DNA from: a virus
Length of the DNA: 64,000 bases
IMG/VR virus record: IMGVR_UViG_3300024324_000009
Span: 107,041 to 171,040 of that record
Strand: one strand, 5' to 3'
In this document: positions 1 to 64,000 of the stretch, piece after piece
Layout of the letters: each line of letters starts with the position of its first letter
How positions within the stretch are numbered: the first letter of the stretch is position 1
Notes under the pieces: generated by a model
What the model was told of the DNA's origin: nothing
Database searches by the model: none
The model's input: only the letters and a program-made list of their open reading frames with translations
Made by a program: the position numbers and the translations under genes

Positions 1-623
1 GCACATTCATAAGTTCTTAGCATTTTCCATCCGTTGAGTTCACACTTTAAGAAAAAATCCCAATCAGTGTATGAACCTGTTAAGGTAGGATATTCTATAT
101 CAAAACCTCCACAAGACATATAATTCAACCTACTCATATATATGGGATAGGTAGAGCCTGTGTCTTCAATCAGGTCTTTCCTTTGGGACTTTTCAAACTT
201 CCAAAAACCTTCTAGGTCAAATTTTGCTGGGTCTTTACCACAGTCCTTAATAATAAACTGACTAAACATACTGTTGTAAGGTTCAATCTGGTTAGGTGCT
301 ATGACTGAATTTGTGACATCTAGCTTTCCCAAAATAGTGTCCCATTCCTTGGGGAAAACATTGTCATCATTTGTAATAAGCACACGCTTATTTTTAGCTA
401 AAGACACTCCAAGGTTTTGTGCTCTGGTCATTCCAACATTGTTAGGTAGGACGACAGGGTGTATTTGGCTGTAGTATTTACTGAGAACATCTGTATTGAC
501 CTCAAGGGTTCCATCAACAACAACTAATATCTCGTTGAGTTTTTCCTGTCCTTCAATAACAGACCGTAAACATAAGTCTAATGCTTGAGGAGTCTTAAAT
601 GTTGGTATAATTACACTAATCAT
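1..623 (-). CDS. Glycosyltransferase family 2 (runs off window start)
   Basis: Manual translation from the ATG at 623: MISVIIPTFKTPQALDLCLRSV...EILVVVDG...NVGMTRAQNLG...LITNDDNVF. These are GT-A motifs. Not in the ORF track because it is truncated. Confidence 0.9.
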   Translation of the reverse strand, partial: MISVIIPTFKTPQALDLCLRSVIEGQEKLNEILVVVDGTLEVNTDVLSKYYSQIHPVVLPNNVGMTRAQNLGVSLAKNKRVLITNDDNVFPKEWDTILGKLDVTNSVIAPNQIEPYNSMFSQFIIKDCGKDPAKFDLEGFWKFEKSQRKDLIEDTGSTYPIYMSRLNYMSCGGFDIEYPTLTGSYTDWDFFLKCELNGWKMLRTYEC

Positions 624-954
624 ATTGTCTGTAGTATTCTCCTGTGTCAATAGTTTTCTTAGAGACACTAAACTTCATTGACATACTGTCTGTGAAAGGT
701 ACGCAAAAAACAGATTCATTTTTAGTGTACCAGCCATATTCGCATTCTGTAGGCTCCCCTATTATAAATACAGGCTTAGAGTCTACCACTATTGCACCCA
801 GATATAAAGGCCTAACACAAACCTGTACAAAGTTGTCAAATAGTTCTATAAAATCTTCTGTGTCTGCCCAGTTGTTCAGAGATTCCTCCGACTTATATTC
901 TGAGGATTCTTTACAAAAGGGGAACATATGTATTATGTAGCGTAACTTATCCAT
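616..954 (-). CDS. Hypothetical protein
   Basis: Overlaps both neighbouring genes, as expected in an operon. Confidence 0.6.
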   Translation of the reverse strand: MDKLRYIIHMFPFCKESSEYKSEESLNNWADTEDFIELFDNFVQVCVRPLYLGAIVVDSKPVFIIGEPTECEYGWYTKNESVFCVPFTDSMSMKFSVSKKTIDTGEYYRQYD

Positions 955-1586
955 TATCTTTTAATGCTTTCATATAATTCGTTTTGTTGGCGTTGCTTAT
1001 TAATCTCTTTACTATGTATTAATGCACATTGTGGATTTTGCGGAAACCCTCCCATTTCTTTGTATCCTACAATTTGTTCGTGGACGTTACCTTCCCATCT
1101 AATGTTGCCGTTATTTTTAAATATTCTTGGCTGATAGTCAGGCCAGTTAATCCATCCGTTTTCATTGATGTTCCAGCTATATTTCTTAACGTCTTCTTCT
1201 GTGTGGCCTTCTACTGTATTGATACGAGGAACATATAACATGTCAACTTCTTCTGTTAGTTGACTTTTCCATATTTCGATTGTTTCCACAGAAGCGTATT
1301 CGTCTGCATCGAAATTTATAATCCAATCTTTATTAGCTAATCCATTGGTAAAATTTTTCATTTCAGCAAACCTTTTATCAAAATGATACCTCATGTATGT
1401 ATCTGCTACTTGCTGTGAGTATTGACGGATATCTACATCTAAGTTTGTCTGTTTTTCTTTTTCTTCTCTAAAAGTATGCACGATAATTATTTCATCATTA
1501 TGTGACCTAACCTGTTTGAGAAGTGGAAGGAGAGTCTTTAGTTCTTTTAACTCGTTATAAACTGTTACAGTGTACGATATGCTCAT
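954..1586 (-). CDS. Glycosyltransferase family 2 (beta-1,4-glucosyltransferase-like)
   Basis: SYTVTVYNE, F..MKN, INFDADE (DxD), WPDYQPRIF, WEGNVHEQ. Confidence 0.9.
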   Translation of the reverse strand: MSISYTVTVYNELKELKTLLPLLKQVRSHNDEIIIVHTFREEKEKQTNLDVDIRQYSQQVADTYMRYHFDKRFAEMKNFTNGLANKDWIINFDADEYASVETIEIWKSQLTEEVDMLYVPRINTVEGHTEEDVKKYSWNINENGWINWPDYQPRIFKNNGNIRWEGNVHEQIVGYKEMGGFPQNPQCALIHSKEINKQRQQNELYESIKR

Positions 1587-2185
1587 TGATTCCTCTTATG
1601 GTTTACGGTAGCTAATCTTGGGTCTGGCGTTAAAGCCCCTGACTTTTTAGCCCCTTTAATTGAGATGCCACTTTCCTGCTGCTCCCAGATAAGACCAGAA
1701 CTTTTTTTAATAATTCTAGGCTGATTATCAGGCCAGTTGATCCACCCCTTTTCATTAAGTCTTAATCCGTATCGTTCTTCTTTTTCTTTTTGACTAATTG
1801 TATCATCAATATTTACTCTGGGAGTCCAAAATATATCGTATTCGGGCTCATTCTTGATTACATTGTTCCATAGGGCAAGTGTCTGTGCAGTTAAAAATTC
1901 ATTGGCATCTAACAAGAAAACATAATCTTTAGTAGCTAAGTCACAAACATAGTTTTTTAAGTGAGTTATATCATTTTTATTTTTATAGTTACAATATGTG
2001 TCAAAATTATCCATCAGATATTCTTTGATCTCTACATGGACAGAATCATTCATTTCGTGGTCTTCACGGTAAAGATGCACAGCTATAGTCTCATCTTGAA
2101 CCTTTTTGCAGACTTCTAAAGTATAGTGAAGTCTTTTGACATCATTCAACTCATCTTGTACAACTACAGTATATGATATGGACAT
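1583..2185 (-). CDS. GT2 paralog of 954..1586 with degenerate motifs
   Basis: Shares MSISYTV, PRVN and GWINWPD.QPRI with 954..1586. DADE becomes DANE and VHEQ is absent. Confidence 0.8.
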   Translation of the reverse strand: MSISYTVVVQDELNDVKRLHYTLEVCKKVQDETIAVHLYREDHEMNDSVHVEIKEYLMDNFDTYCNYKNKNDITHLKNYVCDLATKDYVFLLDANEFLTAQTLALWNNVIKNEPEYDIFWTPRVNIDDTISQKEKEERYGLRLNEKGWINWPDNQPRIIKKSSGLIWEQQESGISIKGAKKSGALTPDPRLATVNHKRNQ

Positions 2186-2215
2186 TGGCTTATTTCCTTG
2201 ATAGTAGATATACTT

Positions 2216-2243
2216 ATAATAGGCTTATTCTGCTGTTTGTCAA
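2216..2243 (-). promoter_or_regulatory. Sigma70-like promoter TTGACA-16-TATTAT
   Basis: Intergenic, upstream of the GT operon. Confidence 0.7.
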
Positions 2244-2248
2244 GTATT

Positions 2249-3919
2249 TTAAGGCTCAGGAAAAGGTGGTAAATCAGGGCTATAATAACCTGAAATTACA
2301 GACCCCGGGTTGCCTTCACCGGGAAGTTCACCGTACCATTCATCTACCTCTATAATACAGTCAGTGACAACGATAGTATCATAAGCATATACCTTGTTGA
2401 TTTTACCGTTTGCTCTTAGAAATGTCCCATCAGCTTTTTCATACAGTGTTCCTATTCGGAAAGCATCCTGATCTCTGATATCACAGTTGCCGATAAAGGT
2501 GCCAAAATTTACCGTATTATTACTGAAAAGTTCACACTTACCACGAAAAGTTCCTATGTTAATACTGGAGAATATAGTATATAATGTGTTATCTAAATAT
2601 AAATTTAAAGAATCAGCCTTAATATTGGAGTACCTAGCGGTAATAGTGCCTCCCACAATAAGATCATTATTAGCGTTTTCTACATTTAAAGTTGAGCTCA
2701 CTAAGTTACATCCATTATAAATCAGGCCTCCTAGGCCTCCTACAGTAATTGTACTGTCGTGACATTCTATGTTTTGACAAACAAGTTCACCACAAGACAA
2801 TGCTGATATTTCGTTCATAACGATGTCATCATCCACATAAATAGTTTGAGGTGCGGAGACTTTGGTATCATACAATTCAAGACTTGGGAAAACTAGATAT
2901 CCTGCACCTCCTGCTGGTAGATCATAAGCCTTTATGTTGCTGTGGCTATACACGCAGTTTGTACTCATGCTGTCGTAATCAAACACTGGCTCCTGTAGAT
3001 CAGGCCTTTTTACGGGTGGTGCAGACAACTTGGGCCGGTCCTGAGTACCGACCTTGTCATAGGAAACTAAATCCATTTTATAAACTTCAAGGTCTTGAAA
3101 TGTAAGCCTGTACGCTAGCGGTTGTACAAAGTATGCGTGATACCATTGTTCTTCAGCAGTCAAGGTGTTATTAATAAATCTAATTTTTTGGTTCATTACT
3201 GTTTGCTCTACAGGAATACCATCTTCTCTATTTGGTATTTTACTTCTGTCTTGACCATCAATTATTAAATAGCATCCATAGTTTCGTGATTCCATAGGGT
3301 TTTCAAAGCTAGCAAAAAAAGCGGCATCCTCTTCTTCTACTGGAGGTGGAGAATCCAAGTTGATTGCAAAAAAGTTCATATTATTACAAAGTATAGTCCC
3401 TCCATTCACCCAAGAACATATATATGCTTCTCCTTTAGGTAGACCATAAAAACTTATTTCGCATTCATCTAGGATGTTAGTGTAAGATATGTTGTTATTT
3501 ATGGCGTTCACAGCGTCCCAATATTCATAAGACTTGCTGTCTTCATAGTCTGATGCAGGTTCCCACTCACTACTTGTCTGTACTTCTCCTAAAGTCTCTG
3601 GGTCTGAAATACCAAACAACGTACTTGCTTGTGCCTCTGTTCTTAATTCTTTAGGAGTGTCTGATTCTTCTCCGTTTTCATCTTCTTCATAAACACATGA
3701 TGGTACTGGAAACAACTTTTCCATAAAAGTTACACATGCTTGACTATTAGAAAGCCTATATTTGTCTGTAAACGTAACAGACCCTCCTTGTATAAAACAC
3801 CTATTTAAGTCTACAAGATCAAACTCTGATTTTACAGGAAGTGAGAAAGTGCAGTCCTGATCTACCAAGTCTGTAACTGTGGTAAAATTTTCTACTTCAA
3901 ATCTATCCATTAAAAACAC
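2249..3919 (-). CDS. Hypothetical acidic protein with possible beta-helical C-terminus (virion-associated?)
   Basis: 556 aa with short alternating hydrophobic beta repeats in the C-terminal third. Confidence 0.5.
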   Translation of the reverse strand: MFLMDRFEVENFTTVTDLVDQDCTFSLPVKSEFDLVDLNRCFIQGGSVTFTDKYRLSNSQACVTFMEKLFPVPSCVYEEDENGEESDTPKELRTEAQASTLFGISDPETLGEVQTSSEWEPASDYEDSKSYEYWDAVNAINNNISYTNILDECEISFYGLPKGEAYICSWVNGGTILCNNMNFFAINLDSPPPVEEEDAAFFASFENPMESRNYGCYLIIDGQDRSKIPNREDGIPVEQTVMNQKIRFINNTLTAEEQWYHAYFVQPLAYRLTFQDLEVYKMDLVSYDKVGTQDRPKLSAPPVKRPDLQEPVFDYDSMSTNCVYSHSNIKAYDLPAGGAGYLVFPSLELYDTKVSAPQTIYVDDDIVMNEISALSCGELVCQNIECHDSTITVGGLGGLIYNGCNLVSSTLNVENANNDLIVGGTITARYSNIKADSLNLYLDNTLYTIFSSINIGTFRGKCELFSNNTVNFGTFIGNCDIRDQDAFRIGTLYEKADGTFLRANGKINKVYAYDTIVVTDCIIEVDEWYGELPGEGNPGSVISGYYSPDLPPFPEP

Positions 3920-6009
3920 CCTTTTCCTTCTAAGTGAATTATGTGATATCCCGGTGGTTTTGCCACATTAACTTTAAGATAACCTAGATATGGTTCCCAT
4001 TGTATATTTATGGTCGCGTTGTTCTCCGAGTCCAGACAGTTTATTGGTATGGCAGATGTCTCTATGTCTTGATGTGCCGTTGCATGTTTATGTGCTCTTT
4101 TCTTAAATGCTCTGTCCTTGTACATATTACCTTCAAGACGATCTAGTTCTCCTTCATTATTAAAGGCTTTACCCCAACCCCATATAAATTCTAAATCTAA
4201 AGGTAGATAGCAGTCTCCTTCAAAGTCCTCGGCCTCACATTCATCGTCTCGTTCATGAGAAGGTATTTTGCAATAAGCCTTACTCTCTGAAAGCAAATCT
4301 GCTGTAACATGAGTAGGGATATTTTGAGAATAGTGCAACAAATCATCTCCCTTGTTACTTTGGGTGAAACGAGGATTAAGAGAGAGAGCAAATAACATAC
4401 CGAAAGCACTTTGTCTTTCAGCACAAAAGTAAGGTAGACAGTTGGGATAAATAGGAACTCCTTGACATCCCTCATACTCTAGTATAACAAAAGGATCAGT
4501 ACAGTCTATTCCTTCGTTGGCTGGGCAAACAGTTTGCCTACAGGCATAATAGTCGCTACCATTCATGTATCTAATCATGTCTTTCAAAACGGTTTCGGTA
4601 ACTAAAAACGAACCGTCTGGTAATGGCCCCCAGTTTGGTTCACCTCCAGTAATCCAATTTCCTAATGGACATTGTAGAACATACACACATTCGTCAAACT
4701 CTAGTCTTCTATCGTCATAGCCTATAATGCTATACATGGTATACCATATTCTATCTGGATATGCTAAACCTTGACTATCTCTTCTATTGGGAAAACCTAC
4801 GTTAGTAAACAAAGCTACGCCTTCTCCGTTCCAGAGTAGTTGCTTTATTGTTCTAAGATATGCTTCGTAGTCACTGGATGAACTTGGCATTCCTGCTTTG
4901 CCGTTTACGCTTACATCTAGCATAAGAGGTACTGTAGCCCTTATTCTTTCTATCTTTTCTTCTTGTTTTAAGTTGGGACTATCAGGATCAGTAGTCTTTG
5001 GCTTCATTGTTTGATAGTTCCAGCCGTTGCGTTCCTGTAGCCATTCAAAGAATAGGCCTTTATCAATAGTGTTTAATCTATCTGCTTGATTGTTTCTGAG
5101 GTTGCATATACCTGAATATTCTCTTCTTTCTAAAACTCCTATGTGATACATTTTTTCATCTTGTCTACCTGATAATAAGTCTCCTCTCTGCGAACCGTCT
5201 TGAGAAGGAACCCAGTATGCGAACTGTATATATCTACCCTCAAATGTAGCAGTTCTATCAAACCCACAACACTCACTATAGTATTCTGGAGTTCCGGGTT
5301 TACAGCAAGGGTCATTTTCAGGAGGTGGGTCTATTGGTGGGCAGCAGCCACACGATCTACACTTTGGCTGGTCTTCACCAGCACATGTTACGCATGAATG
5401 TGCGGCTCCCGGCACACCTTGGGCTCCGGGCCAACAACTCATTACTCCTACTGTAGGAGACCTTACTTCAAGTACGTCTTGTGGTTCTAGAGTTTGTCCT
5501 ACTTCTTCTGCTGATATTAAATCTGGCCCCATCATCAACATATTGTCTGGTATGCTGTTCCATCCCCAGTATGTCATGTATTCAGTAGCCATTCTGTGAA
5601 AACTTTTTGAGAAATTGTTATCTCCTACATAGTGACAAGCCCTCATAGTGTCCGCAGAGTTCCTGAAAGCATGTGCTACTGCGGCTTGTGGGATTGAGCA
5701 ACATTCTTTATAAGCCCCGCCATCTAATTGTTCTAAAAATTTAAATGGCAATACTAATTGGTATTCATGGTCATTATTAGTTGCACTGTATAGTGTAGAA
5801 TCTGCTGCGGCACTAAAGCAAGGATATTTTAAAATAGATACTGCATCAACAATTCTAGCTAGCCAGTAAGCAGCAGAAACTCCCTGTGGATAAGTACCGA
5901 ATACTTCAGAGTTGCTGTTGTCTGCAAAGTAATCAATTTTTCTAGGCGATGTTGGGCTAGGATCACAAGGGTTTCTTGTAAGTGCCTCATATAGTTCATC
6001 TGGAGTCAT
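3910..6009 (-). CDS. Cys-rich inactive papain-like (C1) protease homolog
   Basis: Colinear similarity to 8847..9773 (TPDELY, AHAFRN, MATE, GFPNRRDSQG, GGEPNWGPLPDGSFL) with the catalytic residues substituted. Confidence 0.8.
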   Translation of the reverse strand: MTPDELYEALTRNPCDPSPTSPRKIDYFADNSNSEVFGTYPQGVSAAYWLARIVDAVSILKYPCFSAAADSTLYSATNNDHEYQLVLPFKFLEQLDGGAYKECCSIPQAAVAHAFRNSADTMRACHYVGDNNFSKSFHRMATEYMTYWGWNSIPDNMLMMGPDLISAEEVGQTLEPQDVLEVRSPTVGVMSCWPGAQGVPGAAHSCVTCAGEDQPKCRSCGCCPPIDPPPENDPCCKPGTPEYYSECCGFDRTATFEGRYIQFAYWVPSQDGSQRGDLLSGRQDEKMYHIGVLERREYSGICNLRNNQADRLNTIDKGLFFEWLQERNGWNYQTMKPKTTDPDSPNLKQEEKIERIRATVPLMLDVSVNGKAGMPSSSSDYEAYLRTIKQLLWNGEGVALFTNVGFPNRRDSQGLAYPDRIWYTMYSIIGYDDRRLEFDECVYVLQCPLGNWITGGEPNWGPLPDGSFLVTETVLKDMIRYMNGSDYYACRQTVCPANEGIDCTDPFVILEYEGCQGVPIYPNCLPYFCAERQSAFGMLFALSLNPRFTQSNKGDDLLHYSQNIPTHVTADLLSESKAYCKIPSHERDDECEAEDFEGDCYLPLDLEFIWGWGKAFNNEGELDRLEGNMYKDRAFKKRAHKHATAHQDIETSAIPINCLDSENNATINIQWEPYLGYLKVNVAKPPGYHIIHLEGKGCF

Positions 6010-6922
6010 TCGTAACCTTTGTTATTGTGTTCTCAGAAGTCTTTTTGTATATCTCTTTTTTTCTAGGTCTTTTATGTTTCCATATGATAGCCAACTGATC
6101 CAAATTTTCTTCTACTATATTGCCACAGATTGAACTGTCGCTATGACAATAAACTTCATTATTTTTAGTAACCACTATTTGTTTAGGAGAATTAATTCCG
6201 TTCACGGTAATAGTAGACATAGTTATAGGATATAGGTTTCCTAAATAGCCAAAAATTCTTTCTAAAGCATGAATATAAGTTGCTACACAAAGACCATGAA
6301 CATCCTGATCTTTGACTGTTCGACCAAGCTCTTTATTATCTATCATAAGCCCTTCTATATAATCTACAACCTCTTTATTAAAATATTTTAAATATGTTTC
6401 AGAACAGCCTGCAAACATAGTGCCTCCAACAAAATGACTATAATTATCGAAAGGTATGCCTAGTTCATCCATGAGGAAGTGTATATAGGGTTTGTGGCAT
6501 CTATCGTGGTTCATCAGCATGGAAAGAGGGCCTATACTATCTATAAAAGGATTATCCAACAATAGACAGTTTTGTCTTAGTATTTTTGGACTACCTAATA
6601 GTTCATATACTAATATTTCTTTCCAGTGGCAGAATCTATGGAGTAGGCTTTTTTTACTATGTATTTTAAAGAAATACTTATAATGCGATGCATATTTTAC
6701 TAGACTTCTTAGAAAGGGCAATATGTCTCCACCGACATTATCTACGTAATCAATCTGAGGATTCAAGTCACTTAACATGGTTACTGTAACATCACAGTCT
6801 ACTGAATCAGGCAGTGTGATATATATATCTACCATGTCTTTAATAGGGAAGAGGTAGTCGTAAAAATATTTTGCTTGATCTTGATGATACAGATGTAAAA
6901 ATACTGCTGTTTTATTTCTCAT
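5996..6922 (-). CDS. Rhamnan synthesis protein F (RgpF)-like glycosyltransferase
   Basis: VFLHLYH, NVGGDILPFL, KIHSKKS, FVGGTMF, HALERIFG. Confidence 0.85.
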   Translation of the reverse strand: MRNKTAVFLHLYHQDQAKYFYDYLFPIKDMVDIYITLPDSVDCDVTVTMLSDLNPQIDYVDNVGGDILPFLRSLVKYASHYKYFFKIHSKKSLLHRFCHWKEILVYELLGSPKILRQNCLLLDNPFIDSIGPLSMLMNHDRCHKPYIHFLMDELGIPFDNYSHFVGGTMFAGCSETYLKYFNKEVVDYIEGLMIDNKELGRTVKDQDVHGLCVATYIHALERIFGYLGNLYPITMSTITVNGINSPKQIVVTKNNEVYCHSDSSICGNIVEENLDQLAIIWKHKRPRKKEIYKKTSENTITKVTNDSR

Positions 6923-7181
6923 TTAATTTATTATACAGTACTAACGCTAGTACACTACCTGCTACACCAGCAAAAATACCTGCTGGTTCTATGACAGAAT
7001 ATGATCCTAGCATATATAATCCTGCTCCTCCCATATATGATCCTATGACTCCTAAAGCTACAGTTTTAATAAATCCAAAGTTTTCTTCGCCGGGAACTAT
7101 AGTTTTAGCTATTGATCCTACAAAAATACCGTATACCGCCCATATAAATAAACTAAACATTTGAGGCCTCCAGTAAAGCAA
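6912..7181 (-). CDS. GlsB/YeaQ/YmgE (transglycosylase-associated) membrane protein
   Basis: G.FVG.IAK.IVPG, T.ALGVIGS.MGG, GVAGSVLAL; three TM helices. Confidence 0.85.
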   Translation of the reverse strand: MLYWRPQMFSLFIWAVYGIFVGSIAKTIVPGEENFGFIKTVALGVIGSYMGGAGLYMLGSYSVIEPAGIFAGVAGSVLALVLYNKLNEK

Positions 7182-7626
7182 TAAGGTCTTCCTCTTTCAT
7201 AGTTGCTGCTTCATCCAATATAGCATTAACTAGAGAAGCTGAATTTTTTTTATAATCTTCAGGCTTGAGTTCTCTCCTTAGTACTCGTTTAATTTTCATC
7301 TTTGTAAACCAGCCTCGTCTCACACTAAAGTTTCTGACACGATTGGCATAAAACATTTTATCTTTATCTTTATTGCACTCTTGTATAATTCTAATAAGAG
7401 TAAGCATCACGCTAATAACCATGATTACAGCTATTACGCTACCATGTTCATCAGACTCTACATTATCATCGGATTGATAGTTCGCCTTTTCTAAAACACG
7501 GGCAGCGATTTCTTTAAGTTTTTCTTGATTTTCCATTATGTTCTCTATACTGGGTTTAAGGTTCACAATACTGACAGTTAATTTTTGCAATTCCATCACC
7601 GCTCCAGTACCAGCCTTTGCCCTCAC
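7153..7626 (-). CDS. Hypothetical single-TM protein (likely start MENQEK)
   Basis: ORF with a hydrophobic segment. Confidence 0.55.
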   Translation of the reverse strand: MRAKAGTGAVMELQKLTVSIVNLKPSIENIMENQEKLKEIAARVLEKANYQSDDNVESDEHGSVIAVIMVISVMLTLIRIIQECNKDKDKMFYANRVRNFSVRRGWFTKMKIKRVLRRELKPEDYKKNSASLVNAILDEAATMKEEDLIALLEASNV

Positions 7627-7789
7627 AAACGGGACAATCTTTTCTTTTGTATTTTTCAGCTATCTCTATTGATTGAGAAGCCTTTATAACGGCACCTACT
7701 AATGTAGTAACCGCAGTTGTGCTGTATTTGGGTAGTGTAGATACTGCAACCATAGAAGCAAGTACACCGCATAAAATAACTCTACTCAT
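7556..7789 (-). CDS. Small protein with DnaJ-type Zn finger
   Basis: Hydrophobic N-terminus, CPVCEGKG...CQYC. Confidence 0.6.
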   Translation of the reverse strand: MSRVILCGVLASMVAVSTLPKYSTTAVTTLVGAVIKASQSIEIAEKYKRKDCPVCEGKGWYWSGDGIAKINCQYCEP

Positions 7790-7924
7790 TTGTTCATCCT
7801 ATCTTTCTTGTTAAATAAAATAACGCCACTCCCTGAACTTTGTATCAGTTTTGATAATGTCGGGAGGTATGATCCACCTTAATATAAGGACAAAATTATT
7901 TGTGAACCAGACTGTTTAGTGACG

Positions 7925-8086
7925 TTATTCTTTCTTAAAAATATTTTTTAGTTTGTCTATAATTGGTCTTTTTTTCTCAGGTTTTGTTATGTCGTCATTA
8001 GGCTGAAACATTTTTAGCAAAGCCAATATAAAGTCGCCAATAATTTTAATTAATCTATTCATAGCAATTTTATCTATGATACTCAT
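7925..8086 (-). CDS. Small hypothetical protein (53 aa, not in track)
   Basis: MSIIDKIAMNRLIKIIGDFILALLKMFQP...; its ATG overlaps the upstream stop (TAATG). Confidence 0.55.
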   Translation of the reverse strand: MSIIDKIAMNRLIKIIGDFILALLKMFQPNDDITKPEKKRPIIDKLKNIFKKE

Positions 8087-8835
8087 TAGGTCACCTTTGT
8101 ATAAGTTACGGAACTTCCTGTTAAAAGAGCAATGCTGTCATTTCCAACAAAATTATGATTTGTAACTATCTCTAGTTGTAGAGTTAAGTCTCCACCAGAA
8201 TCATTCTTTACATAGAACTGTTGTTGTGAAGTGACTGTGCATGGTACATTAAATATAGAAGACGGATTATTTCCAAAACTAACCCAAGTACCAGTATTTG
8301 CAATTTGCTGAGTAGCGTCCTGATGGAGTTCTAGGTGCTCTTTTGATATTGCTTCATAATGCACCCAGTTTCCTCTTGTAATAAATTGGTCACTATCAAG
8401 TCCTCCACTTATAGCAGATTGTTGAGTACTAGTCAAACCGTTTCCTATATTAAAAACAAAATGAGTGCTTACCATATACTGAGTACCATCAGCAATGGTT
8501 TGTGCTAATTCTAGTGGCGTAATAATGGTATTCTGTGCAAGAGAGTAGTTTTGTGTGGCTACCTTGATAGGAAATATGTCTTGACCAATGGTGTCCGTAG
8601 CAGCAGATATAGTTACTGTCTCAGGACTGTCTGCATCTGGTGCAGCATTTGTTGTCAAAGTTACACCGTCTCCTTGTACCAGTAAGTCACTTGGTTTGAC
8701 TGACTGTGCAACAAAACGATTGACATCAACCTTCATAGTTTCTGGTACATCACTAACTCCTGTTACTACACAGAGCAAGTCATCTGTAGCTATAGTAGGT
8801 GCTTCAGGCAATTCTGTAATCTTAGCGTCTGCCAT
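8086..8835 (-). CDS. Putative virion/tail appendage protein
   Basis: N-terminal MADAKITELPEA...DDLL.VV motif typical of phage fibre proteins. Confidence 0.6.
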   Translation of the reverse strand: MADAKITELPEAPTIATDDLLCVVTGVSDVPETMKVDVNRFVAQSVKPSDLLVQGDGVTLTTNAAPDADSPETVTISAATDTIGQDIFPIKVATQNYSLAQNTIITPLELAQTIADGTQYMVSTHFVFNIGNGLTSTQQSAISGGLDSDQFITRGNWVHYEAISKEHLELHQDATQQIANTGTWVSFGNNPSSIFNVPCTVTSQQQFYVKNDSGGDLTLQLEIVTNHNFVGNDSIALLTGSSVTYTKVT

Positions 8836-8846
8836 AATTTATCCCT

Positions 8847-9773
8847 TTATAGATATGTGTCAAAACCGTAATCTGGTAATTCTTGTGGTGGAAAGCCGTT
8901 AAAGGAACTGAAAGCATAAGCACCATTACCTCTAAGCATTCCTGCTGCAATGTCAGCATGTATCAGGAATGAACCGTCTGGTATCGGACCCCATTCAGGA
9001 TGACCTCCGCTGTTAAATTTCCCCCAACTATTTTGTACAAGAAATGCTGGCTCGTTACCTGTGTCGTCACAAGCCGTCCATGCCATTGCGTGATTCCAGC
9101 CTCCACTTTTTCGGGCGAACCCCTTGCTATCTCTTTTGTTAGAAAATCCATAGCCACTACACACACTTAAACCATACCCATTGGCTAGTGCATCTCTTGC
9201 CTCTTCTACAGTTTTAACAAGTGAGACTGTTTTAATTTTGTGTTTTTCTGCTTCGTCAATTACTTTATCTGGAAGGCCTCTGCTTCCCCATCTTGCTCCC
9301 ATGCTTCCATTGTATTTACTAAAGTCAGCAACACCGGGATAGTTTTTACGAACAAGAACACCACCGCTTTGACTGACAAATGTTGCAGCACGACTACAAC
9401 TCATACCTTGTCCACCATGACCTCTGCATCCATATATTGCTTCCGTCGCTCCTCTAGCAACCCAGCTTTCGGGTTCTCCTTCTACATGCATTTCAACTGC
9501 TCTGGTTACATCAACAGCATTCCTAGTAGAATGTGAGACACAATCTCCAGTGGTTTGCCTTTCGATATAGCAGTTCTTATCAAAACTTAGAGCAGAACGA
9601 AACGGAGTAGATAACTTCCCTTTCCCACTATTCTTAATTTTTTTTGCACCATCTTTAAAATATGCATACTTAGAACTTTCTATGAGTTCTTCAAACACAT
9701 GATTCTCCCAAAGTGTTCCGGGCATACCTTCACGATACAATCTATAAAGATCATCAGGGGTTAACCTTGGCAT
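8847..9773 (-). CDS. Papain-like cysteine peptidase (C1)
   Basis: Q..GDC (catalytic Cys), WNHAM (His), QNSWG (Asn). Confidence 0.85.
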   Translation of the reverse strand: MPRLTPDDLYRLYREGMPGTLWENHVFEELIESSKYAYFKDGAKKIKNSGKGKLSTPFRSALSFDKNCYIERQTTGDCVSHSTRNAVDVTRAVEMHVEGEPESWVARGATEAIYGCRGHGGQGMSCSRAATFVSQSGGVLVRKNYPGVADFSKYNGSMGARWGSRGLPDKVIDEAEKHKIKTVSLVKTVEEARDALANGYGLSVCSGYGFSNKRDSKGFARKSGGWNHAMAWTACDDTGNEPAFLVQNSWGKFNSGGHPEWGPIPDGSFLIHADIAAGMLRGNGAYAFSSFNGFPPQELPDYGFDTYL

Positions 9774-10276
9774 TACTTGCTCCCTTCATAAAAAGCCCAT
9801 GACAATGCATTAAAGGCTTCGACACTTTTGGCTCTGAGGTCATCATCCAGTACTACTTCATCTTTGCCTATGCTTGACGCAACAAGATCACCGGCAGCTT
9901 CTGCAAGACCATCGTACTTGCCTTCAATATCAAGTTTAAGCATTTTGCCTGCAAGGACATTAGCCTCTCTGATACTAGCAGTATCTTTAATGACTCCTTC
10001 TTTACCGTCTAAGCTAATAAGAACTCCCATGTCTTTGTATAAAGAAGAAAGTTTGAGACAGTCTTCTCTTTTACCAGAAGCATTTGACTCACGCAACAAA
10101 TCTACAATAACAGTACCTTTTTCAAGAAGCACTTCATCTTCTGGTGCGTCAACTGTTGGTACAGTAACTACTATATCCGGTCTTCCTATGCTAGGAATTA
10201 GACTACCAAGATCAGGCTGAAAGAGTCCGAACAAAATTAATATGGCTCCTATTGCTAGTGCAACTTTTTCTTTCAT
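9773..10276 (-). CDS. Hypothetical membrane-anchored protein
   Basis: N-terminal TM or signal sequence. Confidence 0.55.
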   Translation of the reverse strand: MKEKVALAIGAILILFGLFQPDLGSLIPSIGRPDIVVTVPTVDAPEDEVLLEKGTVIVDLLRESNASGKREDCLKLSSLYKDMGVLISLDGKEGVIKDTASIREANVLAGKMLKLDIEGKYDGLAEAAGDLVASSIGKDEVVLDDDLRAKSVEAFNALSWAFYEGSK

Positions 10277-10285
10277 TGTATTCTC

Positions 10286-10699
10286 CTAGTGTAATGTACT
10301 GACTGAGGCTGTTGTTACTGGCGAAGGGGTTTCTTCGTCACATACTGTTGGGCTTAGGTAAGGAAACATTTGATCTGCAACCTCTACGGCTTTATCGCAA
10401 CCGCTTTGAACTGCAAGGTCTCTTGTTTGTTTCCAAGACACAACTAGATCAAAGAAAATATCTTCGTCATTTCCTGATACTTCTTTGCGACTAGGAACGG
10501 GTCTGACTACTACAGTCTTGTCCCCTACTTTGCCAAGTAGCTGTTTAACCTGATCTACAAATTGTAAAACAAGTTTTTGTACTGGACTAAGTTTGTCTTT
10601 AAATAAAACCCAAAGGACAATACCTATTCCTGCGTATAAAGCCAAGTCTGTTGGCCCTACGCTACTGCTAAACTCATTGAATGTCTGAGTGTAATCCAT
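10286..10699 (-). CDS. Hypothetical membrane protein
   Basis: One TM helix. Confidence 0.55.
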   Translation of the reverse strand: MDYTQTFNEFSSSVGPTDLALYAGIGIVLWVLFKDKLSPVQKLVLQFVDQVKQLLGKVGDKTVVVRPVPSRKEVSGNDEDIFFDLVVSWKQTRDLAVQSGCDKAVEVADQMFPYLSPTVCDEETPSPVTTASVSTLH

Positions 10700-10714
10700 T
10701 TTTGACCGCCTCTC

Positions 10715-11149
10715 TTATTTAACGTATGATACTTCTAGTGTTTCGGGACTGTATGGGTTTGAGTCTACTTTATTTTTTAGGAAGACTCCGATTTCTCTGA
10801 ATGTAGTTACAATGGCATCAATGCCAGCACTGGCAAGACCCATTACAAACTTTTTGACGTAAGAATGAAATAATGGTTCAAACACGTTAGGAATAAAAGG
10901 CAGATCGACAGCCTTGAAAACACTATCATAAAATCCTGATAGTAGATTCATAGCCAGTTCTTTCTTTTCTGTACTAGACAAGTCTGTTCCTATTTTTTCG
11001 ATTAACATTACTAACTCACCGATAACAACCTGCATGACTTTCCATGCTTCTTTAATTGCTAATCTTTTTACTTCTCCGAGGCTTGCGAGTACGTCCTCTT
11101 TTACCTTGTCGAACTCTACGCCTATCTGATCTTTCGTTGCTTCGCTCAT
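10715..11149 (-). CDS. Hypothetical protein
   Basis: ORF within the operon. Confidence 0.55.
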   Translation of the reverse strand: MSEATKDQIGVEFDKVKEDVLASLGEVKRLAIKEAWKVMQVVIGELVMLIEKIGTDLSSTEKKELAMNLLSGFYDSVFKAVDLPFIPNVFEPLFHSYVKKFVMGLASAGIDAIVTTFREIGVFLKNKVDSNPYSPETLEVSYVK

Positions 11150-11438
11150 TGGTATCTTCCTTTATGGGTTGTTGTTCAGGTTCTGGTTCTGGTTCATTCA
11201 ATGGTTCTGGAGGTGTAGGCTCCGCTACAGGCTCAGGTTTTCTAGTCTTTAAATATCTTGATAAAATTCCAAATTGTCCGGCTATAAGTATAATAGATTC
11301 AACTGCGTGGGTGACAACACTGGTTAGTTCGTCTTTCTGATCAATGTCTCCTATAATCCCTGCTAGGAAAAGTCCGCTAAAAATGAAACTGACTAATGTG
11401 AACCAAAATTCACTTGTTTTATATCCGGGTTTTTGCAT
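11052..11438 (-). CDS. Putative holin-like membrane protein
   Basis: KPGYKTSEFW followed by two TM helices and a highly basic C-terminal tail. Confidence 0.5.
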   Translation of the reverse strand: MQKPGYKTSEFWFTLVSFIFSGLFLAGIIGDIDQKDELTSVVTHAVESIILIAGQFGILSRYLKTRKPEPVAEPTPPEPLNEPEPEPEQQPIKEDTNERSNERSDRRRVRQGKRGRTRKPRRSKKISN

Positions 11439-11506
11439 AATGTCACCTACTTATATTTACACCTAAAAGTCAGAAGAAAATCTAAAATCTTGATAAAATG
11501 GCTATT

Positions 11507-12322
11507 TTAGTATGTTTCTAGCCTTTTGTGGTTTGTGGGGCTGGCTACTTGATACAAAGTGCTGTTTTTATTGTACATTACCTGTCTAGCAACACTACTG
11601 TTCCAACTGGTACTGATATCCCAGTTTGTGTCTTTATAAAGTGTTGGTCTCACATTCCATATATATGAAGTCAAAGTTTGAGAACCTGATCCATGATTAG
11701 CATACATTTGAAAAGCAAATCCTCCCCAGTATAAATCATTGTTTTTTACATAATTAGCGTCTGATGCTTTTATCTGATAGCATGTCCAGTAGTTTGTGCT
11801 TTGACTGCTTCCAGCGGTTCCTATAGTAAGACCAAAAACCTTTTGATTGGCTTCTATCCTGTAAGTTCTTCCACTAGCATTTGCATAAAGCAAAATACAC
11901 CTCTGAGGATAAGATGATTTGCTTGCACTGTGAGCACCACTAGAAGAATAATTCCAGCATAAACCATTAACATTAGAAGGCCAACAACCGTCAGACGATG
12001 TACCAGTACTTGTACTACTTAGCATATTAAAACTATATGTGCAAGCAACAATGTATGTACTGCTATATTTTCCTGACCTGCCAGAATACAGCCCATTGCC
12101 TCTGCTGTTGGCGTAAGGATTTCCACTGAAGCCGATATCATCACCTGCTCTACCATCAGTAGTAATGTTATTGCCATTTCTTATGCTGTAACTGGCGTTT
12201 TTAGGAGCACTATGAAGTGTAGTGTCACTGTATGCGATATTATCATGACCTAAGTTAGCCAAATCAGTTGTTTGTGAACTGCCAGCATAGTTAGGTGGGA
12301 TAGTTATTAATTTCTTTGCCAT
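11507..12322 (-). CDS. Putative virion/receptor-binding protein
   Basis: S/G/N/Y-rich, coupled to the tail fibre gene. Confidence 0.5.
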   Translation of the reverse strand: MAKKLITIPPNYAGSSQTTDLANLGHDNIAYSDTTLHSAPKNASYSIRNGNNITTDGRAGDDIGFSGNPYANSRGNGLYSGRSGKYSSTYIVACTYSFNMLSSTSTGTSSDGCWPSNVNGLCWNYSSSGAHSASKSSYPQRCILLYANASGRTYRIEANQKVFGLTIGTAGSSQSTNYWTCYQIKASDANYVKNNDLYWGGFAFQMYANHGSGSQTLTSYIWNVRPTLYKDTNWDISTSWNSSVARQVMYNKNSTLYQVASPTNHKRLETY

Positions 12323-13974
12323 TATGGAACCCAGTATAAGGTGCTGCCACTTTTGTAAAAACTGCCAGAAGTACTACTTGTACTACTTTTAACTACTTGA
12401 TCACCCGGACTGAAACTTGAACCAGCCGATGGAGTTTTCCATGCAGGTGCTCCCGTTGTTCCATTGCTTGTTAAAACTTGTCCAGAGGAGCCGCTCGATC
12501 CACTAATTTGAAGGCGACCCGTCATATTCATTGATACGCTATTCGTAAATTTTGTTGTACTACTAAATGTCTTTTCGCCAGCAACAGTCTCGTCCCCGGT
12601 AAGGCCAACGTAATTAGTTGAGGCATTTGCATTTATAAGAGATATCACAGAAACTTTGGTTTGTATAGATGAACTATCGTCTGTTCTACCTAAGTATTGG
12701 ATAAAACTATTATTGTTTGAACCACCGTTGTAATGATAGTCTTTAAAAATAATCTGATTTTCACCATCCGCAGTCTTACCCCTAAGTATAAATGAGTTAA
12801 AGTTGTTTGAACGCTGGGTACGGTCCACTGTAGTATTAAAATAACCTGCGTCTTTAATATTATATCCACGACAATCTATCTCAGGAATTACATCAACACC
12901 ATTATAATCTGTACCTTGATACAGTTTAAACTGAGAGTTCATCTGAACAACGGTATTACCCCATTTCATCCTAACGCCATTGGAGGTATCATTTGTGCCG
13001 TATGCTAGTGTTCCATTTGCACCGAACTCAGCAGTAATTCTACGATCACCGTTTATAATAATATGATCTTGAAATGTATTCTTTGCAGTAAATGTATTAG
13101 CACTACCCCTTAAAGCACAGAGATCAAACAGTTGATCTACATACGCTATATCTGCTTTATCACTAACGTCTACATCAGGAAAAACAAGACAGTCATATAC
13201 GTCTCCGTCGTCTACTGTACCATTGCTTATAGCACTTTGCATAGTTACATCTAACTTCACCCCACTGGCTAATTGATTGACTGTTTCTATCTGAAATCTG
13301 ACAGAAACATCCTCATCGTTTTCTTCTCTAAAATTAAATGTGTCACCAGAGGCAAGAGAAACAAAGTTGTGTAATAGTCCGTTTTTATCTACAAAACTAA
13401 GAAAGATTTCGTTGATTGTTACAGGGTTGTTTGTAACAGTACCATTAAAACCTACATAACATGCAGAAGGTGCAGGTGCATCACCATATACTTCACTGCC
13501 TTGAGGCGATCTAATAATATATTCAATATCAAAAGTTGATCTAGCCTCTAAGCCTGATACTTTAATATCTAGTATCTCAATGTCTTCTTCAACCTCATCC
13601 ATTCTGTCGTCTAGGTCGGCAATACCTGTCGCATTAGCATCTACACGACCATCTAGAGTAGTAAGGTCTGACTGTAGTGCAAGTCCTGTGGCAGATATTT
13701 CATAGACTCTTTCGCCAGAGAAATAAGTCATCTCTATACCAAAGCCCGGATCGAGAAACTCATCAAGTTTAGCAATTAAAGAATCGTCTGGATAAATAGC
13801 ATTTGCATAGGGTAGTGCGTCCCAAACTAAAGCACCATCGCCTATTTTAAAAGTGTTATAAGTAGTATCTAAACCGAGTTCACCGGAATACAAAACGGGA
13901 TTCTCTAAAGACCAGTTGGCTTCTGTGTCTCTACGTAGTTGCATTTTATAATATTTTGTTGAGTCGAGGCCCAT
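12322..13974 (-). CDS. Tail fibre protein with Mtd_N (major tropism determinant N-terminal)-like domain
   Basis: QLRRDTEANW..NPVLYSGELG.D....FKIGDG...W..LPY, a coiled coil, GDETVAGEKTF and GQVLTSNG fibre motifs. Confidence 0.8.
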   Translation of the reverse strand: MGLDSTKYYKMQLRRDTEANWSLENPVLYSGELGLDTTYNTFKIGDGALVWDALPYANAIYPDDSLIAKLDEFLDPGFGIEMTYFSGERVYEISATGLALQSDLTTLDGRVDANATGIADLDDRMDEVEEDIEILDIKVSGLEARSTFDIEYIIRSPQGSEVYGDAPAPSACYVGFNGTVTNNPVTINEIFLSFVDKNGLLHNFVSLASGDTFNFREENDEDVSVRFQIETVNQLASGVKLDVTMQSAISNGTVDDGDVYDCLVFPDVDVSDKADIAYVDQLFDLCALRGSANTFTAKNTFQDHIIINGDRRITAEFGANGTLAYGTNDTSNGVRMKWGNTVVQMNSQFKLYQGTDYNGVDVIPEIDCRGYNIKDAGYFNTTVDRTQRSNNFNSFILRGKTADGENQIIFKDYHYNGGSNNNSFIQYLGRTDDSSSIQTKVSVISLINANASTNYVGLTGDETVAGEKTFSSTTKFTNSVSMNMTGRLQISGSSGSSGQVLTSNGTTGAPAWKTPSAGSSFSPGDQVVKSSTSSTSGSFYKSGSTLYWVP

Positions 13975-13997
13975 TGTTATTCTCCAAGAAGTTTAGA

Positions 13998-14342
13998 TTA
14001 AGGAATTGGTGTGCCGGGAATAGTGTCCGAAAACCCTCCATCAACTAAGTAACCTTCTGAAGAACCACCACCGCCACCACCATTACATGGTTCGCAGTTG
14101 TCAAAACGATTGCCTAATGTTTCATCAAATACTCCGCTGCCACCAGTAGGTGAAATAACTTCTGCATTAGGATTGTCTAAAGTGCTACCATAAGGATTAC
14201 AGCAACAGTCGGCTAAATCTAATTCAGGATGGTAGTTACAACCTCCACAATAATAACTTGTATAGCCTGTAACTTTTGTACTCATGGCTCCACAACCATT
14301 GAGTACTGGATTCCCTGATATTGCTGGGTGGATGACTGCCAT
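13998..14342 (-). CDS. Cys/Gly-rich hypothetical protein
   Basis: ORF with a GAGG RBS. Confidence 0.55.
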   Translation of the reverse strand: MAVIHPAISGNPVLNGCGAMSTKVTGYTSYYCGGCNYHPELDLADCCCNPYGSTLDNPNAEVISPTGGSGVFDETLGNRFDNCEPCNGGGGGGSSEGYLVDGGFSDTIPGTPIP

Positions 14343-14355
14343 TTTAAAACCTCAT

Positions 14356-14718
14356 TTATTGTTTGGGTAAGTGATCGATTCTCTCTTCTAGATTAGTTAA
14401 AGTATTGCCAAGAGTTGCAATTTGAATTTTTAATTCGTTCATTACTTCTGCATTTCTCCAAAGTGCTTTAGAGAACTGCTCTTGCATATCTTTATTCTCT
14501 TCTAGTCTTTGCATTATTAATGATCTATCTCTAGTATACTGACTTTGATTTTCTATAATATTAGCTACTTCTTGTTTAGTAACCATATGACGAATGAAAG
14601 TTGCCCAGAAACCAAGAAGAGTGATAATTATGCCCACTGAAGTTGATGCTACATGAGCCCAAAAATTTGTCGCTTCCATATTGTTTACCTCGTTTGCAAA
14701 AAAAAGAAAACTAGTCAA
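14356..14718 (-). CDS. TM plus coiled-coil hypothetical protein
   Basis: One TM helix followed by heptads. Confidence 0.55.
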   Translation of the reverse strand: MTSFLFFANEVNNMEATNFWAHVASTSVGIIITLLGFWATFIRHMVTKQEVANIIENQSQYTRDRSLIMQRLEENKDMQEQFSKALWRNAEVMNELKIQIATLGNTLTNLEERIDHLPKQ

Positions 14719-14749
14719 AAAAAAGCCAGTGAAGCGAACTTCACCGGCT
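14717..14749 (-). terminator. Rho-independent terminator
   Basis: AGCCGGTGAAG-TTCG-CTTCACTGGCT followed by a T run. Confidence 0.8.
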
Positions 14750-14787
14750 CCTATATTAAATACACAATTTAGAATGAAAAGTGCAGA

Positions 14788-15426
14788 TTACCATACGGTT
14801 TTTGCATCATAGCATTCTGAAACTGGTAGTTTACCACCGGGGCCAAGATAGACCAACTTACCGGGACAGGCCTGCGTAGGCTGGGCTGCAACGTCCGTTG
14901 AAGTGGCACTAGAGCCATCAACTGGCGACCAGAATGGATCGTCAGAGACAGTGACCGCTGGATCAAACTCGCCTAGATAGGCATTCCACTGACCAGCACG
15001 AATTGCTGTTGCAATTTGATAAGTGTAAGTTTTCTCACGCTTTGCTGGGTTACGAATCCATGATGGATCGTCATTGATGTGTGTCAAGAAATCATTGGCT
15101 ACACCACCGATTGTGTCACTGACGCGAGCAGCAACCATCTTGTAGACACGACCTTCTGATTTGCCTTGACCCATATTGTAAGCAAATTCACCTGCTGAAA
15201 CTGCCTTATCAGCATTCTCACCTTCTACAACAGTCGAAGCAAAAACTCCGTTTTGTAGAGGACGCAAAGCTGAATTGACATTATCCAGAAGATAAACTTT
15301 TTCATTCAAAGGATTACCAAGATCAACAGCAGAACCGTGATTGTTCTGTACTGCTTCGCTTGATACTGCCTTTTCTGTAGTAACTATCATAATTTTCTCC
15401 ATGAAGTTAGGGAACTGTATATACAA
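14788..15426 (-). CDS. Hypothetical (possibly structural) protein
   Basis: ORF between a GGTGTA motif and a terminator. Confidence 0.55.
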   Translation of the reverse strand: MYIQFPNFMEKIMIVTTEKAVSSEAVQNNHGSAVDLGNPLNEKVYLLDNVNSALRPLQNGVFASTVVEGENADKAVSAGEFAYNMGQGKSEGRVYKMVAARVSDTIGGVANDFLTHINDDPSWIRNPAKREKTYTYQIATAIRAGQWNAYLGEFDPAVTVSDDPFWSPVDGSSATSTDVAAQPTQACPGKLVYLGPGGKLPVSECYDAKTVW

Positions 15427-15473
15427 TCATTGTATACACCTACAAAGGAGAAAATAAGCAAATTAAAATACGG

Positions 15474-16148
15474 CTATTTTGAGGATGAGGTGGATAGAAA
15501 ATTAACTATTTTTTCAAGAGAGTGCGGATTTGTACACTTATAACCTTTAATCTTATCTTTATTATTGAAAAGTATCTCTAGCTGCCTGTCTGTCCATGCT
15601 GGGCCACCAGCCATAATATCAATATTAGCCACTTTTTGATTGGTCAATATACAAGCAAGCATGTGATCTGCTATACAGTCTAGAAGATGGGACGTTGACA
15701 CATAAATAGTTTCTATATTAAATCCAGCTAGTATTTGAGCACACTTGTACATAAGTTCTGCACTCATAATTCTGTACTCTAATATATAGCGACACTCTAC
15801 CGCATTTTGATTACATATATTTCTACAGGCGTTTATATCCTGTCTAAACTTATCGTATTTCCTGTTGCCACACATAGTTAAAGGTGCTACAACTTCTATG
15901 ATATCGCAACCGTTATTAATACATGTTTCTACTTCGTTGACACGAGAATCAGTGCTAGACAAACCGAAAGGATAATCTATTACTGTACTAAGTTTAGTAC
16001 TATCAGGTATTAGATTTTTTACTCCCTTGATGTAATAAGGAAGCACTGATATTACATCTGGCTTTAAATGTTTTATATTTGCTATGTCTGCTTTAATTTC
16101 AGAGTCATTAGACCCTAAATCATAATTAGCGTATTCTATTTCACACAT
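15474..16148 (-). CDS. DeoC (deoxyribose-phosphate aldolase)-like TIM barrel lacking the catalytic lysines
   Basis: STVIDYPFG..ST.....E.....NGCD.IEVV matches DeoC TVIGFPLG...GADEIDMV. KVIIE becomes RYILE, KTSTG becomes YVSTS, KASGG becomes MAGGP. Confidence 0.75.
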   Translation of the reverse strand: MCEIEYANYDLGSNDSEIKADIANIKHLKPDVISVLPYYIKGVKNLIPDSTKLSTVIDYPFGLSSTDSRVNEVETCINNGCDIIEVVAPLTMCGNRKYDKFRQDINACRNICNQNAVECRYILEYRIMSAELMYKCAQILAGFNIETIYVSTSHLLDCIADHMLACILTNQKVANIDIMAGGPAWTDRQLEILFNNKDKIKGYKCTNPHSLEKIVNFLSTSSSK

Positions 16149-16152
16149 TTTA

Positions 16153-16836
16153 TTATCTCTTTTTTTTAGATTTACTAAGAGCAGATTTTATTGTGTCTAT
16201 GTTAGGAAACTGTCTACTACCAAGTACACCATCTGCGAATCCATAGTCAACACTTTCTTCTGGGTCTAAAATCCAATCGCTCTTGCTATCTAATTGAGAA
16301 ACAATGTGCCTTTTGACCATCATTTTTTTCCATTTTTTTGATTCTGCTAAAGGACTTCCCATACATTTGTCCGTAAATATATTTATCATTTTTTGTGATT
16401 CTCTTTGCGACCAAGCAAATGTAGCTATTGCCGCTTTATGTTCTGCTTCCAAAGCCAAAGAGCCGTAATGTATTAGCATGTTAGCATTAGGCATCATAAC
16501 TCTAAGAGGTGCAGATTGAAATAGTATTCCGCTAGCAGATTCCACTTTAGCATAGGCGAGAATAGCTATTGGTGCTTTACTGTATGTTACTGTATCATAT
16601 ATAGCCATACAGTCTTGCCAATCGCCGCCGGGAATATGCATATGCACTAAAATAGGTTCTAGAGACAAGTGATTAAGATGACGGACATTTTTTTCAAATG
16701 CTATAGCAGACCTGTACTCCACGCCACTTTCTTCATCGTAGTCTGTTGGTGAATGCAAAAATATTTCTCTGTTCTTTATGTCTATACCGTGGTTGTGTAA
16801 AGTGCTTACATCATGGTCGCTATTATTTCCCACCAT
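16153..16836 (-). CDS. clpP: ClpP-like serine protease (S14)
   Basis: REIFL, PGG...AIYDT, VESAS (Ser), MLIH (His), SDWILDPEESVDYGFAD (Asp). Confidence 0.85.
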   Translation of the reverse strand: MVGNNSDHDVSTLHNHGIDIKNREIFLHSPTDYDEESGVEYRSAIAFEKNVRHLNHLSLEPILVHMHIPGGDWQDCMAIYDTVTYSKAPIAILAYAKVESASGILFQSAPLRVMMPNANMLIHYGSLALEAEHKAAIATFAWSQRESQKMINIFTDKCMGSPLAESKKWKKMMVKRHIVSQLDSKSDWILDPEESVDYGFADGVLGSRQFPNIDTIKSALSKSKKKR

Positions 16837-17347
16837 TATTAGAGTCTACCTCTTTGCTTTCTAAGTATGCTAAAATTCTATTGTTAATATCTGCCATGAC
16901 ATCTCGTTCTGTAAACAACTTACCTATCCCTACCCTGAAACGATAGCGTGTAAACACATCCAAGCATTCTGTGCCAGCACAATATTCTATTATGCTTGCT
17001 ATTGGTTCAGTAATGTTGAAGTTTGTATGACCTATCCAGAAATTAAAAATTTTACCTGAAGCAGTTTGTTCTGCATAGGGGATAATTCCCATAGGAGTGT
17101 TAATTGCTTTTATTGGAGCAGGAGAGAAAGTATCTTTAGGCATGTCTGGTTCTTCAACTTCTTCTTCATCGTCATCATTTTCAGCGGCCTCTTCTAAATG
17201 CTTACGAAAATGTTCAAAAGACTCAATTCCCATTTCTTCTAAAAATTGTTCTTCAGCATACTGTTGATTGTCCATGATCTCTTCTTTAAGATCGTCATCT
17301 CCAAAAGGATCACGCCACTTCTCCCATACTAGTTTGTGTTTATTCAT
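16823..17347 (-). CDS. Hypothetical protein
   Basis: ORF downstream of a promoter. Confidence 0.6.
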   Translation of the reverse strand: MNKHKLVWEKWRDPFGDDDLKEEIMDNQQYAEEQFLEEMGIESFEHFRKHLEEAAENDDDEEEVEEPDMPKDTFSPAPIKAINTPMGIIPYAEQTASGKIFNFWIGHTNFNITEPIASIIEYCAGTECLDVFTRYRFRVGIGKLFTERDVMADINNRILAYLESKEVDSNNGGK

Positions 17348-17380
17348 AAGGGGTCTCTGGGTTATGTATGTGTACCTATT

Positions 17381-17408
17381 ATTATAGACGCAAGGTTCGT
17401 GAGGTCAA
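17381..17408 (-). promoter_or_regulatory. Sigma70-like promoter TTGACC-16-TATAAT
   Basis: Intergenic. Confidence 0.7.
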
Positions 17409-17410
17409 CC

Positions 17411-17803
17411 CTATTTGAAGGCTTCTCTGGGTTTTATAATAGGGGTATTTTGGCCTTTTAATTGATCTTGCATCATATTGTCCATATTTGCCCAAGCTCC
17501 TACAGTAGTATCCACAAACACCTTATCTGTAGTATTAAAACATTCATAGCTAATTAACGTATCTACCATATCTTTACTTAAAGCCCCGTTCGTTAATGTA
17601 AATAAAGCCTGAGCCAAACTAGTAGCAATTAATTTGGCTGACGCTTGATTATCCGGGGTCCAATCAGGCCAATCATATATTAGGTCTGTGGTATTGTCTA
17701 CGTTTACATTAATTGTAAAACTAGCCATTTTTTTGGCAGACATAAGATCATCTTCACTCAGAACTTTTTTCCTACTAAATAAAGACTTCAACTTTTCTAA
17801 CAT
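17411..17803 (-). CDS. Hypothetical protein
   Basis: ORF track. Confidence 0.55.
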   Translation of the reverse strand: MLEKLKSLFSRKKVLSEDDLMSAKKMASFTINVNVDNTTDLIYDWPDWTPDNQASAKLIATSLAQALFTLTNGALSKDMVDTLISYECFNTTDKVFVDTTVGAWANMDNMMQDQLKGQNTPIIKPREAFK

Positions 17804-18128
17804 ATTCTGACTCCCTTGCTATTGACTTTGGTATTAAGTAATATTTTTCTGGTGGATTAAAATCAGGAGATAATTTAATATAGAATATTATTTCTATACA
17901 GACTCCTGTTTTATTTAACCCACAGAACGATGAATGAAGTTGATTGGAATCCATATCCAACTTGCCCGATACGTACTGAGCCAGAGCAAATTTTAAGTTT
18001 ACGTCTGACTCTTGTAGCGTATAAGTAATAGGAGAAAGGAAGTTAGAAGTACCATCTGACAGAAAGTATTGTTGTACTTCATCAGTATTTAAAGTACTTA
18101 TAACTGCTTTTAGTTCAACCTTAAACAT
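17775..18128 (-). CDS. Hypothetical protein
   Basis: ORF track. Confidence 0.5.
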   Translation of the reverse strand: MFKVELKAVISTLNTDEVQQYFLSDGTSNFLSPITYTLQESDVNLKFALAQYVSGKLDMDSNQLHSSFCGLNKTGVCIEIIFYIKLSPDFNPPEKYYLIPKSIARESEYVRKVEVFI

Positions 18129-18711
18129 AAGCCCTGATCCTCTTTAGTCCTTTCTGAATATTCTGACGAATAGCTTCTCTAGTAACGCCAAATATATTAC
18201 CTATTTCTAATAAAGTTTTATCTTCAAAGTAATACATCTTAATTTGCTGACGCTGCTTATCTGTCAACAGATCAGAAGAAATCAGACGGTTCATAATTGA
18301 CTTCAAATTATCTGACTGTTCTTTTTCTGATACCAATACATAAGGATCATTAGAACTATTATCATGTAGAGACTGTGCAAATGTACTGCCTTCGTCATCT
18401 GTAATGACACTATCTAAAGACAGGTTACAATTCTTCTTCTTATACTTTTGACTAATATAAGTCTTTATAGCCCAGATAGCACACTGGTTTCTGTATGAGT
18501 ATTTACTCTTACTTCTACCTTCATGGCCTTTACGGTTAGCGTCCCATTTCCAATCCGCTTGCATGATAGCATGAGCAACGTCCGATACTGCATCGTCATT
18601 GTTCAGCAGTTCCATTCGTAAGCCTGAATAAAACTGCGGAGCAAATTTAGAAATAGTCTTTTTAGCAAGACCTAAGTACACACTGAGATTCTCGTATTTT
18701 TCCATAATCAT
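18121..18711 (-). CDS. Phage RNA polymerase sigma factor (sigma70 regions 2 and 4)
   Basis: Region 4 HTH KTLLEIGNIFGVTREAIRQNIQKGLKRIR; region 2-like KWDANR...YRNQCAIWAIK; LSLD. Confidence 0.85.
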   Translation of the reverse strand: MIMEKYENLSVYLGLAKKTISKFAPQFYSGLRMELLNNDDAVSDVAHAIMQADWKWDANRKGHEGRSKSKYSYRNQCAIWAIKTYISQKYKKKNCNLSLDSVITDDEGSTFAQSLHDNSSNDPYVLVSEKEQSDNLKSIMNRLISSDLLTDKQRQQIKMYYFEDKTLLEIGNIFGVTREAIRQNIQKGLKRIRAYV

Positions 18712-18754
18712 CCTCTTTCCTAAAAGTTAGTCGTCCAAAATCTAAAACTGTTAT

Positions 18755-19414
18755 TTACTTCTTTTTCTTCTTCTTATCTTCCGAAGGAGTCTGCGACTTC
18801 TTCAGAGCATCTTTAGTTGGCCTATCTGGGTCTCCCGGTTTGGCAGGTCGATAGTTTTTGCCTTCTCTTTCTTTCTTACGTCGAATGTTTTCCCACAAAC
18901 CGGGACGGTCTGCCCCTTCTGTAGTATCGTCATCTGACGGATTGTACATTACAAAATCATGAATGGTTTTCATGTAGTCTTCCGTTATAGCTATTTTACC
19001 CTGTAACCATGCTTCTGTCAAGTTCTCTTTTACATTTTTTTGACCTAAAGCATTAATTATTTCTTGAGATTTAGATGCAATAGCATTTAATGAACCGATA
19101 TTCATCTGAATAAAATCTTCTTTATATTCATTTTCGCTGGCTAAATTGGGGTTGTCATGTTCAAGTTGTACTTCTGTTTTTGTTATGGGTTGTCCGATAG
19201 TCCAATTATCTCCCGTGTTGCTTGCTTCGTATGTGACGACTTTGCCCATTTCATTAGGGAGGTATGAAACCCCTGTTACTGTGCCACGACTACCATAGTG
19301 TATACATTCAGGGTTTATATTCTTTACTCTGTCTCCTACGACAAAGGCTACTGTCTCTTCTTTCGTGCCTTGAATAGAGTCTTGCATACATGCGAACATC
19401 TTCTTATAATTCAT
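18755..19414 (-). CDS. Hypothetical phage protein (SH3/KOW-like N-terminus, basic C-terminus)
   Basis: FVVGDRVKNIN; PGLWENIRRKK motif. Confidence 0.55.
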   Translation of the reverse strand: MNYKKMFACMQDSIQGTKEETVAFVVGDRVKNINPECIHYGSRGTVTGVSYLPNEMGKVVTYEASNTGDNWTIGQPITKTEVQLEHDNPNLASENEYKEDFIQMNIGSLNAIASKSQEIINALGQKNVKENLTEAWLQGKIAITEDYMKTIHDFVMYNPSDDDTTEGADRPGLWENIRRKKEREGKNYRPAKPGDPDRPTKDALKKSQTPSEDKKKKKK

Positions 19415-20105
19415 TAGTTTGCTCCTTGTAATATTCTTTTAATTTAGGATAAATAGATTTGATCAATTTCATAGAAGCAGAACTGTCCGAAGGATAGTGT
19501 ACTCCTTGATATTGTCTAGCCATTCCGACCTGATCTGCAAGGTCATTAAATATTTTAGTATGTTCTGGATACCTATCAGATAAAACAGCACTAGCCAGAG
19601 CAGCATAGCCGGTGTGTCCGCTAGGATATGCTGGGGTCTGATGTGTGCTAGTTACCATCACAGGAATCTCTAGATCATAATATTTCATTAACTGTGTAGG
19701 TCTAGGTCTGTTATAGTAATGTTTTAAGTGGTCGATAATGTCGTATACTGAATTATAATACAGCGACAAAAATTTACCTTCTGGAAACCTGATGCCTAGT
19801 CTGTCTAAAACTGGCTGATAAATAAACAATGGTTCTTTGTCAACTTTTTTAGTAAATTCTTTAAGTTTATCAGACTTGGACAATGCTGTTGTGTTAGAAA
19901 CTACCTCTCTCAACTCGGCTTCAGTTTCTTTGCTAGAGTTTTTGTATGGTTCAGGAATAATGGAAAATAAATCCAAGCCTTTTAATTCTGGGAAAGTTAC
20001 ATGACGATGTACAGACTGATTATAATCATAACCAGAAATGTAGCGAACATCATCAATGTTTTTCGCCTCGTTTAAATTTTTTCTAACAGCATTTATTAAA
20101 TCCAT
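19404..20105 (-). CDS. PAP2-superfamily phosphatase
   Basis: K...NRPRP, AYPSGH, AR..QGVHYPSD. Confidence 0.85.
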   Translation of the reverse strand: MDLINAVRKNLNEAKNIDDVRYISGYDYNQSVHRHVTFPELKGLDLFSIIPEPYKNSSKETEAELREVVSNTTALSKSDKLKEFTKKVDKEPLFIYQPVLDRLGIRFPEGKFLSLYYNSVYDIIDHLKHYYNRPRPTQLMKYYDLEIPVMVTSTHQTPAYPSGHTGYAALASAVLSDRYPEHTKIFNDLADQVGMARQYQGVHYPSDSSASMKLIKSIYPKLKEYYKEQTNEL

Positions 20106-20131
20106 AGTTTACCAAACGGGTTTGAGGAAAA

Positions 20132-20626
20132 TCACCATGCTCTACAACTCCAGTATCGTGCTTTCCAGCGTGGGCCGGGACTGCTACAATTATGTCTTGC
20201 TCTGAACGATTTGCGTCTTGCAGGATCGCTTTTTTTGATCTTCATATTGGGGTCTCCGAAATTGACCTTGACGACATTACCTTTGTCGTTTTTTACGTAT
20301 ACACTACGCTTCTTAGGCCCATCAGGAGTTAAGAAAGGTTTACCTAGCTGCACTTTTCTGCCTTGATATTCAGCAGCGTCAGTAAAATCATTTTCCTCCT
20401 CGTCCCAGTTTAAATTTTCTGGATCAAAAAAATCTTCAAAACAATCTGGCTTTATTAGGTTGTTGGTCACTCTCTCCAATAGAGAAAGACTATCTTCCCA
20501 TGCTGCTAGACATACAGGAAGACGCTTATTTGGTTCTGGATTTTCTTTTTTCAATGTAGGGTCAGCCATGCATCTTTTGACAAATGCTTGTTTACTTTCT
20601 CCGGGTTTTATTTTTGGTGAAGGCAT
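20132..20626 (-). CDS. Conserved phage protein (DUF6321-like C-terminus)
   Basis: AEYQGRKV.LGKP...VKVNFGDPNMKIK...RRKSFRARHNC...ARYWSC. Confidence 0.6.
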   Translation of the reverse strand: MPSPKIKPGESKQAFVKRCMADPTLKKENPEPNKRLPVCLAAWEDSLSLLERVTNNLIKPDCFEDFFDPENLNWDEEENDFTDAAEYQGRKVQLGKPFLTPDGPKKRSVYVKNDKGNVVKVNFGDPNMKIKKSDPARRKSFRARHNCSSPGPRWKARYWSCRAW

Positions 20627-20660
20627 GGTTATTCCCTATTGTTTTATATTTTGGTCTTAT

Positions 20661-21722
20661 TTACGACATACACCTTAAAAGATTTTCAGCGGTATTTTTC
20701 CATGAAAACTTCTTGGCTGTCTCAACGCCTGCTGGGTTGGTTTTTATGCCTGTATTATAAACCTCTTGCATATGGCTAATGAATTGGTCTTTTTGATTTT
20801 GACCGATTTTTCCCCAATTACTCTTACCAAAAAACCATTTTCCATCATATGCTGATTCTTTTTCAGTAACATCTATGAGTCTTGAATTTTTCTTAGTACA
20901 AAACTCTTCGTGTGCTGACCAATTAGTTGCTATCACTGGCTTGTCCATAGCCATATGTTCCAGCAATTCTAAATTCCATCCTTCTCCTCTAGATGGATAC
21001 AGTCCACAGTCAGAATACGACATCAGTTCTGCTATCTTTTCATGTGTTGGAAATCTTGGGAATAGCCTAATTTTATTCTTGAGAGGCGATGACTCTACTA
21101 GATTAGTCCACTTGCTGACTTCCTCTTGATTCAGGAACGGGTTGGATGTTGCCATCCATAATTCTACGTTGTCAGTTTCCTTAAATGCCTTACTAAAGCA
21201 TTCCAGTATTACGTCATGTCCTTTTCTTACTTCCCATTTTCCTACTGTTAAAAATATATAGTTAGGCTTATCTATAGTTACTTCTTGAGGACTAAACACC
21301 ATACTGTCTACTCCCATTGGTACGACAGTGGCACGTTTCTTAATGCCGTTTTCTTTTAGCACTCCTTTGGCCCACTTAGAGGGAACGATAAGATGGTCAG
21401 GAAAACCAAGGTGATGCTTTTCTCTCTCGTCTAAGGTATCAACTTCGTAAAATGGCAATGCAAAATACTTACCTTTTCCCGGTCTATTAAGCAAATCAAA
21501 TTGATGCCATATCTTTAATGTAGCTGCTTTATAGTCTACAGACACAGAATTATTAAGTGCTTCTTGCACATATTCAATATCTTTTGTGTTATCTAAATGA
21601 GGATTTCCTATCACAGATAGTGCAACATGTGTTTCTGGTAGCTGAGACAGACCTTTCAAAATATTAAGACTAGCAACGCCGTATCCAGTACCACCTATGG
21701 GTGAATTTATATGTATGTTCAT
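20661..21722 (-). CDS. Glycosyltransferase family 4 (GT-B)
   Basis: TGYG, VPMGVD, FLTVGKWEVRKG, PSRGEGWNL.LLE.MA...PVIAT. Confidence 0.9.
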   Translation of the reverse strand: MNIHINSPIGGTGYGVASLNILKGLSQLPETHVALSVIGNPHLDNTKDIEYVQEALNNSVSVDYKAATLKIWHQFDLLNRPGKGKYFALPFYEVDTLDEREKHHLGFPDHLIVPSKWAKGVLKENGIKKRATVVPMGVDSMVFSPQEVTIDKPNYIFLTVGKWEVRKGHDVILECFSKAFKETDNVELWMATSNPFLNQEEVSKWTNLVESSPLKNKIRLFPRFPTHEKIAELMSYSDCGLYPSRGEGWNLELLEHMAMDKPVIATNWSAHEEFCTKKNSRLIDVTEKESAYDGKWFFGKSNWGKIGQNQKDQFISHMQEVYNTGIKTNPAGVETAKKFSWKNTAENLLRCMS

Positions 21723-22858
21723 TCGTATATCCTGTTATGAGTATTTTTAACCTTAATAAAAACTGTCTTCTTTCCAAAATCTTTAATGCAGTCAGCACCT
21801 ATGTAAGTTCCGCAACTTCTAATACCTCCACAAATATCTTGCATTATTTCTTCAGTTGTTCCTTTGTAGGATATCTCTACAGTTTTACCTTCACTGGTTC
21901 TATAATCTGAAATACCTCCGTTGTGTTTGTCTTGAGCAGACTTGCTACTCATTCCATAGAAGATTAATGTCTTTTTTCTTGTCTCGGTTTCATATCCGGG
22001 GTCTTCAGAAACCCATTCTTCTTTTACGGTGCCTTCTTTGATTGTTTTCTGATAGTATTCTTCTTTCCATTTGCCTTCACAACAGTCTGTTCCTGCTAGC
22101 ATACTGCCTAGCATAACAAAATCACTATTGCCTCCAAAGGCTTTGCATACATCAGCAGGGGTTTTGCAACCTCCGTCACTACATACGTGACCGCCTAGGC
22201 CATGTGCTGCATCTGCACACTCCATAACTGCTGATAGCTGTGGATAGCCAATACCTGTTTTTAATCTGGTTGTACAGACACTGCCTGAGCCTATGCCTAT
22301 CTTTACTATATCAACTTTGCCGTGTAGTATTAATTCTTCTGTCATCTCTGGCGATACTACATTGCCAGCCATAAGGACTGATTTTGGATATAATTCTCTA
22401 ATCTTTGCTAGATGCTCTACGAATCCTTCGCTGTATCCGTTGGCTACGTCTACACAAATATTAGGATACTTATCTAACCCAATAGTATCTTTTATCGCAT
22501 CGAATACATAGTTAAGTTTATCAAGGTCTTTATTTCCTGTTCCAAGAGAATAGAATACCAACTCTGATGGAACGCTCATGCTTTCAGCCTTGAGATAAAA
22601 GTTGACATACTCTTCTTTATTGTAATGCTTATGTAGTGCGGTCATTGCACCATTTCTACTAAGGGTTCGTGCCATCTCCATTGAGCCTGTAGTATCCATG
22701 TTTGCTGCAATTAAAGGTATGCAGTTGATTTTTCTTTGAGAATGTCTAAACACAAAGCATCTTTTCACATGGACGCTAGACCTACTAGTGAGACGAGACC
22801 TCTTAGGTTTAATTAGTACATCGTCAAAGTCTAATTTTAGTTCATTAATAATCTTCAT
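21719..22858 (-). CDS. guaC: GMP reductase
   Basis: KLDFDDVLIKPKRS, AANMDTTG, LHKHY, DVANGY, KIGIGSGSVCTTR, SDGG, FYGMSS, SEGK. Confidence 0.95.
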   Translation of the reverse strand: MKIINELKLDFDDVLIKPKRSRLTSRSSVHVKRCFVFRHSQRKINCIPLIAANMDTTGSMEMARTLSRNGAMTALHKHYNKEEYVNFYLKAESMSVPSELVFYSLGTGNKDLDKLNYVFDAIKDTIGLDKYPNICVDVANGYSEGFVEHLAKIRELYPKSVLMAGNVVSPEMTEELILHGKVDIVKIGIGSGSVCTTRLKTGIGYPQLSAVMECADAAHGLGGHVCSDGGCKTPADVCKAFGGNSDFVMLGSMLAGTDCCEGKWKEEYYQKTIKEGTVKEEWVSEDPGYETETRKKTLIFYGMSSKSAQDKHNGGISDYRTSEGKTVEISYKGTTEEIMQDICGGIRSCGTYIGADCIKDFGKKTVFIKVKNTHNRIYE

Positions 22859-23334
22859 TTCTGACTACTTTCTATAGTCACCTTTTCAATTCCTGCCATT
22901 TCCCAAGGATAGTTATTACCATAGTGTACATAGACTTCTGTACCTTCTGGGATTGCATTAATTGCTTTTATTTCTGCATATAGCATATCCCAATGGACTC
23001 TGACAATAGCATTGTTAGTGTCTTGGTGGTTGTAAAACATTCCGTATCCTCCCTGCATATACATTTTCCATCCATGCTGCTTACACTCTTCGCAGGGACA
23101 AGTAGTATGTATCAGAGTAGAACTCAACAGCATAGGGTCTCCATGATACCTGACACGAAATGCCATAGGGACAATAGGGAACCTTTCTATTAATTCGTTC
23201 GCTAGGATAGTTTCTTTAGCAAAAACTCCACGACCGTGTACTCTAGACCTTTTGACTTTTACTCTTGAACCTTCATATTCAATGTCATCAAAAGACTTAA
23301 ATTCACTATCTGTTAATGTTATAAGACTATCCAT
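22855..23334 (-). CDS. SET-domain protein-lysine methyltransferase
   Basis: S.VHGRGVFA...I...ELIE, GYGMFYNH...NA, I.EGTEVYVHYG. Confidence 0.85.
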   Translation of the reverse strand: MDSLITLTDSEFKSFDDIEYEGSRVKVKRSRVHGRGVFAKETILANELIERFPIVPMAFRVRYHGDPMLLSSTLIHTTCPCEECKQHGWKMYMQGGYGMFYNHQDTNNAIVRVHWDMLYAEIKAINAIPEGTEVYVHYGNNYPWEMAGIEKVTIESSQK

Positions 23335-23347
23335 AATTTATTCATTC

Positions 23348-23908
23348 CTATATTGTAAAAAAGTACCATCTATTATAACTGTTGACATTCTCTGCTAGAT
23401 TCACATGTTCCAGATATCCATAAACATCATTCCAATCTGAGAAAATATGCTGGTGGGGTATCGTTCCGAACAGCCAATCAGGTGCATGTTCCTTGCCTTG
23501 TACCATGTGTATGATAATAGGCTTCTTCTGTCTGTTGGCCCAGAAAATTTCTTCATACGTACCACAAGGATGACCATTCAAATCCAAGTTGACAACCAAG
23601 AAATCACTTATATCAACCAATCTTAAATCCACTGATCTTATCGTTTTCATAAGATGAGCCATCTCGTCATATCTTTTAGATTGTTTTAGCTTGGTTTTAT
23701 GAGCATGTGTTTCTACGTCTTCCATTCCTACTTCTGTTGGTTTAGTCAACGGATTAAACACTGTGACCTCAAGGTTTTGTAGAAACGGAGTTATTTCATT
23801 TCTCCATCCTATACCTCTGTCCAATACTCTGTCCATAGCACCAGCTAAATATACTCTTTGTCCTTTAAGTCTAGACATTTTATTCCTTTCAATCTTCGTG
23901 CATTGCAA
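23348..23908 (-). CDS. Nucleoside 2-deoxyribosyltransferase-like protein
   Basis: VYLAGAM, WR, VFNP, D...V..SD, GTYEE. Confidence 0.8.
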   Translation of the reverse strand: MQCTKIERNKMSRLKGQRVYLAGAMDRVLDRGIGWRNEITPFLQNLEVTVFNPLTKPTEVGMEDVETHAHKTKLKQSKRYDEMAHLMKTIRSVDLRLVDISDFLVVNLDLNGHPCGTYEEIFWANRQKKPIIIHMVQGKEHAPDWLFGTIPHQHIFSDWNDVYGYLEHVNLAENVNSYNRWYFFTI

Positions 23909-24055
23909 AGTACATATACATAGACTCGTTTTGCTTATCGTAGTCTTTTACCTCTAGATTTCTACATGCACCAAGTTCTCTTGCTGTCTCAATCGATAGG
24001 CTTATAAAATAAACAATCATTAAAAAACAAACAATTCCCATTGAAATAGTCATAA

Positions 24056-24664
24056 TCAATCCTTTCCAAGAAATACACTAACGCTAAATTCTGACCAACA
24101 ATCATCAATCAAGTCCGCAATGAAATCCCAGTTGCCTCCTGCAAGACCGCTGCCAAACTTTGGAGCAAAAATCTTGAACTTGGTTTGGTCTTCATTGTAC
24201 ATCATCTTCTTAATCATCATTTTAACATCCATCATACAATATGTCAAGGCTCCATAATTAAGAGGACGCGAATTTGTTTCTGGGTGGTATATTCTATTTT
24301 GTGCTATCATATTAGCAAAGATTATTTTGTATTGATATTTTGGCTCAGTATAAACTGTGACGTATTGTACTTGTCCCATCTTGGCAGAACGTCCAAGTAA
24401 ATGAAAATTAGCTTTTACTTCGTAGTGTCTTTTAGCTACAGCACTAGCAAACCCTGCCCCGAACGCATTCACGTTGTTGCAGACATGCGGAATCATAATA
24501 CTTGTACCATGCTCTTTACCTGCAACTGCATTTTGAGCAGCGTCAAATATATCAGCAGACTTCTCCACAACAAACGAGTGTTGAGGAGTGTTTCTTCTGG
24601 TTGTTCGCTTTGTTATTTTGTTATTTTGTACCATTTGTCTACAGGACATTGTTGATCTGCCCAT
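24056..24664 (-). CDS. Macro domain (Poa1/TARG1-like ADP-ribose hydrolase)
   Basis: HVCNNVNAFGAGFA, FANMIAQ, APKFGSGLAGGNW. Confidence 0.85.
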   Translation of the reverse strand: MGRSTMSCRQMVQNNKITKRTTRRNTPQHSFVVEKSADIFDAAQNAVAGKEHGTSIMIPHVCNNVNAFGAGFASAVAKRHYEVKANFHLLGRSAKMGQVQYVTVYTEPKYQYKIIFANMIAQNRIYHPETNSRPLNYGALTYCMMDVKMMIKKMMYNEDQTKFKIFAPKFGSGLAGGNWDFIADLIDDCWSEFSVSVFLGKD

Positions 24665-24876
24665 GCCAGTTTGTTCATAAAAATTTTCTTCTCACTCACA
24701 TTGCATCCACACTGGAGGCAACTGCTGTCTTCCTTATTATACCACTCACATTCATTTTTGCAAATGGAAAATCTGTAATTTATTTGCTCCTGTGTACACT
24801 TAGGTAATCCTGCCCCTATGTGAAACCATAGAGACTTAAAAAAGTTCTTTAATTTAATATGAAATGGTACGCTCAT
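24613..24876 (-). CDS. Small Cys-rich protein
   Basis: R..IC...CEW...C.QCGC...K......CP..KW. Confidence 0.65.
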   Translation of the reverse strand: MSVPFHIKLKNFFKSLWFHIGAGLPKCTQEQINYRFSICKNECEWYNKEDSSCLQCGCNVSEKKIFMNKLAWADQQCPVDKWYKITK

Positions 24877-25184
24877 TATGGAAACCTCTGTGGATTTACT
24901 TTTCTAATTGCTGCTTCTACTGAAAGTGGTGGTTCTTCCTTAACTAAAAGTATATTATTTTCTTCATCTCTATAATACAGGTCTTGAATCTGGCAGACAG
25001 AATCAGGCTTAAACCATTGTACCTGTCCAGTATTCAGAGAGACTGCCATCCTGCTACCGCTAGATTTAAAGTCTGCACTTATAATATATTTCTTCTTATC
25101 TATAACAAATAGTTCTCCAGCCTCTAGCTCTTCGATGTATTTCATTTGAAAAATGCTCCCGATACACTTGCGTAACGTATCCAA
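24876..25184 (-). CDS. Hypothetical protein
   Basis: ORF track. Confidence 0.5.
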   Translation of the reverse strand: MDTLRKCIGSIFQMKYIEELEAGELFVIDKKKYIISADFKSSGSRMAVSLNTGQVQWFKPDSVCQIQDLYYRDEENNILLVKEEPPLSVEAAIRKVNPQRFP

Positions 25185-25756
25185 TCATCATCTTGAATAA
25201 CAACACCTTGTTTATTACCCATATATTTAATTGGACGATAATCAGTAAACTCATCCATCATGCAGGCAAAGTTGTTCGCCAGCATAAGACTCCATACAAT
25301 CTTACCATCGGCACAAGCCTTGTCAAGTCTTGAGAGATGTGTTTCAATATTATGATTTCCTTTAGGCTTTCTTAAATCTATACTACGATCAATGTTTTGA
25401 ATGATATACAGCCCTGAGCCTTCTTTGAGATAGCAGTCAACGTCTGCTTTTTTAAGAGTGATTCTGCCGGGAGATGAAACCCACTTTACTTCTATGCCGT
25501 GAGCGAATGACTGATCAAATACCCAGCCACTAGCGTAGTAGTCAGCACCGCCCGTGTTAGTCCCGGTTTTTAGATAGCGACCATCATTAGCACAACCGTT
25601 GCTAAAATGATGACTGAAGCCAAAGCCATTACAACGCTCTGCTTCCACCAGCAATTTGTCCCACCAATACGATTCAACTGCTGTCCCAAAGTATATATCC
25701 TTCTTGAAGGCATCCTTACTTCGGTTGTCAAATCTTTTATCTTTTTTGGTTTCCAT
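25142..25756 (-). CDS. Putative PD-(D/E)xK nuclease-fold protein
   Basis: GGADY...IEVKW. Confidence 0.5.
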   Translation of the reverse strand: METKKDKRFDNRSKDAFKKDIYFGTAVESYWWDKLLVEAERCNGFGFSHHFSNGCANDGRYLKTGTNTGGADYYASGWVFDQSFAHGIEVKWVSSPGRITLKKADVDCYLKEGSGLYIIQNIDRSIDLRKPKGNHNIETHLSRLDKACADGKIVWSLMLANNFACMMDEFTDYRPIKYMGNKQGVVIQDDDWIRYASVSGAFFK

Positions 25757-25757
25757 T

Positions 25758-25961
25758 TTAATTATATTCTTGTTTCCAATTTTCCCATTGCTCTTCTTGT
25801 TCTAAATCCACTTTACTTTGCTTAAATTGTCGCTGAAGTTTTTTTTGTGTCTTCTTAACATCGTTGCCGCGAACTTCTGGTTTTACATGAGTCTTCTTGC
25901 TATTAATGTGCTCACGCCTAATATCCTTACGGTCCTCTAAATCTTCATTAAACATCTTCAC
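25758..25961 (-). CDS. Hypothetical protein
   Basis: ORF downstream of a promoter. Confidence 0.5.
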   Translation of the reverse strand: MKMFNEDLEDRKDIRREHINSKKTHVKPEVRGNDVKKTQKKLQRQFKQSKVDLEQEEQWENWKQEYN

Positions 25962-25987
25962 CCTTTCTTTATTAGTGAATACATACT

Positions 25988-26015
25988 ATTATATACGCCT
26001 CTTGCTTGTTGTCAA
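25988..26015 (-). promoter_or_regulatory. Sigma70-like promoter TTGACA-16-TATAAT
   Basis: Perfect hexamers, intergenic. Confidence 0.8.
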
Positions 26016-26138
26016 GTCTTTTTTTTATAAGTAGTTTTTTTAAGTAGGTAAAATAAGAATTTGAAAACTTGACAAGTAGGCCTAAAAAGTTTATGATGTT
26101 ACATCGGGTGTAAATAATTGCTTACTGATCTCTAAGAG

Positions 26139-27056
26139 TTATTCAAAGACAGGTGAAGGAATACCATTTCCTTGGTAATTAGGACTACGGTGTTTTATGT
26201 TAGGTAAGTCTTGGCAGTTTTTGCTAAGAAGTACTACCCAATCGTCAGAAGTTTTAGGCAAAGGTTTACTCATGCCCTTGAGATATGACAAAGTTAAAGC
26301 AGCAATACCAACTACATAAGGAGTAGCCATTGAAGTACCACTTAATCTAGCATAACCTTCGGGGACGCAAGAGATTATGTCTTCGCCCGGAGCAACAAAA
26401 TCTAAAGTTTCTCCTGTGCAACTAAAATTAGAGACATTCAATTTTCTACCTACTGAACCAACAGCCACCGTATACCTAGAACTAGCAGGATAATTAACTT
26501 TATTGTGATTACCACTATTACCAGCAGCACAGAATATTCCTATTCCATGATCATGAGCATATTTTAATGCTGATTCTAATCTAGGAGAATGATGAGGAGA
26601 ACCTAATGACATAGTAATTAAATCTGCATCTAATTGTACTGCTGTTCTAACTCCATCAGCAACATGATTATTATTACCCATACCATTATCACCTAATACT
26701 TTTATTGGTATAATTTTAACTTTAGGTGCAACTCCTACTACTCCGTATTTATTGGCAACAGCACCAATAGTGCCTGCAACATGACTTCCGTGACCATTAT
26801 GGTCAGACGGATACGTTCCGGGTTCTATGGCACAATATCCGGGTAAAGCTAGATTCTCATGCAGATCGGGGTGTTCAAGATCACATCCAGTGTCTATAAC
26901 TGCGACTCGTACACCACCTCCTTCAGTCACATTCCAACAAGATGGTATATCAAATTCATTTAATGCCCACGGAATCAACTGTGCAGAACCTAAATTAAGA
27001 CCATAGATATCTTCTCTAATATATGGTAATAGACCACAATCATTTCTTCTTCTCAC
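26139..27056 (-). CDS. Subtilisin-like serine protease (S8)
   Basis: VAVIDTG, HGSHVAG, AAGN, SGTSMATP. Confidence 0.95.
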   Translation of the reverse strand: MRRRNDCGLLPYIREDIYGLNLGSAQLIPWALNEFDIPSCWNVTEGGGVRVAVIDTGCDLEHPDLHENLALPGYCAIEPGTYPSDHNGHGSHVAGTIGAVANKYGVVGVAPKVKIIPIKVLGDNGMGNNNHVADGVRTAVQLDADLITMSLGSPHHSPRLESALKYAHDHGIGIFCAAGNSGNHNKVNYPASSRYTVAVGSVGRKLNVSNFSCTGETLDFVAPGEDIISCVPEGYARLSGTSMATPYVVGIAALTLSYLKGMSKPLPKTSDDWVVLLSKNCQDLPNIKHRSPNYQGNGIPSPVFE

Positions 27057-27882
27057 TTTTCACTCTCTCTTTCTGTATTTTTTGTATTGTTGCAATTTGT
27101 TCAGGTGTTAATTTATCTATAATCTCTATTTGTTCTTTTACTGCTTTGATCCAAGGAATAAATTTACTAATTCTAGTAAAGCAAGCATCGTCACCATAGT
27201 CTGAATCTCCCTTGCCATCTGTAGCCATTATAAAAGAATTTATACCAGCCAGCTTTTGGTCTATAAACATCCCACCACCACTGTCTCCGGGTGCTATTAA
27301 AAATTCTAGGCTAGTATGTGCATCATCTGATTTAACAAGCAGACAGTCTTTATACATTTCAGCAACAAGGTTAGAACCTGCTCTCCTCTTGTTGTCAAAT
27401 GGTTTCCAGCCGGTTTTAAATGTACCGTGATGTCCATACCCTGCCATGCTGCAAACTTTACTCATCTCATCTGATTCAGTATATAGTTCGGGATAAAAAT
27501 CTAAGTTTATTGGCTTGCTTAATTTACCAACTGCTATATCAGCTATTCCTGTCTTATCGTATTTCCAATCTGAATGTATAGCAATTATGCTGACGGGGAC
27601 TACTTTATTATTGAAGATCACATTCTGTGACAAACTTCCTGCCACTACGTGGGCAGCGGTTATTATATATTTAGGAGAGATTAAAATACAAGAACCTCTA
27701 AAGGTACTATTAAGATCATTAGACATTATACCTTGAATAGGTAAAACACACTGGTGTTTCTTTCCATATTCTAAATATTTTGAATCAGGAACACTAGGGA
27801 GTCTTGTTCCTGCGATACTGTCAGTCGGGGTCGTTATCTGAACTGTTATAAACAGCAGCAGAATACCAATCAAAAGTCTCAT
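27040..27882 (-). CDS. Trypsin-like serine protease (S1) with signal peptide
   Basis: ITAAHV, DIAVG, PGDSGGG. Confidence 0.9.
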   Translation of the reverse strand: MRLLIGILLLFITVQITTPTDSIAGTRLPSVPDSKYLEYGKKHQCVLPIQGIMSNDLNSTFRGSCILISPKYIITAAHVVAGSLSQNVIFNNKVVPVSIIAIHSDWKYDKTGIADIAVGKLSKPINLDFYPELYTESDEMSKVCSMAGYGHHGTFKTGWKPFDNKRRAGSNLVAEMYKDCLLVKSDDAHTSLEFLIAPGDSGGGMFIDQKLAGINSFIMATDGKGDSDYGDDACFTRISKFIPWIKAVKEQIEIIDKLTPEQIATIQKIQKERVKSEKKK

Positions 27883-28207
27883 AGTTGTTACCCTCCTTTG
27901 TTTTATATGGACGAGTAGTTATCTTATTAAGATACATACGAGCATCCCTTACTACGTCTTTATTCCAACTTCGATAGTTTAGTAAATGTCCAAAAACAAA
28001 GTGACACCACTTATCACAAAGAGTAATTAGGTTAGAAGGGTCTAGTTCACGAGATGGATCGAGATGGACGGGAACGATATGGTGGACTTCTGGTTTCCTA
28101 TCTGAACCACAAGCCTGACATACTGGCTGTTCTTTTAAATGTTCTTTACGTAACGCAGGCCATTTTGAAGAACGTGCTGCGTATCTCAATTCTCGCTTAA
28201 ATAGCAT
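27821..28207 (-). CDS. HNH endonuclease
   Basis: CQACG, EVHHIVP, NLITLC..CH. Confidence 0.85.
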   Translation of the reverse strand: MLFKRELRYAARSSKWPALRKEHLKEQPVCQACGSDRKPEVHHIVPVHLDPSRELDPSNLITLCDKWCHFVFGHLLNYRSWNKDVVRDARMYLNKITTRPYKTKEGNNYETFDWYSAAVYNSSDNDPD

Positions 28208-28253
28208 AGTATTAAACCCAAAAGTAAATTAATCTAACTAGAGATACACCAAA

Positions 28254-28355
28254 AACGGCAGACCCGTTATAAAATCTCACTCACAACAACAGGGTTTATT
28301 AAACCCAACCAACTGGGAAATAATGAGTCTGATATAACAACAGGGGTCTACCGTC
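28254..28355 (-). ncRNA. Candidate rod-shaped structured ncRNA
   Basis: Nested stems GACGGTAGACCC/GGGTCTGCCGTT, GTTATA/TATAAC and ACTCAT/GTGAGT. GGTGTA motif upstream and T run downstream. Confidence 0.55.
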
Positions 28356-28432
28356 ATAGATGTTTGTTATATTATTATATACACCTTGATTGCCGGAACT
28401 ATAGTAGCTGTGGATAAAGAAATAATTTTGCC

Positions 28433-28444
28433 GGTGTAAATAAT
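28433..28444 (+). promoter_or_regulatory. GGTGTA-class (putative late) promoter
   Basis: GGTGTAAATAAT on the plus strand, ahead of the only plus-strand gene. Confidence 0.55.
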
Positions 28445-28489
28445 GATAGCGTTTATTTTTTTTTGGAAAATTTTTGAGAGGTTATTTAT

Positions 28490-29071
28490 ATGTCTAAGCC
28501 TAATAAGATACTTATTACTGGAACAGGCCGTTGCGGTACTACTTTTCTCATGAGACTGTTTGCTCATTTGGAAATGCCTAACGGAGTTAATGCTGACTCT
28601 AGTGAAAGAGGTGTTTTTGGTAACTGTAATTCAGGACTAGAGTTAGATGTGCATCTTACTAATGTAGCAAGAAGCCCATACATACTCAAGTGTCCTAGCT
28701 ACATTGATAAACTACATGAAGCTGTCCAGAAGGTAGAAATTGATTGGTTGATCTTGCCAATTCGTGAATACCAAGAAGCAGCACAAAGTAGAGCAGATCA
28801 TGGCAGAGCCGCTGGAGGTTATCTAAGAGGTTCTAACATGCAAAGTGAATTGTCTGGTGCGTACAAAGCCATAGCACATGGCATTAGAGTAATGACGCAG
28901 TATGATATCCCTTTTATTCTTTTAGATTTTGGTCGTATGGTTAGCGATCATAGATATCTTTATAATAAACTAGAGCCTATTATGAAGAAATATGCTATAG
29001 ACGGTAAAACCTTTGAGACTGCTTGGATTGCAGCATCAGCCAAAAGTAAAAAGAATACTAGGAGTAAATAA
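28490..29071 (+). CDS. Sulfotransferase-fold (P-loop) protein
   Basis: ILITGTGRCGTTFLMRL PAPS-binding loop, ILKCP; GAGG RBS. Confidence 0.7.
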   Translation: MSKPNKILITGTGRCGTTFLMRLFAHLEMPNGVNADSSERGVFGNCNSGLELDVHLTNVARSPYILKCPSYIDKLHEAVQKVEIDWLILPIREYQEAAQSRADHGRAAGGYLRGSNMQSELSGAYKAIAHGIRVMTQYDIPFILLDFGRMVSDHRYLYNKLEPIMKKYAIDGKTFETAWIAASAKSKKNTRSK

Positions 29072-29075
29072 TTTT

Positions 29076-29099
29076 TAGGGGGTGCGAGAGCATCCCCTA
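29076..29099. terminator. Hairpin between convergent genes
   Basis: TAGGGGGTGC-GAGA-GCATCCCCTA. Confidence 0.65.
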
Positions 29100-29663
29100 T
29101 ATTCTTCTCCTGTCTATGACAACACAAAAATCATCATAGCGTTTCTTTGCATCCCATCCGTCCCACACATAGGCTAATCCTTGAAGTGCATCAGGAACAC
29201 ACTTGATTATTTCCTTAGCATTATCATAACCATGAATATCTTCTGTGATCCAGACACCTTTATCTGACAACAGCGTTTGAGACAGACTAATTAAATACTT
29301 CTGTTGTTCTAACTTATGGGAACAGTCTTCTATAATAAGATCAAAGTCATTCCTAAAATTAGACTCAGCCCATTCTTTAAACTCTGGCTTTGAAACATCA
29401 CCGACATAGAACTCATCGAATAGTTCACACCAAGTTTTATTGGAAGGTACATGACCAGACACAATATCTTTCCTGAGATCAGCACCTACTAAAAACTCTC
29501 CTATATTATTATCTTTAAGAAATTTAGCAAACCCACAGGAAGATGTTCCTATCTCTAGGATTTTCCTGTGGGGTGTAAGGAAAAAGTTCTGATATAACAA
29601 TCTATAGTTATGATAAGAGCAAAACTTATCAGTTTCATCTCTACTGCTTTCATAGTCCAGCAT
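29097..29663 (-). CDS. Class I SAM-dependent methyltransferase (sugar O-methyltransferase-like)
   Basis: TDK...HNY..LY, ILEIG, FDLIIEDCSH, G.WITEDI. Confidence 0.8.
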   Translation of the reverse strand: MLDYESSRDETDKFCSYHNYRLLYQNFFLTPHRKILEIGTSSCGFAKFLKDNNIGEFLVGADLRKDIVSGHVPSNKTWCELFDEFYVGDVSKPEFKEWAESNFRNDFDLIIEDCSHKLEQQKYLISLSQTLLSDKGVWITEDIHGYDNAKEIIKCVPDALQGLAYVWDGWDAKKRYDDFCVVIDRRRI

Positions 29664-29683
29664 AATGTCCTCTTCTTTCTATT

Positions 29684-30688
29684 TTAATCCAGTAAACTCG
29701 CTGCAATTAAGCATCCTTTAGAAACAGAATGTAATGGGTCGTCTGCATGTTTTACAACCTCAATACCAAGAGGAAACCCTGACTCTTTCAATTTTTCCTC
29801 TAGTTTTTCTACATAACCTTCAGCCCTTGATGTGCCACCAGCAACAACAATCTTGATGTCATCTTTAAACTTAGGTAAAGATTTGTGACCATCTAACGCT
29901 GCGGATAATTGTTTAGCAGTATAATCAATAAGTCTTTCATAGTAAGAAGCAACAGCACTTAAAACCGGATTGTCATTAGCTTCACCGACTTTAAAACCAC
30001 CGCTTTCTTTTTCTACCTGTACAACACTATCAGCTTCACCTGTGGCAACTGCACTCATGCGGTCAACCCAATCACCTGACTTTGTGGTACTGAAGACTAC
30101 TGTTGGTTCGCCGTTGAGCATAACACAAACATTGGTCATACCTGCACCACAACTAATGCCAATGCCAGTATAGTCTGTGTCTTCTAACTCAGCGTAACAC
30201 AACGCTTCTGCTTCGTTCACTGACCTTGCATCATATCCTACTTCTGCAAGGATAGCTTGTACTGTATCTTCGTGGAAGCCTACGTCAAAGTCTTCATCTT
30301 CTTGATCCACTGGTTGTGCAGGAACACAGTATACCAGTTTCTCACCTTCAGTTTCAGCCTGACCGACCACCTCTTTTAAAATGTAAGCCAATACACGTTT
30401 AGCTTCTTTTTCTTTTACGGAGATTACACCTCTGTGCATAGGACGACGAGCAGTTTCATTTCTTTCGACTGCCTTCTCAATAGCATCAGAACCGAGAAGA
30501 ATAAAAGAGCCATCTTCATCTTTGACAAACACTTTTCCTGCCAAACCTTTTTCAATCATTTTATTCGCTATAGGGGTGGATGGTTTAATAATATAAAACG
30601 CATCTCTAAAATCTTTGAATTTAATATTGTCGCCCTCATACTGTGACATTACAATAAAACTCGTGCCTACGTCAAGTCCGATTCCCAT
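29684..30688 (-). CDS. Actin-family ATPase (volactin/MamK/MreB-like)
   Basis: Phosphate-1 GLDVGT, RRPM.RGVI, VPA.P, NEAEA, phosphate-2 ISCGAGMTNVC, SGDWVD, adenosine VVAGGTS, connect-2 DPLHSVSKG. Confidence 0.9.
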   Translation of the reverse strand: MGIGLDVGTSFIVMSQYEGDNIKFKDFRDAFYIIKPSTPIANKMIEKGLAGKVFVKDEDGSFILLGSDAIEKAVERNETARRPMHRGVISVKEKEAKRVLAYILKEVVGQAETEGEKLVYCVPAQPVDQEDEDFDVGFHEDTVQAILAEVGYDARSVNEAEALCYAELEDTDYTGIGISCGAGMTNVCVMLNGEPTVVFSTTKSGDWVDRMSAVATGEADSVVQVEKESGGFKVGEANDNPVLSAVASYYERLIDYTAKQLSAALDGHKSLPKFKDDIKIVVAGGTSRAEGYVEKLEEKLKESGFPLGIEVVKHADDPLHSVSKGCLIAASLLD

Positions 30689-30690
30689 AA

Positions 30691-30996
30691 TTATTTACCT
30701 TTCATATTTTTTAGTTTACTAATTGCTGACTGCGTGTTGTCTTTTGATGTCTTGGTTTTACCAAGAGAATCAAATTTCTTTTCTAAACTATCTGTAGCTA
30801 TATGCTTATCTAATACAACTTTAGTATCGTCGATATTAATTGCATTATGCTTTCTTTCTTGCTCAATTTCTTTTTGTTTGTCGAAAAAACTTCTGGGCTT
30901 ATCCGATGAGGCATTTGTTTTAGTGACATAAACGCCCCCAACAAAACCCATAGTAAACACAAACAAATAAGATATAACATATATTGGTACTTCCAT
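30691..30996 (-). CDS. Single-TM protein upstream of the actin
   Basis: N-terminal TM, basic amphipathic C-terminus; 2 bp from the actin start. Confidence 0.6.
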   Translation of the reverse strand: MEVPIYVISYLFVFTMGFVGGVYVTKTNASSDKPRSFFDKQKEIEQERKHNAINIDDTKVVLDKHIATDSLEKKFDSLGKTKTSKDNTQSAISKLKNMKGK

Positions 30997-30997
30997 A

Positions 30998-31384
30998 TCA
31001 CCTATTAGATTTAAGCCACTTTAAATAGTTGCTTAGATCGTTATACCCCTTTCGTCGAGATTTAATTTTGTTTTTCGATAAGTATACTGAATCAGGAATT
31101 GAGGATACACTGTATTCTTTTTTTATTTTAGTATTCTCGTCTACGTTTATTGTACAGATTATAAGGTCTTTGAGTTCGTCTTTACTGACACTGGCAGACA
31201 AATCTTTTTTAAGCATCTTACAATATTTGCACCAATCTGCTGAGAAGACTAACAGTATATCTATACCTAGATCGTTGCTAACTTTTACAGCACTCTCATA
31301 ATTATTCATAAACACTGGCGGTCTAGCATATGCTGTGCCACCAATCAAACAAGCCAGTACAAAGGCTATAGTTTTCTTTATCAT
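30998..31384 (-). CDS. Exported thioredoxin-fold protein
   Basis: Signal peptide, FSADWCKYC, cis-Pro loop SIP. Confidence 0.85.
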   Translation of the reverse strand: MIKKTIAFVLACLIGGTAYARPPVFMNNYESAVKVSNDLGIDILLVFSADWCKYCKMLKKDLSASVSKDELKDLIICTINVDENTKIKKEYSVSSIPDSVYLSKNKIKSRRKGYNDLSNYLKWLKSNR

Positions 31385-31429
31385 ACATCACCTCCTGTTC
31401 GTATGACTATATACACCCTGACAAGGTTT

Positions 31430-32320
31430 TTACCTGATTTTGCCTAACACCCGTCCTTTAGGCGTTCTAACAACAAAACCCATTCTAATCATATACGGTT
31501 CAATGCTATTTGATATAGTATCCTCAGAGATGCCGCACATCGTAGCAATACTTTTGATACCCATAGGTTGACCTATCTTCTTCTGTAACACATCAATGTA
31601 CTTACGATCATTAACATCAAACCCATTCTTATCAATACCTTGCTTATTGAATATTGCCTCAACATCGTCTTTACGCTGATGGAACTGCACGTAACTCTTA
31701 TACCATTGAAGTCTAGCATTTAGAACTCTAGGAGTACCCTTGCTACGTTTAGCAATATCCAGCAACTCATCATCAGTTAGTTCGTCAAGTCCCATCTTCT
31801 TTACATTCAACCTAGCTAGATTAGCTAACTCACTAGGCGTATAGAACTGTAGATGTTCTTTGATTACAAATCTGTCATAAAATGGTTGGGTTAGACTGCC
31901 ACCATTAGTTGTTGCACCGATCATGCAAAACGGAGGGATGTCAATGCCTTCGTCTTCATTCTCCTGCATGAGATCAAGCCTGAAGTCTTCCATCACTGGA
32001 TACAGGAACTCTTCTACAAGAGTAGGCAGACGATGAATCTCATCAATGAATACGATACTACCACGCTCTACGCTCATGAGGTAAGGTATGATACTCTTAA
32101 TATTTCTAATCGTAGCAGCATTTAGAGTATGGATTTTTACACCTAACTCATTAGCGATAGCATTAGACATAGTAGTCTTGCCTAAGCCCGGTGGGCCATC
32201 AAGTAATGTATGAGGCATAACGTCTCCGTCCTTGCATCCTGCAATCATAATACTCAGACGTTCTTTAACATCTGTTTGTCCAATTACATCTTCAAAAGTT
32301 GTTGGTCGTAGATTATTCAT
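31430..32320 (-). CDS. ruvB: Holliday junction branch migration ATPase RuvB
   Basis: LRP..FEDVIGQ, GPPGLGKTT, FIDEIHRL, GATT, GTPR, IEPY.I..G...RTPKGR. Confidence 0.95.
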   Translation of the reverse strand: MNNLRPTTFEDVIGQTDVKERLSIMIAGCKDGDVMPHTLLDGPPGLGKTTMSNAIANELGVKIHTLNAATIRNIKSIIPYLMSVERGSIVFIDEIHRLPTLVEEFLYPVMEDFRLDLMQENEDEGIDIPPFCMIGATTNGGSLTQPFYDRFVIKEHLQFYTPSELANLARLNVKKMGLDELTDDELLDIAKRSKGTPRVLNARLQWYKSYVQFHQRKDDVEAIFNKQGIDKNGFDVNDRKYIDVLQKKIGQPMGIKSIATMCGISEDTISNSIEPYMIRMGFVVRTPKGRVLGKIR

Positions 32321-32981
32321 TTAGTTTTGCTCCTTCTTTTCTGAGAACCAGTTCAATCAGTTTCTTCCTGTCAATCGTTAGGTCAGCACAGTTCTCTCTC
32401 ATACAATCAGAAGCTAGCTTGCTCGCTGTTCCTGCATTGTAACCGTACTTCTTTAAAACCTTCACTGCCTCAGTTATAGCATACATCTGCTCATCTGTCA
32501 AGACATTAATTGCAAAAGTGTTTTCTACTGGAGCAAACTTAGATTCTTGCATATATCCATGATCAGGGATTATCTTATTGTTATCAAAATTAAAATCTTT
32601 TAATACAGGATCATTGGACTCAGGGTCAGGAGTAGGAGTAGGAGTAGACTCAGGAGTAGACTCAGGAGTATTAAATACTGGTTGAGTTTGTTTTGGTACA
32701 GGAGGAACCTTCTTATCATCATAGTAGACTTTCATTTTAGTAACGAACTGAGGTCGCAATATAGAGTTGCAATCAGGACAAACAATCATAAAGCCTTCTG
32801 TCATGGCTTCTGACAAGGTTATATAATTATCACACTCACATTCAGGACATTCGTATACTAAGTGTCCTTCAAACTTTTTAGGTTTCTGTTCGTTAAATGT
32901 TTTCCTGTTCTTCATCTTGTCCATCCTTTTCTGGTTTCCAAAAAATAAAGTCTTGCTTTTCATCGTCGAAAGCACACTCAA
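32313..32981 (-). CDS. Zn-ribbon plus RuvA domain III-like fusion
   Basis: CPEC..C, CPDC, PEST linker, EAVKVLKKYGYNAGTASKLAS...LIELVLR. Confidence 0.7.
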   Translation of the reverse strand: MSVLSTMKSKTLFFGNQKRMDKMKNRKTFNEQKPKKFEGHLVYECPECECDNYITLSEAMTEGFMIVCPDCNSILRPQFVTKMKVYYDDKKVPPVPKQTQPVFNTPESTPESTPTPTPDPESNDPVLKDFNFDNNKIIPDHGYMQESKFAPVENTFAINVLTDEQMYAITEAVKVLKKYGYNAGTASKLASDCMRENCADLTIDRKKLIELVLRKEGAKLNE

Positions 32982-33321
32982 GCTGTCCCTTGGCGACTAG
33001 GCCATTCATCAAATTACTGACTAACCTGCCAGTGATATCTTGTACCAACTTTTCGTATTCATGTACTCCAATTATAAACCGTTTATCCTTTTTGTCAAAT
33101 CGAATGTAGTCTTTTGATATAGTAGTTACTTCTTTTAAAGTTAGGTATTCATTTATTTCTTGTTTTTCCTCTTCGTCAAGATCATCATACTTATATTTAA
33201 GTAGTTCACTAGAGTCTTTATCGTGCATGGCACCAAATATTCCATATACCCAAACTCTAGTTGCTTGTAAAAAGTCTCCAAGTTTATCAATAACAAATTG
33301 TTCTTCATGATCATCCGACAT
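32893..33321 (-). CDS. Hypothetical protein
   Basis: ORF track. Confidence 0.55.
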   Translation of the reverse strand: MSDDHEEQFVIDKLGDFLQATRVWVYGIFGAMHDKDSSELLKYKYDDLDEEEKQEINEYLTLKEVTTISKDYIRFDKKDKRFIIGVHEYEKLVQDITGRLVSNLMNGLVAKGQLECAFDDEKQDFIFWKPEKDGQDEEQENI

Positions 33322-33328
33322 AATTACC

Positions 33329-33772
33329 TCAATTCATAATCTCGTAAAGATTTCTATAGTACTCAGGTTCTTTTAAAATATATTTAGCGTGTTCTATCAT
33401 ATGTCTCTGCCATTCACTGTAGAGTCCCCAATCTTTAAACCAAAAGTTCTTCCATAATGGTTCTCCGTTATGACCCACTCCAAGGTACAGAGGAGGTTGA
33501 TCCTCTGCACCATTGGGTGAATCACTCACAGGAAACTTCGGATTGAATGTGATGGCCTCGCCATCCACAAGTAGTTCATCTAATACGTTTTCTATCCAAT
33601 CATTCCACTTCTGGTTCATTTCTTCAGGAGTCATTTTGCCAAACTCTTTAAAGAAATCATCATAGCCTTCATGTGGATAGTAGTTGTATTCATCGTCATC
33701 AAACTCATTATGTTCTGGGTCTTTCATAATAATTCTACCTTTCTTAAAAGTACAGGTGGGAATCGAACCCAC
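33329..33772 (-). CDS. Hypothetical protein (likely start MKDPEH near 33727)
   Basis: AAAGG RBS precedes the internal ATG. Confidence 0.5.
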   Translation of the reverse strand: MGSIPTCTFKKGRIIMKDPEHNEFDDDEYNYYPHEGYDDFFKEFGKMTPEEMNQKWNDWIENVLDELLVDGEAITFNPKFPVSDSPNGAEDQPPLYLGVGHNGEPLWKNFWFKDWGLYSEWQRHMIEHAKYILKEPEYYRNLYEIMN

Positions 33773-33793
33773 CCTGCTTCACCAGAATGTACA
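33749..33793 (-). ncRNA. tRNA-like minihelix (T-arm plus partial acceptor stem)
   Basis: GTACA...GTGGG-TTCGATT-CCCAC-CTGTAC; no D or anticodon arm. Confidence 0.45.
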
Positions 33794-33801
33794 TTGCTTC
33801 T

Positions 33802-34686
33802 TTAGAAGCAGTCGTCATCATCATAATCTTCGTCGTCTTCGTCGTCTTCGTCGTACTCATCAAACGAATCCCAGTAAGCAGGAGAGTACCATCTTGGATC
33901 GCCATTTGCGTTAATATCCTCTTCATCATGGTATTCGTCCTCCTCAAATTCAGCCTTATACAAAGGTTTCGGCAGTTCGCCTTGGTATTCACCAACAACC
34001 TCGTATTTGCAGGTTCTTAGTTTCTCGCAGTTGCAATCACTAGGAACACTTACAACGTCTGCTGGGTTTATCTTAACGATAACGATTCGATCATTGTTAT
34101 CTACGCTGCCATAGTTTGCAACATAGTTCAATGCTCCAGCGTGTAGTCCTTGCGAACAGCCGACACTTCTATTGTCGTCTACTTTTGCTCTCGGCATCTC
34201 ACAAACACTACCTACTTGATTATCAAAGACTCCACGCCATTTATCTTTGAAGTCTTTGTTTACTGCCTTGTATGCCAGAAAACAACCGTCTTCTGTAATT
34301 GGCAGATTCTCATGCTCCAAGAAATCGTAGAGTTCTCTTTGACTCTGCATACTTGGATTTTCCATTGCATTATTTAAAAAGTTTACAAGAGGCTCAAACG
34401 GCAGACCTTTACTCATAAACTCTAGGATTCGCTTGGATACACTTCCATGCACTTCTTCACCTGCATGTAGCACTCTGCCATCCTTAATTACTACCTGACC
34501 AGAAGAGTAGGCTTCAACCGATGCTTCTAGATCAACCAGTATCACCAACTCATCTTCCGTTGCAGTTGGCAGAACTTCTAAAATGTTCTCATAGTTAACG
34601 TGATCTGGAAGAACCTGATAGGCTTTGCCCTTCAGCATTACTGTCAAATTTCCATCAACAAACATAAAAGGTACACTCATAATCAT
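33802..34686 (-). CDS. rIIB: rIIB-like protein
   Basis: LMENPS-like, LYDFL, ITEDGCFLAYKAV, CSQGLH, KINPADVVSVP.D..K.RTC.YEV. Confidence 0.9.
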   Translation of the reverse strand: MIMSVPFMFVDGNLTVMLKGKAYQVLPDHVNYENILEVLPTATEDELVILVDLEASVEAYSSGQVVIKDGRVLHAGEEVHGSVSKRILEFMSKGLPFEPLVNFLNNAMENPSMQSQRELYDFLEHENLPITEDGCFLAYKAVNKDFKDKWRGVFDNQVGSVCEMPRAKVDDNRSVGCSQGLHAGALNYVANYGSVDNNDRIVIVKINPADVVSVPSDCNCEKLRTCKYEVVGEYQGELPKPLYKAEFEEDEYHDEEDINANGDPRWYSPAYWDSFDEYDEDDEDDEDYDDDDCF

Positions 34687-34700
34687 TTACTCCTGTGAAA

Positions 34701-37343
34701 TTAAAGTCCAAAACTATTCTTAATATCGTCCCGATCAACATTCTTAACACTTGAGAGCATTGAACCATATCGGTTGTCATCAGCCATTCGCATGATTGTG
34801 CCGTCTGGTTGTGCATCTTTCATCTCCAAATCTTGATCTCCTATACCCATAGTATACTTGAGCATTGGTGATCTGTCAAGCCCCTGTTTGAATTTCTTAC
34901 GAATATCATGGATACTCGGCAAGGCCTTCAAAATTGACTCACAATCGACTTGTTTTAAAAGATCGTCCATTGACACTATATCTCCAATACCAGCCCTTGT
35001 CAGTTCATTTCCGGCTTCTATAGCCTTGTTTAACCTAGACTTGATAGACGACAAACGCGATGGGTCAACTGGTGGCAGTCCACATTCGACCAGTTTATTC
35101 TCAATAATATCCAATACTTCTTGGTTAGTAAAAGGTTTAGCCAATGTAGACTGATTAAAATTGGATATAGCATATAGAGTGATATATGATTCTAGTGCTT
35201 CTACCAAGTCTTTATCATTAATTTCTTTAGCAAAATCCTTACCATAGATGTTTAACAGATGGGCAGACATTAGTTGTTCTGTCTTGTTGCATTTGCGGTA
35301 TCCATTGGTTCTGCTACCGTCCTCCATAGCTAGTTCAAGTATCGCAGCCTCCCTTATTTTACACCATACCGCAATATCTTTGATTTGCTTGGCATACACT
35401 TTAGTTGCTTTGCCCTTGAACCACTCACTGAACTTGACCAGTTTGTAACCATCTTTTTGCAGCTTTTTAACAGCATTTGTCTTGATAGCAAAGACTGTAT
35501 TTTTAGACAGTAGTTCCTTACCGAACTTCACATCCTCGTTGCCTGCTAGTCTACAGATACGATAGATACTAATCTGATCCATACTTTGGTATCGACTAAT
35601 TGGCACGTAAATAATCTTGCCATCATAAGTGCTAAGTTTATCTATCATGTCTTGGCTGAGTTCACGCAGGTAGCCTGACTCGTTCATGTCTTTCTTGCCA
35701 GTAAGTCCCTCAAGCCCTTCGTGACCACCAGTTTTAGCAACCACAAACATTTCGTTAACAGAAATGCTACCTTTAGCACCACCACTGCTGCTGCCGTTGC
35801 GGATCAAGTCTGCATAGTCACTGACTTTTAGTACTTCGCCACCAAACCATTTAATCAGTTCATCGAAACCGTTTAATGACATTTCATGAGGTCTGACTGT
35901 ATTAATCATGAGGTATGCCTGAGCATTATGAATCTCACAATATTCTAGTGCAATCTTCTTAGCACGTTCTACAGACTTAACATCACAGACGAATAGTTTA
36001 AGACTATTACGCTTGGTTTTGTCGTAGTACGAATCTGCCTTGCCTTCAAGTGTCTCACCATGCAGAGTGTCTGTCTGATAAACTTTTCTCTTGGAACGAT
36101 ATGTAGTCGTTTTCCAATTAAAAACATATAGCTGACTCTGTTTGTTCATCTCAACCTTCAGGTTTTTACCAGATGAGAGTTCGTGAGTTATGCCATCTGC
36201 ATCTGTCCACGCTGCACCAGCAGTGTATCCACCTGCAATATCATTCAGGTTATAGTAAGTTCTGTATGCTTCTACCAGACAGTTGGCTTCCTCCACCTTC
36301 TTAGAAACATTTTCTTTGAGTTGCATGTAGATAGCCTGAGTTTTCTCACGCAGTTTCATGACTGTAGCCTTGGTATACTGCAAACCTTCACGGCTAACGT
36401 CCATCTCAAGATCGCCAATGTTAAATTCAATCTCAAGATACAAACCTTGATTAAGAATGTCTGACACTAGGTTCTTCCAGTTAGCCAAGTCTACCTTGCC
36501 GAACACTTTGTTCCATGCTCGAATAGCATCACTTTCTTGGTCTTTTTCTTTACCGATAACTTGCTCTGCAACTACTGGGTATGCAATATTTCCCATGATA
36601 GCTATGATACCAGCACCGCAGTTGTTATACTGAGAGGGAAAGGTATCGTTTCGATGGTCAAGTCTTCCAACCTTCCAGCCTTCACCTGAGATAACTGTCT
36701 CATTGTTTCTGTATGTGCCGTCATTCAGGTTTTCAGAGACACCACCAACAATCGTAGGCTGATTCTTGAAATAATGAAAGACTCTCTTAGCCTTATCTGA
36801 AAACTCTTCAAAGTCTGACTGACTCACAGCAAAACTAATTTCAATACCATTAGGCTCATTCGTATCCGTAACACCGAACAGGCTCAAGCTAGGTACACCT
36901 GTTTCATCCATAGCAGCGATGTAGGTATAGCACTTACCATTAAAGAAAGAGGCAGTGGTAAAACTCTTGGTATAAGCAAATGGACTCTTAGAACCCAGAC
37001 CAAGACAACCAGTAAAATCATTACTATCATTCTTGTTGCTAGCACCATACGTTGTGTATAGTTCTTCCATGTCCTTCTGACTTAGACCTGTACCATAATC
37101 TCTGATAGTAAAGTTAGGATCGCCAGCATTAGGCAAAGTCACCTTAAATGGTCGCTGGTTTTTTGCTGAGACATGTGCATCGTTTGCATTCGTAGATAGT
37201 TCTCGAATGATTGCCATAATCTTATCAGAGTACAAAGAGTCTGACAAAATCTTGAACATCTTGCTCGTCTGAGCGATAGTGAATCCGTTAGTGCCTTGTA
37301 CTCCTGCACTGTGGTTCTCAACTGTTACATCTGCTAATTTCAT
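34701..37343 (-). CDS. rIIA: rIIA-like protein (GHKL/HSP90-like ATPase N-terminus)
   Basis: LSDSLYSDK..IIRELSTNA.DAH, RDYGTG, GLGSKSPFAY, SREGL.Y. Confidence 0.9.
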   Translation of the reverse strand: MKLADVTVENHSAGVQGTNGFTIAQTSKMFKILSDSLYSDKIMAIIRELSTNANDAHVSAKNQRPFKVTLPNAGDPNFTIRDYGTGLSQKDMEELYTTYGASNKNDSNDFTGCLGLGSKSPFAYTKSFTTASFFNGKCYTYIAAMDETGVPSLSLFGVTDTNEPNGIEISFAVSQSDFEEFSDKAKRVFHYFKNQPTIVGGVSENLNDGTYRNNETVISGEGWKVGRLDHRNDTFPSQYNNCGAGIIAIMGNIAYPVVAEQVIGKEKDQESDAIRAWNKVFGKVDLANWKNLVSDILNQGLYLEIEFNIGDLEMDVSREGLQYTKATVMKLREKTQAIYMQLKENVSKKVEEANCLVEAYRTYYNLNDIAGGYTAGAAWTDADGITHELSSGKNLKVEMNKQSQLYVFNWKTTTYRSKRKVYQTDTLHGETLEGKADSYYDKTKRNSLKLFVCDVKSVERAKKIALEYCEIHNAQAYLMINTVRPHEMSLNGFDELIKWFGGEVLKVSDYADLIRNGSSSGGAKGSISVNEMFVVAKTGGHEGLEGLTGKKDMNESGYLRELSQDMIDKLSTYDGKIIYVPISRYQSMDQISIYRICRLAGNEDVKFGKELLSKNTVFAIKTNAVKKLQKDGYKLVKFSEWFKGKATKVYAKQIKDIAVWCKIREAAILELAMEDGSRTNGYRKCNKTEQLMSAHLLNIYGKDFAKEINDKDLVEALESYITLYAISNFNQSTLAKPFTNQEVLDIIENKLVECGLPPVDPSRLSSIKSRLNKAIEAGNELTRAGIGDIVSMDDLLKQVDCESILKALPSIHDIRKKFKQGLDRSPMLKYTMGIGDQDLEMKDAQPDGTIMRMADDNRYGSMLSSVKNVDRDDIKNSFGL

Positions 37344-37386
37344 AATCGTCCTCCAAAGTTTGTGAAATCTGTCCTGTGATGCTCTG

Positions 37387-37414
37387 ATTATACATCGTCA
37401 TTTTGAGATGTCAA
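37387..37414 (-). promoter_or_regulatory. Sigma70-like promoter TTGACA-16-TATAAT (extended TG)
   Basis: Upstream of rIIA. Confidence 0.8.
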
Positions 37415-37511
37415 GCATTAATTTATTCAGGCCATATAGAATCGCAGCATGGCAGAAAAGGATATTCTAATTCTTCGTCAGGTAAGTCAAACCAGTCTTC
37501 ATCATCCATAG

Positions 37512-37766
37512 TTATATCCTGTAGATGTTATCTCTCATGTTTCTTACACAGTCTTCCTCATCGTCATTTTCTAAACGATCCATTATAGTCTCTGATTGGG
37601 CGTTAGTTATCTCTCGACCATCTGTAATTACTTCAGTAAGATAGCGTGTAGATATTTCATCTACATTGCCTGCTCTCAAGATATCGTAAGCATCGTTTAA
37701 TTGTTTTGATTCTATCATATATTTGTGACGGTATGTAGAAACTGTGTTGATTTCATAAAGTGGCAT
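37512..37766 (-). CDS. Hypothetical phage protein
   Basis: GGAGG RBS. Confidence 0.55.
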   Translation of the reverse strand: MPLYEINTVSTYRHKYMIESKQLNDAYDILRAGNVDEISTRYLTEVITDGREITNAQSETIMDRLENDDEEDCVRNMRDNIYRI

Positions 37767-38008
37767 TAGTATACACCTCCATCTTCATCTTCGTCGTCTT
37801 CTAAACTTGTTTCCCAAGAGTTACTTCCCCAAATATCATTATCTTCTTCTTTTGCCCTATTGTCCTGCAATGATTCTTCGATCATATCAGCGGCATCTAG
37901 AACAACTTCAAATTCACTAATTTTATCAATTAGTATATTTAATTTTTCATGAACATCTTTTAGTTCTTGTTTGATATGTTTAATATCTTCATGTAATTCT
38001 TGGCTCAT
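37766..38008 (-). CDS. Hypothetical protein
   Basis: ORF track. Confidence 0.5.
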   Translation of the reverse strand: MSQELHEDIKHIKQELKDVHEKLNILIDKISEFEVVLDAADMIEESLQDNRAKEEDNDIWGSNSWETSLEDDEDEDGGVY

Positions 38009-38059
38009 ACACTACCTCTTAGAAAAATATAATATAAATCTAGTACACCTTAAATTAGC

Positions 38060-38353
38060 CTAATAACCTTTTATATCACCGTTTTCTATAATCTTCTCAT
38101 CTTCGTATGGTACTGCAATTCTGCGGTAATACTCTTGTTTAATGTTCTCTAATACTCCGGTTATAACTGCAATCTTTTTATAAGATACTGTACCCATACA
38201 ACCTGCAATAATCCTGCTAAAAGAGTAATTAATCTCCCCTGCGATCTGTAGCAACTCTTCAGGTGATAGTTCATTACCATGGGTAAGTTCCTCTATAAGT
38301 GCATCTACAGGCTTGTCCAGCATTCCTCTGGCGTTTTCATTTATATACGGCAT
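38060..38353 (-). CDS. Conserved phage protein
   Basis: MPYI...R, GEINY, G.LE.IKQEYYRR...PYED.KI..NGD. Confidence 0.65.
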   Translation of the reverse strand: MPYINENARGMLDKPVDALIEELTHGNELSPEELLQIAGEINYSFSRIIAGCMGTVSYKKIAVITGVLENIKQEYYRRIAVPYEDEKIIENGDIKGY

Positions 38354-38840
38354 GATATACCTCCCAATCTCGATAAAAACTTTCGTTACCAGTGTCGATA
38401 CAACAAAGCATCGCTACTTCATTCTCCAACACTCCTCTATAAATATAACCGATATTTTGAAAATGGCAATCCCAAAAATCCAAATCTGTGTGATATTTTA
38501 TTTTATGACACAGTTTCTCAATCCAGACGTTATCAATATCTTCGGTTAATAGTTCTGCTTTTTCTGTGAGATAGCCTAATTCAGTTGTTGTTACTTTAGG
38601 ATCATAATACCTAAGTAATTCTGGCTCATAAAAATAAGGTATTTTGCACAGCCCTCCGTAAACTCTTGGGGCTAGATTGTGTTTAGATAATTCAACCTGA
38701 TTGTTATATGCTTCCTTGGCTTTTAACTCATGGTTAAAACTCTTAAACAATAAAGAAGGATGATCCTTCACAGGCAAAACATCACAGTTCGCCCCTGAAA
38801 AACCATCCTCTAATTCAATTAAATAATCGTTATTAATCAA
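38337..38840 (-). CDS. Protein-kinase-like fold protein
   Basis: LAPRVY, DCH.QNIG (catalytic loop), CIDTG. Confidence 0.65.
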   Translation of the reverse strand: MINNDYLIELEDGFSGANCDVLPVKDHPSLLFKSFNHELKAKEAYNNQVELSKHNLAPRVYGGLCKIPYFYEPELLRYYDPKVTTTELGYLTEKAELLTEDIDNVWIEKLCHKIKYHTDLDFWDCHFQNIGYIYRGVLENEVAMLCCIDTGNESFYRDWEVYHAVYK

Positions 38841-39819
38841 TACTTCCTACTTCCCCACCTGCTCTAGTAATTACGCCAGCAAAAACTCTCAGGTCTACGT
38901 TGTTATTAATAGTCCTAGTTGATCCATCAGCATAACATGCGTTCATAACTCCGGGGTGCATACTGAATGCCTCACCATCGTTAATTACGTTAAATGGTAC
39001 GTTGCCGGGACAGTTTTTACACTTGTCACCATTAGCATCAACTCCATGTAGTTTAAAAGGCCCAAGGCTGTCAGCCCAACCAAGACACTGGTTTGTGTCA
39101 CCTGTTGGAGTGCCACCTCTGTTTACACTAGCCTTATAAACATCAGGCCTACTTGAGCATTCAGCAATCATAAGAGTATTAGAAAAACCATCTCTAATTT
39201 GCTGCTCTTTAGTTACCTGATCTTTTACCAAGCACCCTTCTGTAATCGGGCCTTTTGCTGCATAAGGATCGCTACCAGCAGGAAAGATTTTATCCTTAAC
39301 ACCAGTAAACGTCTCATAATCTGTATGACCAAGACTGCTTGGACTTAGACTTGGTGCAGCACTATCTTCATCTCTGGTTGGCCCATCAATATCTGCATAC
39401 CCATCACCAGCAGGCAAAGCAGATGGACACAGAAATGTATTTACAGTTGTATTTACAGCCTGTGTATTCTCCCACCAATTTTTATTAAAATCATAAAGGT
39501 CTGCAACATTGCGTTGCTCTAAATTAGCAAGAGCAAATGCTCTCCAACTATGTTCTGTTCGTGATGGATTGCCAAGTGCAGATGGAGTCTCACTTAAATC
39601 TTTCGCCTCGATAGTCCATGCAGCAGCAGGAAAATACCTTCTTTGATCCATAGTTGTGTGCATAGCCAAACCTTGTTGTTTTAAATTGTTAGTGCAAGAA
39701 ACTCGTCTTGCTGCTTCTCTAGCCTGTTGTACAGCGGGAAGCAAAAGCCCCACTAATACTCCAATAATTGCGATTACCACTAATAATTCGATGAGTGTAA
39801 AGCCTTTACGTTGGTGCAT
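38833..39819 (-). CDS. DUF1559 prepilin-type N-terminal cleavage/methylation protein (planctomycete family)
   Basis: KGFTLIELLVVIAIIGVLVGLLLPAVQQAREAARR..C.NNLKQ.GLA.H, FLCPS, IRDGFSNT, H-X9-DG (HPGVMNACYADG). Confidence 0.95.
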   Translation of the reverse strand: MHQRKGFTLIELLVVIAIIGVLVGLLLPAVQQAREAARRVSCTNNLKQQGLAMHTTMDQRRYFPAAAWTIEAKDLSETPSALGNPSRTEHSWRAFALANLEQRNVADLYDFNKNWWENTQAVNTTVNTFLCPSALPAGDGYADIDGPTRDEDSAAPSLSPSSLGHTDYETFTGVKDKIFPAGSDPYAAKGPITEGCLVKDQVTKEQQIRDGFSNTLMIAECSSRPDVYKASVNRGGTPTGDTNQCLGWADSLGPFKLHGVDANGDKCKNCPGNVPFNVINDGEAFSMHPGVMNACYADGSTRTINNNVDLRVFAGVITRAGGEVGSID

Positions 39820-39940
39820 ATTTCTTCCTTTATATTGAAGTAAAATTAGGTTAGATAGGACGAAGAGTTCGTCCTTAAAACCTTATAATACCCATTCGGC
39901 AAAAAATAACAACCATATAAGGTGTTAGGATTGTGTTAAT

Positions 39941-40261
39941 TTATCTGGAATAAATATCTATACTAGAACCCGTTAATTCACGCAGAAATTGACATGCGTC
40001 ATTAACATTATAAAAGTCTGCTATTACTCTATGTCCCTGAGTGTGACCTCCTCCATATATTGCAAAGACCCTATAAAACGGATCATCTAAAGCCTCATAA
40101 AGCAGATCAATATATTCGTCGCCATCTTCTACTGGCTCGATAAATGTGCCACCATCTGGATCGGCTAACTCCAAACAAGTTTGCAACCTGAAGCCTGCGT
40201 AAGCAGACTTCGGATTAGTATTGACAACATAGCAGTTACACAATGGATTCGATGATGTCAT
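39941..40261 (-). CDS. Hypothetical protein
   Basis: ORF track. Confidence 0.5.
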   Translation of the reverse strand: MTSSNPLCNCYVVNTNPKSAYAGFRLQTCLELADPDGGTFIEPVEDGDEYIDLLYEALDDPFYRVFAIYGGGHTQGHRVIADFYNVNDACQFLRELTGSSIDIYSR

Positions 40262-40442
40262 CTTGTCCTTCCTTTTCTAGTTCTTCCTTATACTTCCTTA
40301 TTGCTCTTGCCCTACTTTCTTGCAAGAATTTATGATAACCAAGAAAAACTTGTGAAGTAATTATCCCAAATCCTGCAATCAAAGACACAACAAGACCGCA
40401 TACGAATAACGCAAGCTGATCCATAATCTGACCTCTTTTCAC
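40236..40442 (-). CDS. Small single-TM protein
   Basis: ORF track. Confidence 0.5.
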   Translation of the reverse strand: MKRGQIMDQLALFVCGLVVSLIAGFGIITSQVFLGYHKFLQESRARAIRKYKEELEKEGQDDIIESIV

Positions 40443-40603
40443 TTACTGCTAAAGTAGTGTCCTAGTGAAAGAATGCTTGGAACCCAAAGCCCTACAAAGA
40501 TACCCTGTTGTTGGGCCACACTTTGATCGCCAAGGAACCAAATAGATACACTCAAAACAAAACTCGCAAACGCTGCTGCTAGAAAATAAACACTGTTCTT
40601 CAT
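40439..40603 (-). CDS. Small two-TM protein (54 aa, not in track)
   Basis: MKNSVYFLAAAFASFVLSVSIWFLG...GIFVGLWVPSILSLG; GAGG RBS. Confidence 0.65.
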   Translation of the reverse strand: MKNSVYFLAAAFASFVLSVSIWFLGDQSVAQQQGIFVGLWVPSILSLGHYFSSK

Positions 40604-40634
40604 ATCATCAATCCTCTTTTCTTAAAGTTAAAAA

Positions 40635-40913
40635 CTATTTACCGTACTGTAACTTTAGTTGAGTTACCATCTTCACTAGATTGTCGGTATTGTCCTCTTC
40701 AGATTTCTGCTTACGCTGCATAACGGGTAGTGAAACATTTTTTAGCTTTAGTGTCTTGTTAATCCTTAAGTATCTTGCAGCAGAGGTTTCTTCCGTTTGT
40801 CCTGTTTTTTCTGCAATCTCAGCATAGGTCGTGCTGGTAAACACGGCTTTTAAAAATGCTTCGTCGCTACAATGCTTACGCTTCATAATTAGTCCTCCAA
40901 AAAATAAATCCAA
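40635..40913 (-). CDS. Small putative DNA-binding protein
   Basis: TYAEIAEKTGQ HTH-like segment. Confidence 0.5.
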   Translation of the reverse strand: MDLFFGGLIMKRKHCSDEAFLKAVFTSTTYAEIAEKTGQTEETSAARYLRINKTLKLKNVSLPVMQRKQKSEEDNTDNLVKMVTQLKLQYGK

Positions 40914-40920
40914 CTACTTA

Positions 40921-40948
40921 ATTATAACACAGGGTTTTTGTTTGTCAA
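40921..40948 (-). promoter_or_regulatory. Sigma70-like promoter TTGACA-16-TATAAT
   Basis: Intergenic. Confidence 0.8.
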
Positions 40949-40951
40949 GTG

Positions 40952-41182
40952 CTATTCTGGTTTAACCGGCAAAAATATAGCTAGGGCTAAATAAATCCAG
41001 AAAGTAATACTTAAACTAAAAAAGAAACCTGCAACCATTCCTATTCTAAGGATTGAAGTATCTATGCCTGTAAAGTCTGAAAGACCAGAACATACTCCAA
41101 ATATCATTCCTTCTTTTTTATTCTTGAATAATTGTTGTGCCATTATAAATCTCCGGTATTGTATTAGGATTATAACCAGCAA
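40952..41182 (-). CDS. pspC: PspC-domain membrane protein
   Basis: L.K......IFGVCSGLSDFTGID.SILRI...YLALAIFLP. Confidence 0.85.
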   Translation of the reverse strand: MLVIILIQYRRFIMAQQLFKNKKEGMIFGVCSGLSDFTGIDTSILRIGMVAGFFFSLSITFWIYLALAIFLPVKPE

Positions 41183-41404
41183 TTAACATGGTCATATAAA
41201 CTCCATACACCGGGAAAAGTTCGTCTAACATATTTACTCCTTTGTTTTATTTACTCTCCACACGATCAACGCTCCTACTGACAATTCTACGGTCATTGCC
41301 ATGCTCCAGCCTATTAAAACTACATATAACTCTTGCATGTTGCCCTCTTTGTGTAATAAAAGTAATCCATACCATCATTATACTTAAGATACACCTTCTG
41401 TCAA

Positions 41405-42196
41405 CTACAATGGCTCAAGATTTTCTCCATCTCTGTAGCTATCTCTTTCGATACGGTCATTATAAGGATTGTCTATAAATTTTGTTAGCGTAGGTTGATG
41501 CACACTATAAAAATGTTGCTTTCTCATAAACTTAAAATAATCTAGTTCTCCCATATGTGAGTTTCCTTTTGCATAAAGATCAGAAAGAAGCCACATTTCT
41601 ACTGTATCATCTATTGCTTCGTTTGGTTTATGTAGCATCTTAATATACTTACTATTAGCCCACCATACATTGCCACAATAATGTAATGGATGTCCACCAG
41701 TATGTTTAATAAAACAAGATGCAGTATGATGAGTATTTAAAGCATCTACACAGTCTTTCCATCTATACATTGTCCAGTATTCTAGGTACTCATTCCATAG
41801 GTCTACTTTGTCACACATTTCTGGTGGAGATATTGTTTTTCTCATAACTCCTTTACTATGATCATAAAATATTTGATGGTTATCTTCCAGACCATTGCAA
41901 AAATCCCACAACCATGTAGCTGTTTCAGTTTCCTGTCTAGCGTATTCCTTGCTGTATCTTATTTCTATCTTAGGATCATTCTCATATTCTGGAATTTCAA
42001 CTGTCATAAACTCTCTATCACAGTTTATTAAAAGATGTATCTTTTCTAGTTCATCATATAATCCAGATTTTTTGCATCTGCCAAATGACTCGTTTAATCT
42101 TTCTTTCCATAAAGGAGTTGATCCTTTTTTTGGATTGCGATTATATACAGTGCAGTGATAAAACATAAATTTACTCATCTTTCCATACCTCCGCAT
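41405..42196 (-). CDS. Putative glycosyltransferase-like protein
   Basis: YDHSKGV, W..YLEYW...W.DC...L, HYCGNVWWANS.YI..L. Confidence 0.6.
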   Translation of the reverse strand: MRRYGKMSKFMFYHCTVYNRNPKKGSTPLWKERLNESFGRCKKSGLYDELEKIHLLINCDREFMTVEIPEYENDPKIEIRYSKEYARQETETATWLWDFCNGLEDNHQIFYDHSKGVMRKTISPPEMCDKVDLWNEYLEYWTMYRWKDCVDALNTHHTASCFIKHTGGHPLHYCGNVWWANSKYIKMLHKPNEAIDDTVEMWLLSDLYAKGNSHMGELDYFKFMRKQHFYSVHQPTLTKFIDNPYNDRIERDSYRDGENLEPL

Positions 42197-42743
42197 CTCT
42201 TCTATCGTGTTTGTGTCTGTATCCTAATTTCCCCATTTTTCTATAATACTCATTAATATTCATTTTTGTGTGTGCAGTTTCAAATCGTATCCATCTTATG
42301 TCATACTTTTCATAGTCTATGCTTTCTAGTATATGCAAATCATAGCCTTCAGTATCTACATATAATCTATCAATAGTTTTGAATCCTGTCATTCCAAATA
42401 ATTGATTTGCTGTACACGCAGGATGTTCTTTAGGATATATATTAAAATCTTCCCAACCCATCTTTTTTAAATGCTCTTTATTAAAACTTGTATGTTGCCC
42501 ATTTTTTTCTACGTCAGAATAATAAAGTTTTACTGTTTTTTGATGTGGGTCTGTGGTAATTGCTCTAGCCAGTATCTTTACTTCAACATCAAAGTGTTCA
42601 TAGACTTTTAAACAGTTGCTAAGTTTATCTATGTTTGGGTCTACACAAGTTAATCTATTAATTTTATTATGATTAGCTTTTACAAATTTAAAACAATCGT
42701 CACAGGTAAAGCAATCGTTGCTACCTATCTGTACTATATTCAT
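42171..42743 (-). CDS. FkbM-family methyltransferase
   Basis: IVQIGSND, IDRLYVDTEGYD..IL, IRFE. Confidence 0.85.
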   Translation of the reverse strand: MNIVQIGSNDCFTCDDCFKFVKANHNKINRLTCVDPNIDKLSNCLKVYEHFDVEVKILARAITTDPHQKTVKLYYSDVEKNGQHTSFNKEHLKKMGWEDFNIYPKEHPACTANQLFGMTGFKTIDRLYVDTEGYDLHILESIDYEKYDIRWIRFETAHTKMNINEYYRKMGKLGYRHKHDRRDAEVWKDE

Positions 42744-43120
42744 TTCTTCTTACCTTTCAAGTCCGCTATGTTCTGTGCTATATCTACTAGCCTATCCCAA
42801 TTTTCATCTATGTATTTTTCTGGCCCACCCATATCAGCCTGTGCTTGTGCTATTTCTTCAGTGGGAACCATTTCAATAGCATCCCAAGGACAAACCTTAA
42901 CATCATATAACTTTCCTTTATTACCCGGAACATGGATACATTGTTCGCAACCTATACAAGTAGATAGATCAATCTCACACCATTGAGTTACTCCCTGTTT
43001 TATCTGGAATATACAATCAACAGGACACACTTCTAAACAAGCCTCGCAGCCCGTACAGTTGTCTGCCTGAATGATTGCTAATTCTTTGGGTATCTTTTTT
43101 CTTACTTTTTTATCTGCCAT
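42740..43120 (-). CDS. 2x[4Fe-4S] ferredoxin
   Basis: CTGCEACLEVCP and CIGCEQC...CPWDAI. Confidence 0.9.
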   Translation of the reverse strand: MADKKVRKKIPKELAIIQADNCTGCEACLEVCPVDCIFQIKQGVTQWCEIDLSTCIGCEQCIHVPGNKGKLYDVKVCPWDAIEMVPTEEIAQAQADMGGPEKYIDENWDRLVDIAQNIADLKGKKK

Positions 43121-44421
43121 TAAGCTATAATATCGTGTTGGATATTTCCGAATACGTCTGTTAGTCTAAAGTCTCTACCACTATACCTATAAGTAAGTTT
43201 AGTATGATCTATTCCCATCAGATATAATATAGTAGCATGTAAATCATGTATGTCAAGCCCGTCTACTGCTTTGTGTCCAAAATCATCAGTAGTGCCGTAT
43301 CTCATGCCACCCTTTACGCCACCGCCTGCCATCCAGACAGTGAACCCACCATTATTATGGTCTCTTCCTGTAGCACCAGCCTTGATGCCCGGAGTACGAC
43401 CAAACTCACTACCGAATAAAACTATAGTGTCCTCAAACATGCCAGAATCTTTTAAATCTTGTAGCAACGCACCAATAGGCTGATCAATAGCAGTTCCCTT
43501 ACGCTGAATGTTGCCAGCGATGTCTTGGTGATTGTCCCAACCACCGAATCCGATCTCGACAAATCTCACGCCTGCTTCACTAAATTTCTTCGCTAACAAA
43601 CACTGCTTGCCAAACTTTTCTGTTGTCTTATTATTTATACCATATCTTTCTAGAGTTTCTTGTGACTCTTTTGATATGTCAATAGTTTGTGGAACACTTG
43701 TCTGCATTTTATAAGCCAGTTCATAACTTTCGATCAGGCCTTCCAATCTGCTATTCTCGCCTTTTAATTGCAGATGGTTTAGATCGCTAAGAAAATCTAA
43801 GTTCTCTCTTTGTTCAGCCATTCCTATTGGACTTTTTAAATTAGGTATTGCGTTTGCCATATTACCTGCATTAACTGCTGTGCCTTGATATATTGCAGGA
43901 AGAAATGCACTTCCGTAATTCTCTGGCCCAATACCAGCATCAATCGTTAGAAAACCGGGAAGTTCTTTGTTCTCAGTTCCTAAACCATACAGTAGCCAAC
44001 TACCCATACTGGGACGAGTAAACTGGAAATTGCCTGTGTGTAATAATTGTTTTGCTTGATTATGATTACCAGACTTTGATTTCATTCCATTAATTAAACA
44101 TAGGTCATCGGCATGTTTTCTCAAGTGAGGAAAATTTTCACTAATTTCAATACCACTTTCTCCTGCCGGTGTGAGTGGAACAGCAGGCTTGACAATCTTT
44201 CTGCCTTTGCTTACTGGATCGTCGATACCATCTTTCTCAACCATCAAAGGCTTGTAGTCAAAAGTATCGGTGTGACTCATCCCTCCACCCATATAGCAAA
44301 ATATAATCTTCTTTTTAATTGCTGTAGTTTCTTCTGCAAGTAGGCCTTTCAATGCCAACATGCCAAACCCAGCACTTGCTGTTTGTAATAAGTTTCGTCG
44401 ATTAAAATAGTTATTGTACAT
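43120..44421 (-). CDS. DUF1501 protein (planctomycete family; Tat signal)
   Basis: NRRNLLQ, M.GG.SH.DTFDYKP, RPSMGSW..YGLG.EN..LPGF, WDNH, EFGRTP, GRDH, HDLHATIL...GIDH..LTY...GRDFRLTDV.G. Confidence 0.95.
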   Translation of the reverse strand: MYNNYFNRRNLLQTASAGFGMLALKGLLAEETTAIKKKIIFCYMGGGMSHTDTFDYKPLMVEKDGIDDPVSKGRKIVKPAVPLTPAGESGIEISENFPHLRKHADDLCLINGMKSKSGNHNQAKQLLHTGNFQFTRPSMGSWLLYGLGTENKELPGFLTIDAGIGPENYGSAFLPAIYQGTAVNAGNMANAIPNLKSPIGMAEQRENLDFLSDLNHLQLKGENSRLEGLIESYELAYKMQTSVPQTIDISKESQETLERYGINNKTTEKFGKQCLLAKKFSEAGVRFVEIGFGGWDNHQDIAGNIQRKGTAIDQPIGALLQDLKDSGMFEDTIVLFGSEFGRTPGIKAGATGRDHNNGGFTVWMAGGGVKGGMRYGTTDDFGHKAVDGLDIHDLHATILYLMGIDHTKLTYRYSGRDFRLTDVFGNIQHDIIA

Positions 44422-46888
44422 TTCTAAATTCTCCTGTGCATATTAATATTTGGATTAGGTTTGCAAGATTCTTTTCCATAATCTCATTCTTTTTCTTGAT
44501 GTCTACTTTGCTTGTGTAGTCAACAAACTCTTCACCTTCTGGGGTCTTACCAACTCCTAAACCAATCTGTTCTGCTTGCTCTGTATCTTTTAGATAAAAA
44601 TCCATCGCTGCTTCAAATTCAACTTTAGATGGTGGCCTTCCAAGAATCTTTTGCCATATACTATGAAGATTATTATGGTGCAATAGCCTTGGCATGGTTC
44701 TACCCATCCTCATATTATTTTGCCATATCTCTTTTGCCATTTCTTTACACATGGCGATGATCTTTGGATTGTTCATTAAGAATAATGCTTGAGTACTAAC
44801 TGTTGTTACATTTCTTTCTGCTGCCAGCAGGCTATTGTCTGGACGATCAAACATATCAAGTATCTCAATCTTATTATCCCTTAACGATGGAATATAAATT
44901 GATCTAGCTTTAGTTTCCCCAATATATTTTCTTAATTCTTTTCCCGGTGCTTTAATTCCTGTTTGTATCTCACTTATGTTCTTATGCGACCCCTCTAGTT
45001 TGCCTGAGACAAATAACAGAGTGTCCCTAATTTGTTCAGCCTCTAATCTTTTCTCATTCATTCTCCAAACGTAAACATTGTCTGGGTCAATCTCAAAATT
45101 ATCTTTATTGAAGTTACTACTGCGTTTATATGCGTCACTCATAACGATAGTTTTAATTAGTCGCTTGTTTGACAATTTACCAGTAACAAACTTACTTGAA
45201 AGATAGTTCATTAGTTTAAGATTGCTTGGCTCACCACCAAGTATACCAAAATTATCAAAGCTGTCAAGTATACCTTTTCCAAAAAGATGTCGCCATACCC
45301 TGTTCACATGAACTCTGTAAGTCAGAGGATTAGTTTTATGTGCTATCCATTCTGCCAGTTCATAACGTCCACTGGTATTATCAAAGTTGAGAAATGGTCT
45401 GTCACTAAATATTTCAGGCAATCTTCTTGGCACTTCATCACCAAGATTATTAACTTCTCCCCTGATTGCAATTTTAATCTCAGTCATTTTAGTCTTGTCT
45501 TTTACAGACATTATAGGCTCAAGAAATTCTAGATAAGCTAAATCTTTTTCATTAAGTTTAGTCTTGGCCTCATCTAATCTCTTTTGTCTTTTATCTGTCT
45601 CTCTTTTAAGTTGTTCTGGAGTAACTCTTTTGCTCCAAGTTTTAATAGATTCTAATTGTGCTTCTAAGTTCTTGGTCTCACATAAAGCTAACCATCTCTC
45701 AATCTGTCTTTGCTTGTACAGGCTTTCAGTTTCTTTTGTGACTAAAAAATCGTAATCACCAAGATAGCCTGTATTATTATTACCTCTATATAATCCATCA
45801 AGGTTTTGTGTGTTACTAAATAAACCAGCAACACCATAGTAGTCTTCTTGGCTAAATGGATCAAACTTGTGATCATGGCATCTTGCACAACTCAGAGTCA
45901 TGCCAAGAAAACCTCTTGTAACTGCGTCTATTTGGTCGTCGTTGCGGTCTGCTTCAAACTGTCTAGTCTGTGCCTGTATATTTTTTGTACCTATTGTTAA
46001 AAAGCCTGTGGCAATTCTATTAATATTATATTCTTCATAGCTTTTATGTGGTAATAGATCGCCTGCAATTTGCTCTTTTATAAAATCATCGAATGGTTTG
46101 TCATTGTTAAAACTATCAATAACATAATCTCGATACCTCCAAGCATACGGACTAACCAAATTTCTGTCTGAACCAGATGATTCTCCATATCTGGCTACAT
46201 CTAACCAGTGTCTTCCCCATTTTTCTCCAAAGCCTTCGTCATCAAGTAAAGTATCGACTAAATTTTCATAACGATCTTCACTCTTATTCTGCATAAACTG
46301 CCTCATCTGTATTTCACTTGGGGGCAAACCAATAAGATCAAAATATAGTCTACGCATTATAGTATAGTCTTCTGCTAATTCACTAGGCTTTAAACCATGC
46401 TTATCTAAATCTAATTGCAGTATTGCATCTATCTCTGTACCATCGTCATACTTTGCTACAGGAGGACGCTGAACTTTTTTGAATGACCAGAACTGTCTAG
46501 CCTGCCTAAGTTCTATTGCTCTATTCTCATGCTTGTATCGTGGGTCAGGCATTCCCATTTTAATCCATTGTCGGAATAATTCAACAGTCTTTTCATCTAG
46601 TGGTTGATCAGGAGGCATGTCACCAGACTCTACATAGTCAAAAAGAGAACTCTCTTCTGGCTTACCCGGAACCACACTTGGCCCAGAATCACCACCGTTT
46701 AATATACCTTGCCTAGTATCTATGGCAAATCCACCTTTAGTTTTTTCTGAGGCAGATGAATGACATGAATAACATTGGGTTTGTAACACTGGTAAGATAT
46801 TATCATTAAAAAATTTGACACCACTTTTATCTTGACTATAAGCTATACTAGCAGATAGTGCAACAACAATAGCGATAACATATTTCAT
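44411..46888 (-). CDS. Planctomycete cytochrome c plus DUF1549 plus DUF1553 (PSCyt1/PSCyt2/PSD1) protein
   Basis: Signal peptide, CYSCH, RRLYFDLIGLPP, WGRHWLDVARY, CARCHDHKFDP, SGR.ELA.WI, NRVW..LFG.G, RL.AEQIRD, QALFLMN. Confidence 0.95.
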   Translation of the reverse strand: MKYVIAIVVALSASIAYSQDKSGVKFFNDNILPVLQTQCYSCHSSASEKTKGGFAIDTRQGILNGGDSGPSVVPGKPEESSLFDYVESGDMPPDQPLDEKTVELFRQWIKMGMPDPRYKHENRAIELRQARQFWSFKKVQRPPVAKYDDGTEIDAILQLDLDKHGLKPSELAEDYTIMRRLYFDLIGLPPSEIQMRQFMQNKSEDRYENLVDTLLDDEGFGEKWGRHWLDVARYGESSGSDRNLVSPYAWRYRDYVIDSFNNDKPFDDFIKEQIAGDLLPHKSYEEYNINRIATGFLTIGTKNIQAQTRQFEADRNDDQIDAVTRGFLGMTLSCARCHDHKFDPFSQEDYYGVAGLFSNTQNLDGLYRGNNNTGYLGDYDFLVTKETESLYKQRQIERWLALCETKNLEAQLESIKTWSKRVTPEQLKRETDKRQKRLDEAKTKLNEKDLAYLEFLEPIMSVKDKTKMTEIKIAIRGEVNNLGDEVPRRLPEIFSDRPFLNFDNTSGRYELAEWIAHKTNPLTYRVHVNRVWRHLFGKGILDSFDNFGILGGEPSNLKLMNYLSSKFVTGKLSNKRLIKTIVMSDAYKRSSNFNKDNFEIDPDNVYVWRMNEKRLEAEQIRDTLLFVSGKLEGSHKNISEIQTGIKAPGKELRKYIGETKARSIYIPSLRDNKIEILDMFDRPDNSLLAAERNVTTVSTQALFLMNNPKIIAMCKEMAKEIWQNNMRMGRTMPRLLHHNNLHSIWQKILGRPPSKVEFEAAMDFYLKDTEQAEQIGLGVGKTPEGEEFVDYTSKVDIKKKNEIMEKNLANLIQILICTGEFRNVQ

Positions 46889-46889
46889 A

Positions 46890-48212
46890 TTAAACCTCTC
46901 TTGCTTTGCCATGTAGATGTTTGAAGGTTGGAAATCTTAGGCTTATCCCACCTTCCTGATTTGTAGTCTCCTCAAAATATTGTACCAAAATAACCATGCC
47001 CTTAATTAGGTCAGGATTATTGTAAAACTCCTGTCTTTGATCAATAGTGAATCCACTTCCAACTCGTACATGATGTCCTCTATGGGTAATATACACACAA
47101 CTGAGCATTTCTTCCTCACATTCTGCACCATCCTTGACATATCGAAATGGCCCCATTTCTACGTCATCTACGGTATATTCAGCATCCTGAAAGGTTTTAA
47201 CTTTTAACAGGTCTTTTGACCTTTTACCTTTATATGTCGTGTTCTTACGAAGCATTACGCCTTCCCAGCCGTATTTGTCAGCCTGTTTAGACCAGAACTG
47301 TAAACCTTCATCATCTTTGACAATACTCATTCTTAGGACACTGAGACAAGGACATTCGTTCTTCTCCATAGCCAAGGCTAATTCAGTCATTCTCATTTCC
47401 AGATTACTCTTGCTTGAGCCTTTTTGGAAGTCATTAAAGTCAATCATGTCAAAGATTTTAAATGACGGGTTTTTAATTGTATGGTCTTTCTTGCGAATCT
47501 GTTTCATTACACCTTGAAAATCCTCATTTCCATCATCATCAATCAGACACAACTCACCGTCTAAAACTTTGTTAGTAAGTTGTAGACCCTTAATGCCATC
47601 ATAAACAACACCAAGAGTAGTGATTTCTTTTCCTGTACGGGTATAGAAGTTAATGTCACCAAAAGCGTCAATAATAGCAACACATCTAACACCATCCAAT
47701 TTACGAGAAACATACCAACCCTCTCCCCATTCGTGTTTGTCAGGATTAAACTTATCCGCTAAAGCAACATTAAATTGTCTGATAAGACCGGGAACAGCCT
47801 TGTTGATGAGTTTAGCACCTGTCCTAGTTTTTAAATCTTTATCAAGAATTAGATACACCAGTTCCTCATCATGTGGAAACTTTTTGATATATGTATTGAT
47901 AATTCTAACAGCGTCATGTCCAGTATATCTACCAGTGCGTAAATCACTAAACAGTGATGCTAAACCATATCCGGGTTCACAATCACCAAAGGAGAGGTCA
48001 GGACGTTTCTTCACCTGCTTACTGGTAATATTGTACATACTGTACGGACAGTATGCCATGCTGAGTACGGTCTTTGCAAAGAGTTGATTGCCGTTCTGTT
48101 CCTCAACGCCGCCTGTGTATTCCAGCAAGATGTCCAATTTGTCATTGGTACTGCTGTTGTGTCGTAGTTCCTCGATCATGTCCATAACGTGTAGTGTAGC
48201 TTGTTTAGTCAT
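46890..48212 (-). CDS. ATP-dependent DNA ligase
   Basis: KLDGVR, LDGE, FKIFD, EGVMLR, LLKVK, VGSGF, SLRFPTF. Confidence 0.95.
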   Translation of the reverse strand: MTKQATLHVMDMIEELRHNSSTNDKLDILLEYTGGVEEQNGNQLFAKTVLSMAYCPYSMYNITSKQVKKRPDLSFGDCEPGYGLASLFSDLRTGRYTGHDAVRIINTYIKKFPHDEELVYLILDKDLKTRTGAKLINKAVPGLIRQFNVALADKFNPDKHEWGEGWYVSRKLDGVRCVAIIDAFGDINFYTRTGKEITTLGVVYDGIKGLQLTNKVLDGELCLIDDDGNEDFQGVMKQIRKKDHTIKNPSFKIFDMIDFNDFQKGSSKSNLEMRMTELALAMEKNECPCLSVLRMSIVKDDEGLQFWSKQADKYGWEGVMLRKNTTYKGKRSKDLLKVKTFQDAEYTVDDVEMGPFRYVKDGAECEEEMLSCVYITHRGHHVRVGSGFTIDQRQEFYNNPDLIKGMVILVQYFEETTNQEGGISLRFPTFKHLHGKAREV

Positions 48213-48254
48213 AATCCATCCTCCAAAATCCTGTGAAATAAGTCGTATGCTACA

Positions 48255-48282
48255 AGTATAACATTAGTTATCGGTTTGTCAA
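48255..48282 (-). promoter_or_regulatory. Sigma70-like promoter TTGACA-16-TATACT
   Basis: Upstream of the ligase. Confidence 0.75.
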
Positions 48283-48292
48283 GCAGAAAACT

Positions 48293-48514
48293 TTATTCTT
48301 TTATTGCTTCTATCTGAGAACACAGAATTTGTTTTTCTATTTCAGCGGTATGTAGATCAGTTTTAAGATCATCTATATCCTGTTGGGCTATAGTGTTTTT
48401 AACTATATTATTAGCGTTTTCATACTTAGTAATTTTTTGTTCTAAGTTTTTAGATATTATTTTTTGTTGTTGGTATTTTAATTCTAGTATTTTTAATGTA
48501 GTTGATTCATCCAT
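48293..48514 (-). CDS. Coiled-coil hypothetical protein
   Basis: ORF track. Confidence 0.5.
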   Translation of the reverse strand: MDESTTLKILELKYQQQKIISKNLEQKITKYENANNIVKNTIAQQDIDDLKTDLHTAEIEKQILCSQIEAIKE

Positions 48515-48719
48515 TGTCAGTAAAGTCTTTCTTTAACTTAGTTAACAAATTAGCACCTGCTGTTGGAAAGAAACAGGGAAATATAGAATGTGTTATTAAT
48601 TTAAATGCAGTGACAAGTACAGACACAGCATGTCCACCAGCAAATATAAAATGCTGAGACCAATTCATTTTATTATCATCCAAATGAGTATTCCACTCAG
48701 TAACCAAATAGTGTAGCAT
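48507..48719 (-). CDS. Small conserved protein (DUF6356-like)
   Basis: HL....M.W..H..FA...HSIFP.FF. Confidence 0.55.
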   Translation of the reverse strand: MLHYLVTEWNTHLDDNKMNWSQHFIFAGGHAVSVLVTAFKLITHSIFPCFFPTAGANLLTKLKKDFTDNG

Positions 48720-48752
48720 AGTAATACCTCCATGCTACTTATTACACCAAAT

Positions 48753-49052
48753 TTAGTCAACTTTTTTATAAAGATGTGCGTTATGATGCTTTCTGTGACA
48801 GTTGCTACACAATACGACACACTTATCTATCTCTTCAATTATTCTTTCAAATTTTGTACCATTCTTTGTTGCCGTATTCATACTAAAAGACTTGGCACTT
48901 TCATCTACATGATGGAAGTCTAAAACTGCCGGATGATCTTCACCACATATAGCACATGGTATTTTATAGGAAGTTATTAAATCCTGAACTTTAGCCTTAC
49001 GTTCATTTGCTCTAGCATGAATTTTCTTCCATTCAAACTGTTGCTCCGACAT
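48753..49052 (-). CDS. HNH endonuclease-like protein (start MSEQQF)
   Basis: CAICG, LDFHH, EI.KC.VLCSNCHRKHH; AGGAG RBS before the ATG at 49052. Confidence 0.8.
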   Translation of the reverse strand: MSEQQFEWKKIHARANERKAKVQDLITSYKIPCAICGEDHPAVLDFHHVDESAKSFSMNTATKNGTKFERIIEEIDKCVVLCSNCHRKHHNAHLYKKVD

Positions 49053-49073
49053 GCCGTCTCCTAGTTGTATTAA

Positions 49074-49234
49074 TGGGTGGGGAGGATTTTCGGTATCACC
49101 TCCAACTTTCAGGGCAAGATACGTCAGTATTTCCCTAGTCGCACCACCTTCCAAACATTCAGACATTTGCCCATCATGTAAGGTCAGTGTACCTTGTGGT
49201 CTCTTGCTTGCTCCCACATTTCAGTCACCACCCA
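49074..49234 (-). ncRNA. manA-like structured RNA
   Basis: Closing stem GGGTGG/CCACCC, then GTGACTGAA, AAGGT, AGGTGGTGC, and a terminal hairpin GGAGG-TGATACCGAAAAT-CCTCC. Confidence 0.6.
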
Positions 49235-49259
49235 GTAGCACAGGAGCGACCCGCACTAC

Positions 49260-49544
49260 TTATATTGTTTCTAATTCTCTAGTTTCCTTTAAATCTAACC
49301 ATTGTAAGTCGTATACCCCACAGCAAAAGAACATCCAAATATTTAAATGTTGTTTACTCATGTGGTTTTCATCGACAAACTTAAATTCCTTTTCTATATT
49401 AATATGTATCATACTCTCATCATAATGAAAGTAACTAATTTTGTTTTTCCTGCCATCACAAACCCATTTGGTAATTGGATGGTAAATTATTTGTGCCGCT
49501 AAGTATGCTATACCTAAAACGGCACAAACTATAAATCTTTTCAT
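49260..49544 (-). CDS. Hypothetical membrane protein
   Basis: ORF track. Confidence 0.5.
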   Translation of the reverse strand: MKRFIVCAVLGIAYLAAQIIYHPITKWVCDGRKNKISYFHYDESMIHINIEKEFKFVDENHMSKQHLNIWMFFCCGVYDLQWLDLKETRELETI

Positions 49545-49870
49545 TCTTCTTCTGCTGGGTCTGGTGCAGGCAAATCAGTTGGTACAGGTGTGATGCTTAT
49601 GAGACTGCTCAGGTCACAGTTAGCACTTTCTTCCCTGTTAGGAACTGCCTTAGTCGCCAGTATCTCACCAGTAGCCTTGTCAGTTATTGTGCAAAGGTGA
49701 ACACATTGTGTGTATCCATCGTTGCCTACGTTTGCTTCTACTAATTGGTAAGTTATTGATACGTTTGCGTCTCTGTTCTGCATCATTGTCTCCTGTTTGT
49801 TAGTTGTTATATCTATTATACCGGCATCTTCTAAGTTGTCAAGTACACCATTCTTAATTTTTGTTTTCAA
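49541..49870 (-). CDS. Hypothetical protein
   Basis: ORF track. Confidence 0.45.
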   Translation of the reverse strand: MKTKIKNGVLDNLEDAGIIDITTNKQETMMQNRDANVSITYQLVEANVGNDGYTQCVHLCTITDKATGEILATKAVPNREESANCDLSSLISITPVPTDLPAPDPAEEE

Positions 49871-50336
49871 GTAAATTATACAGGATATTGGTCTGAACCC
49901 CTACATCAATAAAATCTGTGTCATTATAGACAAACCCTGCATCATTGACTACTTCTGTAATTAAATAAAATGATTCAGGAGTAAAGTAAGGGAGATTTGC
50001 CGGATCGTTTACTTCGTTACGAGCCTTAACAATCTCAAGCCTATTATACCCAGTATTATCATCCATGCCGGTGAGCCAATCTCTGGCATCATCTAAATCA
50101 AATGTACCGTCTTGAACATAAGAAGCAAATACCTCATCGTAAATATCTTGACCTGCTAATCCTGCTCTATTTATTTTAATGTTAGTCGGTGCTACTTCTG
50201 GCAATGACTCAGGTAGTTCGGGTAAGACTTGTCCCGGTCTTAGCAAAAGGATTGGTTCAGGATAAACGTGTCCTTCTGGGATAGGAGGCCCGTAAACATC
50301 TGCTGCCAATAGTCTTTTGTTTTCTAATTTTTCCAT
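49854..50336 (-). CDS. Protein with planctomycete extracellular (LEPR-XLL) N-terminal motif
   Basis: MEKLENKRLLAAD. Confidence 0.65.
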   Translation of the reverse strand: MEKLENKRLLAADVYGPPIPEGHVYPEPILLLRPGQVLPELPESLPEVAPTNIKINRAGLAGQDIYDEVFASYVQDGTFDLDDARDWLTGMDDNTGYNRLEIVKARNEVNDPANLPYFTPESFYLITEVVNDAGFVYNDTDFIDVGVQTNILYNLLENKN

Positions 50337-50412
50337 AATTTGTTTCCAATTTTTATTATAGCTTTAGCTAATAATACGCCACATGCTATTTCTAATATTC
50401 TTATTAAGTCTA

Positions 50413-51309
50413 TCACTTGTCGCTCATCCCACGACCTGCACTTGGCCCAGCAGATGGATCAAATGTCTTTTCATAATCTTCTGTAACTGCTCGACCTATC
50501 TGTGATTCCCAATCTCTGTTGAGTCTCACTTCGTCGTTCTTCTTTATTGTACCATCTAAAACTGGCGTGTCAACTCCTAATTCATTTGCTACATACTTTA
50601 GTGCCGCAATATCTTTAGGAAAGCAATGACCACCATAACCGAAATCACCGTCAGGGCCGGGAACAGTCCAGTGGGAGTTACCCAGACGTTTATCATATTT
50701 TGCATATTCAACCACCTTATCATAGTCAATATCTAATTGTTTGCATATTTGATTTAGTTCATTAGCAAAAGATACCTTGGTTGCTAAAAAACAATTAGTA
50801 GCATACTTAACCATCTCTGCTACTCTTGCCCTAGTTTTAATTACAGTGGCTTCAGGGAATGCTTTATTAAATACAGTAATTACTGCACTAACATCTTTAT
50901 CATTTACTCCTAATACAACTCTTGTTTGATTCTTATAATCTGCTACAGCATTAGCCTCAGTTAAAAACTCAGGATTAAATATAATGTTTAGGTTGGTAAA
51001 CTTAGCAGCAAATCTATCTGTGGTTCCCGGTGGAATAGTAGACTTAATTAATACTGGTATTGGTTTATCGTAAGCATTAATTAGTTCTAATGTATTTTCT
51101 AAGTTTGTTGTGTCACATTCGCCTGATGTTTTCATGGGCGTAGGCAGACATACAAAAAGCATATCCGAATGATGAACAAGATTAGGCATACTAAGTGTAC
51201 ACTTACTAGCCACTAAATCAAATGTGTGTACTTTATAATAATCTTTAAAACCTTCCTTGACGCTGTTGCCGACAAAACCTTGTCCTATTATACCTATTGT
51301 TTCAATCAT
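50413..51309 (-). CDS. UDP-glucose/GDP-mannose dehydrogenase family (no C-terminal domain)
   Basis: GIIGQGFVG, CLPTP, IKSTIPPGTT, NPEFL.E, AEMVKY..N.FLA.KVSFANE, GYGGHCFPKD. Confidence 0.9.
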   Translation of the reverse strand: MIETIGIIGQGFVGNSVKEGFKDYYKVHTFDLVASKCTLSMPNLVHHSDMLFVCLPTPMKTSGECDTTNLENTLELINAYDKPIPVLIKSTIPPGTTDRFAAKFTNLNIIFNPEFLTEANAVADYKNQTRVVLGVNDKDVSAVITVFNKAFPEATVIKTRARVAEMVKYATNCFLATKVSFANELNQICKQLDIDYDKVVEYAKYDKRLGNSHWTVPGPDGDFGYGGHCFPKDIAALKYVANELGVDTPVLDGTIKKNDEVRLNRDWESQIGRAVTEDYEKTFDPSAGPSAGRGMSDK

Positions 51310-51494
51310 ATTACTCTCTCGTCTGGTGCTTGGTCGAAAAATTCTATGTTTTGTCTGATTATTACTGGTGCTATCTCTTTCTCTAATTGTAGAATGTGTC
51401 TCTGTTGCACAAAGTTCATGACAATAGAGAGTATAAGTAGCATATATATAATATAAGTTGTTGGATGTATTTCGTAATATTTCATAATAGTATT

Positions 51495-51536
51495 AAAAAA
51501 CCACCAGCAGGAAAGGAGGTTATCCTGCTGATGGTG
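51495..51536 (-). terminator. Rho-independent terminator
   Basis: CCATCAGCAGGA...TCCTGCTGGTGG followed by a T run. Confidence 0.75.
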
Positions 51537-51544
51537 CTGCTTGA

Positions 51545-51763
51545 CTAGCGACGACTACGCTTGCCAGTACTTTCTAAACCATAACGAGTTTCACCTTTGC
51601 GACCCTTGACACGAGTCACAGAATATCCCTGCTTTCGCACCATTGGCTTGATGTCGCTGATGGTTGCCCTAAGATTGCCAACCTCAAACATTGAGTAGGC
51701 ACTGTCCTGAGACAAGGTTTTCCCTCTTGTCAAATAATTAATTACACGATCCTGCTTAGTCAT
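51545..51763 (-). CDS. Small winged-HTH protein
   Basis: Q..RVINYL..GKTL....A...F....L.A.I..; has its own promoter and terminator. Confidence 0.65.
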   Translation of the reverse strand: MTKQDRVINYLTRGKTLSQDSAYSMFEVGNLRATISDIKPMVRKQGYSVTRVKGRKGETRYGLESTGKRSRR

Positions 51764-51802
51764 AAATCAACTCCTCTGTTAAAAATTAAACTTCCTATAG
51801 CT

Positions 51803-51830
51803 ATTATACCATATAATAGTGTTTTGTCAA
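51803..51830 (-). promoter_or_regulatory. Sigma70-like promoter TTGACA-16-TATAAT
   Basis: Upstream of the HTH gene. Confidence 0.8.
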
Positions 51831-52339
51831 GTCGGCAAATGCAATTTATTGATCGGCATATTATAACAATCTGCTTTAACCCTAAAACCATTATCTCCGT
51901 CAATCTGTCCCTTTTGTAAAAACTTAGCATCTTTAAAGTATTGTTCTTTATCGTACTCTCCCAGAATCCATGCTTTACTATACTCATTGTTAGTATACAA
52001 AACCCTGACGAATATGTATTTATGACATTTCTGTCTTGTATTAAATGCCGCTACACTACATTCATAATAGTCTCTGGGTCTACTCGTACATCTCTTTGTC
52101 TTTACATCATATAAAACATTATCTTTTACAACATCATAATCATAAGTATTATTTATATTGCCTCCTATATAATCTTTAACTATGTCTTCTCCTATAATGC
52201 CTGCCAGATTTCCCTGACCAGATGTTATAGAGTTATTTAAGTGACCGATGTCATTAGCCCTATCAAGAGCATTCTCTACCATGTCGTTTGTAATATCTAT
52301 TTCAATCATCACTTTCCTCCTCCTCATCCTCATCGTCAA
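51827..52339 (-). CDS. Conserved phage protein, restriction-endonuclease-like fold
   Basis: G.IGE...YDYD......DVKTKR. Confidence 0.55.
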   Translation of the reverse strand: MTMRMRRRKVMIEIDITNDMVENALDRANDIGHLNNSITSGQGNLAGIIGEDIVKDYIGGNINNTYDYDVVKDNVLYDVKTKRCTSRPRDYYECSVAAFNTRQKCHKYIFVRVLYTNNEYSKAWILGEYDKEQYFKDAKFLQKGQIDGDNGFRVKADCYNMPINKLHLPT

Positions 52340-52886
52340 AACAATAATCTGCTAGACCTAATCCTAGTTCTTCACCAAGATGTCTGACATTTTTGTCATC
52401 GACCTTTTTCTTATACAGATGAAAGGATTCTGTCTGACTACTCCAGCATACTTCTATCATATCAGATGCCGCCATTTTAGATAACATAGACTGATAAATG
52501 TCGTCAGCTAAAATCCCAATAATCTCGTCTACAGCTGGATCAGCTATTCTAGCGTGACGTTTCTTTCCGGTCTTTTTATTTAACTTTGGCTTTTCATAAT
52601 AGTACAATACTAATTCATGAACTGCACTCAGTGTTACATATTCGTCTAACTCTTTTTCAGGCAGGTCGCAACCAAGTAGTTCGCATACAAGTGCGTTTGA
52701 CATATTTCTTATACCTTTACAGAAGTCTTTCATTCTATTTATTGTATAGTATTTAGCTTTCATATCACTTGCCTTCCTTTGCCTTGAGTTTATGAACTCT
52801 ATGTTTGGTTTTAACGTATCGACTGCCGTTGTCGGAATAGTCTTTACCCATATATATGTGACAGAAGCCGTTGCCAGACTTTCCAA
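52302..52886 (-). CDS. Hypothetical protein (likely start MKAKYY)
   Basis: ORF track. Confidence 0.5.
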   Translation of the reverse strand: MESLATASVTYIWVKTIPTTAVDTLKPNIEFINSRQRKASDMKAKYYTINRMKDFCKGIRNMSNALVCELLGCDLPEKELDEYVTLSAVHELVLYYYEKPKLNKKTGKKRHARIADPAVDEIIGILADDIYQSMLSKMAASDMIEVCWSSQTESFHLYKKKVDDKNVRHLGEELGLGLADYCFDDEDEEEESDD

Positions 52887-53172
52887 TTCCCCAAGCTAGG
52901 ATACCCTTATTGTCGATACCTATAACTTGATGCTTACCTCTGCAACCCATAGAAAGTGTATCTCCATTTTCACTTAGATAGTATGGGCCTCCACTGGTTT
53001 TAATGATGTCACCCTTTTGTAAATCTCTCCAAGGAAAATTTCTAATGATCTTAGTACTTTTTCTTTCTCTTGATACAGGCTTGAAGGAGAACGTGTGTCC
53101 ACATTCTTTACATACCTTAGTCCTTGGGCCACAAGTCGTTCCGCACTGTTCACATTTTTTTTGTCCACGCAT
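52765..53172 (-). CDS. Zn-ribbon hypothetical protein
   Basis: CEQCG...CKECG; AGGAGG RBS. Confidence 0.6.
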   Translation of the reverse strand: MRGQKKCEQCGTTCGPRTKVCKECGHTFSFKPVSRERKSTKIIRNFPWRDLQKGDIIKTSGGPYYLSENGDTLSMGCRGKHQVIGIDNKGILAWGIGKSGNGFCHIYMGKDYSDNGSRYVKTKHRVHKLKAKEGK

Positions 53173-53210
53173 AAGTATTACCTCCTAAAGTAAAAATTTG
53201 TCATACTACC

Positions 53211-53238
53211 ATTATACCAGATTAATTGTTTTTGTCAA
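53211..53238 (-). promoter_or_regulatory. Sigma70-like promoter TTGACA-16-TATAAT
   Basis: Overlaps the 3' end of the upstream gene. Confidence 0.75.
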
Positions 53239-53934
53239 GGCCACTTCTTTCCAGTTGGTTAGAGGTGCTAGCCATTGAAGTTCACCATGAGTCGCGTATC
53301 CCGGTATAGAACTGATAACATAACGATGATCCTGTCTCAATTCTGTAAACATATTAAAATCATGAGGATGAGTTTCTTTAGTCCACTTTCTAAGTATCGG
53401 TTCATCCTTCTGCAAATCTTTAACAGTACTTGCGAAGGTCATAGTAGTAGAATTTGTAATCTTCCAGTGACAACTTTTAGTTAAATAAACTTTAGAGTGT
53501 TCACCTCCATCTGATTCTATAAAAGGATTGCCTCCTTGATGTTTAGGTATGTATTTATCTATATGGTCATAGAGTGTGACATAAGGAAAGCCAAGACGAA
53601 TGCCTTGTTGCAAAACTTCCCAACTGTCATCTTTGTGTAGATAATCATTCTCTACAAAATATACATGATTTAAACTAGGTAATTCTAATGCCATGTCTAA
53701 TGCTAGATTAAAAGTTCCAGCACCATGACCTATAGAAACCTTTGTTATGTTTTCTTTGTCAACATATTTACAGATCATGTCGTATGTATCATCACACACA
53801 TTATCTGCTATCACGTTTATGGTTGACATATTAGCAAACTTTGTAACAAAGTTATTCAAACATGTTTCATTATTGATATAGTCTGGTTTTATCTTTTTAT
53901 AACCAGCGTCACTTATCCTGTAAAATACATCCAC
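53212..53934 (-). CDS. Putative glycosyltransferase (GT-A-like)
   Basis: VIADN, VYFVENDYLH, TLYDH.DKY, PGYATH. Confidence 0.65.
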   Translation of the reverse strand: MDVFYRISDAGYKKIKPDYINNETCLNNFVTKFANMSTINVIADNVCDDTYDMICKYVDKENITKVSIGHGAGTFNLALDMALELPSLNHVYFVENDYLHKDDSWEVLQQGIRLGFPYVTLYDHIDKYIPKHQGGNPFIESDGGEHSKVYLTKSCHWKITNSTTMTFASTVKDLQKDEPILRKWTKETHPHDFNMFTELRQDHRYVISSIPGYATHGELQWLAPLTNWKEVALTKTINLV

Positions 53935-54245
53935 TACATTTTCCTTGCATAAAGATAGCCACCATTAAATGTACATTCTCTTTGTAGAGCCTCAATATCA
54001 TCTATCAAATGATAGTTACTGGTTTTGCTAGGTTTGGCCCAGCTAGCTGCTTTGTGTACTCTTTGAGTCTCGATATTAACAAACGCATGTACACTTTGAC
54101 CACCTGTTGGAGATCGTCTAACGATCTTGATGTATTTGTTTCCGTGCTTAGGAATATAGGTATAGCCTTCATCGTCCTTCTTTTCCAATGCACTGATCCA
54201 TATTTCCAAACATTCACCAATAGTAAGTTTTTCAGCAGTATTCAT
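53934..54245 (-). CDS. Conserved small phage protein
   Basis: KYIKIV...SVHAFV......KAASW.KP. Confidence 0.6.
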   Translation of the reverse strand: MNTAEKLTIGECLEIWISALEKKDDEGYTYIPKHGNKYIKIVRRSPTGGQSVHAFVNIETQRVHKAASWAKPSKTSNYHLIDDIEALQRECTFNGGYLYARKM

Positions 54246-54257
54246 AAGTCCTCCAAG

Positions 54258-54524
54258 TTAAAGTTCTGATACTACCATCATACCATTGTCTCTTGCTGAG
54301 TCAAGTTTTATTTGTTCCATCAATTCTATCAATTCTGGATCGGTATACATGTCATAGATCATAGTCAGGTCTTTTTTTGACCATTGCCTTACGTCTTGAT
54401 GTTTACGATTTACTTTATAGTTTATATTGCTTTGGATACCCGGAGATAAAAAATACCCAAGTACACATAACACCAGATAAATTATAACGAAAGGTTTAAA
54501 ATTTGTCCAAGAAAAATTTCTCAT
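54258..54524 (-). CDS. Hypothetical membrane protein
   Basis: ORF track. Confidence 0.5.
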   Translation of the reverse strand: MRNFSWTNFKPFVIIYLVLCVLGYFLSPGIQSNINYKVNRKHQDVRQWSKKDLTMIYDMYTDPELIELMEQIKLDSARDNGMMVVSEL

Positions 54525-54804
54525 GATTTTGATCCATTTGTACTATTAAATTCCAACTCCACCACACCAGCACCAACATTAATAATGTTAAAAGAATTGG
54601 TGCAATCCAATAATGAAGCAATATATTAGAACGTAAATGAATATCCCAGTAATCACTGATCGCGTTGTCAATTTCTCTTTCTGAATATCCCTCATTCTTT
54701 AACACCCATCTATATTGTGTTTCATTTAATTGGTCTTCCTCGTCCCAGTATCGTCTTGCCATTATCAGCAAGCGTTCATCACTATCAATATTTCTATAAC
54801 TCAT
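54496..54804 (-). CDS. Hypothetical membrane protein
   Basis: ORF track. Confidence 0.5.
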   Translation of the reverse strand: MSYRNIDSDERLLIMARRYWDEEDQLNETQYRWVLKNEGYSEREIDNAISDYWDIHLRSNILLHYWIAPILLTLLMLVLVWWSWNLIVQMDQNHEKFFLDKF

Positions 54805-55330
54805 AGCAGCAGTCCTTCCATGTTACTTGCCGCCTACAAGTAAAGTAATTAAATTATTTACTAACCGCCTCAACGATCATCGCTAACTTGGCTTGAGCCA
54901 GTAGAGCAAATGTCTCGCTGTAATCCTCGTTATTCATTATAACAGCATCTTCCAATTCGTCAAGGTATGCTATCAAATTTTGAATATGTCCAACTACAGC
55001 AGACTTATCCCAAGTTTTTGGATCAGTTGGCATTGGCTTCTCTCTTTTCCTTTAAATCTTTATGTTTAGCGATCAAATCGTAAATCTCATTTTCTAAACT
55101 CGGCATCGGAATCTTTTTGACCTTATCTGATACTGGTGTGTCTGTCAATGGTAGTCTATTTGGTTCATTCATAATAATCTCCTTATTTAGATGCCAGTAA
55201 ATATAGTCCAATGTTTGAAAAAGCATATCCAAAATAGGCTATTCCCATGCCGGGATTACCCTTGTATACTTGTTCTATACTTACATATAAATATATAAAA
55301 CCTGTTAAGGCAATTAACCATCCACTCATA

Positions 55331-56260
55331 TTATACACCTACTCCTAGCCACTTGGCAATAGCGAAATCTTTTGCTTTTAACTCAAAGTCTACGTCGAAG
55401 TCGAGATCGTACAATGCAAAGTCTTCTTCTGCGTACTGTGCATGTTTACGAGGGTTATTGCCTTCTGCTGATTCGCTGTAGTGAAACAGAGGTCTAACGT
55501 CACCCCATGTAAGATGGCAAAACCTGAGAGCCTGATGCTCTGTCCAACCATCTGGATGGCAGGAATGGTGCAGATAGTCAAAAGTAATTGGTATTTTAGT
55601 CTTGGGATAAAAATCGGTCATAAGTTGTTTGACTGACCAGCAGTTAAGTTTGTCGTCATTTTCTATAACAAGTCTAGCCTGTACGTTGGGCTGTAGACGC
55701 TTGAAGTTGGTCATGAAACGCTCTGTGACCTCTGCATTTGTGCCGTCACGATTGTTGATGTGCATATTCATAGGAGAGTTGTAGTCCTGTGGACAACCTA
55801 TCATATCTAGGAAGTCTGCATAGAAGTTAAGTTCGCGTATGGTACGGTCTACGCTGTCTGCATTAATAGATGCTAATACATTAAACTCACTAGGATGACA
55901 TGATATGCGTACAGGATAGTCTTGTAGGGTCTGCTTGATTGCTGCTATCTCTTGTTGTATATCCTGATACTGTGGCAACTCAGATAAACTAATATCGGCA
56001 GCAGCATAAGTAATAAGAGGAAATAGATCGCTGCTGATACGATAGCACCAACTGTTGTTGTAACAGTGTAGAATTGTTTCATGTGTTACCTGCATATTAT
56101 TAAGGATACGCGAGCCTAGAATCTCTAGTGCCTCGTCGCGTGGGAGTGATGAGAAACGCTTGTAGGTCATAGTTTGAAACTTGTAACCTAGTTCTTTGAG
56201 TTCTTCTGAAATACAGCATAATCCTACGTGCATGATATTGTCTCCAAGTAAAGTAACCAT
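55331..56260 (-). CDS. uvsE: UV-damage endonuclease UvsE
   Basis: GLCCI, YRISSDLFP, SCHPSEF.VL.S, RLVIENDDK, PITFDYLHH, HYSES, E.KAKD.A. Confidence 0.93.
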   Translation of the reverse strand: MVTLLGDNIMHVGLCCISEELKELGYKFQTMTYKRFSSLPRDEALEILGSRILNNMQVTHETILHCYNNSWCYRISSDLFPLITYAAADISLSELPQYQDIQQEIAAIKQTLQDYPVRISCHPSEFNVLASINADSVDRTIRELNFYADFLDMIGCPQDYNSPMNMHINNRDGTNAEVTERFMTNFKRLQPNVQARLVIENDDKLNCWSVKQLMTDFYPKTKIPITFDYLHHSCHPDGWTEHQALRFCHLTWGDVRPLFHYSESAEGNNPRKHAQYAEEDFALYDLDFDVDFELKAKDFAIAKWLGVGV

Positions 56261-56266
56261 CCCCCT

Positions 56267-56295
56267 ATTATAAGAGAGATGGCTACCTTTGTCAA
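56267..56295 (-). promoter_or_regulatory. Sigma70-like promoter TTGACA-17-TATAAT embedded in an inverted repeat
   Basis: Upstream of uvsE. Confidence 0.7.
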
Positions 56296-56303
56296 GTGTT
56301 ATT

Positions 56304-56795
56304 TTAATAACTGTAAACAGTCCATTCAGTTTCCGTTACGTTCTTGATGTTGAGTTGTTTTGAAACGGCCTGACCAGTTTTACTTAATTTCTGTTCAAAC
56401 AATTCTGACGAATCAAACATAAGATAAGGAACACCTACTTCAACTTCGTATCCTGAGTCTCTACTACTCTCGAATGATCGAATATCATACCGAGGCAACT
56501 TCTGAAGATCAACGCCTCCACCACCTGCAAGTATGTCTATCAGCCTACGGAGATAACTGTCGTTCTCTGGATAACCTTCGTTACCGTCTAAGTCTTCCTT
56601 GAATCGTTCTGTAAACCAATCTCGACAGAAACCAGAACCTTCTACCATAAGTTTGGCTTGTTCTTCTGTACACAATTCATCATGTACTAATGTTTCTGCA
56701 ATAGTCTTACGACTTTTCTTTAGCCTGCAAGTCAGTTGTACAAACTCATCGACTGTGACTGCTAATGCTTTCTCTGTGTAAATGTCTACTCCCAT
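56304..56795 (-). CDS. Hypothetical protein
   Basis: GGAGG RBS and an upstream promoter. Confidence 0.6.
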   Translation of the reverse strand: MGVDIYTEKALAVTVDEFVQLTCRLKKSRKTIAETLVHDELCTEEQAKLMVEGSGFCRDWFTERFKEDLDGNEGYPENDSYLRRLIDILAGGGGVDLQKLPRYDIRSFESSRDSGYEVEVGVPYLMFDSSELFEQKLSKTGQAVSKQLNIKNVTETEWTVYSY

Positions 56796-56833
56796 AATAA
56801 ATCCTCCAAAGTAAAATTAAATTGTCTGACGTA

Positions 56834-56861
56834 AGTATAACTTACTTATCGTCTTTGTCAA
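56834..56861 (-). promoter_or_regulatory. Sigma70-like promoter TTGACA-16-TATACT
   Basis: Upstream of 56304..56795. Confidence 0.75.
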
Positions 56862-56989
56862 TAGGTTTCTTAAATAATTTCCAGAAACAAAGATATGAAC
56901 CTGCCCAAACAGCCATTGCAGGCAACACACTTAAAATAGCGACTAAGTTAGAATGACAACAAGGACATAGACCAAGAGCATGAAAAATA

Positions 56990-57631
56990 CTATTCAACAT
57001 AATTTAAAGCCTTTGCAATAATAGGAAAATGGTAACTAAATATTTCTTTACACCTTTCCGCTATGTCTCTATGCTCTTTCTGCGTTCCATTGCCGGAACG
57101 TAGATCAATGTAGTGAATAAATGATCTGACGCTACCGCTCATATAAAGTCTCGTAGGAGTAGCCAAAGGTAGCACAAACCTAGCACATTCTTTAGCGACA
57201 CCTTCAGCCAACATCTCATTGTATAACTTTAGTGAGTCTTTAAAATGCTGTTGAATCTTATGTGTCCATACTCTTTTAGCACCAGAACTAATATCGTCTA
57301 TACTATTCTGTCTATTTTTATTGTCTTGGCTTCTTATGTCAAACATTGGTATCTCTTCGCCTAACAGATTAGTGTCAGCATATCTCTGACTAAATTCTTG
57401 AAAAGTAAAACTTCTGTGTCTTAATATTTGTGCAGCAAGTCCTCTAGTTGTATTAATTTCTACAGTCATAAATGCTTGCTCAAAAATACTCCAATGTTGA
57501 TGATCAATACAATATTTTAGTAATTTTGCAATGTTTTCATTATCTTGATTGTTTGGGTTGGACACTCTAGCACAATAAGCGATCTGAGTTTCTGCATCTG
57601 GAGTAACATTAACGCATTCAACCTTAGCCAT
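56990..57631 (-). CDS. thyX: FAD-dependent thymidylate synthase
   Basis: ARVSNP, HWSIFE, QILRHRSFTFQEFSQRY, ECARFVLP, HYIDLR...TQKEH. Confidence 0.95.
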   Translation of the reverse strand: MAKVECVNVTPDAETQIAYCARVSNPNNQDNENIAKLLKYCIDHQHWSIFEQAFMTVEINTTRGLAAQILRHRSFTFQEFSQRYADTNLLGEEIPMFDIRSQDNKNRQNSIDDISSGAKRVWTHKIQQHFKDSLKLYNEMLAEGVAKECARFVLPLATPTRLYMSGSVRSFIHYIDLRSGNGTQKEHRDIAERCKEIFSYHFPIIAKALNYVE

Positions 57632-58193
57632 AAATTTTACTTTCTGTTGTTGTCCATATTGGGTTATTTTTGTAAATGTTTTCAATATCCTTTTTACTTA
57701 GCATAAACTTAGGATATTTAAGTTTTTTAAATTTATGTGGTAGCTGATACGATTCTGTACTTCTTCCGTATAACGATTGTAACATATCATCAAAATCTTG
57801 CAACAGAGTTTCTTGTTTAATAGCAATAGTATTATTGAATACTATACATTTTAATTTCTCTCCAAATACTTCATCTACATAATACCACTTGCCGTTGTAT
57901 GTGACCTTTCCTGCTTTTGTGTTCTCTCTTATTGTTTTAAATTTATGAAAGTCTTTTGGGTCATATGTCTCAGAAATAAGTTCACTTAGATTATAAGACA
58001 TGAGCCAGCTAGGTAGTTTTCTGAAAGTTATAACATCCAATAATCCGTTGTCAAATTCTTTTGGAACTAACCATGAAAAAGTATCATTCTCATATACTAT
58101 TTCTTCAGTTAAATACATATGACAAAGTTCAGCGAATGCACTGCCGCCAGTTCTTGGTAAATGATAATGTACAAATTTATTCGTTACTATCAT
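57624..58193 (-). CDS. Sulfotransferase-like protein
   Basis: FVHYHLPRTGGSA PAPS-binding motif. Confidence 0.55.
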   Translation of the reverse strand: MIVTNKFVHYHLPRTGGSAFAELCHMYLTEEIVYENDTFSWLVPKEFDNGLLDVITFRKLPSWLMSYNLSELISETYDPKDFHKFKTIRENTKAGKVTYNGKWYYVDEVFGEKLKCIVFNNTIAIKQETLLQDFDDMLQSLYGRSTESYQLPHKFKKLKYPKFMLSKKDIENIYKNNPIWTTTESKIYG

Positions 58194-59112
58194 CTTTTGT
58201 TTTCCACCACTCTATTAAATTGTCCCATAACGGCTTAAAAAACCACAAAACAATATAGGCAACTACTGCTTCTAATGCTTTTCCGATTATTGTACTAATA
58301 GTAATTGATTGAGTTTTAATCTCTTCATCATTGCCATGTTCGGTTGTCATGCTGAAATACCTCCTGTGCCTTTTGTTCTTTGTATCGTTTCTGATAGTCA
58401 AGATGGGCATCGTTTGTGATATGGTTGTAAATAACAGTCGCTACTTTACTCAAACTATTAATTACACCGCATACTTCAGGATTATCGATCAGCAGCCACG
58501 TATAGATATAGGGGTTTGCTTCATCACCAGATTTTTCTCTGGTAATCTTATAGCCTTGCTCTTTAGCCCAACTTTTTATTATCGTCCACTTCATATTGTT
58601 TCCATATCTCCAAATGTTTAACAGCGACTATTTGTAATTCTTGTTTTGTTGTTCGCTCTCGTTGCCAATCAATTAATTTATAAAGGTCATCTATGTGACC
58701 TCTTAGTTCTTCAGCATTGCCTATGCCGTCTAATATCTCAGAAACATGCTGCCGAACATCAGGATGAACAGCAGCATACTTCAAAGGAATTTTATCTTTT
58801 TTAGATAATTGTTTATATTCTTCAGACATGTTAGGCTTGTGCTTGTTTTTGGTCTTGTCCAAAGAATCGTTGTAGTGTCTCTAGCTTGCCTACAGCGTCA
58901 TCTAGTTTAGCTGTATAGTCTTTGAGTACACTAATGAAATCAGGATGCTCTCCTACTCCTACTGGACGAGTCAAGTACAATTCTAGTACTGCCAGAGCCT
59001 CATTTACATCTGCCTGATAGGACAACACCAGTGCGTCATAAAGACGATTAGGTGGTGCTTGTTGTTGTTGTTGTGCTGCTGGTTGTGGAGTCGTTTCCTC
59101 TGCCATAATCAT
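58177..59112 (-). CDS. Cluster of four small hypothetical genes (58177..58410, 58328..58594, 58563..58862, 58831..59112)
   Basis: Overlapping co-oriented ORFs; the last has a PVGVGEHP motif common in phage proteins. Confidence 0.5.
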
Positions 59113-59201
59113 TATCTCCTAAGTTTGTAGTTAAAGTAAGATTTCGGTTGTCTATATCAATTATAGTTTGATTTGGAGTATTGTCAAGTTGTATTTCCAT
59201 T

Positions 59202-59504
59202 TTAGTAACCATAATTATAAAAAGGATAGGCATAAGCAGGATACCTGTAATAAACAGGTTGCCGCCAAGTCAAAGGCCTAAACAGGCATGGACGCTGATA
59301 CACAGGCACAGTGTAGTACACAGGAACATATACTGGGGTTGGTGGTGGACAGTAAATAACTGTCGGCTGAACTGGTGGTGGTGCTGTAACCAAAGGAGTA
59401 GGACATTCTAGGCAAGGCCCAGCGATCCTCGGCACAACAGTCTGACCATTAGCCACACTACATAATCCTACCATTATTAAAATTGCTACAATTAAATATC
59501 TCAT
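59202..59504 (-). CDS. Secreted Pro/Tyr-rich small protein
   Basis: Signal peptide followed by PPP/PVY repeats. Confidence 0.6.
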   Translation of the reverse strand: MRYLIVAILIMVGLCSVANGQTVVPRIAGPCLECPTPLVTAPPPVQPTVIYCPPPTPVYVPVYYTVPVYQRPCLFRPLTWRQPVYYRYPAYAYPFYNYGY

Positions 59505-59517
59505 TTAATTCTCTCTT

Positions 59518-61825
59518 TCATTTTTTTATATCTTTAAGTTCGTACATAAGTTTAAATGCTCTATCTGATTCTCTACTATTTAAAGTTCCCTCCTCAATAT
59601 ATTGTTTTAAATCTTTCTGAGTCCATGTCTCCATCGCGTCTTCTTCAAAATAATACTCCCAAGGTTTCCATCTGATTCTGTGTTTGTCAATATTTACATA
59701 CAGTTTTTCCTGATTTCCTACTGTATAACTATATTTAACCCAATACCATTCTTCTGCAAGCATAGCCTCTTCGATAACCTTAAAGTTATCTGGGTAGCCA
59801 TTAAATGCAAATATCTTAAATCTTCCTATTCCATATAGTTGTTCCAGAACACCGGGGTCTTCAAAATCTACAGGATGAAATATATTGTTATATGATTGTA
59901 TTACTACGTTGCTTTTCCATCCAACATACTCTGCGTTCAGTAAAAAACCTACAGTAAATGCTACGAATAAGAAAAAGAATTGATAAAATAAAGTTCTGAG
60001 TACACATATAAATAACTGAAAATGAAATGACATTATCCACCTTTAATGATTGATAGGATTTTTCTTGCCAGTGCCGCTTGTCCAACTATCCTACCGTCAT
60101 TATAGTCGTCACCATATCCTGCTGTGCTTTCATGGTCTCTTTGATCTCTGATTTTATTATTACAAGAATCTACTATTTTAGATATTTTCTTTTCAAAATG
60201 CTCCATAGGGATTATATGCTTCCTTATAGTGTTTACGATATACTCTGACACATTCTCCCGCAGTATCAGGGATATTATTACCACCAAGATAATACATAGC
60301 TATATGCTGACGGATATCTAACTCTGTATCCGCTTTTAATTTGTTTTTCATTAGTTCACCATATTCCATAACAATGTAGCAGTATACATCTGTCATAAAA
60401 ACATCTACTAATTCTGATAGTTTGTTATTCATAAATCACCACGGGAATTTTAATTGTAGGTCTTTGTCGCTAGCTATTGGAGAAGTTAAATTAGAAACAT
60501 CAATAATATAACTAAACACATGGTTGCATGAATCATTGATCCAATCTGTCGCCTCTTCTTTACTTGCAAATGGGCCATAGTTGACTGATTCAACATCATA
60601 GTCGATGTTGTCTTTGCAAGTAACTATAATCATGAGACTTTCTCCTTGGGAATTTCAGTTCCGTCTACGTTAAGGGTTGTTTTAGCACAGGCGTTGATCA
60701 TAAAATTAACTTCGTTAATTAAACTGCCTTCGTCTATAGCCTTGTATAGTTCTTCTGGATCAACTTGTGTAACTTCGTCATTTAAAAGTGATACAGAATG
60801 TACTGCAACGTAATTGTCATGTTGTACTACTCTGTATTCCCATCCCATCTTTCCTTCAAACATATATCAATCCTCTTTGTAGTAGGTTGGCTTTAGTAAT
60901 AGATACACTATATTATAACAGTATGACAGTAGTTGTCCAGTAAGTGTCATTGAGATTTTTTATTATTGTTTGGTTTGTCTTCGACCTTCTTTGTTTGGGT
61001 GGGACGTTTATAATTCCAAGGGCAATTTCTGCAAATATTCTCGCAGCAATAACCTCTAGCCAATAAAAACTCTCGACTAAGGGGCCTCATAGATCAAATG
61101 TCTTTCGGTAAAGTCACTGGTTTCCCTAACTTCCCAATATACATATCCACATTCTATATCTACCCATTCTTGAGCATCACTCTCAGTGTTAAACGGGCCT
61201 ATAAAGTGTATGTCTTTACCTGCTCGGTAATTATCTTTGTCTTTTATATCACAATTACCACAAACTACATGAAACATATTAAAACCTCTCAAGACTTTCT
61301 TCGTCACTAAATATAGCAGCAATTAATTCCTCAATACATGCGTTTGCCTCTTCCTCTGTATCAAATTCCATATTCTTTTTAACTGTGAATTTACATAGCT
61401 TTTTGAGAGGTTTGTCACCCTTGGTGACGATGTACTTCCCATTCTCTAATTTTACTTGATATAACATTTCGTTCCTCTATAAAGTTCTCTATAATATTAG
61501 TAAAAAGTCCGGGTATCTCGTCACAATACTCCATCATTTTATCATCGCTGTCCTGAGTGTCAAGTGGCCCATACTCCGACAGTTTGTTTAGTGTCTCCCA
61601 AGCAGTATATTCAATACCGTTTTTCTCAAGGGTGACACAACCAATGCCACAAATTAATAACATATTCTTAATATATTCTTCGCCATCCTCTCGGAAGTGC
61701 TTCCAAATATCAAGAAACTTATTTTCCTCATTCTTAATAAAGCGATCAATATTAACATCGTCGCCTTGAATCATGTAGCACTTTATAACTTCTTTAACCA
61801 ATCTCTGATCCAAATTCATCTTCAT
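59518..61825 (-). CDS. Run of small hypothetical genes (59518..60033, 60033..60287, 60193..60432, 60436..60633, 60630..60863, 61077..61322, 61279..61467, 61415..61825)
   Basis: Tightly packed co-oriented ORFans typical of phage early regions. Confidence 0.5.
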
Positions 61826-61837
61826 ATAATCGTCCTC

Positions 61838-62302
61838 CTAATAAATACCAATTCCTGATGCCTTAATTTCAATGTCGCAATTATTCGTGAACACAATGCC
61901 TTTGCGTTTTGGTGCTGGCAGTGGTTCTTCAAATTTCTGAAAATCGCTGACTACCCAACCATGCTTATTTTTATCATCATTCCAACCATACAAAATATTT
62001 TCCTGTTCTACTAAATGTCTGTTATAGTCCCATTTCCAATCTGTCTCACTAAGGTATTCAAAACTGTGACTAAAAGTAATAGTACCAATAATCCTAGCCT
62101 TAAACTTACCATGCTTGCCGGGAGTTTCAATAACCGCTAACTCTTCACCAATATATTTCTCTGGTATACTGTATGTTCTAGTCTCTACACACTTATCACC
62201 ATCAAGTAGTTGATCTGCAAACGGTGCTTGAATATTAATACCGACCATAGTTTGTCTTCTCCGTAAGTAATAAAACCAGAGTATTACATACCCCGTGGTC
62301 AA
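61838..62302 (-). CDS. ASCH/PUA-like domain protein
   Basis: INIQAPFA..LL.G.K.VETR, IIG.I. Confidence 0.75.
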   Translation of the reverse strand: MTTGYVILWFYYLRRRQTMVGINIQAPFADQLLDGDKCVETRTYSIPEKYIGEELAVIETPGKHGKFKARIIGTITFSHSFEYLSETDWKWDYNRHLVEQENILYGWNDDKNKHGWVVSDFQKFEEPLPAPKRKGIVFTNNCDIEIKASGIGIY

Positions 62303-62330
62303 ATTATAACGGTTAATTCTTCTTTGTCAA
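62303..62330 (-). promoter_or_regulatory. Sigma70-like promoter TTGACA-16-TATAAT
   Basis: Upstream of the ASCH gene. Confidence 0.75.
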
Positions 62331-62884
62331 GGGCATGTCTATAGGATCGACATATTTGCTATTTTTAGTGACCATATCAATAATTTCCTTAGTCTTGCTT
62401 TCCACCCTATCCTCAACAATAACGGCTAAATATTTCTTTAGTTTCTGATCTACAATCTTAGCATTTGTTGTAATTAAAGTGGCTATTGCGTTACAGCTAT
62501 CTTTATTATAAGGTTCTTGGCAATTATCTGCCACCATTTCTAATCGTTCACTTAAATGCTTGAACTCATCTAAATATTGATAGACTTGTTCCAATGCCTC
62601 TTTAGCGTCTGGTTTCATAATTATGTTTCCATTTCCATAGCGTATAATCGTTTCCAGCAATTATCACAGGTTGCTGTTAAAAGTAACTCACGTTCAGCAG
62701 AAGATAAATAGTCAAATATATCTTGAATGTACCTGCCTTTTCCGCTTTGCCACTCAATAAAATCATCAATATTAACAAGTACATTATGTATCTGACCACA
62801 CATTCTGCAATCTATATTTATGCTGTGTCCTCTAACTGCACTAACCATTATTACATCTCCATATAATGTATTCACATGTGCCAA
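62313..62884 (-). CDS. Two small hypothetical genes (62313..62660; Zn-finger 62621..62884)
   Basis: CRMCG...IQD.F.YLS..ERELL....C..CW. Confidence 0.55.
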
Positions 62885-63233
62885 TAATCATAACCATAGG
62901 CAAAACTGTGCCAATCATAGTTTCTGCTACCATTTGATGTTCCCCTTATTCTGTATCATATTGCAAATAACTATTATTAAAATCACAGGCCATGCTGCTG
63001 CAAGTATCTCATCCATATTAATATACCTCCCAATGTACGTCTACCTGATCGCCTTCTTCCTTTAAAAACTTTAATAACTTTTTAGCAGCATCCTGACGGA
63101 AACGATCATGATTCTCTTCCTTTTCTGCATCATAATCTACTTCCATTTCGATACCGCTGTCTAAATAAACTGCATATTTCATAAGTCGTTCCTCCTAAAT
63201 TGTAACCAAACAAACGCTGCTATCATTAGTAAA

Positions 63234-63261
63234 AGTATAACACTAAACGGCTGATTGTCAA
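63234..63261 (-). promoter_or_regulatory. Sigma70-like promoter TTGACA-16-TATACT
   Basis: Upstream of an AGGAGG-led small ORF. Confidence 0.75.
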
Positions 63262-63612
63262 CCAAAAACTCATCCATAAAAGCCATTATTGTATACATTT
63301 ATTCCTCATCTACGATTTTTTTCATCTTCTTTTCTGCACTGCTAAGTGTTTTTATAACAGTCACAGATAATTCGTAATCATTTTTATATGAAACAATAGC
63401 ATCCAAAATTCGCCATGCTTCTTGTGATGTAATATTTGTCTCCATTTAATCAATCTCCTCATCAAATTTATTGTAAATTATTGCTGAAAGATCATCTACC
63501 ATAGTTTCCTTATCTTCACTTGTATAAGTAAACGGTGGTTGTAAATATCCCTCAAAGTATTGCTCAATAGCCTGTACAACTTCATCACACTGTTGTTTAT
63601 TCCATGTATTAT

Positions 63613-63987
63613 TCATACTACAATCCCTTCTAAAAGGTTCAAATGATCAACAACATCTTCCATTTCACACTCAAATTTATTGTCTGCTGGCTCCAAATCC
63701 CAGAACCAACTCATGACCATACCACCTTTGGGAAATACTGCCACCTGAAAATCAGTCAATAAAAATAGAGCCGCTGCTTGTAGTAATGTTGAAGCCTTGT
63801 CCAAGTCTATAGTTTCTCGCTGATTGTAGACTGCTCGTAATGCTAGTAGTTGTTCTTCTACGCTGACGTTAGCCCACTTCTCGCCTAGATACCACATGTT
63901 TAGCCACTCTTCTCTGTGTTCGCTATCAGAGTTCCAGTGTTCTAGGACTTCATCCATGACACCACTTTCATAGCCAAATTTTACCAT
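63613..63987 (-). CDS. Hypothetical protein
   Basis: ORF track. Confidence 0.5.
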   Translation of the reverse strand: MVKFGYESGVMDEVLEHWNSDSEHREEWLNMWYLGEKWANVSVEEQLLALRAVYNQRETIDLDKASTLLQAAALFLLTDFQVAVFPKGGMVMSWFWDLEPADNKFECEMEDVVDHLNLLEGIVV

Positions 63988-64000
63988 ACCAACGAATACT

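What the first reader, a model, noticed from the sequence alone, without database searches (positions are those of the whole stretch)
3910..9773. Active papain-like protease and a catalytically dead, Cys-expanded paralog 3 kb apart
Seen: the 699-aa protein is colinear with the 308-aa C1 protease. Matching blocks (active/dead) are LTPDDLY/MTPDELY, GDCVSHSTRNAVDVTRA/QAAVAHAFRNSADTMRA, RGATE/RMATE, LANGYG...GFSNKRDSKG/LWNGEG...GFPNRRDSQG, WNHAM/WYTMY, VQNSWG/LQCPLG and GGHPEWGPIPDGSFL/GGEPNWGPLPDGSFL. All three catalytic residues are replaced (C>A, H>T, N>C), and large Cys/Pro-rich insertions are added. Inference: a pseudoprotease exapted as a virion structural protein, substrate binder, inhibitor decoy or regulator of the active enzyme.
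Basis: seen in the sequence. Interest (0 to 1): 0.75.

Follow-up and report, generated by a model that had tools for sequence, protein, structure and literature searches.

The report
Active and dead papain-like protease pair
An uncultured 171-kb aquatic phage carries an intact papain-family protease, tied to a membrane anchor in a cassette that may replace the usual cell-wall-cutting enzyme, plus a conserved, cysteine-rich copy that has lost all three catalytic residues and must act by binding, not cutting.

Summary

The 308-aa protein keeps Q73/C78/H228/N248/W250. In homologs, inteins sit exactly at C78, H228 and N248. The 699-aa protein has A, T and C at the three catalytic positions, and none of the 57 family members aligned keeps all three. 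It gained two insertions with about 20 conserved cysteines. It arose once, on a long branch. It is under purifying selection (dN/dS 0.18, against 0.017 for the active copy).

- **Context:** the active enzyme is translationally coupled to a signal-anchored 167-aa protein. Other lineages fuse that protein to the peptidase (hhalign E 8.5e-20).
- **Cassette:** the pair lies among conserved small membrane proteins, and 15 peptidoglycan-hydrolase families are absent from the complete genome.
- **Reading:** an envelope-directed protease, perhaps for lysis, plus a non-catalytic binding or regulatory paralog. This resembles Plasmodium SERA6 and SERA5.

The role of the dead copy is inferred, not shown. 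First readers of this scan noted the same cassette in other genomes.

The parts
8847..9773 (-). P0002: 308-aa xylellain-type C1A cysteine peptidase, predicted active. Q73 is at 9555-9557, C78 at 9540-9542, H228 at 9090-9092, N248 at 9030-9032 and W250 at 9024-9026.
3910..6009 (-). P0001: 699-aa catalytically dead paralog (pseudoprotease). A109 is at 5683-5685, T424 at 4738-4740 and C447 at 4669-4671. Insertions lie at about residues 150-385 and 481-535, and the C-terminal tail at about 560-699.
9773..10276 (-). 167-aa partner with an N-terminal signal-anchor helix. Its stop overlaps the P0002 start (TAATG). In other phage lineages it is fused N-terminally to the C1 domain.
   Evidence: TM prediction and positive-inside flank charges. 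BLASTP E 5e-5 to the fused proteins. hhalign A3 against A4: probability 99.2%, E 8.5e-20. Adjacent to the peptidase wherever the upstream DNA is held.
11052..11438 (-). First gene of the conserved block: two TM helices plus a very basic tail. Orthologs carry a ComEA-like HHH_3 DNA-binding domain in place of that tail.
10715..11149 (-). Conserved 144-aa protein of the block. No family match.
   Evidence: Synteny. No Pfam or PHROGs hit.
10286..10699 (-). Conserved 137-aa protein with one N-terminal TM helix.
7153..7626 (-). Conserved single-TM protein of about 130-157 aa. It follows the active peptidase in all lineages. In the subclade with the dead paralog it lies upstream of it.
6912..7181 (-). 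89-aa GlsB/YeaQ-type (Transgly_assoc) small membrane protein. In most relatives it lies directly before the dead paralog.
   Evidence: Pfam PF04226: E 1.4e-5 here and 2.1e-7 in L009. Position.
2249..3919 (-). Variable, beta-helix-like protein, 556 aa as listed from a GTG start. It is coupled to the stop of P0001: an ATG three codons in overlaps it as TAATG. Relatives have a protein of 360-1335 aa at this position.
   Evidence: dN/dS 0.80 against L003. No Pfam or PHROGs hit.
5996..6922 (-). RgpF-like glycosyltransferase (308 aa).
   Evidence: Pfam PF05045, E 4.4e-13. Synteny counts.

Best explanation
Shown or strongly supported:
- P0002 is an intact short bacterial-type (xylellain-like) C1A cysteine peptidase.
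- It is by far the most conserved gene of its neighbourhood.
- It is translationally coupled to a signal-anchored 167-aa protein, and other phage lineages fuse that protein to the peptidase. This ties the enzyme to the cytoplasmic membrane.
- P0001 is a paralog that arose once, in a subclade of roughly 170-230-kb relatives.
- P0001 keeps the whole two-lobed papain fold but has lost the Cys nucleophile, the His and the Asn. In this phage the oxyanion Gln is lost too.
- P0001 gained two insertions with about 20 conserved cysteines.
- P0001 stays under purifying selection while evolving about ten times faster than the active copy.

Inferred:
- By the positive-inside rule, the anchored domain faces the periplasm.
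- The active enzyme attacks protein in the host envelope. Most likely this happens at lysis or egress, because the complete genome has no recognisable muralytic enzyme and the gene sits in a conserved cassette of small membrane proteins.
- The N-terminal ~50 residues may act as a zymogen-like lid.
- The dead copy cannot do papain-type catalysis, so it acts by binding. Most likely it holds the same substrate or partner without cutting it, and so targets, times or restrains the cassette's action. Plasmodium offers a parallel: the pseudoprotease SERA5 acts beside the active SERA6 at egress.
For: - **Paralogy:**
- **C1 fold of both proteins:**
- **Catalytic residues mapped and conserved:**
- **Inteins:** Hint plus LAGLIDADG inteins are inserted exactly at TTGD|C78, WNH228|C, VQN248|S and NSWG|S in homologs. 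This marks these motifs as the most constrained sites.
- **Loss of the triad across the dead family:** nucleophile column S31/A21/C3/G2; His column T31/H13/Q10/N3; Asn column C42/L8/S4/V2/N1. No member has all three.
- **Single origin:** support 100, stem 1.1 substitutions per site.
- **Selection:** dN/dS 0.18 against 0.017.
- **Copy number:** one active plus one dead copy in four complete 192-231-kb genomes. Only the active copy is present in four complete 152-180-kb genomes.
- **Co-occurrence:** in 30 of the 34 loci with a dead copy, the active copy lies upstream on the same strand. In the other four the upstream DNA held is short.
- **Fusion with the anchored partner:**. Flank charges are N +2.2 and C 0 in the split partner, and +1.8 and -1.2 in the fused forms, which predicts N-in, C-out.
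- **Conserved membrane cassette:**
- **No muralytic enzyme found:** 15 peptidoglycan-hydrolase Pfam families are absent in a six-frame search of the complete genome.
- **SERA5 precedent:** PMC5500368.
Against: - No experiment bears on activity, location or timing.
- P0002 and P0001 have no export signal of their own. In this phage they would reach the envelope only through a membrane lesion.
- The 'holin-like' first gene carries a ComEA-type HhH DNA-binding domain in orthologs. That is not a holin feature and weakens the lysis reading.
- C1 enzymes are not known to cut peptidoglycan.
- Absence of 15 families is not absence of every muralytic enzyme.
- Very strong conservation and inteins are unusual for endolysins.
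- Nothing links P0001 physically to P0002.
- P0001's fast evolution, and the hypervariable large protein coupled to it, fit a surface or virion role equally well.
- Cysteine counts do not track the predicted compartment among active forms. The cysteines of P0001 therefore cannot be read as disulfides.
Confidence: 0.5

Rival explanations
1. P0001 is a virion-associated structural or adhesin protein. The dead papain cleft and the Cys-rich, perhaps disulfide-bonded, insertions bind a host-envelope component. It works together with the large variable beta-helix-like protein encoded directly downstream.
For: P0001 is always followed, often with overlapping stop and start, by a 360-1335-aa repeat-rich protein that diverges fast: 25-35% identity between relatives, and dN/dS 0.80 between close ones. 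Fibre-like genes with an Mtd_N domain are interspersed in the same region. About 20 conserved Cys, including CC doublets, suggest stability outside the cell. P0001 evolves much faster than P0002.
Against: The recognised tail genes, including the tape measure, lie on the other arm of the genome. There is no structural-protein family hit. P0001 lies next to membrane proteins of the cassette. No proteomic data are available.
Confidence: 0.25
2. P0002 is a maturation protease for the phage's giant structural proteins (2217, 4824, 3525, 1914 and 3030 aa). P0001 is a non-catalytic assembly chaperone or scaffold that holds the same substrates.
For: P0002 shows extreme conservation and inteins, which are typical of essential replication and morphogenesis genes. 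The genome encodes several giant virion proteins. A ClpP-like protease lies in the same conserved region.
Against: Other lineages fuse the peptidase behind an N-terminal membrane anchor predicted to place it outside the cytoplasm. The gene is flanked by small membrane proteins, not by head or tail genes.
Confidence: 0.1
3. P0001 is a decoy that soaks up host or rival inhibitors of C1 peptidases, or another defence factor aimed at P0002. This protects the active enzyme.
For: The cleft-forming blocks are kept while the catalytic residues drift. Evolution is faster, as expected in an arms race. The dead copy occurs only beside an active copy.
Against: No inhibitor is known or was seen. The large conserved Cys-rich insertions are not needed for a decoy.
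Confidence: 0.07
4. P0001 is not dead. It uses a non-canonical site, such as Ser-His in some members or a metal centre built from the new cysteines, for a different hydrolytic or redox reaction.
For: Ser is the commonest residue in the nucleophile column (31 of 57). One member (P0177) has Ser, His and Asn with an intact NSWG motif, and three have Ser, His and Ser. The family has about 20 conserved Cys.
Against: P0001 itself has Ala, Thr and Cys at these positions and lacks the oxyanion Gln. The three columns vary freely across the family and there is no invariant His. An extra residue is inserted next to the nucleophile position.
Confidence: 0.07

Closest known systems
Xylellain (PDB 3OIS) and other short bacterial C1A peptidases. 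A survey of the papain family reports that Caudoviricetes acquired these (PMC10380794).
   Different: Sequence identity is only 12-16%. Pfam PF00112 is below threshold. The phage family has its own conserved loops (GFSNKRDSKG and GGHPEWGP-PDGSF), a coupled or fused membrane-anchored partner, inteins, and a dead paralog.
Plasmodium SERA family: active Cys-type SERA6 and the Ser-type pseudoprotease SERA5 (PMC5500368, PMC4671257, PMC8167364)
   Same: These are clustered papain-like paralogs. One is catalytic and drives exit from the host cell. The other lacks the Cys (Ser in its place), is non-enzymatic, and controls the timing and efficiency of egress. Ser is also the commonest replacement in the P0001 family. 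SERA5 is among the top Foldseek rows for P0001.
   Different: There is no common descent beyond family C1. SERA5 keeps the His and is secreted and processed by a subtilisin. P0001 also lost the His and the Asn, has no signal peptide, and has large Cys-rich insertions. An egress role for the phage pair is inferred only.
Papain-fold phage lysins: CHAP, NlpC/P60, Amidase_5, and the C71 pseudomurein endoisopeptidases PeiW and PeiP (PMC10318531)
   Same: They are clan-CA Cys-His enzymes used by viruses to open the host wall. The position of P0002 among small membrane proteins, and the lack of any other lysin, suggest an analogous job.
   Different: Those are small amidases or isopeptidases of other families. 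P0002 is a full two-lobed C1A protease, a family with no known peptidoglycan activity. CHAP and NlpC/P60 models find nothing in this genome.
SAR (signal-anchor-release) endolysins and multimeric lysins with non-catalytic binding subunits, such as P1 Lyz and PlyC (from my own knowledge)
   Same: Fused homologs carry an N-terminal, Gly/Ala-containing anchor ahead of the enzyme, as SAR endolysins do. Pairing a catalytic chain with a non-catalytic binding chain has precedent in PlyC.
   Different: Release from the membrane, and any complex between P0001 and P0002, are untested. Here the anchor is followed by a ~150-aa conserved domain of unknown fold.
Baculovirus V-cath (viral cathepsin, C1A; mentioned in PMC10380794)
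   Same: A virus-encoded C1A protease used late in infection to break down host barriers.
   Different: It was acquired from a eukaryotic host, acts on insect tissue, and has no dead paralog or membrane partner.

Membership tests
Peptidase family C1 (papain), subfamily C1A: P0002 | Two-lobed papain fold | tested here: met
Peptidase family C1 (papain), subfamily C1A: P0002 | Catalytic Cys at the helix N-terminus, His and Asn, plus the oxyanion Gln and the Trp of NSWG | tested here: met
   C78, H228 and W250 are invariant. Q73, N248 and S249 are at least 90% conserved in 74 sequences. They align to Cys25, His159 and Asn175 of caricain.
Peptidase family C1 (papain), subfamily C1A: P0002 | Reaches the curated Pfam PF00112 score | tested here: not met
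   14 bits against a cut-off of 20.7, E 0.053. The family profile reaches PDB C1A sequences only at E 1.5e-4. P0002 is therefore a divergent member, not a typical one.
Peptidase family C1 (papain), subfamily C1A: P0002 | Thiol-dependent, E-64-sensitive peptidase activity | not testable with these tools
   Needs expression and assay.
Peptidase family C1: P0001 | Papain fold | tested here: met
Peptidase family C1: P0001 | Catalytic Cys, His and Asn | tested here: not met
   P0001 has A109, T424 and C447. None of 57 homologs has all three.
Pseudoenzyme (pseudoprotease) | Homolog of an enzyme that lacks essential catalytic residues yet is maintained by selection | tested here: met
   dN/dS 0.18 and 0.17 against two orthologs. 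50 invariant columns in 57 sequences. Intact ORFs in three of four complete genomes, with one TAA inside the match in the fourth.
Pseudoenzyme (pseudoprotease) | Demonstrated lack of catalytic activity | not testable with these tools
   Needs an assay. Coordinates for a search for an alternative site were not available.
Phage holin-endolysin lysis cassette | Small membrane protein of holin type next to the lytic enzyme | tested here: inconclusive
   The first gene has two TM helices and a basic tail, but orthologs carry a ComEA-like HHH_3 domain. No holin family hit.
Phage holin-endolysin lysis cassette | The enzyme degrades the host wall | not testable with these tools
   No assay. C1A enzymes are not known muralytic enzymes.
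Phage holin-endolysin lysis cassette | No other lysin in the genome (supporting, not defining) | tested here: met
   The six-frame search of the 171-kb record found no match (E up to 0.1) for 15 families: PF00959, PF01510, PF01464, PF01520, PF01551, PF13539, PF00877, PF05257, PF01183, PF05838, PF02557, PF13702, PF18013, PF08291 and PF00182. Other families were not tested.
Inteins (in homologs of P0002) | Hint splicing domain, with or without a homing endonuclease, inserted in frame before a Cys, Ser or Thr, with continuous extein flanks | tested here: met
   Pfam Intein_splicing, Hom_end_hint and LAGLIDADG_3. The junctions start with C or S and mostly end in HN, followed by C or S.

The most novel reading that the evidence does not exclude
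A large clade of uncultured 150-235-kb aquatic phages has replaced the muralytic endolysin with a membrane-tethered C1A cysteine protease cassette that opens a protein-rich host envelope. One subclade added a dead, Cys-rich paralog that binds the same target and sets the timing or site of rupture. That would be a phage counterpart of the SERA6/SERA5 egress pair.
Probability: 0.2. Interest if true: 0.85.

Novelty: new variant of a known kind. Interest (0 to 1): 0.62.

Why it matters
Papain-family pseudoproteases are known in eukaryotes, and xylellain-type C1A genes have been listed in phages. In the papers I searched I found no description of any of the following:
- a phage pair of one active and one dead copy;
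- a membrane-anchored partner that is fused to the enzyme in other lineages;
- a cassette that may stand in for an endolysin.

If the envelope or lysis reading holds, it would add a protease-based route of phage exit or entry, with a built-in non-catalytic modulator. It would also bear on how phages deal with hosts that have protein-rich envelopes; earlier notes suggest planctomycetes as the host. The family is very common in metagenomes (about 2000 clusters at 90% identity). It is also a hotspot for inteins, which sit at all three catalytic residues. That makes it a useful natural system for intein biology and a clean evolutionary marker of the active site.

Tried and rejected
- **Cultured-phage relatives:** megablast of 3000-11000 and tblastn of P0002 against 50,697 GenBank phage records found nothing.
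- **Family libraries:** PHROGs gave nothing for P0001, P0002 or the membrane proteins. Pfam gave nothing for P0001.
- **PDB by sequence:** a search with P0002 alone gave only chance hits. The partner's profile (A3) hit nothing in PDB.
- **Insertions as degenerate inteins:** rejected. They are not at the intein sites and have no Hint match.
- **P0001 as a decaying pseudogene:** rejected.
- **P0002 as the major capsid protein** (308 aa, highly conserved, downstream of a ClpP-like gene): rejected by the papain fold.
- **Cysteine number as a marker of compartment:** anchor-fused, predicted periplasmic active forms have no more Cys than free forms (median 3.5 against 7). This gives no support for reading P0001's cysteines as disulfides.
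- **Atlas feature search on the insertion:** sub-threshold calpain rows only.
- **Contexts of fused forms:** the contigs were too short to help.
- **Cellular genomes:** only two MAG contigs, probably phage DNA.
- **Promoter and terminator scans:** counts are at shuffle level, and GGTGTA gives 33 matches against 25.8 expected.
- **Attachment point of the dead clade:** unresolved within the active family because of the long stem.
Full report
**Setting.** The window is the last 64 kb of a 171,040-bp IMG/VR phage record that CheckV rates complete. Nearly all genes in the window lie on the minus strand. The recognised tail genes and several giant proteins lie on the plus-strand arm at 0.2-74 kb. 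Earlier notes of this scan call it a probable planctomycete phage. I saw planctomycete-type genes (PSCyt, DUF1501, DUF1559) in the window but did not test the host.

**Observation.** P0002 is the 308-aa ORF at 8847-9773(-). P0001 is the 699-aa ORF at 3910-6009(-).
- BLASTP gives E 9e-16 for the C-terminal block and 0.002 for the N-terminal block.
- Profiles built from 74 and 57 homologs align colinearly over 273 columns: hhalign probability 99.9%, E 1.7e-34.
- The stated replacements are exact: C78 to A109, H228 to T424, N248 to C447, and also Q73 to C104.
- A different 308-aa ORF inside the span (5996-6922) is an RgpF-like glycosyltransferase and is unrelated.

**The active copy.** Pfam scores Peptidase_C1 below threshold, so I tested the fold.
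- AlphaFold2 with the family alignment gives pLDDT 95.2.
- All Foldseek matches listed are C1A peptidases.
- The family profile reaches caricain at E 1.5e-4. It aligns GDC, H and NSWG to Cys25, His159 and Asn175.
- C78, H228 and W250 are invariant, and Q73, N248 and S249 are nearly so.
- Proenzymes align from model residue 5 and mature enzymes from about residue 50. The N-terminal ~50 residues may therefore act like the end of a propeptide. This is an inference.

The family is large.
- It has 1987 clusters at 90% identity, and the best 120 are 74-100% identical to P0002, nearly all of 304-308 aa.
- It has 1418 representatives at 50% identity.
- It is almost absent from cellular genomes: only two MAG contigs, probably phage DNA.
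- The Atlas names its clusters 'Peptidase C1A ...', mostly Uroviricota.
- A survey of the papain family already reports xylellain-type C1A genes in Caudoviricetes (PMC10380794).

**Inteins mark the active site.** Many representatives are 440-1200 aa long and match in two or three pieces.
- They carry Hint and LAGLIDADG domains.
- The junctions fall at TTGD|C78, WNH228|C, VQN248|S and NSWG|S.
- Inteins thus sit at each of the three catalytic residues. Inteins home into the most constrained motifs of essential genes, so this is independent evolutionary support that these residues are the functional centre.

**The dead copy.** AlphaFold2 gives pLDDT 76.7.
- There are insertions at about 150-385 and 481-535. 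A poorly predicted tail follows from about residue 560.
- Across 57 homologs the three catalytic columns drift. The nucleophile column is S31/A21/C3/G2 with one extra residue beside it. The His column is T31/H13/Q10/N3. The Asn column is C42/L8/S4/V2/N1.
- Neighbouring residues (Y423, Y426, R116, N117, G450) are invariant. No member keeps Cys, His and Asn together.
- One member (P0177) has Ser, His and Asn with an intact NSWG motif. It looks like an intermediate form.
- The family has about 20 cysteines conserved in at least 88% of members, several as CC doublets. In the active family only C78 is conserved.
- In a tree of 157 sequences the dead family is one side of a branch (support 100) on a stem of 1.1 substitutions per site. 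Its point of attachment is unresolved.
- dN/dS against two orthologs is 0.18 and 0.17, against 0.017 and 0.064 for P0002. The gene is therefore functional but about ten times less constrained.
- Four complete genomes of 192-231 kb each have exactly one dead and one active copy. Four complete genomes of 152-180 kb have only the active one.
- In 30 of the 34 loci with a dead copy the active copy lies upstream on the same strand. In the other four the upstream DNA held is short.

**Context.** One block is conserved in over 70 related loci:
1. a protein with two TM helices (11052-11438);
2. a 144-aa protein;
3. a protein with an N-terminal TM helix;
4. a 167-aa signal-anchored protein (9773-10276), whose stop overlaps the peptidase start as TAATG;
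5. P0002;
6. a variable stretch;
7. a single-TM protein (7153-7626);
8. a GlsB/YeaQ-type small membrane protein (6912-7181).

In the subclade, the dead copy follows. After it comes a large repeat-rich protein that diverges fast. Here it is 556 aa, with dN/dS 0.80 against the closest relative.

**A gene fusion links the peptidase to the membrane.** In other lineages the C1 domain, with intact catalytic motifs, lies in one protein behind an N-terminal TM helix and a ~150-aa domain.
- That domain is homologous to the 167-aa neighbour: BLASTP E 5e-5; hhalign probability 99.2%, E 8.5e-20.
- Flank charges predict N-in, C-out. That places the domain, and the fused peptidase, outside the cytoplasm.

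**No recognisable wall hydrolase.** Six-frame searches of the whole genome with 15 peptidoglycan-hydrolase Pfam families found no match.

**Interpretation.** The active enzyme is tied to the membrane and probably acts on the envelope.
- I rate lysis or egress as the leading reading at about 45%. Two points speak against it. Orthologs of the first gene carry a ComEA-like HhH DNA-binding domain, which is not holin-like. C1 enzymes are also not known to cut peptidoglycan.
- Entry, or processing of giant virion proteins, remain alternatives.
- The dead copy cannot use the papain mechanism. It keeps the cleft-forming blocks and the family-specific loops. I therefore read it as a binding protein.
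- My preferred reading is a non-catalytic targeting or timing partner of the same process. The parallel is Plasmodium, where the Ser-type pseudoprotease SERA5 controls the kinetics of an egress that depends on a cysteine protease (PMC5500368).
- A virion or adhesin role together with the coupled hypervariable protein is a serious rival.

**Relation to earlier notes.** First readers of this scan noted the same endolysin-free cassette around a papain-like protease in this genome and in at least five others. Those notes gave me the lead to examine the membrane neighbours. They are not independent evidence.

**Verdict.** The specific role is unresolved. I class it as a new variant of a known kind, papain-family pseudoenzymes, in an unusual and possibly important phage setting.

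Noticed in passing
Homologs of window 8847-9773 (proteins P0183-P0332): Inteins with LAGLIDADG endonucleases are inserted at four or more points, exactly at the catalytic Cys78, His228 and Asn248 and after NSWG. Some proteins carry two or three inteins (up to 1207 aa).
   Followed up: yes
window 11052-11438 (-), and orthologs such as L070:7614-8090 and L076:7751-8233: The first gene of the conserved block has two TM helices. Orthologs end in a ComEA-like HHH_3 DNA-binding domain. This phage has a Pro/Glu linker and an Arg/Lys-rich tail instead. It therefore looks like a membrane-anchored nucleic-acid binder rather than a plain holin.
   Followed up: partly
window 2249-3919 (-), and the ORFs after the dead paralog in L009, L013, L015, L022, L025 and others: A very divergent family of large (360-1335 aa) proteins rich in N-x-S/G-x-N beta-helix-like repeats always follows the dead paralog. 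dN/dS is 0.80 between this phage and its closest relative. No Pfam or PHROGs match.
   Followed up: partly
whole genome G000 (171,040 bp): None of 15 common peptidoglycan-hydrolase Pfam families was found in six frames. This holds even inside the giant tail proteins, where an entry lysin would be expected.
   Followed up: partly
window 12322-13974 (-) and 8086-8835 (-): Variable fibre-like genes are inserted at different points of the otherwise conserved block and are present in only a few relatives. One has an Mtd_N domain. The other has a similar 'ITELPEA..DDLL' N-terminus.
   Followed up: no
window 16153-16836 (-): A ClpP-family protease lies about 6 kb upstream. Three conserved unknown genes follow it, and it is conserved in synteny with the peptidase block. 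It is not next to any portal or capsid gene that I could recognise.
   Followed up: no
window 3-668, 954-1586, 1583-2185 and 5996-6922 (-): Glycosyltransferase genes (two GT2, a GT2-related paralog and an RgpF-like one) flank the dead paralog. In relatives a dCMP deaminase lies between the large variable protein and the GT2 genes.
   Followed up: no
protein P0177 (527 aa, on a 203,925-bp contig): This member of the dead family has Ser, His and Asn at the three catalytic positions and an intact NSWG motif. It is a possible intermediate, or a serine-type variant that might still be active.
   Followed up: partly
L085 (SAR202 MAG contig, 152,655 bp) and L084 (alphaproteobacterial MAG contig, 2.6 kb): These are the only 'cellular' records with the peptidase. 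They look like phage contigs binned into MAGs, so they should not be used to infer the host.
   Followed up: no

Follow-up and report, generated by a model that had tools for sequence, protein, structure and literature searches.

A volactin-family actin and an adjoining putative membrane adaptor encoded by a tailed phage with a probable planctomycete host

The locus and its source genome

The DNA analysed here (the window) is a 64,000-nucleotide stretch of IMG/VR record IMGVR_UViG_3300024324_000009, which is 171,040 bp long and 100% complete according to CheckV. The source is an uncultured aquatic phage, probably with a Planctomycetota host. That it is a tailed phage is supported by matches in the window to rIIA, DNA ligase, tail-fibre, baseplate, DNA polymerase and RNR genes. 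The proposed planctomycete host is consistent with the signature genes PSCyt1/PSCyt2/PSD1, DUF1501 and DUF1559, also in the window, and these gene families are its sole basis. The usual threshold for a jumbo phage is 200 kb, and with a genome of 171 kb this phage is not a jumbo phage. No tubulin/FtsZ-family (PF00091) match was found across the 171-kb genome.

The genes of interest are three minus-strand open reading frames, at the positions first described and separated by gaps of 2 nt and 1 nt. Together with their surroundings they are as follows:

29076..29099, no strand: GC-rich hairpin (10 pairs, 6 GC) between the convergent genes 28490-29071 (+) and 29097-29663 (-)
29097..29663, minus: methyltransferase-like gene downstream of the actin gene (weak matches to Pfam Methyltransf_24/FtsJ and to phrog_21658)
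29684..30688, minus: volactin-family actin-fold protein, a predicted ATPase, 334 aa (PF25216, AF2, Foldseek, alignment A1)
30691..30996, minus: putative adaptor, a membrane protein of 101 aa with a single pass, whose gene is 2 nt upstream of that for the actin (open reading frame, synteny, tail HMM)
30694..30840, minus: conserved C-terminal domain of the adaptor, residues 53-101 (conservation in alignment A3, hhalign, tail HMM)
30925..30990, minus: predicted N-terminal TM helix of the adaptor, residues 3-24 (hydrophobicity, alignment A3)
30998..31384, minus: predicted exported thioredoxin-like protein, 128 aa, a facultative neighbour (Pfam Thioredoxin, E 3.7e-12)
31385..31429, minus: intergenic spacer that follows ruvB and contains the ribosome-binding site AGGAGGTG and, at 31412-31417, GGTGTA (sequence)

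The thioredoxin-like protein has the signal peptide ascribed to it, a Sec-type N-terminus made up of MIKK, a hydrophobic run and AYA, and carries the active-site pattern C52-K-Y-C55. The GGTGTA motif is indeed present 33 nt before the thioredoxin start, but its role as a promoter is unproven: the window holds 33 such sites where 25.8 are expected, which is no enrichment (9 of 100 shuffles reach 33 sites). A sigma-70 promoter scan of the region gave no signal above shuffles. Several intergenic GGTGTA copies lie 11-48 nt before gene starts. At the other end, the hairpin at 29076..29099 is likely to mark the end of the minus-strand transcription unit that holds the actin gene; the count of terminator-like sites in the region is not above chance. 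The methyltransferase-like gene had no homolog at that position in any of 82 related loci; it is specific to this genome and lies outside the module.

A volactin-family protein with an actin fold

The 334-aa protein is a member of the volactin family with an actin fold and intact ATPase motifs. The Pfam family PF25216 (Volactin), whose curated cut-off is 35 bits, matches it at 228.9 bits (E 1.4e-67) over residues 1-330 and the entire profile (1-321 of 321), and the match was reproduced on the genome DNA. MreB/Mbl (PF06723), on the other hand, reaches 24.9 bits on residues 58-206 only, below its gathering score of 27, in agreement with the closer likeness to volactin than to MreB proposed at the outset. 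Every actin motif named in the original prediction was found in the translation, namely GLDVGT (4-9), NEAEA (158-162), GISCGAGMTNVC (177-188), VVAGGTS (281-287) and DPLHSVSKG (318-326). The residues of the nucleotide site are D6, G8 and T9 (phosphate-1), S179-x-G181-x-G183 (phosphate-2) and G284-G285-T286 (adenosine), with E159 as the putative catalytic residue. In a 51-sequence actin alignment (A1) D6, G8, T9, E159, G181, G183, G284 and G285 are invariant and S179 is nearly so. No family in PHROGs matches the protein, and there was no ParM/StbA family match in Pfam.

An AF2 model was obtained with a pLDDT of 96.9 and a pTM of 0.93. When compared against the PDB using Foldseek, its best matches were the BeeR filament 8r2n, the MamK filament 5ljv and MreB, with TM scores of 0.73-0.74 to structures in the filament state and sequence identities of about 20-22% to BeeR and MamK; a sequence search of the PDB gave a best match of only E 0.36. 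The fold is thus nearest to polymerising actins and not to sugar kinases or Hsp70, where the original prediction had named a grouping with ASKHA enzymes as the opposing outcome. The gene could nonetheless be read as encoding an ATPase of the actin fold that does not polymerise, such as an ASKHA protein with a chaperone-like or regulatory role that simply docks on a partner in the membrane, as the nearest folds in the viral structure library (BFVD) are mostly Hsp70 homologs. Those matches, however, have identities of 12-14% and lower TM scores and reflect the contents of the library, whereas the best PDB matches are filament formers. Moreover, the relatives volactin and probably Mad28 form filaments, and the actin is 75-97% conserved where other phage proteins have diverged to 30-60%, which is typical of polymer subunits. 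We therefore regard a protein that does not polymerise as very unlikely.

Conservation of the locus among related viruses

Relatives of the actin were found at 289 IMG/VR loci and in 1779 protein clusters. In 79 of 80 related IMG/VR loci the gene immediately upstream of the actin encodes an adaptor homolog, which bears out the proposed linkage of the actin to the TM gene. A thioredoxin homolog lies between RuvB and the adaptor in 24 of the 77 eligible loci, and because of this difference the conserved unit consists of two genes and not of three, as had been put forward. Median identities to the window proteins across 79 viral loci are 76.6% for the actin, 60% for RuvB, 47% for S8 and 41% for the adaptor. 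None of the other local genes compared is as conserved as the actin, which, judged from these sequences, is evidently under strong purifying selection. The adaptor is retained in a locus with 51% actin identity (L172), and at still lower identities there is an adaptor with a TM segment and the ending ..EKLRKLLGR (L182, 41%) and one ending ..KLKNLLG (L184, 40%). A few phage-type actins are found without a recognisable adjacent adaptor: L183 has ClpP upstream, and LR745208 and LR756511 have no match to the tail HMM.

It could be argued that the thioredoxin, TM protein and actin form one unit all the same, with the exported thioredoxin serving the adaptor or a periplasmic partner, given that the gaps of 1-2 nt place all three genes behind one ribosome-binding site region and that all three also occur together in some relatives (L002/L003 and L006 among them). 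Opposed to this are the 24 of 77 loci with a thioredoxin set against 79 of 80 with an adaptor, and the many loci in which ruvB abuts the adaptor gene directly. The compartments do not agree either, as the thioredoxin would be periplasmic and the actin cytoplasmic, and the adaptor would expose only about 2 residues outside the membrane, with no cysteine in the window copy. A functional three-gene unit seems largely refuted by synteny, and we give it very little credence. The module does not include the thioredoxin, methyltransferase, HNH or protease genes, which simply lie near it.

The putative membrane adaptor and its C-terminal tail

As originally described, the 101-aa protein has a single TM segment and a basic tail, with a single hydrophobic stretch free of charged residues (residues 3-24) and an end rich in Lys, ..SAISKLKNMKGK. 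Kyte-Doolittle 19-residue maxima invariably fall within the first 20 residues or so, with values of 2-3 in relatives; for the window adaptor the value is 1.8, and the TM segment of this copy is only moderately hydrophobic. The topology is predicted to be N-out/C-in. No Pfam family, including any DNA-binding family, matches the adaptor. Its C-terminal domain has the consensus I.IDD.K.V..I.TD.LEKKF..LG..K....I.KLKNMKG, and in the adaptor alignment (A3) L95 is invariant while I55, D56, K59, V61, T68, K94, K96 and K99 are conserved in at least 90% of sequences.

A profile HMM of the adaptor tail matches the window adaptor at E 3.3e-20, and this is the sole matching ORF in the 171-kb genome. Of 22,352 ORFs, 159 are matched and every one lies beside an actin gene: for 157 the actin gene is on the same strand and at most 600 nt away, and for the remaining two the distances are 619 and 664 nt. 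The matches cover 63 of 78 cellular loci. Profile comparison of A3 with an alignment of the cellular partners (A4) using hhalign gave E 8.8e-5 over 34 gap-free columns, at both C-termini; in the window adaptor, residues 68-101 (30694-30795) are the portion that aligns to planctomycete adaptors. The window adaptor, encoded next to the actin on the same strand, ends in the tail pattern ..LE....(G/V)..K....I...L.(K/R)LK.(L/M)(K/R)G. Profile similarity and gene order together show strict adaptor-actin synteny and homology of the adaptor's C-terminal 35-50 residues or so to the C-termini of volactin-family actin partners in Planctomycetota, Chloroflexota, Patescibacteria and others.

Among the cellular ORFs with N-terminal extensions, none proved to be a natural fusion of adaptor and actin. 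A natural planctomycete read-through, consisting of the tail, a 34-residue linker and the actin, was modelled with AF2. The alignment that was folded (A6) was without tail-only rows; one including them (A5) was discarded as the tails had been misaligned into the actin region. The tail took up a strand and a helix with a pLDDT of 62-71, compared to about 40 for the linker, and this ordering of the tail is only suggestive. With only a moderate pLDDT for the tail, the fusion fold does not show where it would dock.

Cellular relatives of the pair

Of 201 Planctomycetota genomes sampled, 76 have a PF25216 match above the cut-off; a genome may hold as many as 4 copies, and scores reach about 300 bits. 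The search for related cellular loci was seeded with a 10-sequence alignment (A2), and the comparisons show that volactin-family actins accompanied by a homologous adaptor tail are common on the chromosomes of Planctomycetota, a finding that the original prediction missed. Phage actins are 32-39% identical to cellular actins. In the tree, the phage actins constitute a deep clade of their own with support 89/94, which holds 18 of the 19 rows labelled phage-type, and the Planctomycetota clade is separate (98/91). The haloarchaeal members were taken from a plasmid collection, and HVO_2015 itself is not among them; a haloarchaeal chromosome was sought using the acidic representative P0199, and nothing was found. 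Two further planctomycete actins were considered as relatives and set aside: that of Uab amorphum is lokiactin-like and saltatorellin is MamK-like, the latter judged by its description.

The planctomycete pairs resemble that of the phage in the actin family, in having the adaptor gene immediately upstream and in the homology of the last ~34 adaptor residues. They differ in that the cellular adaptors are 250-600 aa long, coiled-coil-like, and have no TM helix and no Pfam family, and in that the cellular actins, 32-37% identical to that of the phage, often have N-terminal extensions or occur in tandem. This likeness raises the possibility that the phage actin, the adaptor or both act on the volactin-type system of the host and do not form an independent one. 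The tail could capture host filaments at the membrane, or the actin could cap, co-polymerise with or titrate host filaments or adaptors, halting budding or reshaping the cell. The frequency of PF25216 in sampled Planctomycetota, the homologous adaptor ends (..NLERLKKLKGG versus ..SKLKNMKG) and the planctomycete signature genes on the phage all favour such interference. Identities of 32-39% and separate clades are, however, a large distance for co-polymerisation, and the phage brings both partners, whose joint presence in 79 of 80 loci is what a self-sufficient pair would show. Overall, we find interference of this kind unlikely.

Comparison with known systems

Volactin of Haloferax volcanii (VolA, HVO_2015) forms dynamic filaments in vivo, observed with VolA-msfGFP, that touch the membrane by their tips only (PMC10869688), and a CdpA-like membrane protein, HVO_2016, is encoded beside it (PMC12126565). 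The window actin belongs to the same Pfam family over its full length, with about 35% identity to members on haloarchaeal megaplasmids, and in both systems a membrane-protein gene adjoins the actin gene. In H. marismortui, though, this neighbour is a 4-TM DUF7139 protein (E 1.2e-40), where that of the phage is a 101-aa protein with one TM segment and no Pfam family, and the adaptor-tail HMM had no match in three haloarchaeal loci. The window actin is also viral and placed in a separate deep phage-type clade, and a role in disk shape is inapplicable.

The C-terminal peptide of ParR holds ParM. By analogy, the closest functional logic to that of the phage genes is an adaptor-peptide/actin pair of the ParR/ParM kind, which the original prediction did not notice: in ParM/ParR and AlpC/AlpA the gene of an actin-like ATPase likewise adjoins that of a small adaptor, which couples the ends of the filaments to another component. 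The phage adaptor differs in being membrane-anchored and not DNA-binding, and no sequence family is shared, as judged from Pfam and PHROGs. The two-gene layout and the C-terminal adaptor peptide could also mean ParMRC-like DNA segregation that maintains the phage genome as an episome, for which AlpC/AlpA of Corynebacterium prophage CGP3, a phage-encoded actin with a DNA-binding adaptor, is a precedent (PMC4446434). But the adaptor, a membrane protein, lacks a DNA-binding domain, the actin has no ParM/StbA match, there is no second adaptor in the genome, no iterated centromere-like repeats flank the genes (searched in 29000-32500), and in gene content the genome corresponds to a large tailed phage. 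Segregation of this kind is very improbable.

Mad28, which polymerises in vitro (PMC10653835), has in common with the window actin the unusual S-x-G-x-G phosphate-2 motif, and it is probably a member of PF25216. The phyla it has been reported from, Nitrospirota, Thermodesulfobacteriota and Omnitrophota, also hold members of the PF25216 family. One Magnetobacteriaceae locus (L157) was examined as a magnetosome-cluster link between the two and rejected, as its neighbours are ParA, an adaptor, LysM and housekeeping genes; since these are not magnetosome genes, the Mad28-PF25216 link is only inferred. The phage locus differs from MamK/MamJ, Mad28 and BeeR in having no magnetosome context.

PhuZ is the tubulin spindle of nucleus-forming jumbo phages. 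It embodies the same idea, a phage-encoded cytoskeletal polymer that organises the infected cell, but belongs to another protein superfamily, to which this genome has no match. We found no literature on a volactin- or MamK-like actin in phages, or on this module in phages.

A proposed mechanism

From these features we infer polymerisation, binding of the tail to the actin, membrane topology and function as follows, and with moderate confidence we favour an ATP-driven filament that is tethered to the cytoplasmic membrane by the adaptor tail, with a logic like that of ParM/ParR. The module would be expressed from the non-structural (replication/recombination) arm of the genome, and the adaptor gene (30691-30996), 2 nt upstream, is probably translationally coupled to the actin gene (29684-30688). 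The actin would polymerise with ATP into dynamic filaments in the infected cell. The N-terminal TM helix of the adaptor would sit in the cytoplasmic membrane, with the C-terminal domain in the cytoplasm and its terminal peptide, ..I.KLKNMKG, docking onto the actin much as the ParR peptide does onto ParM. Such docking would tether the filaments or their tips to the membrane, and tethering by the tips fits the report on Haloferax volactin. Spatial organisation of the infected, FtsZ-less planctomycete cell is our preferred guess as to the purpose.

Implications

To our knowledge, the cytoskeletons built by phages have so far mainly been PhuZ tubulin, in nucleus-forming jumbo phages, along with one prophage actin, AlpC. 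The actin system described here, with its dedicated putative adaptor, is found again in hundreds of contigs from large uncultured phages of aquatic origin, and the tail of this adaptor also marks volactin-type actin partners in Planctomycetota and several other phyla. The adaptor is therefore the first concrete candidate for the "volactin-binding factors" sought in the volactin paper (PMC10869688), and its tail is a short peptide that is directly testable for actin binding.

A broader reading, tentative and on balance rather doubtful, is that the large aquatic phages infecting FtsZ-less Planctomycetota maintain an actin cytoskeleton of their own, with an adaptor that shares the docking peptide of the host, enabling cross-talk between viral and host filaments. 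If true, the phage could seize host filaments or plug its own into host adaptor sites, so as to position its site of replication or assembly or to stop budding, and the module would be the actin equivalent of the PhuZ spindle, equipped with an interface for hijacking the host. Division in planctomycetes proceeds without FtsZ, and little is understood of how their cells are organised, so a virus with a version of a host-type filament system would offer a handle on both phage and host cell biology.

Genome context and gene organization

The IMG/VR record is a genome of 171,040 bp that CheckV rates 100% complete, and the window spans its bases 107041-171040. Genes in the window are densely packed and nearly all on the minus strand, with matches to rIIA, ATP-dependent DNA ligase, RuvB, glycosyltransferases and a tail-fibre-like protein. 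Outside the window, a structural arm on the plus strand encodes giant proteins and has matches to tail fibre and baseplate, and DNA polymerase and ribonucleotide reductase lie in a minus-strand arm. The genome is therefore that of a large tailed phage, though not of a jumbo phage. No tubulin match was found in the whole phage genome.

The three tightly packed ORFs described in the original prediction were recovered with exact coordinates:

30998-31384, minus strand: thioredoxin-like ORF (from the ORF listing and the sequence)
30691-30996, minus strand: ORF of a 101-aa protein (the adaptor), 1 nt after the thioredoxin gene
29684-30688, minus strand: ORF of a 334-aa protein (the actin), 2 nt after the 101-aa gene

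The GGTGTA motif noted ahead of them is not enriched in the window by overall count. Intergenic copies at 38049, 31417, 28250, 15440 and 11463 sit 14-43 nt ahead of a start codon, commonly reading GGTGTAT/C with A/T-rich sequence behind, and could belong to a phage promoter.

A volactin-family actin

The 334-aa protein had been described as more like volactin than MreB, and profile searches bear this out: Pfam Volactin (PF25216), an already curated family, matches it over its full length (229 bits, E 1.4e-67; cut-off 35 bits), and the MreB profile scores 24.9 bits, under its cut-off. PHROGs has no family for it, a viral structure library held nothing close, and among 50,697 deposited phage genomes relatives were found only in two uncultured huge phages, at 31-32% identity. 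Phage-encoded actins have a precedent in AlpC (PMC4446434); our full-text literature search turned up no report of a phage actin of the volactin type.

An AlphaFold2 model from a 51-sequence alignment (pLDDT 96.9, pTM 0.93) best matched the BeeR filament, the MamK filament and many MreB structures, so that, as modelled, its closest structural matches are polymerising actins and not kinases or Hsp70. The nucleotide-binding residues D6, G8, T9, E159, G181, G183, G284 and G285 are intact and invariant in the family alignment, and in phosphate 2 a Ser replaces the usual Asp (S179-x-G-x-G). The same S-x-G-x-G motif is described as characteristic of Mad28 (PMC10653835), which is actin-like and forms polymers in vitro, and the shared motif and taxon range suggest that Mad28 belongs to the PF25216 family.

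Intein-like insertions (C...HN|C boundaries) at the actin's most conserved sites were seen in three family members of ~700 aa, immediately ahead of GAGMTN within the phosphate-2 loop (P0129, P0144) or immediately ahead of the (S/C)GDW motif (P0122). Architectures read from representative sequences (P0126, P0139, P0193, P0138/P0147/P0172) include tandem double-actin fusions of ~730-750 aa, long acidic low-complexity N-terminal extensions, and one 1160-aa member joining actin to a long C-terminal region that by eye resembles a Wzz/tyrosine-kinase domain.

Conserved gene neighbourhood

In 79 of 80 viral loci the gene directly upstream of actin encodes an adaptor homolog; in the remaining locus an ORF is inserted between the two. 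The proposed linkage to a TM gene is thus conserved by synteny. Only 24 of 77 loci have the thioredoxin, and ruvB often adjoins the small adaptor gene directly. Downstream of actin, a methyltransferase-like gene is unique to this genome among the related loci compared, and HNH, trypsin-like and S8 genes are frequent, inconstant neighbours. The conserved unit is so two genes: the packing of the suggested three-gene operon stands, but its conservation as a unit of three does not.

The following genes lie beyond the actin region:

26139-28207, minus strand: HNH endonuclease, trypsin-like protease (hydrophobic segment at its N-terminus), S8 subtilase

In related loci HNH recurs downstream of actin in 50/79, trypsin-like genes in 54/79 and S8 in 32/79, a recurrence that holds even at 51% actin identity (locus L172). 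Glycosyltransferase genes flank actin in more distant phage contexts (L174, L175, L005, L183), with a family 9 enzyme directly downstream in L174 and L175, and GT1 plus sugar-nucleotide enzymes in L183; LR756511 has a GT9-looking ORF upstream. Two short MAG contigs, L086 (NZWA01000021.1, "Flavobacteriales MAG", 8.9 kb) and L087, carry phage-type actins (86% and 70% identity) accompanied by the phage-type TM adaptor, and are most likely phage contigs misbinned into bacterial MAGs.

A shared adaptor tail

Aligned phage adaptors (A3, 35 sequences) open with a hydrophobic helix at the N-terminus, which a variable linker joins to a conserved block at the C-terminus, I.IDD.K.V..I.TD.LEKKY..LG..K....I.SSINKLKNMKG. 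The gene adjoining actin has a similar ending well beyond this phage group.

Table. Adaptor endings by locus or taxon (actin identity; adaptor end; other features)
L172, same synteny; 51%; ..INKLKELKKR; N-terminal TM helix
L174, other phage context; 48%; ..ADKLKKMLKRR; without TM helix
L175, other phage context; 44%; ..AIDKLRQLKKAKG; without TM helix
L182; 41%; ..EKLRKLLGR; N-terminal TM helix
L184; 40%; ..KLKNLLG; coiled coil
Planctomycetota chromosomes; 32-37%; ..GIAANLERLKKLKGG; 250-600 aa, without TM or Pfam family
Chloroflexota; 34-35%; ..AVAALRKLKAG
Patescibacteria; 36%; ..LNKLKKLRE
Aerophobota; 36%; ..AIRALKSLR

Profile-profile comparison aligned the last 34 residues of phage adaptors and planctomycete tails without gaps (E 8.8e-5). 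An HMM of the adaptors' C-terminal 55 residues, searched against 22,352 six-frame ORFs of 174 loci, gave 159 matches at E <= 1, with 157 of them no more than 600 nt from a same-strand actin gene, the remaining two at 619 and 664 nt, and none away from actin genes. The seeds were drawn from upstream ORFs and their own adjacency to actin is built in, but this does not apply to the lack of matches elsewhere or to the 24 further cellular loci recovered. Matches occur in 63 of 78 cellular loci, and these data support homology of the phage and cellular tails. In the whole phage genome the domain is on the 101-aa ORF only, and some distant phage actin members have no recognisable adaptor adjoining.

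The gene for a membrane protein adjoining Haloferax volactin has been remarked on (PMC12126565), and the H. marismortui actin neighbour is DUF7139; our full-text search found no description of the single-pass adaptor or the shared tail. Among cellular loci, a Ca. Magnetobacteriaceae MAG (L157:3334-5987) has a three-gene module of a ParA/MinD-type ATPase, a 178-aa adaptor bearing the conserved tail and a volactin-family actin scoring 316 bits. In L088, L089 and L090 (Desulfobacterales, Acidobacteria) the tail-HMM ORF is downstream of actin, not upstream.

Distribution, constraint and phylogeny

A word-indexed protein search with the actin returned 1779 clusters at E <= 1e-5; identity is 77-97% throughout the best 120, many of which come from contigs of marine and freshwater origin, up to 226 kb long. 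When the 50%-identity representatives were searched exhaustively, 905 clusters scored E <= 0.001 (271 below 1e-30), and 289 IMG/VR loci hold a close relative.

Table. Median identity to the window's proteins (79 of the 289 IMG/VR loci)
Actin; 76.6%
HNH; 63%
RuvB; 60%
S8 protease; 47%
Trypsin-like protease; 43%
101-aa adaptor; 41%
Thioredoxin; 36.5%

Compared with the other local proteins the actin is thus unusually strongly constrained. Polymer subunits tend toward strong constraint.

Planctomycete signature families are present in the window:

42740-46912 and 38833-39819, minus strand: PSCyt1/PSCyt2/PSD1, DUF1501, 2[4Fe-4S] ferredoxin and DUF1559 prepilin-like proteins

Because of these families, gene content suggests a planctomycete host. 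When one genome per species was scanned, cellular actin relatives came overwhelmingly from Planctomycetota (Phycisphaerae, Planctomycetia and Kuenenia among them), on contigs as long as 1.8 Mb; of 201 Planctomycetota genomes sampled, 76 have PF25216 matches above cut-off, as many as four in one genome. In one planctomycete subclade (L118, L123, L136, L109, L130, L138) two actin genes stand in tandem, the adaptor upstream of the first and a conserved ~160-aa N-terminal domain (..YWDFFFE.KE..) on the second.

Trees were built with LG+G4 (quick, 119 rows) and LG+C20 (careful, 60 rows), using E. coli MreB as outgroup. The window actin falls within a deep clade made up of sequences from phage contexts and metagenomes, supported at 89/94 for 18 of the 19 rows labelled phage-type, a label for which genomic context was checked in five representatives (P0121, P0124, P0125, P0127, P0128). 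Planctomycetota form a separate clade (98/91), joined by the huge phage LR745208, and haloarchaea and other bacteria a further group (83/92). This separation from the cellular clades indicates that the actin gene was not recently captured from any sampled host lineage.

Proposed mechanism

The phage pair resembles ParR/ParM in its conserved actin, its tightly coupled genes and a fast-evolving partner with an invariant short C-terminal peptide. It differs in that the partner's variable part is a membrane anchor, and the adaptor is therefore read as one that would tether actin filaments to the cytoplasmic membrane. Its short N-terminus would be outside and its tail in the cytoplasm, given the lack of N-terminal positive charge and the location of its partner. 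Volactin filaments in Haloferax are dynamic and contact the membrane only at their tips (PMC10869688). We also folded a natural planctomycete read-through (P0271, alignment A6), in which the adaptor stop codon is read as a residue and the chain comprises the last 50 adaptor residues, a 34-residue spacer and the actin. The tail was predicted as a strand and a helix (pLDDT 62-71; spacer ~40, actin >90), which is compatible with, but not proof of, docking on actin.

We argue against a DNA segregation system, as no centromere-like repeats were found and the adaptor is without a DNA-binding domain. For the phage actin we infer polymerisation, binding and a function as membrane-tethered filaments, whose candidate purposes are to position replication or assembly, to hold or reshape membranes, or to interfere with the homologous system of the host.

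What the first reader, a model, noticed from the sequence alone, without database searches (positions are those of the whole stretch)
42740..46888. Complete planctomycete cytochrome c (PSCyt1-DUF1549-DUF1553) + DUF1501 + ferredoxin module in a phage
Seen: three coupled genes directly downstream of the DNA ligase. They encode a Sec-exported protein with two CxxCH heme motifs (CYSCH, CARCH), a Tat-signal DUF1501 protein and a 2x[4Fe-4S] ferredoxin. They look as AT-rich as the phage genes around them. Knowledge: DUF1549/1553-DUF1501 pairs are highly expanded, functionally unknown signature genes of Planctomycetota and Verrucomicrobiota. Inference: a long-retained, ameliorated auxiliary periplasmic redox/enzymatic module. 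It implies a fitness role during infection and offers a minimal system for studying this family.
Basis: partly seen in the sequence, partly recalled or inferred. Interest (0 to 1): 0.85.

Follow-up and report, generated by a model that had tools for sequence, protein, structure and literature searches.

The report
Phage-borne PVC cytochrome–DUF1501 enzyme pair
A complete 171-kb phage, probably of marine Planctomycetota, carries and strictly conserves a two-gene exported enzyme pair of unknown function that is a signature of its host superphylum; the neighbouring ferredoxin is a separate, later acquisition and not part of the pair.

Summary
On the minus strand, after a DNA ligase, lie three genes:
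- a Sec-exported PSCyt1-DUF1549-DUF1553 protein (44411-46888) with two CxxCH motifs;
- a Tat-signal DUF1501 protein (43120-44421);
- a 2x[4Fe-4S] ferredoxin (42740-43120).

All three have phage-like GC3 and codon usage. The contig is a real phage: an IMG/VR record that CheckV rates 100% complete, with RIIA, a split PolB, primase, helicase, RNR and tail/baseplate genes.

The cytochrome-DUF1501 pair is an old, phage-adapted acquisition:
- Phage copies form one clade (SH-aLRT 100) nested among PVC bacteria.
- No cellular homolog exceeds 50% identity.
- dN/dS is 0.04-0.09.
- Several complete relatives carry the pair, and so does a second phage lineage.

A complex prediction supports binding of the DUF1553 region to DUF1501 (score 0.68, best control 0.00). 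DUF1501 has an alkaline-phosphatase/NPP/sulfatase fold but no sulfatase CxPxR motif.

The ferredoxin is not part of the module. It has no signal peptide, and two complete relatives lack it. In cells it is a housekeeping Planctomycetota gene. The best cellular match is 84%, which points to the host.

The function of the pair remains unknown. This scan has already noted the same pair in phages on other DNA.

The parts
44411..46888 (-). Sec-exported PSCyt1-DUF1549(PSCyt2)-DUF1553(PSD1) protein, 825 aa counted from the second ATG
46895..46900 (-). GAGAGG Shine-Dalgarno before the ATG at 46888; the ligase stop TAA is at 46890-46892
   Evidence: Read directly from the sequence.
46760..46774 (-). First heme-c motif, C-Y-S-C-H (residues 39-43), with the M-P-P axial-ligand motif at residues 91-93
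   Evidence: C, C, H and M are each kept in 35 of 42 aligned homologs; the others lack one or more of them (several lack the PSCyt1 domain). Present in all complete phage copies.
45875..45889 (-). Second CxxCH motif, C-A-R-C-H-D-H (residues 334-340), inside DUF1549
   Evidence: C334, C337, H338 and H340 are invariant in 42 of 42 homologs.
43120..44421 (-). Tat-signal DUF1501 protein, 433 aa, an alkaline-phosphatase-superfamily enzyme
44386..44403 (-). Twin-arginine motif N-R-R-N-L-L (residues 7-12 of DUF1501)
   Evidence: R9 is invariant and R8 is R in 55 of 58 homologs. All phage relatives keep NRR(N/S)LLQ.
42740..43120 (-). Cytoplasmic 2x[4Fe-4S] ferredoxin, 126 aa; an adjacent but independent host-derived gene
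   Evidence: Fer4_21 and Fer4 above cut-off. No signal peptide. Absent from complete relatives G001 and G004. Cellular homologs are Planctomycetota housekeeping genes.
46890..48212 (-). ATP-dependent DNA ligase; upstream neighbour in this genome only
   Evidence: PF01068 and PF14743. 54-56% identical in clade B and C phages. Not found within the 8 kb upstream of the pair in clade A relatives.
48255..48282 (-). Sigma-70-like site (TTGACA, 16 nt, TG, TATACT) upstream of the ligase; possible start of the co-directional block
   Evidence: Consensus scan only, 11 of 12 positions. No minus-strand terminator-like site between 48212 and 41400.

Best explanation
Shown: a tailed phage with no detectable integrase, probably lytic, whose host is most likely a marine Planctomycetota, carries an anciently captured and now phage-adapted copy of the PVC-bacterial 'PSCyt1/DUF1549/DUF1553 + DUF1501' gene pair. 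The pair is intact, under strong purifying selection, and inherited within at least two related phage clades.

Inferred: during infection the pair is transcribed in one co-directional block with the ligase. The large protein is exported by Sec and receives heme c from the host maturation system. DUF1501 is exported folded by Tat. In the periplasm, the C-terminal DUF1553 region of the large protein binds the helical cap of DUF1501 to form a heterocomplex.

Most likely role, weakly supported: DUF1501 is a metal-dependent ester hydrolase or transferase of the alkaline-phosphatase superfamily, with a Ser/Thr at position 49 as candidate nucleophile. It would act on a phospho- or sulfo-ester substrate in the periplasm. 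The heme-motif partner would serve for substrate recognition, activation or redox control. The phage would benefit by scavenging a limiting nutrient for replication of a 171-kb genome.

The adjacent ferredoxin is a separate cytoplasmic electron-carrier gene taken more recently from a Planctomycetaceae-like host.
For: Phage identity:
- IMG/VR virus record, CheckV 100% complete.
- RIIA, Mtd_N tail fibre, baseplate wedge, split PolB, primase, DnaB and RNR.
- No integrase found.

Family membership: Pfam scores 52-430 bits.

Phage residency:
- GC3 and codon usage equal the rest of the genome, against cellular GC3 of 0.46-0.88.
- The best cellular DUF1501 among 185,579 species genomes is 50% identical.
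- Phage clades A and B are monophyletic (SH-aLRT 100, stem 0.68) inside a PVC clade.
- dN/dS is 0.04-0.09.
- The pair is present in complete relatives G001, G004 and G009 and in the 97%-complete G010 of a second viral clade. That clade also has tail-fibre and terminase genes.

Assembly: the same pair order recurs on more than 15 independent viral contigs and in 77 of 80 cellular loci, so the junction is not an assembly artefact.

Complex: ipSAE 0.68 (median of 3 runs) against a best control of 0.00. That mark was reached by 58 of 80 solved complexes and 2 of 110 mismatched pairs. The runs share at least 74% of contacts and the partner pLDDT is at least 86. The interface covers the conserved TTVxxQALxLMN motif of PSD1 and the YELAYKMQ motif of DUF1501. 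No solved relative of the large protein exists, so the pass is unlikely to come from memory.

PSCyt1 domain: cytochrome-c-like fold with CxxCH and MPP.
Against: - No expression or biochemical data.
- Heme attachment, metal content and substrate are all untested.
- The fold does not discriminate between phosphatase, phosphodiesterase, sulfatase and transferase chemistry.
- The role of a cytochrome partner in a hydrolytic reaction is unexplained.
- Cellular neighbourhoods are heterogeneous: a Pec_lyase-like protein, an esterase, a 5'-nucleotidase and a PQQ propeller. They give no substrate clue.
- The pair is not universal in the wider phage group. The complete clade C genome G006 has only a divergent lone DUF1501.
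- The complex was predicted on a truncated chain 1 (residues 232-825) with my own alignments, so the calibration counts hold only roughly.
Confidence: 0.6

Rival explanations
1. Envelope remodelling or superinfection exclusion. The exported pair modifies a periplasmic or surface glycan, lipid or receptor of the infected cell, as the alkaline-phosphatase-superfamily transferases EptA, LtaS and BcsG do. This would block further phage adsorption or prepare lysis, and would not feed metabolism.
For: - The phage carries other envelope-directed PVC genes: two DUF1559 prepilin-like genes and several glycosyltransferases.
- The phage also has RIIA, annotated as a lysis-inhibition/exclusion gene.
Against: - DUF1501 has no membrane anchor, unlike EptA and LtaS.
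- The top structural matches are soluble NPP and PafA hydrolases.
- The cellular family is expanded to dozens of copies per genome and has been linked to carbohydrate-use contexts (PMC5615132). That fits catabolism better than receptor masking.
Confidence: 0.2
2. One reading: a three-gene redox chain in which the ferredoxin passes electrons to the cytochrome-DUF1501 pair.
For: - The stop and start codons overlap (TAATG) in this genome.
- The ferredoxin follows DUF1501 in most clade A contigs.
- The ferredoxin is very conserved, with dN/dS 0-0.11.
Against: - The ferredoxin has no export signal while both partners are periplasmic.
- It is absent from the complete relatives G001 and G004, which keep the pair, and from clade B.
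- It is absent next to all 80 cellular pairs.
- Cellular orthologs sit between lysA and dprA among housekeeping genes.
- Its closest cellular identity (84%) differs greatly from that of the pair (50% or less), which indicates a separate acquisition.
Confidence: 0.05
3. Artefact or passenger: a chimeric assembly, a cellular contaminant, or a recently acquired and functionless piece of host DNA.
For: The ligase-PSCyt junction is seen only in this contig. Read-level coverage could not be checked.
Against: - Composition is uniform.
- Gene overlaps on both sides are tight.
- Contig L008, from a different IMG/VR record, is 96% identical and continues DUF1501-ferredoxin-FkbM through to RIIA in the same order.
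- Purifying selection is strong.
- The phage copies are monophyletic and deeply diverged from cellular copies.
- None of the 80 cellular loci carries any other gene of this phage at a comparable level; the only extra hit is one weak 26% match in one locus.
Confidence: 0.03

Closest known systems
PVC 'DUF1501 + PSCyt1/PSCyt2/PSD1' conserved genetic module (Kamneva et al. 2012, PMC3542564; also He et al. 2017, PMC5615132)
   Same: The domain architecture, gene order, Sec and Tat signals and CxxCH motifs are the same. 77 of 80 cellular homolog loci show the same pair.
   Different: Here it is encoded by a phage, as a single copy, with phage codon usage. It forms its own clade, at most 50% identical to any cellular copy. 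Function is unknown in both.
Nutrient-acquisition auxiliary genes of marine phages, such as cyanophage pstS and phoA (from general knowledge)
   Same: A host-derived exported protein is kept under selection in a large marine phage. A phosphoester-hydrolase-type fold is plausible.
   Different: The family is different and the substrate unknown. It has an obligate heme-motif partner. No regulatory or expression evidence was obtained here.
NPP/ENPP phosphodiesterases, PafA alkaline phosphatase and type I sulfatases (alkaline-phosphatase superfamily)
   Different: Identity is only 12-17%. There is no sulfatase CxPxR formylglycine motif. DUF1501 has an extra helical cap (residues 155-240), which is the predicted docking site for the partner.
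Class I c-type cytochromes FoxE (5mab) and PccH (4rlr)
   Different: Here it is an N-terminal module of an 825-aa protein whose remaining 700 residues have no solved relative.
Housekeeping 2x[4Fe-4S] ferredoxin of Planctomycetota, about 131 aa, lying next to lysA
   Same: The phage ferredoxin is 60-66% identical to many Pirellulales and Planctomycetaceae copies and 84% identical to the copy in MAG UBA12365. Length and cluster motifs are the same.
   Different: It is phage-encoded, has phage-like GC, and sits next to DUF1501 rather than lysA and dprA.
UniProt A0A6J5M742, 'DUF1501 domain-containing protein [uncultured Caudovirales phage]'
   Same: It is a DUF1501-fold protein already deposited from a phage metagenome (Foldseek E 3e-11).
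   Different: It is only 13% identical and carries an automatic annotation only. I found no published analysis in the searched library.

Membership tests
PSCyt1 (PF07635) | Profile match above the gathering score; CxxCH with a downstream Met axial ligand | tested here: met
PSCyt1 / PSCyt2 | Covalent heme c actually bound | not testable with these tools
   Needs heme staining or mass spectrometry of the expressed protein.
PSCyt2 / DUF1549 (PF07583) | Profile match; conserved C-x-x-C-H box | tested here: met
   257 bits against a cut-off of 29.8. CARCHDH has C, C, H and H invariant in 42 of 42 homologs.
PSD1 / DUF1553 (PF07587) | Profile match over the full domain | tested here: met
   233.3 bits against a cut-off of 28.5, covering profile positions 2-243 of 244.
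DUF1501 (PF07394) | Profile match; twin-arginine leader | tested here: met
   429.9 bits against a cut-off of 27. R8-R9 conserved.
PVC DUF1501 + PSCyt/PSD1 module (Kamneva 2012) | The two genes are adjacent, co-directional, with the PSCyt/PSD1 gene first | tested here: met
   11-nt overlap here. Same order in clade A and B phages and in 77 of 80 cellular loci.
PVC DUF1501 + PSCyt/PSD1 module | The two products act together physically | tested here: inconclusive
   The prediction supports binding (0.68 against 0.00), but this is a model and not a measurement.
Type I (formylglycine) sulfatase | C/S-x-P/A-x-R formylglycine motif | tested here: not met
   No such motif in the protein. The fold is shared.
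Alkaline-phosphatase superfamily | Core alpha/beta fold with conserved metal-ligand residues | tested here: met
2x[4Fe-4S] bacterial-type ferredoxin | Two CxxCxxC...CP cluster motifs; Fer4 profile match | tested here: met
   CTGCEACLEVCP and CIGCEQC...CP. Fer4_21 40.1 against 35 and Fer4 37.7 against 21.1.
Phage auxiliary (host-derived, non-structural, non-replicative) gene | Lies in a bona fide phage genome; cellular origin by phylogeny; maintained by selection | tested here: met
   (phage). (nested in PVC bacteria). (dN/dS below 0.1).
Phage auxiliary gene | Expressed during infection and altering host physiology | not tested

The most novel reading that the evidence does not exclude
The phage copy is a minimal, single-copy and self-sufficient version of the most expanded orphan system of PVC bacteria. 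DUF1553 docks onto the cap of a DUF1501 metallo-esterase, and the two heme sites gate or activate its chemistry. Phages of Planctomycetota (and, by earlier notes of this scan that I did not check, of Verrucomicrobiota) have captured it repeatedly, with up to three DUF1501 genes in one complete genome, because it supplies a limiting nutrient or remodels the envelope during infection. Solving this one pair would assign a function to thousands of bacterial paralogs.
Probability: 0.3. Interest if true: 0.75.

Novelty: new member of a known kind. Interest (0 to 1): 0.52.

Why it matters
DUF1501 and PSCyt/DUF1549/DUF1553 pairs number in the dozens per genome in Planctomycetota and Verrucomicrobiota. 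They have had no assigned function since they were described (PMC3542564, PMC5615132), and their redundancy makes genetics hard.

Phages have kept exactly one pair under strong purifying selection across deep divergence. That argues the pair works as a self-contained unit with a clear fitness value. It also provides a small, well-conserved set of orthologs for expression, structure and activity screens.

The predicted interface between DUF1553 and the DUF1501 cap is a concrete hypothesis that mutagenesis can test.

The 84%-identical ferredoxin and the DUF1559 genes also tie a family of 150-200 kb uncultured phages to Planctomycetota, a phylum for which I know of few phage isolates.

Tried and rejected
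- tblastn of the large protein and of the ferredoxin against 50,697 GenBank phage records gave no match. No isolated or deposited phage in that set carries them.
- T4 Gp23 and portal profiles did not match the genome, but they matched no control genome either, so this is uninformative.
- The PHROG scan left many large ORFs unassigned, and I did not identify the terminase or the major capsid protein of this genome.
- Foldseek of the 825-aa model against the PDB gave nothing with E below 0.2. VIA-align matched only the cytochrome domain and a coiled-coil hairpin. The model is long, so the DUF1549 and DUF1553 folds were not searched as single domains.
- Flanking genes of the nearest cellular pairs were scanned for a substrate clue. 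They are heterogeneous.
- A RIIA-seeded search for an unbiased set of relatives returned mostly short fragments. Prevalence could be judged only on a few complete records.
- The DUF1559 search gave only short MAG contigs at 54-60% identity, which is weak host evidence.
- Literature searches for the Pfam names together with phage found nothing relevant. The library is incomplete.
- Chimera, cellular contig and a three-gene redox chain were considered and rejected; see the rival explanations.
Full report
**What is there.** The window is the last 64 kb of a single 171,040-bp contig. The genome service identifies it as an IMG/VR virus record with CheckV completeness 100%.

Between 42.7 and 48.2 kb, four tightly packed minus-strand genes encode:
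- an ATP-dependent DNA ligase (46890-48212);
- an 833/825-aa protein with PSCyt1, PSCyt2 (DUF1549) and PSD1 (DUF1553) domains (44411-46912, real start 46888);
- a 433-aa DUF1501 protein (43120-44421);
- a 126-aa ferredoxin with two 4Fe-4S motifs (42740-43120).

An FkbM-type methyltransferase follows (42171-42743). All Pfam scores are far above the curated cut-offs.

The ATG at 46888 is preceded by GAGAGG, and the ligase stop ends one base before it. Relatives start at the equivalent signal peptide. The CYSCH and CARCH motifs and the N-R-R-N-L-L Tat motif are present and conserved.

**Is it a phage?** Yes. The genome encodes RIIA, an Mtd_N tail fibre, further tail-fibre and baseplate-wedge proteins, and giant ORFs of 2,217-4,824 aa in a plus-strand structural arm. 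It also encodes a family-B DNA polymerase split into two genes, primase, a DnaB-type helicase, an exonuclease and a ribonucleotide reductase. No integrase was found, while the control genomes all matched. GC is even across the window.

**Is the module at home in the phage?**
- GC3 of the three genes is 0.27-0.31 against a genome mean of 0.296 +/- 0.039. A codon-adaptation index computed against the rest of the genome gives z-scores from -0.08 to +0.76.
- The nearest cellular homologs have GC3 0.46-0.88.
- In IMG/VR, 17 loci encode a DUF1501 relative and 31 a relative of the large protein.
- A close clade A (69-86% and 77-96% identity) keeps the pair in the same order on contigs of up to 166 kb. 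In those contigs the pair is more conserved than its neighbours. In L032, for example, RIIA is 48%, IMPDH 61% and a glycosyltransferase 46%, against 74% and 81% for the pair.
- A deeper clade B (43% and 60%) shares the ligase (55%) and RIIA (48-59%).
- Contig L008, a different IMG/VR record, is 96% identical and continues DUF1501-ferredoxin-FkbM through to RIIA colinearly. The downstream junction is thus independently assembled.
- The ligase junction is unique to this genome, so the pair has moved within the genome during the evolution of the clade.

**Origin.**
- Among one genome for each of 185,579 species, the best DUF1501 match is 50% identical (Pirellulaceae, Opitutales, Verrucomicrobiaceae, Phycisphaerales).
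- 77 of 80 cellular loci have the PSCyt/PSD1 gene directly upstream. None has the ferredoxin, and apart from one weak 26% match in one locus none has any other gene of this phage.
- In a maximum-likelihood tree of 117 DUF1501 proteins (quick search, LG+C20), clades A and B form one group with SH-aLRT 100 on a stem of 0.68. That group sits inside a PVC clade supported at 99, and its sister is unresolved.
- A second all-viral clade of 13 rows is sister to a Lentisphaeraceae copy. A very divergent lone DUF1501 of clade C phages sits on a long branch.
- Contigs of the second viral clade encode tail-fibre and terminase proteins.
- Pairwise dN/dS within clade A is 0.07-0.09 for the large protein, 0.04-0.09 for DUF1501 and 0-0.11 for the ferredoxin.
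- Complete relatives G001 (159.7 kb), G009 (165.9 kb) and G004 (152.4 kb) carry the pair, as does the 97%-complete G010 (189.6 kb). G004 has three DUF1501 genes.
- The complete clade C genome G006 (197 kb) has only the divergent DUF1501 and no PSD1.

The pair is thus an old, selected, accessory cargo of this phage group. It is not a universal core gene.

**The ferredoxin is a separate story.**
- It has no signal peptide, whereas its two neighbours are exported.
- It is missing from complete G001 and G004, from clade B, and from several clade A contigs.
- Its homologs (969 clusters) are about 131 aa long, and those that carry names are Planctomycetota proteins.
- Nearly all of the best 80 genome hits are Pirellulales, Planctomycetaceae or Planctomycetia at 60-66% identity.
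- In cells the gene lies among housekeeping genes: SHMT, an M50 peptidase, lysA-type decarboxylase, dprA, prfA, infA.
- The best hit, 84% identical, is on a contig of Planctomycetaceae MAG UBA12365 with the same M50-lysA context, so it is cellular.
- The ferredoxin is therefore a more recent, independent capture. It is the best host marker here, together with two DUF1559 prepilin-like genes.

**What the proteins look like.**
- DUF1501 modelled well (pLDDT 87.5, pTM 0.86).
- Foldseek places it among sulfatases (E about 1e-8, TM about 0.4).
- There is no formylglycine motif. D55, H120, D296, H298, E339, R353 and H355 are invariant, and position 49 is always Ser or Thr. This suggests, but does not show, a metal site with a Ser/Thr nucleophile.
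- The large protein also modelled confidently as one body (pLDDT 83.9, pTM 0.81).
- The other roughly 700 residues have no match in the PDB. This has the caveat that they were not searched domain by domain.

**Do the two bind?** One complex job was run, with residues 232-825 of the large protein and residues 36-433 of DUF1501, each with its alignment.
- It gave ipSAE 0.68 (runs 0.66-0.69) against a best control of 0.00.
- That mark was reached by 58 of 80 solved complexes and 2 of 110 mismatched pairs.
- The runs share at least 74% of contacts, and the partner pLDDT is at least 86.
- The interface joins the C-terminal DUF1553 region (residues 612-823, including the conserved TTVxxQALxLMN stretch) to the helical cap of DUF1501 (residues 155-240, including YELAYKMQ).
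- This is a model and not a measurement. Because my own alignments were used, the calibration holds only roughly.

**How it most likely works.**
- Shown: a real phage, an intact exported pair, ancient capture, strong selection, an alkaline-phosphatase-superfamily fold, and a cytochrome-like N-domain.
- Inferred: co-transcription with the ligase block. A sigma-70-like site lies at 48255-48282, and there is no minus-strand terminator-like site down to 41400. A GGTGTA motif lies 29 nt upstream of gene 48507-48719. Also inferred are Sec and Tat export, heme loading by the host, and complex formation in the periplasm.
- Speculative: hydrolysis of a phospho- or sulfo-ester to scavenge a nutrient. 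The main rival is envelope or receptor remodelling.
- The published work on the bacterial module offers only 'electron transport, function unknown' and a possible link to carbohydrate use (PMC3542564, PMC5615132).

**Novelty.**
- The library searched holds six papers that name any of these Pfam families. None treats phages.
- GenBank phage records have no homolog of the large protein or of the ferredoxin.
- One automatically annotated DUF1501 protein from an uncultured phage exists in UniProt/BFVD.
- This scan has already noted the same pair in phages of at least two dozen other genomes. Two follow-ups reached similar conclusions for phages linked to Verrucomicrobia. Those are unchecked AI notes and are not independent evidence.
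- I class this as a new member of a known kind: a host-derived auxiliary gene set, and a member of the known PVC module.
- Its value is that it offers a minimal system and a concrete docking hypothesis. The occurrence itself is not a surprise.

Noticed in passing
window 38833-39819 (-) and genome 90723-91796 (L006:16723-17796, -): Two prepilin-like genes. The first has N_methyl plus DUF1559 (PF07596), another Planctomycetota-expanded family. The second matched only a pilin PHROG and was not scanned against Pfam. The best cellular hits to the first are 54-60% identical, on short MAG contigs labelled Planctomycetaceae and Rubritalea.
   Followed up: partly
window 29684-30688 (-): A 334-aa actin-fold protein matches Pfam Volactin (E 1e-67). 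This is a phage-encoded actin homolog.
   Followed up: no
genome 84913-86529 and 87520-89394 (L006:10913-12529 and 13520-15394, -): The family-B DNA polymerase is split into two ORFs, matching phrog_405 positions 42-616 and 622-1077. About 1 kb lies between them, including a 229-aa ORF. This may be a homing-endonuclease or intein-type interruption.
   Followed up: no
G004 (record of L038), 125311-126468, 139021-140217, 145176-146303: A complete 152-kb relative carries three DUF1501 genes but only one PSD1 gene. In L038, one divergent 414-aa DUF1501 is followed by a 624-aa ORF with no Pfam match, which might be an unrecognised partner.
   Followed up: partly
L019:5033-9386: A 55.8-kb viral contig carries a PSCyt2-PSD1 protein that lacks the PSCyt1 domain, followed by two tandem DUF1501 genes.
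   Followed up: partly
L055:5718-10919 (also L044, L054): In a more distant phage lineage the order is reversed (DUF1501 first). A ThyX thymidylate synthase gene sits between the two genes.
   Followed up: no
L017/L025 (IMGVR_UViG_3300047157_000188): In the relative at 86-89% identity, the large protein's ORF begins only at the CYSCH box, with no signal peptide. Its DUF1501 ORF is 400 aa long and not about 431. These could be frameshifts, decay or sequencing errors.
   Followed up: no
whole genome; for example 29 nt upstream of window genes 48507-48719 and 40952-41182: GGTGTA occurs 67 times on both strands. It falls within 60 nt upstream of 11 of the 173 ORFs I called, where about 2 are expected. 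It is a candidate phage promoter element that brackets the block containing the module.
   Followed up: partly
L145 (DONH01000323.1, Planctomycetaceae MAG UBA12365): A cellular ferredoxin 84% identical to the phage copy, in the usual M50 peptidase-lysA context, at GC 0.49. This lineage is a candidate host or donor.
   Followed up: partly
L066, L078, L087 (Verrucomicrobiaceae loci), ORF directly upstream of the PSCyt/PSD1 gene: A conserved protein of about 510 aa with a weak Pec_lyase (PF09492) match precedes the pair in several Verrucomicrobiaceae. In an Opitutales locus (L057) a PQQ-like beta-propeller lies between the two genes.
   Followed up: no
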